Positions 1-25,834 of a DNA stretch of 25,834 nt are shown in pieces. The translations under genes and the position numbers were made by a program. The stretch comes from Promethearchaeati archaeon. GTDB lineage: Archaea; Asgardarchaeota; Heimdallarchaeia; JABLTI01. Location: contig JABLTI010000032.1 in NCBI GenBank assembly GCA_013166835.1, positions 1 to 25,834 on the forward strand, in the 5' to 3' direction. The notes below the pieces were generated by a model, which saw nothing but the letters and a program-made list of their open reading frames with translations, made no database searches and had not been told where the DNA came from. Each line of letters starts with the position of its first letter. The stretch's first letter is position 1.

Positions 1-2
1 CT

Positions 3-395
3 ATTGAAAAAGCTATGGAGTTGTATCCTTTTCATCACAGTTCTGTGCGAAATGCTAGGACTGCAGTTAATTGGCTCCTTTATTTTCCAAGATTAATTTA
101 TTCCTTACTTCATAAGGATATTATTGGAAAATCTGATAGCGCATTTTGGTTTCAAAAAGAATATAACAATCCGCTAGGAGAATTCCTCGTTGAAATCGCT
201 AAATGTAGACAAGAAGATGCTTTTATCCATGATGTTAAGGATCTTGTATTAAACAGTAGAAAACTTATTCTTTTTACTTTAGAAAAAATTCTCGAAATTA
301 AAGGTGTGGATGCTAACTTGAGTAATTTAGTTAGTATTGATTTATTTAGAATGAATTTCTATCCTGTATTCAGAGAATTTAAAGAGTTAATATAG
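3..395 (+). CDS. Hypothetical protein, 5'-truncated by window edge
   Basis: Frame is open from position 3 (ATT GAA AAA GCT ATG...) to TAG at 393-395; no recognisable motif. Confidence 0.6.
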   Translation: MEKAMELYPFHHSSVRNARTAVNWLLYFPRLIYSLLHKDIIGKSDSAFWFQKEYNNPLGEFLVEIAKCRQEDAFIHDVKDLVLNSRKLILFTLEKILEIKGVDANLSNLVSIDLFRMNFYPVFREFKELI

Positions 396-404
396 AAAAA
401 ATAT

Positions 405-424
405 GGAAGCTAAAGTAAGCTTCC
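405..424. terminator. Inverted repeat GGAAGCT-N6-AGCTTCC between convergent genes (putative terminator)
   Basis: Perfect 7-bp arms (405-411, 418-424) lie between the stops at 395 and 450, with an A-run just upstream (U-run on the minus strand). Confidence 0.45.
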
Positions 425-449
425 TAAATATACCTAAAATTTTTCAATG

Positions 450-1364
450 CTATTTAATACTATATTCCTTTATTACAGTTAAATATCGATTCGTTTCCTT
501 GTATCCAAGTTTTTTATAGAGATTGTAAGCAGCAATATTATCAACAGTAACATCTAAAACCATCTGATCAACATTAGCCTTTTTGCAATTCTCATGAGCT
601 TTCAACATGAGATATTTACCCAAACCTTTTCCACGATGCTCATGTAATAATGCAATTATCCAGATATAAGATGCTTTTTCAGAAATATTAGTAATAATAT
701 TAACTCCTACAATTTTATCATTTCTAAGAACAATTGGACTATCATCTCTACGACGATCGCCATCCATATTACTACTAAAGAAGAATTTCTTCAAAATATC
801 TAGGTTTGAGAATTGGAGGAAAATTTCTCCATCTATGTGGTTTTTATTCGCATCAACAATTATTTGTAATTCTTCATCTAATCTGTCAAGTGAAAAATAA
901 TCATGCTGATAATCCGAATCCAATACAAATTCTGGAATTAGGTTTTCTTTTAAATCATAAACCATTTTTACTCTCTGAAAGACAGTAAAATCATTTTCTA
1001 CTAATTTTTGCTCAAGCTTAAGACTATTAACAATAAATATTTGTAGAAAATTTTTCTTGAGTGATTCTAGTTGTTTTGTTACGTAAGTAATCAACTCAAA
1101 AATTATAGAGTCATATTCTTCACTTTTCTTTACAAATAATCTATGTGTTCTAATGATTTCTTCTGCAATTTCACAAGACATAAAACCGACAGACACATCA
1201 TTTACAGTAGCAAGAAAATAAATAGTATCTTCTCTTTTGAAATGATTTTCGTAATTTTGAATTCGTTCAATTGTTTTTTCTTTAGATAATCGATTTTCTT
1301 TACAAAAATCATGTAATATCAGTTTTAATTTCTCAAATTTCTTTACTTCTAGAATATCTATCAA
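450..1364 (-). CDS. GNAT family N-acetyltransferase (tandem GNAT fold)
   Basis: C-terminal acetyl-CoA motif A (HRGKGLGKYLM) and NIAAYNLYKKLGY; degenerate N-terminal GNAT domain; TTG start preceded by GGGGG RBS. Confidence 0.85.
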   Translation of the reverse strand: MIDILEVKKFEKLKLILHDFCKENRLSKEKTIERIQNYENHFKREDTIYFLATVNDVSVGFMSCEIAEEIIRTHRLFVKKSEEYDSIIFELITYVTKQLESLKKNFLQIFIVNSLKLEQKLVENDFTVFQRVKMVYDLKENLIPEFVLDSDYQHDYFSLDRLDEELQIIVDANKNHIDGEIFLQFSNLDILKKFFFSSNMDGDRRRDDSPIVLRNDKIVGVNIITNISEKASYIWIIALLHEHRGKGLGKYLMLKAHENCKKANVDQMVLDVTVDNIAAYNLYKKLGYKETNRYLTVIKEYSIK

Positions 1365-1367
1365 ATT

Positions 1368-1438
1368 AATCCCCCAATAAATGGATATTTTGATTATTAT
1401 AGCATTATTAAATAAAATTCATATTAGTCTTGAAAAAA
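1368..1438 (-). promoter_or_regulatory. Leader/promoter region, copy 1 (duplicated at 5761-5833)
   Basis: aatcccccaat (RBS on minus strand) plus the 28-bp block aataaaattcatattagtcttgaaaaaa, 26/28 identical to 5806-5833. Confidence 0.65.
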
Positions 1439-1566
1439 GAAGTAGTGAACACCATTAGATTGGTTCACGTAATGAGTAGATGTGAAGGTATTGTCAGTTT
1501 TTCTTGTTAATAAAATTAAAGTATCATTTTGTTATCAATATTAATGGAAGTATTAGAAGTGAGAAA

Positions 1567-2955
1567 ATGATAAATTTGAATATAAAAAATGGAAAAGTGT
1601 TTTTGGAAAACAAACTCATTGATGCAGATTTGTTTATTGATAAGGGAAAAATAAAATTAATAACTAAAGATAACTCTCTTCCGAAAGCTCAAACAATAAT
1701 TGATGCAACTAATAAAATTATAATCCCAGGAGGAATAGATGTACACACTCACATTTTAGATTTGATTTACTCTTATAGAGATGATTTTTATACAGGAACT
1801 CAAGCTGCCGCTTCCGGAGGAATAACGACAGTATTAGAAATGCCCTTAGGAATTGAGGGAAAATCAGCCATTGAATCTTTTGAGATGCAGTTAGAAGCAA
1901 TGCAAAAGAAGTGTACTGTAGATTATGGTTTAATTGGTGCAGCAGGACATAATACCATTGATTCTATACAAGAATTAACTCGAAAAGGAGTAGTGGGTTT
2001 CAAGACATTCATGATAAACGCTCCTGAGGAAGAAGCAGAACTAAAAGATCTAGCTGCTAAAAATGATTATTTCTTATTGAAGATTTTTTCAGAAATAGCA
2101 AAAACAGGATTAGTTAGTAGTGTTCATGCGGAGAATGATGCAATAATAAGTCATGAAATAGAGAGATTAATTGCTCAAGGTAAAAAAGATTTTCAAGCAC
2201 ACACCGATTCCAGGCCAGTTATTTCTGAAGATGAAGCTTGTCTGAGAGCAATGGTTCTAGCTAATCATGTAAACGCAAAGCTGAATCTTGTTCATATGAG
2301 TTCAGGAACTGCTTTTGACTATATTAGGAGAGCAAAAGCAATGGGATGGGATGTCTCTTGTGAGATTACACCACATCATCTCTTATTTACAACAGAAGAA
2401 GCCAAGAAAATTGGACCTTGGCTAAAGGTAAACCCACCAATACGATCAAAGGAACATAATGTTGCTGCTTGGAAGGCTTTGAATGATGGAACAATTGATT
2501 TCATTGCTAGTGATCATTCACCCTACAGTCATGAGGAGAAAGACGTAAAATCAAAGGATAATAACTTCTTTGAATGCGGTTCCGGCACTCCAACTCTTGA
2601 AACAATGCTCCCAGTTATGTTAGATGCTGTTAACAAGAAAAGATTATCACTTAACAGACTTGTTGAAGCCATATCTATTACTCCAGCAAAAAGATTTGGT
2701 TTGTATCCTCGAAAAGGAGTAATCAAAGTAGGAGCAGATGCAGATCTTGTTATTATTGATATGCAAAAGGAATATACTCTGAAAAATGAAGATATGATTA
2801 CAAAATCCAAGATAACTATTTTTGATGGAATGAAGATACAAGGAAAAATCGAGCAGACTATTGTAAGAGGGAATGTTGTTTACGATAGAGGAAAGTTTCC
2901 TGTGAAGAAAGGCTATGGAGAATACATTACTCCTAATCCGGATTATATCTCCTAA
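1567..2955 (+). CDS. allB: Allantoinase/dihydroorotase-like cyclic amidohydrolase
   Basis: PGGIDVHTH, GTQAAASGGITT, GFKTFM (carboxylated Lys), VHAEND, VHMSS, KVNPPIR, ASDHSP, GADADLVI. The SDHSP and GFKxF motifs favour allantoinase. ATG 1567 preferred over TTG 1504. Confidence 0.75.
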   Translation: MINLNIKNGKVFLENKLIDADLFIDKGKIKLITKDNSLPKAQTIIDATNKIIIPGGIDVHTHILDLIYSYRDDFYTGTQAAASGGITTVLEMPLGIEGKSAIESFEMQLEAMQKKCTVDYGLIGAAGHNTIDSIQELTRKGVVGFKTFMINAPEEEAELKDLAAKNDYFLLKIFSEIAKTGLVSSVHAENDAIISHEIERLIAQGKKDFQAHTDSRPVISEDEACLRAMVLANHVNAKLNLVHMSSGTAFDYIRRAKAMGWDVSCEITPHHLLFTTEEAKKIGPWLKVNPPIRSKEHNVAAWKALNDGTIDFIASDHSPYSHEEKDVKSKDNNFFECGSGTPTLETMLPVMLDAVNKKRLSLNRLVEAISITPAKRFGLYPRKGVIKVGADADLVIIDMQKEYTLKNEDMITKSKITIFDGMKIQGKIEQTIVRGNVVYDRGKFPVKKGYGEYITPNPDYIS

Positions 2956-3604
2956 TTTTACTCGTAGAAACACCGTATTTTACTAAACCTATTGCAATAA
3001 TCAATGCACAAACCACACCATCTAAGACTGGGACACCGAGTTTTTTCTGCATTTTCTTGTCTAATCCGGTCATTCCTGCACATCCAAGTACAATAACCTC
3101 AGCCTTATCTTCTTCGATTGCTAGTTTTGCTGCTTGCATATATTTTTCTTCGCCACTAAGCTTACTCACATCACCTTCTGGCTCTCTTACAGAAGCCATT
3201 ACATCTTGTAGATGATATTTCCGGATTACCGCTTCTTTGTTTGGCACAGAGTGTTTTGCACCTGAAACAACTGAAAACTTGTGGCCAAGCATAGAAGCAA
3301 TTTTCATAGAAGCTTCTCCAATACCAACAACAGGTTTCTTGGTAATTTCTTTCATAGCATCAAGATTAGGGTCACAGTGACAAGCATTGATGAAAGCATC
3401 AAATTTCTCTTCATTTTCCCTCACTAATCGAATCATTCCTGGAGCGGTTTTAATTTCATCTTCATATGTTTCAATGAATCTAGGTGCATCGGGATTAGAT
3501 TGACATATAACCTCATATTCACCTTTAGCGAAACTTTCTGCAGTTTTCTGTATTGCTTTTGTCATCCCCAAATCACTGTTTGGATTGATAATCAAGATTT
3601 TCAT
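2933..3604 (-). CDS. Hydantoin/allantoin racemase (Asp/Glu/hydantoin racemase family)
   Basis: MKILIINPNS start, NACHCDP and VLGCAGM catalytic Cys motifs, PVVGIGEAS, GVPVLDGV. Confidence 0.9.
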   Translation of the reverse strand: MKILIINPNSDLGMTKAIQKTAESFAKGEYEVICQSNPDAPRFIETYEDEIKTAPGMIRLVRENEEKFDAFINACHCDPNLDAMKEITKKPVVGIGEASMKIASMLGHKFSVVSGAKHSVPNKEAVIRKYHLQDVMASVREPEGDVSKLSGEEKYMQAAKLAIEEDKAEVIVLGCAGMTGLDKKMQKKLGVPVLDGVVCALIIAIGLVKYGVSTSKIRRYNPD

Positions 3605-5016
3605 TTTTTATACTCCTTAGCGAGAGCTCTTACTCTCGAGATTGTTTCCATTAATGCCAAGGTTGTTACTATAGGCGAAATTGCCACTACTCGTAAGACA
3701 ACTTTATCATCAAGTTTTGTTAAAGAGATTGTCCGATCTCTTTCTGCCATAATTCTATCATATACATGTCTTTGTAAGTTATCTAACTCTTTCTCTGGAA
3801 AACCATTTGGAGCTATCCTAAAACACAGTATACCCGTATCTGGTTGATGGCATAATTCTATATCACTTTCTTTCTTAAGGTTCTCATAAAACTCTTTAAC
3901 TGCTACAAGTGGTGACTGAAGTCTTTCTATAACCTTAGTCATTCCTTGGTATCGTAGAGAAGTTACAAGAGCTAAAGTAGAGAAAGGTCGAGTAGAGGGA
4001 GGAGACTTTAATCCAGGATTAGGTTCTGGATCTTCTCTTCGATTAAAGTATTCACTGTAAATGGTCATCCTTCCAAAATCTTCCCATCGTTTAACAAAAA
4101 GTAACGAATTTGGTATAGGAATACCAAGTTGTTTGTGTGGATTCCAACACAATGAGTCTGCTAGTTCTGCACCTTCGAATAAATGCTTCCATTCTGGAAC
4201 TAAGCTATAAGCAAAACCATAAGCTCCATCAATATGTAGCCAAGCTCCGATTTCTTTGCAAATTTTCGCAGTTGGTAAAGCAGGATCTACAGAACCAGTG
4301 GATGTTGTCCCAGTGGTAATAAATACACAGAAAATATCCTTTGATTCCTGTAATTTTTCTATGGTTTCTTTCATTTGATTAACGTCAATTCGACGATTTG
4401 TATCAACAGGTAAAAATCTTAGACTTTCTTCTCCAAGCCCCAACATACGTACAGCATGTTTTATAGAGAAATGAGCATCTTTAGAAGTTAAAACTATCAA
4501 TCGACTGGGATCTTTGAAGCCCTTCAAGCCTTTTTCTGCGAGATTAAATCCTTCCTTTTCTGCTTGTTTATGTAAGGCGAGATATAGAGCTTCTTGATTT
4601 CCATATGTTCCAGACGCCATGAATGTAGCATCAGCACTAGGAGAAAAACCAAAGAGTCGGCACATTGCCTTACAACAGAGTTCTTCTAGCATAACTCCTC
4701 CTGGTGAAACTTGCCAATTTGTCACTCCCTGATTATACGAGAGAGCAATCATTGCTCCAAATTCAGCTCCTTTCTCTGGGAAAGCATTGAACATAGATTG
4801 AAAACCAGACTGATCATATCGCATTAAATGAGGAATTAATCGGTCTTCTATCATTTTATCTAAAGCTTCAAGCGATAATCCTTCATCTTGAAAATCAACA
4901 AAAGGTTTCAAATCTACAGCCATTTCATCAGGAGTAGCTTTTGAACAAATAGGTATTTTCGTATCTTTACTCATTCTAATCAGCTTACCAGAAATGATTT
5001 GTGAGTTTTCATCCAC
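3601..5016 (-). CDS. Group II PLP-dependent amino acid decarboxylase
   Basis: AHFSIKHA, TTGTTSTGSVDP, WLHIDGAYG, WNPHKQLG (PLP Lys). ATGA overlap with the racemase start. True start may be ATG 4974. Confidence 0.88.
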   Translation of the reverse strand: MDENSQIISGKLIRMSKDTKIPICSKATPDEMAVDLKPFVDFQDEGLSLEALDKMIEDRLIPHLMRYDQSGFQSMFNAFPEKGAEFGAMIALSYNQGVTNWQVSPGGVMLEELCCKAMCRLFGFSPSADATFMASGTYGNQEALYLALHKQAEKEGFNLAEKGLKGFKDPSRLIVLTSKDAHFSIKHAVRMLGLGEESLRFLPVDTNRRIDVNQMKETIEKLQESKDIFCVFITTGTTSTGSVDPALPTAKICKEIGAWLHIDGAYGFAYSLVPEWKHLFEGAELADSLCWNPHKQLGIPIPNSLLFVKRWEDFGRMTIYSEYFNRREDPEPNPGLKSPPSTRPFSTLALVTSLRYQGMTKVIERLQSPLVAVKEFYENLKKESDIELCHQPDTGILCFRIAPNGFPEKELDNLQRHVYDRIMAERDRTISLTKLDDKVVLRVVAISPIVTTLALMETISRVRALAKEYKK

Positions 5017-5107
5017 AATTCTTATTTCTGGAATTATAGCTATTTCTACTTTTCTTTCTCAAAATACATGGAAGCAGAGATTGGAATTATAATCTAGTTA
5101 AATTCCT

Positions 5108-5410
5108 TTAATCTTCAATTTTTTCTAGTTTGAAAGATACAGGGCGAATACCATCAGGACAGGTAGTATATGCAGTTCCAGGCTCGAAAGCTGGATAATT
5201 ACCTCCAAATCTAAACATTTTGATTGAAGGGTAAATCGCAGCCCAAGCAGAATTACAAAAGTTTTCTGGAATGTTTCCATCAATACTAATGAATGATTCT
5301 CCTTCTTGTAAATCACACTTGACGATTTTTTTGCCAGAAGGCAGGAAAAAATCGCGACCTATTACATCTTTTGGCTCAAATCTCTTCACAACAGTTATTT
5401 TAAATTTCAT
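5108..5410 (-). CDS. TIGR04076 family protein
   Basis: KITVVK...C...PENFCNSAW..IYP...FGG...CPDGIRPVSFKLEKIE; start set at ATG 5410. Confidence 0.8.
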   Translation of the reverse strand: MKFKITVVKRFEPKDVIGRDFFLPSGKKIVKCDLQEGESFISIDGNIPENFCNSAWAAIYPSIKMFRFGGNYPAFEPGTAYTTCPDGIRPVSFKLEKIED

Positions 5411-5442
5411 CTGAATCATCATTTCCTTTTGATAGATAAAAT

Positions 5443-5757
5443 TCATTCTTCAATTCGTTCTAATTTGAAGCAAACAGGACGTATGCCATCTGGGCAAGCA
5501 ACGAACATAGTTCCTGGTTCAGTCCAGCTTTCCCAGAAATTTCCTCCGAATGCCAGAACCATAGCTTCCGGCTGAATAGCTCTCCAACCAAAACCACAAA
5601 AACCTTCTGGTTTTTCGCCATCATTTGAAATCAATACTTGACCTTCCTCAAAGACAGAGCAAACCGGAATGATTTCGCCTTTCGGATTTTTATAATCCTC
5701 ACCAAAAACATCTTTGGAATTGAATTTCTTAATTACAGTAACTTTTACTTTCGCCAA
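5443..5757 (-). CDS. TIGR04076 family protein
   Basis: KVTVIK...CSVFEEGQ...PEGFCGFGW...FGG...CPDGIRPVCFKLERIE; tandem paralog of 5108-5410; TTG start. Confidence 0.82.
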   Translation of the reverse strand: MAKVKVTVIKKFNSKDVFGEDYKNPKGEIIPVCSVFEEGQVLISNDGEKPEGFCGFGWRAIQPEAMVLAFGGNFWESWTEPGTMFVACPDGIRPVCFKLERIEE

Positions 5758-5760
5758 AAA

Positions 5761-5833
5761 AATCCCCCAATTAAATTGTTATTATGAATAATACTGTATT
5801 ACTATAATAAAATTCACATTAGTCTTAAAAAAA
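5761..5833 (-). promoter_or_regulatory. Leader/promoter region, copy 2 (duplicated at 1368-1438)
   Basis: aatcccccaat at 5761-5771 and aataaaattcacattagtcttaaaaaaa at 5806-5833. Confidence 0.65.
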
Positions 5834-5983
5834 CGGATAATGAGAAAGTGATTCTCAAAATTATGAGAATGAATTCTGGAGTTTTACTAATGTTTATATT
5901 ATCTAGAATAATAAGTTAAAGTGATTTTGCAAAAATTATGTGTTTGACGTTACTGCATGATCTTAAGATTGGAGTTATTTAAG

Positions 5984-7054
5984 ATGAAAATAAAAAAAGT
6001 ATCGATTCTTAGTCTCATTATTTTAACGAGTAGTTTTTTTGTTCGATTAAACATTAATTCTACAAGTGGCGAGAATTTAGTCTTCACAAGAATGGGACAA
6101 TTTGAGGAGTGTTATTTTGCTTTTGATGTGCAAGTAGTGAATAACATAGCTTACATAGCTGATGCCGGCAATGGTTTCTGGATTCTAAATGTGAGTAATT
6201 CAGCTGAGCCAACAGAATTATCTCATAAACTATTAGGCGGTGTAGAGCATTGTGTATATGTTGAAAATAATATTGCTTTTGTTGCGGATTATAATAATGG
6301 GTTAATAATTTTTGATGTCACTAATCCTTTCAATCCACTACAAATTGGTCAATATACTAATGGAAATGCAATTAGTTTTGTTGATAATGAGAATGATTTA
6401 GCTTGTATAGGAGATCCTTTCCTATCGATACTTAATATTAGTGATTTAGCACTTTCAATAGAAATTTATCGAGATGAAGATTTACCAATTATTGATTTAA
6501 TTATAAAAGAAGACATTCTTTTCTGCTTAGAACTCTTTCAAGGACTGACAATTCTGAATATTAGTAATCCTGCTTTACCTGTGGTAATTGATCAATGGTT
6601 AAGTGCAGGTCCTATGTATCGGGATATTGAGATTCAAGATGATGTTATTTTTATTGCAAGCAATATTGGATTAAAAGCTCTAAATATTAGCGATCTTACA
6701 AATCTCCAAGAGATTGTTTTAGATACAGGTGGTAATGCAGTAAGAAGCTTATATATTTCAAATAATTTACTCTATTTAGTTGAATCTGATGAGAATCTAA
6801 TAGCATTTAACATTACAGACATTGATAACATCGAGAAAGTTGGCCAGTACACAGAGTCTGGAGGAGTTTTAAATTCAGTATTTGTTTCAAATGATGTTAT
6901 TTATACTACTGCACAAAGTGATGGATTAATTATCATTGGAAAAGAATCAAGCACTAACATAAGTGAAATGTATTCAGCTCCATATATTATTGGATTATTT
7001 TGTTTGACTGTGATAAGCACAATTAATTTTATGAAACGAAAGAAGCGTAGGTAA
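5984..7054 (+). CDS. LVIVD-repeat beta-propeller surface protein with C-terminal membrane anchor
   Basis: Signal-like N-terminus; repeats such as AYIADAGNGFWILNVSN, AFVADYNNGLIIFDVTNP, GLTILNISNP; C-terminal hydrophobic helix followed by KRKKRR. Confidence 0.82.
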   Translation: MKIKKVSILSLIILTSSFFVRLNINSTSGENLVFTRMGQFEECYFAFDVQVVNNIAYIADAGNGFWILNVSNSAEPTELSHKLLGGVEHCVYVENNIAFVADYNNGLIIFDVTNPFNPLQIGQYTNGNAISFVDNENDLACIGDPFLSILNISDLALSIEIYRDEDLPIIDLIIKEDILFCLELFQGLTILNISNPALPVVIDQWLSAGPMYRDIEIQDDVIFIASNIGLKALNISDLTNLQEIVLDTGGNAVRSLYISNNLLYLVESDENLIAFNITDIDNIEKVGQYTESGGVLNSVFVSNDVIYTTAQSDGLIIIGKESSTNISEMYSAPYIIGLFCLTVISTINFMKRKKRR

Positions 7055-7130
7055 GGAGTAAATTGAGTAATAAAACGATTGTGAGGTATTTAATTACAGA
7101 AATAAAATTGGTATCATTGTGGGATGAATC

Positions 7131-8231
7131 ATGAAAAAGAAAACTAAGAACCTAATAATTATTGGATTTATTATCTATTATCTGGTATTTTGCAGTTTGG
7201 GGATATTCATTACAAATGAAGATTATTTCGTTACAGCTAGTACAAATGGAGACACCTTATATGTGAATTTCTTAGGAGAGGTGGATATTGGTGTTGGTTA
7301 TAAAATAAGACTGGAAAACGAGAGAGCATATGTTTCTTCTAATAATGGAGTTGAAATAATTGATATTCAAAATCCGACAGCACCTTCGTTAATTGGAACT
7401 TATGATGAGGGAGCAATGGGTTTTGATGTAAAAGATAATATTCTGTTTACTGTGGACGCAAACGGATTAATAGTGGTTAATGCTACCAATGCTAATGCTC
7501 TTGAAGTAATAGGAACTTCAGATACCGGTCAATGGGCATATAATGTGAGATTAAATAACACGTTAGTTTTTGCAATCTCCGAAGGAGATATTGATGTTTA
7601 TGACATAACCGATCTTAACAATCCACTAAGAGTTGGACAATATCTTGATACAGGAAGAGGAAATGACATCATTATCAACGGAGAAACAGCTTATTATGCG
7701 GATCCTGATGAAGGATTAGAAGTAATTAATGTTTCAGATCATACTAATCCAGTGAAGATTCGAACTGTAAGTAATACACATGGAGCTTGGGATCTATGCA
7801 TAAATAATGACCTACTGTATCTTGGTTGTCATGGAGCAGGATTAAGAGTATTAGATATATCAAATCCAACAAATCCCGCGATTATTAAGCAATTTAATGA
7901 CGGAGGGGAAGTCTATGGTGTTTGTGGAAATGACACGTATATTTTTCTTGGAGACCTGCAAGAAGGAGTGGAAGTTTTGAACTATACAAGTTCATACACT
8001 TTACCAGAGATCGCTAGTTATGTAGCAACACCTCATGATATTGATTTTAATGAAAATTTTATCTATTTAGCTGACCAGGATAATGGTTTCATATTATTAG
8101 AATTAAGTCCAACACAAAACACTAACACAGCAGGATCAAATTTGTACTTTGCGTTTCTAATTCTACCGTTATTGGGTGTAAGAATAATCATCCAATTAAA
8201 GCATAGGAGAAAAAATAACACTAAAACTTGA
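7131..8231 (+). CDS. LVIVD-repeat beta-propeller surface protein with C-terminal membrane anchor
   Basis: N-terminal signal/TM; repeats GVEIIDIQNP, GLEVINVSDH, GLRVLDISNP, YLADQDNGFIL; C-terminal TM followed by KHRRKN. Confidence 0.85.
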   Translation: MKKKTKNLIIIGFIIYYLVFCSLGIFITNEDYFVTASTNGDTLYVNFLGEVDIGVGYKIRLENERAYVSSNNGVEIIDIQNPTAPSLIGTYDEGAMGFDVKDNILFTVDANGLIVVNATNANALEVIGTSDTGQWAYNVRLNNTLVFAISEGDIDVYDITDLNNPLRVGQYLDTGRGNDIIINGETAYYADPDEGLEVINVSDHTNPVKIRTVSNTHGAWDLCINNDLLYLGCHGAGLRVLDISNPTNPAIIKQFNDGGEVYGVCGNDTYIFLGDLQEGVEVLNYTSSYTLPEIASYVATPHDIDFNENFIYLADQDNGFILLELSPTQNTNTAGSNLYFAFLILPLLGVRIIIQLKHRRKNNTKT

Positions 8232-8296
8232 ATTAAATTTATGAAAGTAATTATTTAGATTAAAAAAAATCAGTTTGTTTCCCACAATACAAATTA

Positions 8297-8620
8297 CTAT
8301 AATGCTTCTTGAAGGATTTTTTGCGAAAGTTCTTCAAGTAAATTATGATCAAGTAAGTCTATGAGTTCTTTTATTTTTTTATTCGATAATTTATACATTT
8401 TTTTGGTGCCATCACGTCGATCAGTTACAATTCCGCTTTCTCTAAGGATTCGAAGGTGCCTTGAAACTAAAGGTTGAATTATAGTTAATTGTTCAACGAT
8501 TTCACAAACACATTTCTCACCATTAGCAAGGAAATCTATGATCTCAAGTCTAATTGGGTCAGCTAATGCTTTGAAGAACTTCGTCTTGATTGATTTTTCA
8601 TTTTGCATTACCGAATTCAT
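8297..8620 (-). CDS. arsR: ArsR/SmtB family transcriptional repressor (CVC metal/metalloid site)
   Basis: FFKALADPIRLEII, GEKCVCEI, QPLVSRHLRILRESGIV winged HTH. Start could also be ATG 8608. Confidence 0.9.
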   Translation of the reverse strand: MNSVMQNEKSIKTKFFKALADPIRLEIIDFLANGEKCVCEIVEQLTIIQPLVSRHLRILRESGIVTDRRDGTKKMYKLSNKKIKELIDLLDHNLLEELSQKILQEAL

Positions 8621-8633
8621 AAGAAAAAGCTAA

Positions 8634-8661
8634 ATATAACAATATTTAAATATTATTATAT
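8634..8661. promoter_or_regulatory. Putative ArsR operator (28-bp inverted repeat) in the divergent promoter
   Basis: atataac-aatatttaaatatt-attatat: perfect 14-bp palindromic core, 13 of 14 arm positions complementary; lies between arsR and the downstream operon. Confidence 0.6.
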
Positions 8662-8705
8662 CGCTCAAGACAATAGACAAGAATTGTAAAGTTCTGAGAG
8701 TTTTT

Positions 8706-9080
8706 ATGATGGCAGAAACAAAAAAAATCGGATTTGCATTATGTGTTTGCACGGGAAAATGCCCAGGATTCGAGAAAATGGATATGTGGGACTTTGTTAA
8801 TAGGGTAAGAATTGAACTTCCTGTTGAATACGCATTCATTCATCCTCAACTATGTGAAGAAGATGGTGACAGATTCTTCGATGATTACTTGAAAGAAGGT
8901 CGGAAATACATGATAGCAGGCTGTGCACCAACAATGCAATATAAATTATTTAGAGATGCGTTTAGTAAAAGAGGATTAGACGTCAAGAAGGATTTAGTGC
9001 CATTGGATATTAGGGACATGACAACAGAAGATGCTTTTCAATTGGTAGAGAAAACACTGAAAGAAATAGGAGCGGAATGA
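8706..9080 (+). CDS. Heterodisulfide reductase subunit A N-terminal-domain-like protein (stand-alone, Cys-rich)
   Basis: KIGFALCVCTGKC...HPQLCEEDG...MIAGCAP...LDIRD resembles the HdrA N-terminal pattern (IGVYVCHCG...YMCS..G...VAACSP...ANIRE); no FAD-binding domain. Confidence 0.65.
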   Translation: MMAETKKIGFALCVCTGKCPGFEKMDMWDFVNRVRIELPVEYAFIHPQLCEEDGDRFFDDYLKEGRKYMIAGCAPTMQYKLFRDAFSKRGLDVKKDLVPLDIRDMTTEDAFQLVEKTLKEIGAE

Positions 9081-9119
9081 AAAATAACCGAAAAATATGA
9101 CTCTAATACTGCAACCTTC

Positions 9120-9389
9120 ATGGGAGTGCCCAGAAAAGAGATCCCATGGTGGCCAACTATAGATTATGAGAAATGCAATTTTTGTATGGACTGCGACAAA
9201 TTTTGTCCCCACAAAGTGTTCGAGAAACAAGAAGATAAGGAAAAGAAGTTAGTTGTAACAAATCAATACAACTGTGTCGTTTTTTGTAGAGCATGTATGA
9301 AGTTATGCGAGCCAGATGCTTTGATCTTTCCTGATAAGAAAGAAATAACATCATTGATTAAAAAAATCCGAAGTGAAAGTAATGACTAA
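9120..9389 (+). CDS. 2x[4Fe-4S] ferredoxin-like protein
   Basis: CNFCMDCDKFCP and CVVFCRACMKLCE motifs; GVPRKEIPWWPTID N-terminus. True start may be upstream (see findings). Confidence 0.85.
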   Translation: MGVPRKEIPWWPTIDYEKCNFCMDCDKFCPHKVFEKQEDKEKKLVVTNQYNCVVFCRACMKLCEPDALIFPDKKEITSLIKKIRSESND

Positions 9390-10245
9390 GAAAATCTCAG
9401 TATTACCATGCTGTGGGATTAATAAAACGCTAGGATTGGTAACAATAGAGATTGGTTTGAAACTCAAGGAATTAGATCACTCGATTGAGTTAATATCACC
9501 GGCTAATTTTAGTGTGGATCAAAAACGATTCCAAGAATTAATCCAAGAATCACAAGTTATAGTTTTTGATGGCTGTGCTACACGTTGTGCAACAAAGCTA
9601 CTTGAAAAAGTGGACTTTACAAAAGTAAAAAGAATTTTTATTCCAGAGGAAAGCAAGAAATATGAAGTTCGCCTTGGGAAAGCCTTGAGACTATCAGATG
9701 AAGGAAAGGAATTCGCAGAGAAAATAGCTAAACAAATCATGGAAGAATTGAAAAAAGAAGCCAAACAGGTCAAACAACCAATAGTAGAACGTGATTTTGG
9801 TAAAATAGATTATTTTGAAATTACTTATGATAAATATCATTTTCGAGTGCCAAAGGAAGGATATTATTTCAGTGAAAACGATTGCTGGGTAAAACAAGAC
9901 GGTGAAAAAGCACTCATAGGGATAACAGATTATCTTCAAAATAAATCAAGTGATATATTGTTTGTTGACTTGCCAGAAATAAACACACAAGTAGTACAAT
10001 TTGATGAAATAGTTAATTTTGAATCAGTAAAAGCAATGCTCTCGTTAATATCTCCAGTATCAGGAGTTGTAAGAGTTATTAATTACAAATTAGAGGATGA
10101 GCCAAATTTGTTAAATGATGATCCATATGAACAAGGATGGACAATCGAAATAACCTTGACGGATTTTGATGAGGATAAAGAGCTGTTAATGGATGGAAAA
10201 ACATATTTCGAGTATATGAAGAAGAAGATAGAAGAAGAACAATAA
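9382..10245 (+). CDS. DGC-domain (putative zinc-binding) protein fused to glycine cleavage H-protein-like lipoyl carrier
   Basis: N-terminal PCCG...VFDGCATRCA. C-terminal YYFSENDCWVK..IGITDYLQ..DILFVDLP..FESVKA..SPVSGVV..N..L..EPNLLNDDPYEQGW, with the lipoyl Lys codon at 10030-10032. Confidence 0.85.
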   Translation: MTKKISVLPCCGINKTLGLVTIEIGLKLKELDHSIELISPANFSVDQKRFQELIQESQVIVFDGCATRCATKLLEKVDFTKVKRIFIPEESKKYEVRLGKALRLSDEGKEFAEKIAKQIMEELKKEAKQVKQPIVERDFGKIDYFEITYDKYHFRVPKEGYYFSENDCWVKQDGEKALIGITDYLQNKSSDILFVDLPEINTQVVQFDEIVNFESVKAMLSLISPVSGVVRVINYKLEDEPNLLNDDPYEQGWTIEITLTDFDEDKELLMDGKTYFEYMKKKIEEEQ

Positions 10246-10259
10246 ATGGTGAAAGATAA

Positions 10260-10667
10260 TTGAGTGAAAAAGTATACATAATACCTTGTAGTGGGATGGG
10301 AAAAGTCTATGGAAGTATTTGTCGGCAAGCAGCCTATAGAGTAGTAAATGACCTTAAACCTGGAGAAACAGAGATTGAATGTTTACCATTAATTGTTAAA
10401 GGGAAAAAAGAACTAGTTGAGAAACTCAAAAAGAACAAAGTAATAACTCTTGATGGGTGCACAGCTATGTGTGCTTATTATGATGTGGCAAAAGTTATTG
10501 ATGAACCAGATGCCCAGTTCTTATCAACTTCTATAATAAAGGATAATCGTGAATTAAAACCTGAACCGACTATTTACCCCTTAGGTGAAAATGCTAAAGC
10601 AATAATGGAAATTTTTGCAAAAGAAATTGCTGAGAAAGTAGGTGAATTGCTAGATGGAGAAGAATAA
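10260..10667 (+). CDS. DGC-domain putative zinc-binding protein
   Basis: IIPCSGMGK...ECLP...ITLDGCTAMCA; TTG start after GGTGA RBS. Confidence 0.8.
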   Translation: MSEKVYIIPCSGMGKVYGSICRQAAYRVVNDLKPGETEIECLPLIVKGKKELVEKLKKNKVITLDGCTAMCAYYDVAKVIDEPDAQFLSTSIIKDNRELKPEPTIYPLGENAKAIMEIFAKEIAEKVGELLDGEE

Positions 10668-11100
10668 ATTAATTTTAACAACCAAACCTAAAATTGGTTT
10701 AATTGCATGTAGTGGTGAAAAATTAGTAGAAGGAACAATAACTCGAGTTGCAACAAGAATTGTAGTAGAAAAACTAAGACCACAGATAACAACTATTCTT
10801 TGTCAACCACTCTTTATGGCAGGAGATATAAAACACAAGGGCGGAGGAAAGGAGAGGGAATTTGCCAAAATACACAAAACAATTACTGTAGAAGGCTGCG
10901 GAGATGATTGTGCGAAGATTGCTGTTGAGAGATATAGTGCTCCTGCTGCTGCAACAATTTATGTTCAAGATATTATGAAAAAATATCCCCAATTAAAACC
11001 AATATCCAAAGAAGAGCTCGATGAAGATGGCATGAAACTTGCAGAGATAGTTGCAGAGGAAATAGCAACTACCATTGATGAATTATATAATTCTCAATAA
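10654..11100 (+). CDS. DGC-domain putative zinc-binding protein
   Basis: LIACSGE...LCQP...ITVEGCGDDCA; overlaps the previous gene by 14 bp. Confidence 0.8.
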   Translation: MEKNKLILTTKPKIGLIACSGEKLVEGTITRVATRIVVEKLRPQITTILCQPLFMAGDIKHKGGGKEREFAKIHKTITVEGCGDDCAKIAVERYSAPAAATIYVQDIMKKYPQLKPISKEELDEDGMKLAEIVAEEIATTIDELYNSQ

Positions 11101-11151
11101 TGCAAATTTACCGGTAATTAATTGGAAAGGGAAATTAAATTCGCGATATAT

Positions 11152-12540
11152 CTACTTCTTTGTTTTCTCATCTTCTTCTTTCTTGATTACTTTCGAAAAC
11201 ATTCGTATGAGAAACTTATCAGATTGAGCGAAAAATCGTTTCCTAAAGGAAGAAAACCACATTAAAGGTTTCAGGATAAAACTGAAATCTCCAAAAAATA
11301 TCTTTGGCCAATCAAATAATTTATGCTTTTTATAATATGAATAATCTTGTGGAAAGACAACTTGGTAGGTGTGAATTAGATCCCTAAAAACCTTGTGCCC
11401 TCCAACGCCCAAGAAGGTTTTAGGACGAGTATACTTGCCATGTTCAATACCCCAAAGTATACCATCAATGACATTTTGAATCAAAGTAGTTATCTGTTTT
11501 GAATCAGTATATTCATCTGTAACTATACCTACTAGATTTGCCCGACCAACTTCTGGCATAGCTTCTATTGCTTCTCGTAAAATTGGCATTTGCTTTAGTG
11601 GACCTGAAACGAAGAATGCATGTTGTTGTCCCATAAAAACTGGACGGTGACCATTAAAGAAAGACCTGTCTTGAAATATTTTCACTCCAGATGAAAGATA
11701 TCTATCTTGAGTTTTGTAGGCGTAAACAACAGCATCTACTTCAACAGTATATTTTTTGAAGATTGCATTATGCTCATCAGGATAAAAGCAAATATTCTCT
11801 GAAGCACAGTTCAAGCAACCCAAACACCCTCCTTTGATGTTGGCATTGTTAATATTAACAACCGTAACTTCACAGGGCATTAATTTAACGAATGTGTCAA
11901 TCATATTGTTTAAGCTTACATCAGATTCTGAAGCATCTGTTAAGACAGAAATTTTGTGTTTCTTAGTTTTTGGTTGAACTTTAATTTTTGAAGGATTATA
12001 AACGGGATAATCAAAAGTTAGAGGTAAACAAACCTTTGCTGACTCTAATTTATTTTCACATTGAATAAAGAACTGAATCGCGAAATTCTGAAGACGTTTT
12101 CGCTCTTTCTTTTTTAGTAACTCCATCATTTCAGCGGAGTATCCTCGAAAATAATTCATCCCAAAATCTTCTGAAATAGCATGTATGTAATTATGAGCTA
12201 GGTGATCGTAAAATTTCCCACTAGTTGAAATGCTTGTAGCGTTTTTCCCCTTAAAATAGTTGAGCTTCTTGCGTTCAAAAACAAGTTCAATAAATCGTTT
12301 CAATTGTGAAGGCACAGATAGTATATATACTGGATAAATCCAAATGACTCCATCTGCTGCTTTAATATCTTTTAAAATTAAATCAAAATACTCTTGATCC
12401 TTTTCGATTTTCTTGATTTTTCTTCCGATATGATGGACCTTATACTTATGCATTGGAAAATTAGCTTCTATGTATCTCAAATATTGATATGTAACGCTTT
12501 TGGTTTCTCTTGGACTGCCATTCAAAATTACAAGCTTCAT
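11152..12540 (-). CDS. Tandem flavodoxin-like NAD(P)H-dependent oxidoreductase with Isf-type Fe-S motif
   Basis: N-terminal LNGSPR...ADGVIWIYPVY..SVPSQLKRFIE; second flavodoxin domain with CLGCLNCASENIC (CxxCxxCx5C). Confidence 0.78.
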   Translation of the reverse strand: MKLVILNGSPRETKSVTYQYLRYIEANFPMHKYKVHHIGRKIKKIEKDQEYFDLILKDIKAADGVIWIYPVYILSVPSQLKRFIELVFERKKLNYFKGKNATSISTSGKFYDHLAHNYIHAISEDFGMNYFRGYSAEMMELLKKKERKRLQNFAIQFFIQCENKLESAKVCLPLTFDYPVYNPSKIKVQPKTKKHKISVLTDASESDVSLNNMIDTFVKLMPCEVTVVNINNANIKGGCLGCLNCASENICFYPDEHNAIFKKYTVEVDAVVYAYKTQDRYLSSGVKIFQDRSFFNGHRPVFMGQQHAFFVSGPLKQMPILREAIEAMPEVGRANLVGIVTDEYTDSKQITTLIQNVIDGILWGIEHGKYTRPKTFLGVGGHKVFRDLIHTYQVVFPQDYSYYKKHKLFDWPKIFFGDFSFILKPLMWFSSFRKRFFAQSDKFLIRMFSKVIKKEEDEKTKK

Positions 12541-12720
12541 TTGTGAACCTCACGAATTTCTATACTAGTAGGTTTGGTATTAGAGCTTTTCTAAACATAC
12601 CATACTTCTGACACAGACTTTTCATTGATTGAATTTTTTCAGAGAGTATCTCATAGTCAAATTTGTTAGCAATCTAGATTCACCACGAGATTTTAATGTA
12701 ATCAGCAAGGCAAGAAAAGT

Positions 12721-13674
12721 ATGATAGAGATAAAGATACAAAACAATTCTTCTGTCAATAAGGAAGAACTACTAAAACTCAATTTATATCAAAGAAGAAA
12801 AGAATTGGGAAGAGAACTGAATACAGAGGAGATAAGAAAAGCCGAAAGACTAACTGAGGGAATGCTTAATTCGTTTATAACAATTAATTTCCTTGCATAT
12901 GAGAAGGAGGAATTAATTGGATGGTTAGGTGTTAGAGAAGTAGTTCCCCCTACCGTGCTCTTCTACGAAAACCATCCAATAATTAAAGCAAGTGAGAAAG
13001 AGCAGAAGCAGATAGCACAAAAGTTACTCCTAAAAAGTTTCGAGTATGCAACAAAGAAAAATATAACAAATATACGAGTTTTTGTAGATGTCCCTGAAGA
13101 AAGGAAAAAGAGATTTCTTGAACTAGAAGAATACTATCTTTATGCTGGAATGAAGCAAACTCATACAGTTCTTTGTATGGAAAATAAATTATCAACTGAC
13201 AAATTGAAAGGCATTGTAATCAATAGTGAGTATCATATTGAATCCCCAAATTCACAAACACCAGAATCACTCAAAAATTGCTATGAAAAAATCTTTACAA
13301 AATCATTTGATAATTTTACGAATAGTTTAGATTCTGAAGAGCGCAAGTATTGGAATACCATTGCAAGTCGAAATTTTAATGAAGCATCTTTAGTAATAAA
13401 GAAGGAAAAAGAAATTGTAGCCATAATATTAGCTGTGGATTATGGTGACTTTATGGAATTAGGACCAATAGGAGTAGTATCAGATCACAGAGGAAAAAAA
13501 CTAGGCAAAGTGTTAATGGAAGAATGTCTTACAAGATTAATTAAAATGGAAAAGATTGAAAGCTATTTGGAAGTTGATCAAACAAATGCTCCAGCAATAA
13601 ATCTCTATGAATCCTACGGATTTGGTGAGGTTTCAAAAAAGCATGGATTCCTGTATAGGAAAAACTCTGATTAA
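12721..13674 (+). CDS. GNAT family N-acetyltransferase (tandem GNAT fold)
   Basis: IGVVSDHRGKKLGKVLM and LEVDQTNAPAINLYESYGF. Confidence 0.85.
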   Translation: MIEIKIQNNSSVNKEELLKLNLYQRRKELGRELNTEEIRKAERLTEGMLNSFITINFLAYEKEELIGWLGVREVVPPTVLFYENHPIIKASEKEQKQIAQKLLLKSFEYATKKNITNIRVFVDVPEERKKRFLELEEYYLYAGMKQTHTVLCMENKLSTDKLKGIVINSEYHIESPNSQTPESLKNCYEKIFTKSFDNFTNSLDSEERKYWNTIASRNFNEASLVIKKEKEIVAIILAVDYGDFMELGPIGVVSDHRGKKLGKVLMEECLTRLIKMEKIESYLEVDQTNAPAINLYESYGFGEVSKKHGFLYRKNSD

Positions 13675-13721
13675 TTTATTCTTAGAATGAGAAAGTAGTA
13701 GACCTTACGAGATTTGTATGA

Positions 13722-13991
13722 TTACTCCAATTCCTTTCTAGTGATTTTAAATGTGACTTTCCCTTTATCTGGACATGAATGAATATCAGAGTCAGGATTA
13801 TCCGAGCACCAAGGAAATTTTGCTTCATATTTCATGGCAAAAATCTTTGGTAACATACAATATAATGCTGTATGACATAATTTCCCTTCAATAAAATCAT
13901 TCTCAAATATGATTTTATTTCCAACTTCATGACCTGTAGGACATTCTTCTTTAACTTTTACAACTTCAATCTCAATTCTCTTGTAGGGCAA
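13722..13991 (-). CDS. TIGR04076 family protein
   Basis: EVVKVKEECPTGHEVG...LCHTALYCMLP...FPW...SCPDKGKVTFKI; TTG at 13991 follows a GGTGAG RBS, so the 14090 start is unlikely. Confidence 0.78.
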   Translation of the reverse strand: MPYKRIEIEVVKVKEECPTGHEVGNKIIFENDFIEGKLCHTALYCMLPKIFAMKYEAKFPWCSDNPDSDIHSCPDKGKVTFKITRKELE

Positions 13992-14127
13992 ATAACTCAC
14001 CAAAAAAAGAATCATAATTCGAAAGTATAAATGTATCAACAAAAATGAAAAAATTAAAGTGATGAGTCCTGTGCGATTTGAAAAAATCATAGAACAATTA
14101 TAACGTAAAGATTTCTTTTGCTAGATG

Positions 14128-14859
14128 CTAAAAATTGCGAAAATCTTTTATGAATTTTACAAGATTGTCAATTGCTGACTTAAGGATTGTCTTACCTGAT
14201 TCTTTACTGATATTTTCTAATGAACCTACAATTCCATCAGGAGCAAATTCAGTAAGATGAGCAGGCAATGAAATATTATTAAGATATAATCCCCAAGCCT
14301 TTGGTGGTTTTGTAATATTTGCTAATTCTTCTTCTTTTACGAGAGATGGATTAAGAGCGAGATTTATAGATGTTTCAATTTCTTCAGCATGTTTGAAGAT
14401 AAACCCGGGGAAAAGTTTGGAAACTAGCGCAATATCTAAGAATTCATAAACATCCGGTGTAGCAACACGTATCTCTTTATCAAAGAAAATTTCTTTAGCT
14501 ATTTGTTTTAAAAAAGCACTATTTCCACCATGACCATTTATTATTATTATTTTGGTGAAACCATGATGAAGAACGCTAAGGATATACTGTCTCATTAATT
14601 CCATATATACATCAGGTCTTACCCATAAGGAGCCAGCGAATTGTTTATGATGTTCAGAGATACCAATAGGAATTGTTGGAGCGCAAATTATATTGGCTTT
14701 TTTACTTGCTTCTCTGGCAAGATATTGTGCTGTAAAAAAATCAGTCCCCAAAGGATTTGCAGGACCATGTTGTTCTGTAGCACCAACAGGTATGATTATT
14801 ACCTTATCTTTCTTTAGATATTCTTTTACTTCATTTGAGGTCATATTTTCTAAAAGCAA
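14128..14859 (-). CDS. Creatininase / creatinine amidohydrolase family protein
   Basis: PVGATEQHGP..PLGTD, GISEHH, INGHGGN, HAEEIETS motifs. Confidence 0.9.
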   Translation of the reverse strand: MLLENMTSNEVKEYLKKDKVIIIPVGATEQHGPANPLGTDFFTAQYLAREASKKANIICAPTIPIGISEHHKQFAGSLWVRPDVYMELMRQYILSVLHHGFTKIIIINGHGGNSAFLKQIAKEIFFDKEIRVATPDVYEFLDIALVSKLFPGFIFKHAEEIETSINLALNPSLVKEEELANITKPPKAWGLYLNNISLPAHLTEFAPDGIVGSLENISKESGKTILKSAIDNLVKFIKDFRNF

Positions 14860-14999
14860 AATCTATCCCAACCTAAACTCTTTAGAAAGTAACATCTTAA
14901 AATGTATCCCATAAATCTTATAAAAAAGGAATTAGGAAGAAAATGCTCATTTATGTTCAACTATTATTTTCTATATCTTAGAAACTGATCCTTATTATT

Positions 15000-15806
15000 T
15001 CAAAGAATTTCTTGCAATAATGTTGCTTCTCTTAGATGATTAACGAATTCTTGAGTAAATCGGGCAGCAGGAGCTCCATCAATTAAATCATGATCAAAGG
15101 AAATAGTCAAATGTAAATACTCTCTTTCTACGATTTCTCCTTCAATTTTAGTCAAATGTTTCTTTATCCCGCCAATCGAGAGATTTATTGTAGTTAAACC
15201 ACCAAAACCACTAATCCAACCAGGTATATCTACAAACATCCCAACTGATGTGATTACAATCAAACCACCATTTCTTTTAATAGTAAATGGATTGTTGATG
15301 TATCTTCTCATTAGTATTTTCCGTAGAAATTTTGGTAAGAAATAATAATACTTCGCTCTATTATCTTGGTCTAAAAGTTGATCTTTTTCAGAAACACTTT
15401 TTGATTGAGCCTTTCTAATCTCTTTAGAAATATCGATTAAACTTTTATTTTGTGATCTTCTAACTGAATGAGCAATAGGAACCATTTTATTACGAATTTC
15501 ACGCTCTACCATTATTATAATATCTATGTCCTCAAAAACTATTATTTTGTTTTTCCCCTTTCTAAATGAGTTAAAACGTGGGTAATCCTCAATTACTTTA
15601 GATAAGCTTTTTGCAATCCAAGAAGTAAATGAAATTTTCAATCCATTTTCCTTTTCATATTTTTTAATTAAACGTCTTCCTTTAGTTACATCAACCTCAA
15701 TATAGCCTGTCATATAATGTTTTTTAAGAAAAAAATCATAGGTTTCTGAAAGTAATCGCCTATTTTGTGAAAATCTCTTCACTTCGTAATTACCAATATT
15801 GTCCAT
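15000..15806 (-). CDS. 2-oxoacid dehydrogenase E2-type acyltransferase, catalytic domain only
   Basis: EVDVT, SFTSWIAK..S..I..YPRFNS, ITSVGM, LTISFDHDLIDGAPAARF (catalytic His/Asp); no lipoyl or subunit-binding domain. Confidence 0.85.
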   Translation of the reverse strand: MDNIGNYEVKRFSQNRRLLSETYDFFLKKHYMTGYIEVDVTKGRRLIKKYEKENGLKISFTSWIAKSLSKVIEDYPRFNSFRKGKNKIIVFEDIDIIIMVEREIRNKMVPIAHSVRRSQNKSLIDISKEIRKAQSKSVSEKDQLLDQDNRAKYYYFLPKFLRKILMRRYINNPFTIKRNGGLIVITSVGMFVDIPGWISGFGGLTTINLSIGGIKKHLTKIEGEIVEREYLHLTISFDHDLIDGAPAARFTQEFVNHLREATLLQEIL

Positions 15807-15909
15807 ATTATTACAACAAAGTTATTTCTTTAAATTCTTTTTCAATTTTTCGAGGTATAAAATTTCAAGTCCAGAATTGATAAGATCAAGAGCGATTTGA
15901 ATGGGAGAA

Positions 15910-17586
15910 TCATATCTTCAAAGCAAACAATTTCCGGTATTCGATAACTTCTCCTGTCTTTTTATCTCGTTCTTCGAGGACAGTTTCTTCTTTGATATCT
16001 TCAACTGTACTTTCTAAAGAAACGATTTTTACAGTTTCACTTAAGGAAGCTTGTCGTTCTTGAAACTTTTTCAGCATTGCTAGTTGTTGGTCAATCTTCT
16101 CTCGATCTCTTTTAAGCGCTTTTTTCAGTATTTCTACTTCTATTTCTTCAGCTATGACATGAGCCTTATCTAATAATTCAATTGCTCTACTGACATCTAA
16201 TTCCACTAATGCGAGCTGAGATTGTAACCGATACACATTAGCAAGGAGCCACCGAAGTTGCAGTTTATCTGCTTCTGATTCTAACTGAGTTATCCATTGT
16301 TGGACTTTTTTCAAACATTCTTCACTTGGAGAAAGTTGGAGCTCCTTTATGTGAATCTCTAACAAATTGTATAAGAGATCTAACCGCCACTCTGAGGGCA
16401 AGTCATCTTCATTCAACATTTCTTTCAATAAGTCTTCTGCTTGTCCCCAATCACTAAAATCACTACTTGTCTTCAAAAGAAGTATGGAAGCATAACGATA
16501 TAACCGATTGATTCGTTCAAAACCAGTCTCGATACTGATTTGTTCTAGTCGCCCTAAATATTGTTGTGCTTTATTAGGATTCTTTAATTCAATGGAAATC
16601 AAAATGAGATTAAAAAGTACATGAGGTAATGCTTTTCTTTCATTTTTTTCCTCGCAAAGTTTCAATGATTTCAGATAGTATTCTTGAGCTTGCTCAAGAT
16701 CATATTTCATGAAATAAGTATAAGCAATATGGTTTAGTGTAACATAATTACCCCAGTCAAAACCTTCTAATGACTTTTGAAAACATTCCAACGCTTTATC
16801 TAGCTGAAAATTTGCGCTATAAATAAGTCCCAGATCATTATAAGCATGATAATATAATGTTGAGCCAATTTCATCCAAGAGAGAGAATCCTTTTTCGTAC
16901 GTTTTAAATGATTTATCAAATTCTCTCCTTTTTCCTAAAATATATCCATAAGTTATGTAATATGCAGCTAATTCTAGTTTGTTGCCTATTTCTTTAGCTG
17001 TTTTATAGGCTCTATCAAAATACTCATCTTGTTTTTCATCACTTGTCATGAAAAAACCGAGGAATGTTAAACAACGAGCTATAATTCGTTTATTTCCACT
17101 TTTCTCAGCAAAAATAAGACTTTCTTTTAGTAATTCTTTGTTTTTTTCAAAATCGCCTAATTGATGAACAATTAATCCATTCCAATGAAGCAATAAACTT
17201 TTTCGCTTGGCAAAATCTTTTGGAGGGATGTCAGAGATTTTATTTAATAACCCTAAACCTTTCTCTATGCAGATTAAACCTTCAGCAAATTGCCCTATAG
17301 AATAGTAGAGAGCAATTACTTTTTGTACAAGGGCATCTATTTGGAGTAAGTTATTATCTAACTTCTCACTTTCCTTAAGCACTTCTTCTGCTAATTCTAA
17401 TGCTACTATATGCTTTCCTAATTCATTCTGAATGTCGCTTTTGTGCACGAGAAAACTAAGCCTTTCTTCTTTCTTGATATATCTCCTTTTCAAGCTATTT
17501 TCGATTATTTTGAGTGCTTCTTGGAATTCTCCATGAATCAGGAGTTGCTCAATTTTTTGGAGTGATTTTTCAATAGTTGAAGACAT
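15910..17586 (-). CDS. Tetratricopeptide repeat (MalT-like TPR) protein
   Basis: TPR consensus segments, e.g. AYNDLGLIYSANFQLDKALECFQKSL and TLNHIAYTYFMKYDLEQAQEYYLKSLKL; coiled-coil-like C-terminus; start set at ATG 17586 (MSSTIEK). Confidence 0.82.
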   Translation of the reverse strand: MSSTIEKSLQKIEQLLIHGEFQEALKIIENSLKRRYIKKEERLSFLVHKSDIQNELGKHIVALELAEEVLKESEKLDNNLLQIDALVQKVIALYYSIGQFAEGLICIEKGLGLLNKISDIPPKDFAKRKSLLLHWNGLIVHQLGDFEKNKELLKESLIFAEKSGNKRIIARCLTFLGFFMTSDEKQDEYFDRAYKTAKEIGNKLELAAYYITYGYILGKRREFDKSFKTYEKGFSLLDEIGSTLYYHAYNDLGLIYSANFQLDKALECFQKSLEGFDWGNYVTLNHIAYTYFMKYDLEQAQEYYLKSLKLCEEKNERKALPHVLFNLILISIELKNPNKAQQYLGRLEQISIETGFERINRLYRYASILLLKTSSDFSDWGQAEDLLKEMLNEDDLPSEWRLDLLYNLLEIHIKELQLSPSEECLKKVQQWITQLESEADKLQLRWLLANVYRLQSQLALVELDVSRAIELLDKAHVIAEEIEVEILKKALKRDREKIDQQLAMLKKFQERQASLSETVKIVSLESTVEDIKEETVLEERDKKTGEVIEYRKLFALKI

Positions 17587-17752
17587 TAGAATTCCTCTTG
17601 TAGATGATATAAAACAAATCAATTTCCAAAATAAAAGTATTCTCAAGAAAAGAAAAGTAAGTGGTGGATCCAGCGCGATTTGAAGGATTTTGTTGATATT
17701 GATCAATAAATAGTGATTTCAATATTGTATTTAAAAAAATAAGAGAATCATT

Positions 17753-17790
17753 ACAAAAAAAAGAAAATTTGGAAGCTTGTTAAAGCTTCT
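17753..17790 (-). terminator. Hairpin (GAAGCTT-N4-AAGCTTC) followed by a U-tract on the minus strand
   Basis: Minus strand reads agaagctttaacaagcttccaaattttcttttttttg. Confidence 0.5.
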
Positions 17791-17830
17791 ATCTACTTAT
17801 TCCATCAACTTAGAAGAACCACAGAAATAG

Positions 17831-17941
17831 CTATGTAGATGTACTCAGAATGGTTAAAATAAGAGGGATTTTTGCTTTGGAGGTTTCACCGATAAGATGA
17901 ACTTGGCAATAATCACAATCAAACTCGGATTTTCTTGACAT
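17831..17941 (-). CDS. Candidate small CxxC protein (36 aa; possibly frameshifted, extending to 17797)
   Basis: ATG TCA AGA... translates to MSRKSEFDCDYCQVHLIGETSKAKIPLILTILSTST*; a terminator-like element follows. Confidence 0.3.
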   Translation of the reverse strand: MSRKSEFDCDYCQVHLIGETSKAKIPLILTILSTST

Positions 17942-18160
17942 GTTTGCGTTTTTTATAATTACTAAATTCGCTAATTCAGCATTTATTTAACCTAACGTCT
18001 AAATTTTTAGCTGTTTTGGTTTTTATTTACCAAATTAACTAATACTTTCGGCGTACAGTTTATATACAAGATCTGCAGAATATATGAATTTGATTAGAAA
18101 AAACAATTCTAATTCACCACTCAAAAAAACACCCCCTCCTTGAAAAGGGAGGTGAAATAA

Positions 18161-18238
18161 TTGGCAAAAAACAAGAAGAGACGTCAAACTCCAAAAAGAA
18201 AACCACAACCAAACCCAGTAGGACAAAAGAAGAAATAG
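18161..18238 (+). CDS. Candidate 25-aa highly basic micropeptide
   Basis: GGAGGTGA SD at 18148-18155, 5 nt before TTG; MAKNKKRRQTPKRKPQPNPVGQKKK*; TTTATATA box at 18059-18066. Confidence 0.5.
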   Translation: MAKNKKRRQTPKRKPQPNPVGQKKK

Positions 18239-18529
18239 TTGTTGACTCCAACTGTATGCCTCGTAGTAATCCCTTTGTTTGTTCCTGGTTTTGACGTGGT
18301 AAAGCCATCTCTTTCCCTTTGCTGATAAGTGATTGGGATTTTCTCTGACCTCAATCACTTTATCTTCCATTCTTTTTTTTCTGTTCTTATTTTCTTACAA
18401 CAAAACTCTGATTTCTTTTCTAAGAAAAGGTTGCAGATAAGGAGAAAGTGATATTAGCTCTTCTATTTAGAAAAGCTTTAATTCTTAATCTGAGATATCA
18501 TTTCGATTAAATCCGGGTTGTGTGTAGTG

Positions 18530-19903
18530 ATGAGTGAGAAGAGTGGTATTTACAAGACAATAAAGAATCCCCCAATTATTAAAGTGGTTTCGCCACTGCA
18601 AAGATTCATTGAAAAAGAAGCTACCAGTAGTAAAATACTCTTAGTGTGCATTTTGTTGGGGCTTATTTGGGCGAACATTCCTTGGGGAAACACCTACGAA
18701 GCGTTCTGGAATGTAACAGTGGGAATTCAGTTTTGGAACATTAATATTACTCAACCGTTAATCTGGTGGATAAATGATGGCTTAATGACCATATTCTTCT
18801 TTGTAATTGGGTTAGAGTTGAAAAGAGAGATATTGGTCGGAGGTTTAAATGACAAAAAGGACGCTCTTTTCGCTGTTCTTACCGGGATAAGTGGGATGAT
18901 TGTTCCGATAATCTTCTTCATGTTCATCAATTACCCTCGATTTGACTCATTTAAGGGATGGAGTATTCCAATCTCAACAGATATAGCTATTGCTTTAGGT
19001 ATTCTCTCACTGTTCAGTTATAATATACCGAAAAAGATTAGGCTCATCCTAACCTCTATGGCGATCATTGATGATATTGGTTCAATAATCATTATCTCAA
19101 TACTCCACTCACACTCGATTAATTGACTCTTCTTCGGACTCAGCTTTGTAGTTATTGGGATCTTAGTTGTATTCAATTTGGTGGGAATAAGGAATCCATT
19201 GTTCTTTGTTTTTCCAGGGATTATTCTCTGGTTCTTCATTTTAAGCTCAGGTGTACACGCAACAATAGCAGGAGTAATCGTTGCTGCAATAATTCCAGCA
19301 ACCAAGAGAATTGATTTACGCGATTTCTTCGAGATTGGGAAGAAGTCATTGAACGATATTGCCGAGCTCGAATTAGATCCTGACGAAGTGTCTTGTTACA
19401 ATAGAGTCGTTGCTCAAGTCTATGCCTTGGAAAAGGGATTCCAAAACATACGAACACCACTAAATATAATTGAGCATAAACTCATTGGTTGGGTAGCTTA
19501 CTTAATCGTACCTATATTCACAATAGCGAATTCCGGGATTAATTTCTTCACTCTGGGAACGAATCCCTTTACCAGTAGACTTTTCTGGGGAATAATACTT
19601 GGTCTCGTATTGGGAAAGCCAATTGGAGTGATGGTAGTAACGCTGATAGGCATAAAAACAAAACTTTTTGTTAAACCAGATAACGTGAATTGGTATCACA
19701 TATATGGCATGTCATTTCTACGAGGGATTGGTTTTACTATGTCCATCTTTTTAGCTGGTATAACGTTTTATTCGGATTTAGAACAACTCTCAATAGCGAA
19801 AATAGCTGTTTTGTTTGGTTCAGTGATTTCAGGCATCACTGCTTTTGTGTTATTAAAAATATCAGTGAAAAAAATAAGAAGTGAAAGAAAAACAGGGGTA
19901 TAA
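18530..19903 (+). pseudogene. nhaA: Na+/H+ antiporter NhaA interrupted by one in-frame TGA (19124-19126)
   Basis: WINDGLM..FFFVIGLELKRE, TDIA, AIIDD, SGVHATIAGV, GLVLGKPIG, GIGFTMSIF, AKIAVL. Both ORF halves are in the same frame, joined by SIN*LFFGLSFVVIGILVVFNLVG. Confidence 0.85.
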
Positions 19904-20293
19904 TTACTCCCCTGCTTTACCATATGTAAACTCATGAGCACACCAACGAGGTCTATCAGCTTTCAACCAGATATCTAAGTCTGCTTTCTCGTAGACAACT
20001 TTACCATTTATTTTGAGAACGATTTTCTCTATTTGCCAATCGTCATCTTTTCCTGTTTGTGTCTTTTTTTGAAAGCAGAGAAACCTAAACCATGATGCAT
20101 CCATTCCAAGAGGAACATCTAATTCATAGATGTCAGTTCTTCCTCGTTCGAAATCATCATACTTGGGTTTATCTAATATCCAACGATGTCCACCGATCTG
20201 AAGGACTATTTGATCATCAGTTCCGCTCCTTCTTGCTTTACCTGTTGTAATCTCAAGGATTATTGTTTTGATCTTCGCATATCTTTTAGCCAT
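19904..20293 (-). CDS. Stand-alone PLAT/LH2 domain protein
   Basis: ITTG..SGTDDQIVLQIGG..LDKPKYDDFERGRTDIYEL...DDWQIEKIVL...WL matches the PLAT consensus (GTD..V...FERG..D.F...W.le.V). Confidence 0.7.
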   Translation of the reverse strand: MAKRYAKIKTIILEITTGKARRSGTDDQIVLQIGGHRWILDKPKYDDFERGRTDIYELDVPLGMDASWFRFLCFQKKTQTGKDDDWQIEKIVLKINGKVVYEKADLDIWLKADRPRWCAHEFTYGKAGE

Positions 20294-20541
20294 TTTTTAA
20301 CAAACTTTTATTTTTGTTAAAGAAACTATTATTGCAGCATCAAGTATAAAAACTATTTGTCTTTAGATTTCGCTGTTCATTGGTTCCTAAATCTTATCCG
20401 TTCTTTCTTCCTATGCATGAGCATTTTCACTCAAAATGAATTATAAATTAAAAAATAATATGAATTGGAGTCTCAAACATATAGTTTATAAACTAATTGG
20501 CATAAGGGAACTACTTAAAATAAAAAAAATGATGATTACAA

Positions 20542-21066
20542 ATGGATGAAACAAGGTCACATATTATTCAAGATTTGGTAACACAACTTGAGAATGATGA
20601 TTGGCTTGTGAGATATAATGCTGCAAAAATATTAGGAGATATTGATGCAGAAGAAGCTATCCAACAATTACTCGAAAAACTCGGCAGGGAAGACAATCGG
20701 GATGTTCGTAGGAGAATAGTCCAATCTTTGGTCAAAATTGACCTAAATATAGTGATTCCTGACTTGATTTGGATTATGAAAAGTGATAGTAGTATGATGG
20801 TAAGATATACTGCTGCAAGAGCATTAGGTCGAATGGGTGCAACAGAAGCAATTCCACATATAATGGAGAGAATTGCTAAGGAAAAGAACAATGAAAGTAT
20901 TTTCTGGTTTAATTTAGCTTTAGCAAGATTAGAAGAAGATAAGAAAGGACAAGGAATAAGAGCTATCGAAGAAATGAAGAAGAAGAAGCTACTGACTGTT
21001 AAGCAAGAATTAGAGTTCTCTAAATTTCTTAAGGAATTAAAGCAAAGGAAAAAAAGAAAGAAATGA
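20542..21066 (+). CDS. HEAT/PBS-lyase repeat protein
   Basis: DWLVRYNAAKILGDI, DVRRRIVQSLVKI, MMVRYTAARALGRM repeats; basic C-terminus. Confidence 0.82.
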   Translation: MDETRSHIIQDLVTQLENDDWLVRYNAAKILGDIDAEEAIQQLLEKLGREDNRDVRRRIVQSLVKIDLNIVIPDLIWIMKSDSSMMVRYTAARALGRMGATEAIPHIMERIAKEKNNESIFWFNLALARLEEDKKGQGIRAIEEMKKKKLLTVKQELEFSKFLKELKQRKKRKK

Positions 21067-21079
21067 ATGTGGTTATTTA

Positions 21080-22144
21080 CTAAAGCCACTTCTTTCTTCT
21101 AAAGAAAATAATCATACCAATAACGATAACGACCATAACACAGACAATTGATAAATAACCCCATTTCCAAGCAAGCTCTGGCATATTTTGAAAATTCATG
21201 CCATAAATACCAGCGATGAAAGTTAAAGGAATAAAAATAGTAGCAATAATTGTTAAAACCTTCATTACTTCATTCATTTTATTACTGACACTGGACATAA
21301 AAATGTCAATCATTCCAGAAATCATATCTCTAAAGGTTTCTATTGTATCGATGATTTGTATAACGTGATCATAAACATCACGAATATAAACACCCATGGA
21401 TTCATTAATAAAATCAGAATCCATTTTGCTTAATTGACTTAGAACTTCTCGTAAAGGCCAAGTAGCTTTTCGAATTTTAATAATTTCCTTCTTAAAGTCA
21501 TAGATTTCGTGTAAAATTTCAGGAGTAGGATTCTGAATTAAGGTTTCTTGTAAAGCGTCTAATCTATCACCATAATCCTCCAAAATATTGAAAAAATTAT
21601 CAACTAAAACATCTAATATAACATAAACTAAATAGTCTACACTTAATTTGCGTATTCTTCCTTTACTACTCCTAATTCTATCATGAATTTGTTCAAATTG
21701 GTTAGGTTGTAGTTCTTGAAATGTGAAAACAAAATTTTTGCCAAGAATAAGACTTATTTGCTCTAATTCTAAAACCTCATCCTTATCATAGTTAATCGCT
21801 TTTAATACTATGAAAATATAGTCTGGAAAGTAGTCGATTTTCAATCTTTGATTAGTTGTATATATGTCTTCAACAATGAGTGGATGAATATTGAAATTAT
21901 TGCCTATGTTTTTTAGAAGTTCAAAATCATGCGTTCCTACAATATCTACCCAATTAACTCGATTTGATATAAATAAATCTGCTAATTTATCAATATTCTT
22001 TAGTTCTTTTTCCTCAAAATTGTTCTCATTATAAGAAAAGAATCTAATAATAGTTTCTTTGGAGTTAGTTGTTGAATTACTATTGTTAGTGTTTTTTATA
22101 TCTATAGTACTATCTTTTTGACCAATCAATTTTAACATCTTCAA
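21080..22144 (-). CDS. corA: Magnesium/cobalt transporter CorA
   Basis: HPLIVEDI, QRLKID, RDVYDH, SNKMNEVMKVLTIIATIFIPLTFIAGIYGMNF..MPEL.W.WGY (GMN motif); exact start uncertain. Confidence 0.93.
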   Translation of the reverse strand: MKMLKLIGQKDSTIDIKNTNNSNSTTNSKETIIRFFSYNENNFEEKELKNIDKLADLFISNRVNWVDIVGTHDFELLKNIGNNFNIHPLIVEDIYTTNQRLKIDYFPDYIFIVLKAINYDKDEVLELEQISLILGKNFVFTFQELQPNQFEQIHDRIRSSKGRIRKLSVDYLVYVILDVLVDNFFNILEDYGDRLDALQETLIQNPTPEILHEIYDFKKEIIKIRKATWPLREVLSQLSKMDSDFINESMGVYIRDVYDHVIQIIDTIETFRDMISGMIDIFMSSVSNKMNEVMKVLTIIATIFIPLTFIAGIYGMNFQNMPELAWKWGYLSIVCVMVVIVIGMIIFFRRKKWL

Positions 22145-22258
22145 ATATATTAATTATAAATTATTATGCTTATTATTAATATTTTTTAGGGGGAAATATA
22201 AACAAAATCAAGGAATATTAATTAGCAATCATTTGAAATCAATACAAGAGGGAAATTA

Positions 22259-23139
22259 TTACCCAAAGTAAAATCATTATCTGAATTAATAGAAAAATTA
22301 GGGAATAATCAATGGGATTTCTTTGAAAGTGAGAATTATAGAGACAAAGAATTATCAGCTAGAATAGTAAATCCAATTCCTGAGTTCATAAATCAGAGAA
22401 AGAAGTGGAGTCTTTTTGGGATTTTTGTAGGGTATATGATTATGAAATTTTTTAAGGATCGAATAATCTCCCCAAAAGCTCGAATTATTTCAAGTGTTCC
22501 ATTGGCTGAAATTTCAATGATTAATCTGAATAAAATAAGTATGAGCAAAGAAGTGTTGGTGATAAAAGACAATGTAATACCGACACATGAAATTGAGAGC
22601 TTACTAAAGCAAGTAAATGGTTGCAAGGATACAAGGAAAAAACTTGGGAAGATAGCATTATTGATACTTGGCTATTATCTCACTTAGATCAATTTTATCG
22701 ATTTCATCAGTATCCTGTTCTTACAACTTTCTCAAATAGCGAAGTACAAAGTGTCCAAGCATTTCTAAAACAACTAATTACTTGGTTGAAAAAAGAGTTT
22801 AACTCAGCAAAAAATGTCTTTCTGAATCCTAAATTAGGCATTAACAATGTTATTCGAGCTGACATTGACTTGATCATTGATGGTGTTCTCTGGGACATTA
22901 AAACGACAAAGTACCCGGAAAAAGCAACGAATTCCGAGATAAACTTCCTCTTCGCTTGTACCTCCTTAGTGCATTATCATAATCAAGAACAAGAAAGATT
23001 CTTTCCTTCAATTAACTCCATCGCGTACCTTTTCACGCAACAATTAACACATTGGAAGAAGGATATCAAGGATTATAGCTACAAAAAATGGGAAGAAGTC
23101 ATTAGTAAACTTATAAAACTGACTAAGGATAATATGTGA
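22259..23139 (+). pseudogene. Frameshifted PD-(D/E)XK nuclease-like gene
   Basis: One frame is open 22226-22687 and a second ~22597-23139, switching near attgagagctt (~22592-22602). The C-terminal part has NPKLG...RADIDLIIDGVLWDIKTTK. No canonical start codon near the GAGGG RBS at 22248. Confidence 0.55.
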
Positions 23140-23237
23140 GAAACATTCCCTTTTATCGTAAGTACTATTCTATAATTGAAGGAAGAAAATTATTTATTAT
23201 CGCAAAAAGGTTTCAAGTAAAGAACAAGTTGGTCAAA

Positions 23238-24512
23238 ATGCATTACATCTCTATTATTTTAGTTAGCATATCGATTGTCATATTCATTCTGTTTGTACCA
23301 ATTTCCTATACCATGATTGGGGTTTGGTTATCTGAAGTGGGTTTATTCTTCATGGTTATTCCTCTAAGTTTAATCATTACTTCAATAGTGAGACTTGCTT
23401 TTTATATTCAAACTAAAACTTTTTCAGGGGATTTCTACTCGCTGTTAGTTATTGTTCTGATTAATATTTTTACAATCATTCGTTTACTGATTCCATTTTT
23501 TTACTTGCAAGCCACGAACAAGCAATCACAAGAAAACATGAAGAGATACTTAGGAGAGAATTACTTAGCAGAAATAGAGGAAGACATCGAAGTGAAATAT
23601 TTTAAGAAAGTTCGATTCAATTTGTTTTCTTATTACATGGAAATCAGAAAAAAACAAGAAAGTAAAATTACTATAAAGAAAAATATTGAATATACAAAAA
23701 AGAAAAAAGCTAAATTTGGATATTTGAATGCCTACATTCCAAAGAAAAATGGCAAGTTTCCTGCAATAATCTTCCTCCACGGAGGAGGGTGGATTTTAGG
23801 ATCAAAGGATTATATAACACATGAGAGAATAGGTAAATTGTTAGCTAATCTTGGGTATTCTGTGTTTAATATTAATTATCAATTAATTCCTATTAATTCA
23901 CTTTTGAAAAATCGTTCAATACTGAAACATAAACCCGAAATGAATGAAATGGTTCAGGATTTAACGAAAGCAATTCAGTTTGTGAAAGATAACTCAATAC
24001 AATATAAAGTTCATCCCGAAAAGATTTTCCTTTTTGGGAGATCAGCTGGAGGTCATTTGGTGCTGCTTACATCGTTTCTAAGGCAAGAGAAGGATATCCT
24101 TGGAGTAGTTGGCTTGTATCCTGTCACAGAGCTAAAAGGAATGTATCATTTCTTTGAACAAAAACACAAAATAACGTTTGAAGTAATAGATCAGTTGACA
24201 AAGGAGAAGGAAAAAATGAATGAATTCCACAAACTTTTTTCTCCCATAGAGTATGTAACTGAAGACAATAAGGAGAACATTCCACCTATTTTTCTAGCAA
24301 CTGGTTTAAGGGATCATTTGGTTAATCCTGAACAATCTGAGAAACTATTCACTAAATTACAGGAATTTGGGTTAACCAGTGTCTTATTAAAACTTCCATG
24401 GGCAAATCATACTTTTGATGTAATCATAAATGGCCCAGGAGGACAATTAGTCTTTAAATACTTATCACAATTCCTCGCATGGGTTTTAAGTACAAAGAAG
24501 AAATCCTCTTAG
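23238..24512 (+). CDS. Membrane-anchored alpha/beta hydrolase (HSL-like esterase/lipase)
   Basis: About 3 N-terminal TM segments; FLHGGGW oxyanion hole, GRSAGGHL nucleophile, GLRDHLV (Asp) and ANHTFD (His). Confidence 0.88.
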   Translation: MHYISIILVSISIVIFILFVPISYTMIGVWLSEVGLFFMVIPLSLIITSIVRLAFYIQTKTFSGDFYSLLVIVLINIFTIIRLLIPFFYLQATNKQSQENMKRYLGENYLAEIEEDIEVKYFKKVRFNLFSYYMEIRKKQESKITIKKNIEYTKKKKAKFGYLNAYIPKKNGKFPAIIFLHGGGWILGSKDYITHERIGKLLANLGYSVFNINYQLIPINSLLKNRSILKHKPEMNEMVQDLTKAIQFVKDNSIQYKVHPEKIFLFGRSAGGHLVLLTSFLRQEKDILGVVGLYPVTELKGMYHFFEQKHKITFEVIDQLTKEKEKMNEFHKLFSPIEYVTEDNKENIPPIFLATGLRDHLVNPEQSEKLFTKLQEFGLTSVLLKLPWANHTFDVIINGPGGQLVFKYLSQFLAWVLSTKKKSS

Positions 24513-24536
24513 TTCGTTAATCTTTATAAGTCAATC

Positions 24537-25271
24537 TTACTGAGAGTTACTACTTTGCTGAACAATTGTTTTTGGTTTGATTCTCCAGATATTGATGAAA
24601 ATTTCAACAAAGAGAATTATACCCAAAATAACATATATTATCCTTGAAAAATCCGCCATATTCCAAGCGTAAATATACTTAGTTGGTTCTAAAATGTTAT
24701 TGACTTTGAAGACTGCAGCAAGAATTCTTACTATAGTTAGGGGGAAAATGAAAAAAGGAGTTATCAATATTCTAGACATCCACCCTTCAATTTTTCTTAG
24801 AGACCAGAAACTGATGCTTAACAACAACATTGCCAAAGCTAAGGGAATAAGCTCGGCGAAAGGCATTGCAATAATAATTAGTTCAGTCCATAATTCATAA
24901 GGAAATGATTCAGATATTGGGATAAAACTAGCTATACCCCAGGCAATTAGTATTACAATCAATAATACAATCATTGATGAGAGAATTATAACAATCCTCT
25001 TCAAATTTCGCTTAAGATTTGTTTTAGTAAAATATTCTCTTAAACCCATTAATCCATAGCAGAACATTGCAAATGCAATAATTTCCAGAATTACTTGACT
25101 AATGAAAAGAACAGGTATATCCTGAACAACAAATATGTCAACCCATATGATGCTGGTTATTAGTAATAGATATCTTAGAATGAAGATTCCTATTGAATAA
25201 AGTAAAATTGTTTTTATTTGACGTAATTTTTGTAGATTCTTTTTAGGCCTATCTTTATTGTAATTTTCCAT
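24537..25271 (-). CDS. Hypothetical polytopic membrane protein
   Basis: 244 aa with about 6 hydrophobic helices; no family motif recognised. Confidence 0.7.
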   Translation of the reverse strand: MENYNKDRPKKNLQKLRQIKTILLYSIGIFILRYLLLITSIIWVDIFVVQDIPVLFISQVILEIIAFAMFCYGLMGLREYFTKTNLKRNLKRIVIILSSMIVLLIVILIAWGIASFIPISESFPYELWTELIIIAMPFAELIPLALAMLLLSISFWSLRKIEGWMSRILITPFFIFPLTIVRILAAVFKVNNILEPTKYIYAWNMADFSRIIYVILGIILFVEIFINIWRIKPKTIVQQSSNSQ

Positions 25272-25413
25272 GTTGTTTAGTCCACAAATTCATTTTTACT
25301 ATTTAATTTTCTAACTGATTTTATGAAATTTATATTAAAAAGATTTCATACTGTACTTTATTTACGAACAATTTTTTAAATATAATTGCTAAAATATTTA
25401 ATTGGGAAATAAT

Positions 25414-25834
25414 ATGGCACTTCAAGATTCGGAGATAATACAATTTATATGGACTTGGCTACAAGAAAATTATAAACAACTAATTGTAGCATTAGTGGTT
25501 ATCCTAGTTTCAACTTTATTCATGATTTTCTCCGCACGTTATATTAAACGATTAGAAAAAAGAAATAAATTAACTGAAAACTACAGTAAGGTACTAATTC
25601 GTATTATCCGAGTCATATATTCGTTTGTTTTTCTATTTAGCATTCTGATCGCATTTAATGTAACTGTTGGAGCGATAACCGGAGCTGTAGCATTATTGGG
25701 AGGTACCATTCTTGGTTTTGCAGCGATAAATACTATCGGCAATGCTCTAGCAGGTTTGATTATTATGATTAGTAAACCAATTCATATAGGTGATAGAATT
25801 TTTTACAATGAGCAATTCGCTGATGTACAATCAA
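25414..25834 (+). CDS. mscS: Small-conductance mechanosensitive channel MscS family, 3'-truncated by window edge
   Basis: Translated manually: MALQDSEIIQ...GAITGAVALLGGTILGFAAINTIGNALAGLIIMISKPIHIGDRIFYNEQFADV (TM3 plus 'P..GD.I' motif). Confidence 0.85.
   Translation, partial: MALQDSEIIQFIWTWLQENYKQLIVALVVILVSTLFMIFSARYIKRLEKRNKLTENYSKVLIRIIRVIYSFVFLFSILIAFNVTVGAITGAVALLGGTILGFAAINTIGNALAGLIIMISKPIHIGDRIFYNEQFADVQS

Follow-up and report, generated by a model that had tools for sequence, protein, structure and literature searches.

The DNA analysed here (the window) is a stretch of 25,834 nucleotides from a Heimdallarchaeia genome. Between positions 8297 and 11100 it contains a gene for an ArsR/SmtB repressor and, divergent from it, five tightly packed genes for small, cysteine-rich proteins; ORF calls and Pfam searches place all six where an earlier note, made from the sequence alone, had put them. 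The repressor gene arsR (8297-8620, minus strand; 107 amino acids, HTH_5 9.5e-19) is separated by an 85-bp intergenic region from orf2 (8706-9080), which, like the four genes behind it, lies on the plus strand and encodes a stand-alone protein of 124 residues that is homologous to the N-terminal Fe-S domain of HdrA. Then come a 2x[4Fe-4S] ferredoxin (called at 9120-9389, possibly 9084-9389; 89 residues from ATG 9120), a 290-residue DGC-GcvH fusion (9373-10245) with the Pfam domains DGC and GCV_H, and two single-domain DGC proteins, DGC2 (10260-10667; 135 residues, Pfam 1.5e-14) and DGC3 (10654-11100; 148 residues, Pfam 8.8e-10). The ferredoxin stop codon overlaps the start of the fusion, DGC2 and DGC3 overlap by 14 nt, and the remaining gaps within the five-gene run are 14-39 nt; the cassette measures 2.4 kb. 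Pfam scans covered the 36 window ORFs of at least 90 amino acids that lack a longer overlapping ORF, leaving out the ORF at the 5' end (3-395). Among these 36 ORFs, as the note had claimed, there is no GcvP, GcvT or GcvL, no HdrB/C (CCG), no FAD-type HdrA, and neither an arsenite pump (Acr3/ArsB) nor an arsenate reductase (ArsC) for this ArsR to control. The same scans found no DsrE, TusA or sulfur-oxidation gene and no sirtuin or macrodomain gene in these ORFs, and a lipoate-protein ligase gene is absent from the window.

The gene set is conserved elsewhere, a point on which the earlier proposal had been made to depend. We compared 88 related loci, whose metagenome members are the 80 best among 549 hits to orf2; all locus counts are therefore conditional on a close relative of orf2, and, as the loci share ancestry, they are not independent. 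Of these loci, 54 extend 2.5 kb or more beyond orf2, and every one of the 54 has all five parts. The gene order of the window is found in 51 of these, and in the other three (L025, L039 and L046) two DGC genes lie upstream. The five-gene arrangement lies far outside what chance would produce. The cassette is also kept, together with ArsR, in three more distant Asgard loci whose orf2 proteins are 52-56% identical. Its occurrence is patchy (63 of 400 Asgard genomes, 28 of 85 genera): within the genus of the window, all 8 genomes with orf2 have the fusion of about 290 residues, and the 3 without orf2 lack it. The orf2 protein is about 70% identical to proteins labelled bacterial by their sources, and the GC content of the 54 loci ranges from 28 to 66%; the source names and this spread agree with the archaea and anaerobic bacteria in which the note proposed to look for the system. 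That the cassette is real is confirmed: a lipoyl carrier, three DGC domains, a ferredoxin and an HdrA-N-like protein form a conserved module linked to ArsR. The combination had not been recognised as a characterised pathway, and the literature searched likewise contained no description of it.

The regulator passes the ArsR family model NF033788 with 94.7 bits (cut-off 55). Its only two cysteines form a CVC site, C37-V-C39, placed where classical ArsR proteins bind As(III); the motif by itself is no proof of arsenic sensing. A 28-bp imperfect palindrome in the ArsR/orf2 intergenic region (8634-8661), with two 14-nt arms that are 93% complementary and no gap between them, is a candidate operator. 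In an alignment, 8 of 8 relatives share the same core while the flanks vary, and the palindrome is unique in the 3.56-Mb genome at up to six mismatches. Of the 88 related loci, 65 (52 of 72 groups at 95% nucleotide identity) have an arsR gene close to the cassette, and in 36 of the 72 loci having more than 700 bp upstream it is directly divergent. Nearly all of these cassette-adjacent ArsR proteins (63 of 65) carry a CxC motif, which is CVC in 44.

The orf2 product matched no Pfam or NCBIfam family. A phmmer search of the PDB gave a match at E 0.013 to the HdrA chain 7bkb_A (residues 7-93) in which four cysteines align, and the AF2 model (pLDDT 87.4), a single domain, retrieved only HdrA chains at Foldseek ranks 1-7 (E 5.8e-5 to 5.6e-4). 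The description of orf2 as a mini-HdrA domain thus holds for the N-terminal Fe-S domain and for no other part of HdrA, the 124-residue protein being without the FAD-binding thioredoxin-reductase domain and the ferredoxin domains. The relatives of orf2 fall into 1344 protein clusters at 90% identity. A profile search of 1.84 billion representatives returned 129 relatives at E ≤0.001, nearly all of them small, and only three long proteins in that set matched the profile across the N-terminal domain, at E >1e-4. With the HdrA N-terminal domain, and more distantly with MvhD, orf2 has in common the fold and the four aligned cysteine positions; it differs from the HdrA domain in standing alone and in having a fifth invariant cysteine (C13, C15, C19, C50 and C73 are all invariant). 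The accessible part of one HdrA study places the cluster of this domain on the path to free ferredoxin and describes one of its cysteine ligands as coming from a partner subunit (PMC9012536). By analogy, the extra cysteine of orf2 could replace that partner-subunit ligand.

The ferredoxin matched Fer4_10, Fer4 and Fer4_7, the first two above their cut-offs, and has eight cysteines invariant in 23 sequences, arranged in two four-cysteine cluster motifs. Because the thirteen codons upstream of ATG 9120 are conserved, with mostly synonymous changes, translation may start at 9084, where an ancestral ATG, present in loci L011 and L013, reads ATA in the window. In the fusion, Pfam delimits a DGC domain (residues 10-98; 7.8e-12, 45.6 bits against a cut-off of 27) and a GCV_H domain (PF01597; residues 165-284, 2.3e-31); a stored database protein (P0001) is 287 residues long, a length that fits a start at ATG 9382. 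There are 160 relatives, and among the matches listed 118 of 120 carry both domains. The lipoyl-lysine site reads ESVKA (E217-S-V-K220), with K220 and E217 invariant in 25 of 25 sequences, and C68 and C72 of the DGC motif are invariant as well. Lipoylation of the fused H domain is plausible, since the lipoyl lysine is invariant, a lipoate-protein ligase gene is found in 15 of the 88 related loci and the window genome has two LplA-like genes.

A worry raised at the outset, that the fused domain might simply be the GcvH of this organism, does not hold. The genome has a canonical gcvH followed by gcvPA and gcvPB on contig C227, with gcvT on C115, and the cassette H domains form a clade of their own (support 96/91) against 24 standalone Asgard GcvH proteins rather than clustering with canonical GcvH. 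By HMM score they are close to true GcvH. The fused domain falls below the cut-offs of TIGR00527 (108.8 versus 115.85) and NF002270 (108.2 versus 117), for which the canonical GcvH of the genome scores 133.2 and 162.1; an unfused cassette copy (L083) passes the 115.85 cut-off with 123.6, and a fused one (L060) passes NF002270 (117.3 versus 117) and fails TIGR00527 (112.3). This closeness, together with a best lipoamide-dehydrogenase match of 312 bits in the genome, below the cut-off of 408.8, would suit a role in glycine cleavage or glycine synthase, in which the cassette, linked to ferredoxin, would oxidise or reduce an H-protein lipoyl arm in anaerobes in place of the NAD-dependent L-protein. 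We hold such a role to be very improbable: no gcvP or gcvT occurs among the annotated recurring neighbour clusters of the related loci, the canonical H-protein has its own gcvPA/PB cluster, the cassette is patchy in the genus of the window, all 11 genomes of which retain canonical GcvH, and putative ArsR control and ars neighbours are ill-suited to central metabolism. By its genes and by the H-domain phylogeny, the cassette is separate from glycine cleavage.

DGC2 and DGC3 score 54.4 and 39.0 bits against the PF08859 cut-off of 27, and hhalign relates them to each other with a probability of 99.9%. In alignments of 20 sequences each has four invariant cysteines, C10, C41, C67 and C71 in DGC2 and C19, C50, C82 and C86 in DGC3. 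The AF2 model of DGC2 (pLDDT 93.6) has an alpha/beta fold for which structure searches found no solved relative. The DGC entry in Pfam points to a likely zinc site, the database label for DGC relatives is 'putative zinc-binding protein', and Zn and Cd sensors occur among ArsR/SmtB regulators. The cassette might accordingly be read as a Zn/Cd-type buffering or chaperone module, with the DGC domains as four-cysteine soft-metal sites and the regulator sensing the metal. That reading is improbable in our view, as it leaves the ferredoxin, the HdrA-N-like protein and the lipoyl carrier of 54 of 54 loci unexplained; the regulator also has neither an N-terminal cysteine nor the second histidine of an alpha-5 metal site, and no Zn/Cd efflux pump was seen among the annotated recurring neighbour cluster representatives. 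The four cysteines of the DGC domains could also be purely structural.

The arsenic link is stronger than can be seen from the window, since ars genes flank many related loci. At least one of Acr3, ArsC and ArsP is encoded close to the cassette in 29 of the 88 loci, or 25 of 72 groups at 95% nucleotide identity, and in 10 of the 26 loci with long flanks; Acr3 accounts for 22 loci, ArsC of the LMWP type for 9 and ArsP_1 permease for 6. The other 59 of the 88 have none of the three in the available DNA, which in many cases is a short contig. A representative of the neighbouring Acr3 proteins passes the TIGR00832 equivalog cut-off, a small neighbouring thioredoxin passes that of the MTH895/ArsE family, and in bacterial relatives of the cassette ArsP and Trx3 are encoded directly upstream of orf2. 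Less favourable to an arsenic role are the lack of an ars pump or reductase among the scanned window ORFs and the setting of the Acr3 gene of the window genome: it is on contig C143 without ars neighbours, and the candidate operator does not lie upstream of it, since the genome holds no other copy of the palindrome.

Other neighbours are of a more general thiol type: DsbD/CcdA-type membrane proteins in 16 loci, DUF166 in 15, small Trx3 proteins in 12, thioredoxins in 7 and a rhodanese-like protein in 5, with resemblances to NCBIfam families named for selenoprotein/thiol systems (TsoB, DfsP). These would be expected of a general thiol, disulfide or sulfane-sulfur stress module, in which persulfide, polysulfide, an oxidant or some other compound that reacts with thiols is the signal for the ArsR-type regulator, sulfur species are carried or reduced by the lipoyl arm and the cysteines of the DGC domains, and the ars genes are mere frequent neighbours. 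LbpA, as described in the available text of PMC6067878, is a precedent for a lipoyl carrier that works with Hdr-like proteins. We nevertheless consider such a module unlikely, given that the recurring transport and reductase neighbours are the arsenic-specific Acr3, ArsC and ArsP and that the scanned window ORFs include no HdrB/C, DsrE, TusA or sulfur-oxidation genes. The regulator does score on the BigR (64.2 bits) and TsoR (62.8 bits) models, but far under their cut-offs of 155 and 115, and its cysteines are the CVC pair only, without the separated pair that persulfide sensors of the BigR/SqrR type have.

The reading we prefer, though for us its chances are evenly balanced, is that the cassette is an As(III)-derepressed, ferredoxin-driven lipoyl/cysteine dithiol module, accessory to arsenic-resistance islands, with a chemistry that we infer as follows. 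Binding of As(III) or Sb(III) at the CVC site would release ArsR from the 28-bp palindrome in the intergenic region and so allow expression of the five-gene run. Low-potential electrons, carried by the ferredoxin with its two [4Fe-4S] clusters and by orf2 as an HdrA-N-like [4Fe-4S] protein, would reach the cysteine sites of the three DGC domains and the lipoyl disulfide on the fused GcvH domain, and both would thereby be kept as dithiols. Such dithiols may either trap arsenicals that are trivalent or act as reductants of pentavalent or thiolated arsenicals, and the products would pass to Acr3 or ArsP pumps, whose genes lie near the cassette in other organisms and at another place in the window genome. 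Ferredoxin:thioredoxin reductase, a [4Fe-4S] protein that reduces a disulfide with ferredoxin electrons, offers a functional analogy, and only that, to the proposed action of orf2 on lipoyl and DGC disulfides.

A bolder version, which we put forward tentatively and whose parts are rather doubtful when taken jointly, is that this would be the first lipoic-acid-based metalloid-resistance mechanism; that a dedicated lipoyl arm is held in the reduced state by a ferredoxin-powered complex of ferredoxin, orf2 and the three DGC domains; that this arm and the DGC cysteines, a new arsenic-binding or thiol-relay fold, trap trivalent or reduce pentavalent, methylated or thiolated arsenicals in anaerobes; and that the cassette spread between Asgard archaea and several bacterial phyla by gene transfer. 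The toxicity of arsenite and methylarsenite lies largely in their binding to the dithiol of lipoyl enzymes. If the proposal is true, an operon with its own lipoyl carrier and low-potential Fe-S partners turns the target of arsenic into a defence, GcvH-like carriers gain a third role beside glycine cleavage and sHdr sulfur oxidation, and the DGC domain and the stand-alone HdrA-N-like protein, both without a function so far, each receive a first one. There is possible relevance to arsenic cycling in anoxic sediments, the habitat of the cassette carriers. As the cassette is small and its parts are defined to the residue, the proposal is directly testable by expression and biochemistry.

Several known systems resemble the cassette in part. 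Classical ars operons (ArsR, Acr3/ArsB, ArsC, ArsD/ArsA) also have a CVC-site ArsR divergent from the operon, and Acr3, ArsC, ArsP and ArsE-like genes adjoin the cassette in the 29 loci noted above; what sets the cassette apart is that its five proteins include no pump, no known reductase and no ArsD. Lipoyl or Fe-S carriers as parts of ars operons were not found in the literature searched. The available text on GcvH-L in SirTM/macrodomain stress operons (PMC12440151, PMC11490716) likewise describes an extra GcvH paralogue in stress defence rather than glycine cleavage, but its partners are entirely different, and the window has no sirtuin or macrodomain. The sHdr-LbpA system, so far as the accessible part of PMC6067878 describes it, likewise combines genes for Hdr-related Fe-S proteins with one for a GcvH-like lipoyl carrier whose role is not in glycine cleavage. 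A lipoate-protein ligase gene, dedicated to the carrier in the sHdr-LbpA cluster, is absent from the window and present in 15 of the 88 related loci. The cassette differs from it in lacking HdrB/C (CCG) catalytic subunits, the FAD-binding HdrA core and sulfur-transfer proteins, and in having three DGC domains, an ArsR regulator and arsenic-gene neighbours. In Pseudodesulfovibrio mercurii ND132, an ArsR5-ArsP-ArsE-DGC operon also places a DGC gene under ArsR together with ArsP and an ArsE-type thioredoxin (10.1101/2022.10.17.512643). It has a single DGC gene and another arrangement, and the available part of the report mentions no lipoyl carrier, ferredoxin or HdrA-N-like protein; the same part reports that this operon is up-regulated by both As(III) and As(V).

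Our analysis argues strongly that the five-gene cassette at 8297-11100 is a conserved, ArsR-linked and horizontally spread redox set, which has its own lipoyl carrier and stands apart from glycine cleavage. The source genome amounts to 3.56 Mb on 260 contigs and is about 85% complete; the window, its contig C47, is 25.8 kb long with a GC content of about 32%. Within 8297-11100, one minus-strand ArsR gene is followed by five co-oriented plus-strand genes that overlap or are spaced by 14-39 nt. The ArsR matches HTH_5 in Pfam (9.5e-19) and passes a metalloregulator subfamily model of NCBIfam. The first of the five genes, orf2, encodes a 124-aa protein that matched no Pfam or NCBIfam family. It is followed by a ferredoxin of the two-cluster type (Pfam/NCBIfam), a 290-aa fusion of a DGC domain (DGC1, residues 10-98) to a GCV_H domain (the H domain, residues 165-284) that bears the lipoyl-lysine motif ESVKA, and two single-domain DGC proteins identified with Pfam (DGC2 and DGC3). 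The family matches and gene spacing bear out the gene set described in the earlier note, and its statement that GcvP/T/L, HdrB/C, a flavin-type HdrA, an arsenic pump and ArsC are absent holds across the 36 window ORFs scanned. The stretch was found in 14 sequencing runs, all of DNA from sediment metagenomes and none of RNA, and five of them may be the source itself. A scan for bacterial-type promoters and terminators, which is ill-suited to archaeal DNA, gave no signal exceeding the shuffled level. Selenocysteine at the conserved Cys positions was also considered and rejected, with an in-frame TGA aligned to a Cys in none of 92 loci.

We then compared 88 loci, eight of them found in genomes via the fusion and 80 in metagenomes via orf2 (the best 80 of 549 matches). 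Among the 54 loci that reach at least 2.5 kb past orf2, the ferredoxin and the H domain are present in all, the latter fused in 52; three or four DGC domains lie downstream in 51, and the remaining three have two DGC genes upstream. In three related loci (L066, L083 and L093) the fusion is replaced by three separate DGC genes; L083 and L093 have a separate H gene, and L066 ends short of the position of that gene. In GC content the loci range over 28-66%, and grouping at 95% nucleotide identity yields 72 groups. More distant Asgard copies retain the set; the earlier proposal had depended on such conservation. Phylum-wide, the module is found in 63 of 400 genomes and 28 of 85 genera, a patchy distribution. 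A tblastn search of 72,556 plasmid records with orf2 and DGC2 gave no match. Alignments A2-A5 were built from subsets picked at <80% identity and hold 24 of the 54 fusions, 19 of 24 picked DGC2, 19 of 24 picked DGC3 and 22 of 23 picked ferredoxins, the dropped rows being either almost identical to the window or additional or upstream copies.

The orf2 family is large but tight: it comprises 1344 clusters at 90% identity, yet among 1.84 billion proteins its representatives at 50% identity number only 129, nearly all of them small. Identity to orf2 is 69-77% for proteins labelled by source as Eremiobacterota, Armatimonadota, Acidobacteria, Actinobacteria and Desulfotomaculaceae, and an ESM Atlas search retrieved its own family only ('hypothetical' or 'HdrA-like'). 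With phmmer against all PDB sequences, HdrA alone was matched (7bkb_A, residues 7-93, E 0.013), with the CxC, the middle Cys and the G-C-x-P Cys in register. Foldseek with the AF2 model (built from 18 homologues, pLDDT 87.4) placed HdrA chains at ranks 1-7 (E 5.8e-5 to 5.6e-4, TM on query about 0.62-0.66). From the phmmer match and these top ranks, orf2 is a stand-alone version of the N-terminal Fe-S domain of HdrA. In HdrA itself (PMC9012536), one Cys ligand of this domain's cluster comes from the partner subunit, and the route to free ferredoxin passes through the cluster. Five Cys are invariant in orf2 (C13, C15, C19, C50 and C73), and the extra one may complete a cluster inside a single chain. 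A related locus in a 1.4-Mb Asgard genome (L127, 5412-6769) is reduced to orf2 and the ferredoxin together with a CVC-type ArsR; it lacks DGC and H domains, and the trio adjoins a rubrerythrin/ferritin-like gene. Since only these two genes accompany the ArsR there, the locus suggests that orf2 and the ferredoxin form a sub-module able to work alone.

The start of the ferredoxin is a separate matter. At 9078-9120 its ORF shares the frame of orf2, downstream of the orf2 TGA stop, and the 13 codons preceding ATG 9120 match the N-terminal extension conserved in other ferredoxins; most of the changes that set them apart from close relatives are synonymous. The ATG with which the ferredoxin starts in the related loci L011 and L013 is ATA (9084) in the window and in four relatives, and this near-cognate ATA is the likeliest start. 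The orf2 stop in another locus, L012, is TAA, which makes selenocysteine read-through between orf2 and the ferredoxin unlikely.

The genome has three GCV_H matches, namely the fusion, a canonical gcvH directly upstream of gcvPA and gcvPB (with gcvT on a separate contig), and a third paralogue. The GcvH equivalog cut-offs are passed by the canonical copy and failed by the window fusion. Some cassette H copies elsewhere do pass them, which places the cassette H domain near true GcvH. In the tree, the 28 cassette H domains (25 fused and three unfused) group together (96/91), separately from the 24 standalone Asgard GcvH (96/92). This tree also contains the third paralogue of the genome, and was made without bacterial GcvH, LbpA or the relatives' copies of that paralogue; its sequences come from genome loci because a search for short H-domain relatives yielded four proteins only. 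Within the genus of the window, the canonical gene is present in 11 of 11 genomes and the fusion only in the eight with orf2. The cassette H domain is very probably not part of glycine cleavage, and with two other GCV_H genes in the genome and a clade of its own it is neither the sole nor the canonical GcvH, alternatives that the earlier note had raised. The third paralogue (L008, 546-1010, on contig C6, 154 aa) falls under the GcvH cut-offs, adjoins tiaS about 4 kb from glyA and has a very long tree branch; relatives also carry copies of it.

DGC2 and DGC3 are clearly paralogous (hhalign 99.9%), each with four invariant Cys in the alignments. In DGC1, the Cys of D-G-C and the Cys at +4 are invariant. 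The window lineage has a Ser in the region of residues 42-44 (9496-9504), versus the Cys of C-P-V in most relatives, and a doubled Cys after strand 1, at residues 12-13 (9406-9411). This change, seen in one lineage only, looks like the relocation of a fourth thiol, a hint that this thiol is important. AF2 models DGC2 (pLDDT 93.6) as an alpha/beta domain of the flavodoxin-like type, in which Cys follow strands 1, 2 and 3. The orf2 model shares this placement of Cys as a topological likeness; a common origin of orf2 and DGC was dropped because hhalign of A1 versus A3 gave a probability of 0.2%. An ArsC/LMW-phosphatase-like fold was likewise rejected, the chain of a Trx-ArsC complex appearing only at Foldseek rank 13 (E 0.049). 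The best VIA-align match, an uncharacterised Wolinella protein (3pu6_A, Z 8.8, rmsd 3.0, 112 aligned), sits among generic flavodoxin-like folds, and a profile search of PDB sequences gave nothing under E 0.6. No specific solved relative of DGC can be named.

An ArsR gene is nearby in 65 of the 88 loci, with a CxC in 63 of these. In the window, the spacer between ArsR and orf2 contains a 28-bp imperfect palindrome (8634-8661), a candidate operator that shows no variation among relatives and has no second copy anywhere in the genome, the Acr3 upstream region included. Other neighbours among the 88 loci are a 97-aa CxC protein adjoining ArsR (29), Acr3 (22, a representative passing the equivalog cut-off), a DsbD/CcdA-type membrane protein (16), lipoate-protein ligase (15), DUF166 (15), an MTH895/ArsE-type small thioredoxin (12), LMWP-type ArsC (9), thioredoxin (7) and the ArsP_1 permease (6). 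The 97-aa family (L033, 3902-4195, and 28 other loci) lies just past ArsR and is absent from the window; it has an invariant P-x3-C-x-C and no Pfam or NCBIfam match. A preprint on a sulfate reducer (10.1101/2022.10.17.512643) reports an ArsR-ArsP-ArsE-DGC operon that is induced by arsenic. Judged from the regulator's site and these neighbours, that the cassette would handle arsenic is an evenly balanced proposition; the rival readings are a general thiol or sulfane-sulfur system, metal buffering, and a ferredoxin-linked partner for glycine cleavage. If the proposed lipoyl-arsenic chemistry is correct, the cassette would represent a novel type of resistance mechanism. It can be grouped with the ars-island accessory thiol-redox modules and the non-glycine lipoyl-carrier systems. 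A literature search, with subscription journals outside its reach, turned up PF08859 in a single paper and found no description of this gene set, in agreement with the earlier remark that the combination was not recognised as a characterised pathway.

Several other genes of the window are of note. A convergent 462-aa protein (11152-12540, minus strand) combines an NADPH-dependent FMN reductase/flavodoxin-like domain in its N-terminal part with a long C-terminal region bearing a GGCLGCLNC motif, and adjoins the cassette in the closest relatives only (L009 and L010). At 15000-15806 (minus strand), 4 kb from the spare lipoyl carrier, the sole match of a 268-aa protein is to the catalytic domain of 2-oxoacid dehydrogenase acyltransferases (E2), with no lipoyl domain seen. 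Two ORFs (18518-19126 and 19178-19903, Pfam profile positions 2-174 and 195-374) together make up an NhaA-type Na+/H+ antiporter, separated by a frameshift or an interruption or through an error of assembly. Upstream of the cassette, at 5957-8231, is a pair of beta-propeller-like repeat proteins, paralogous to each other and membrane-anchored at the C-terminus, related copies of which are found by tblastn on >30 contigs of the genome.
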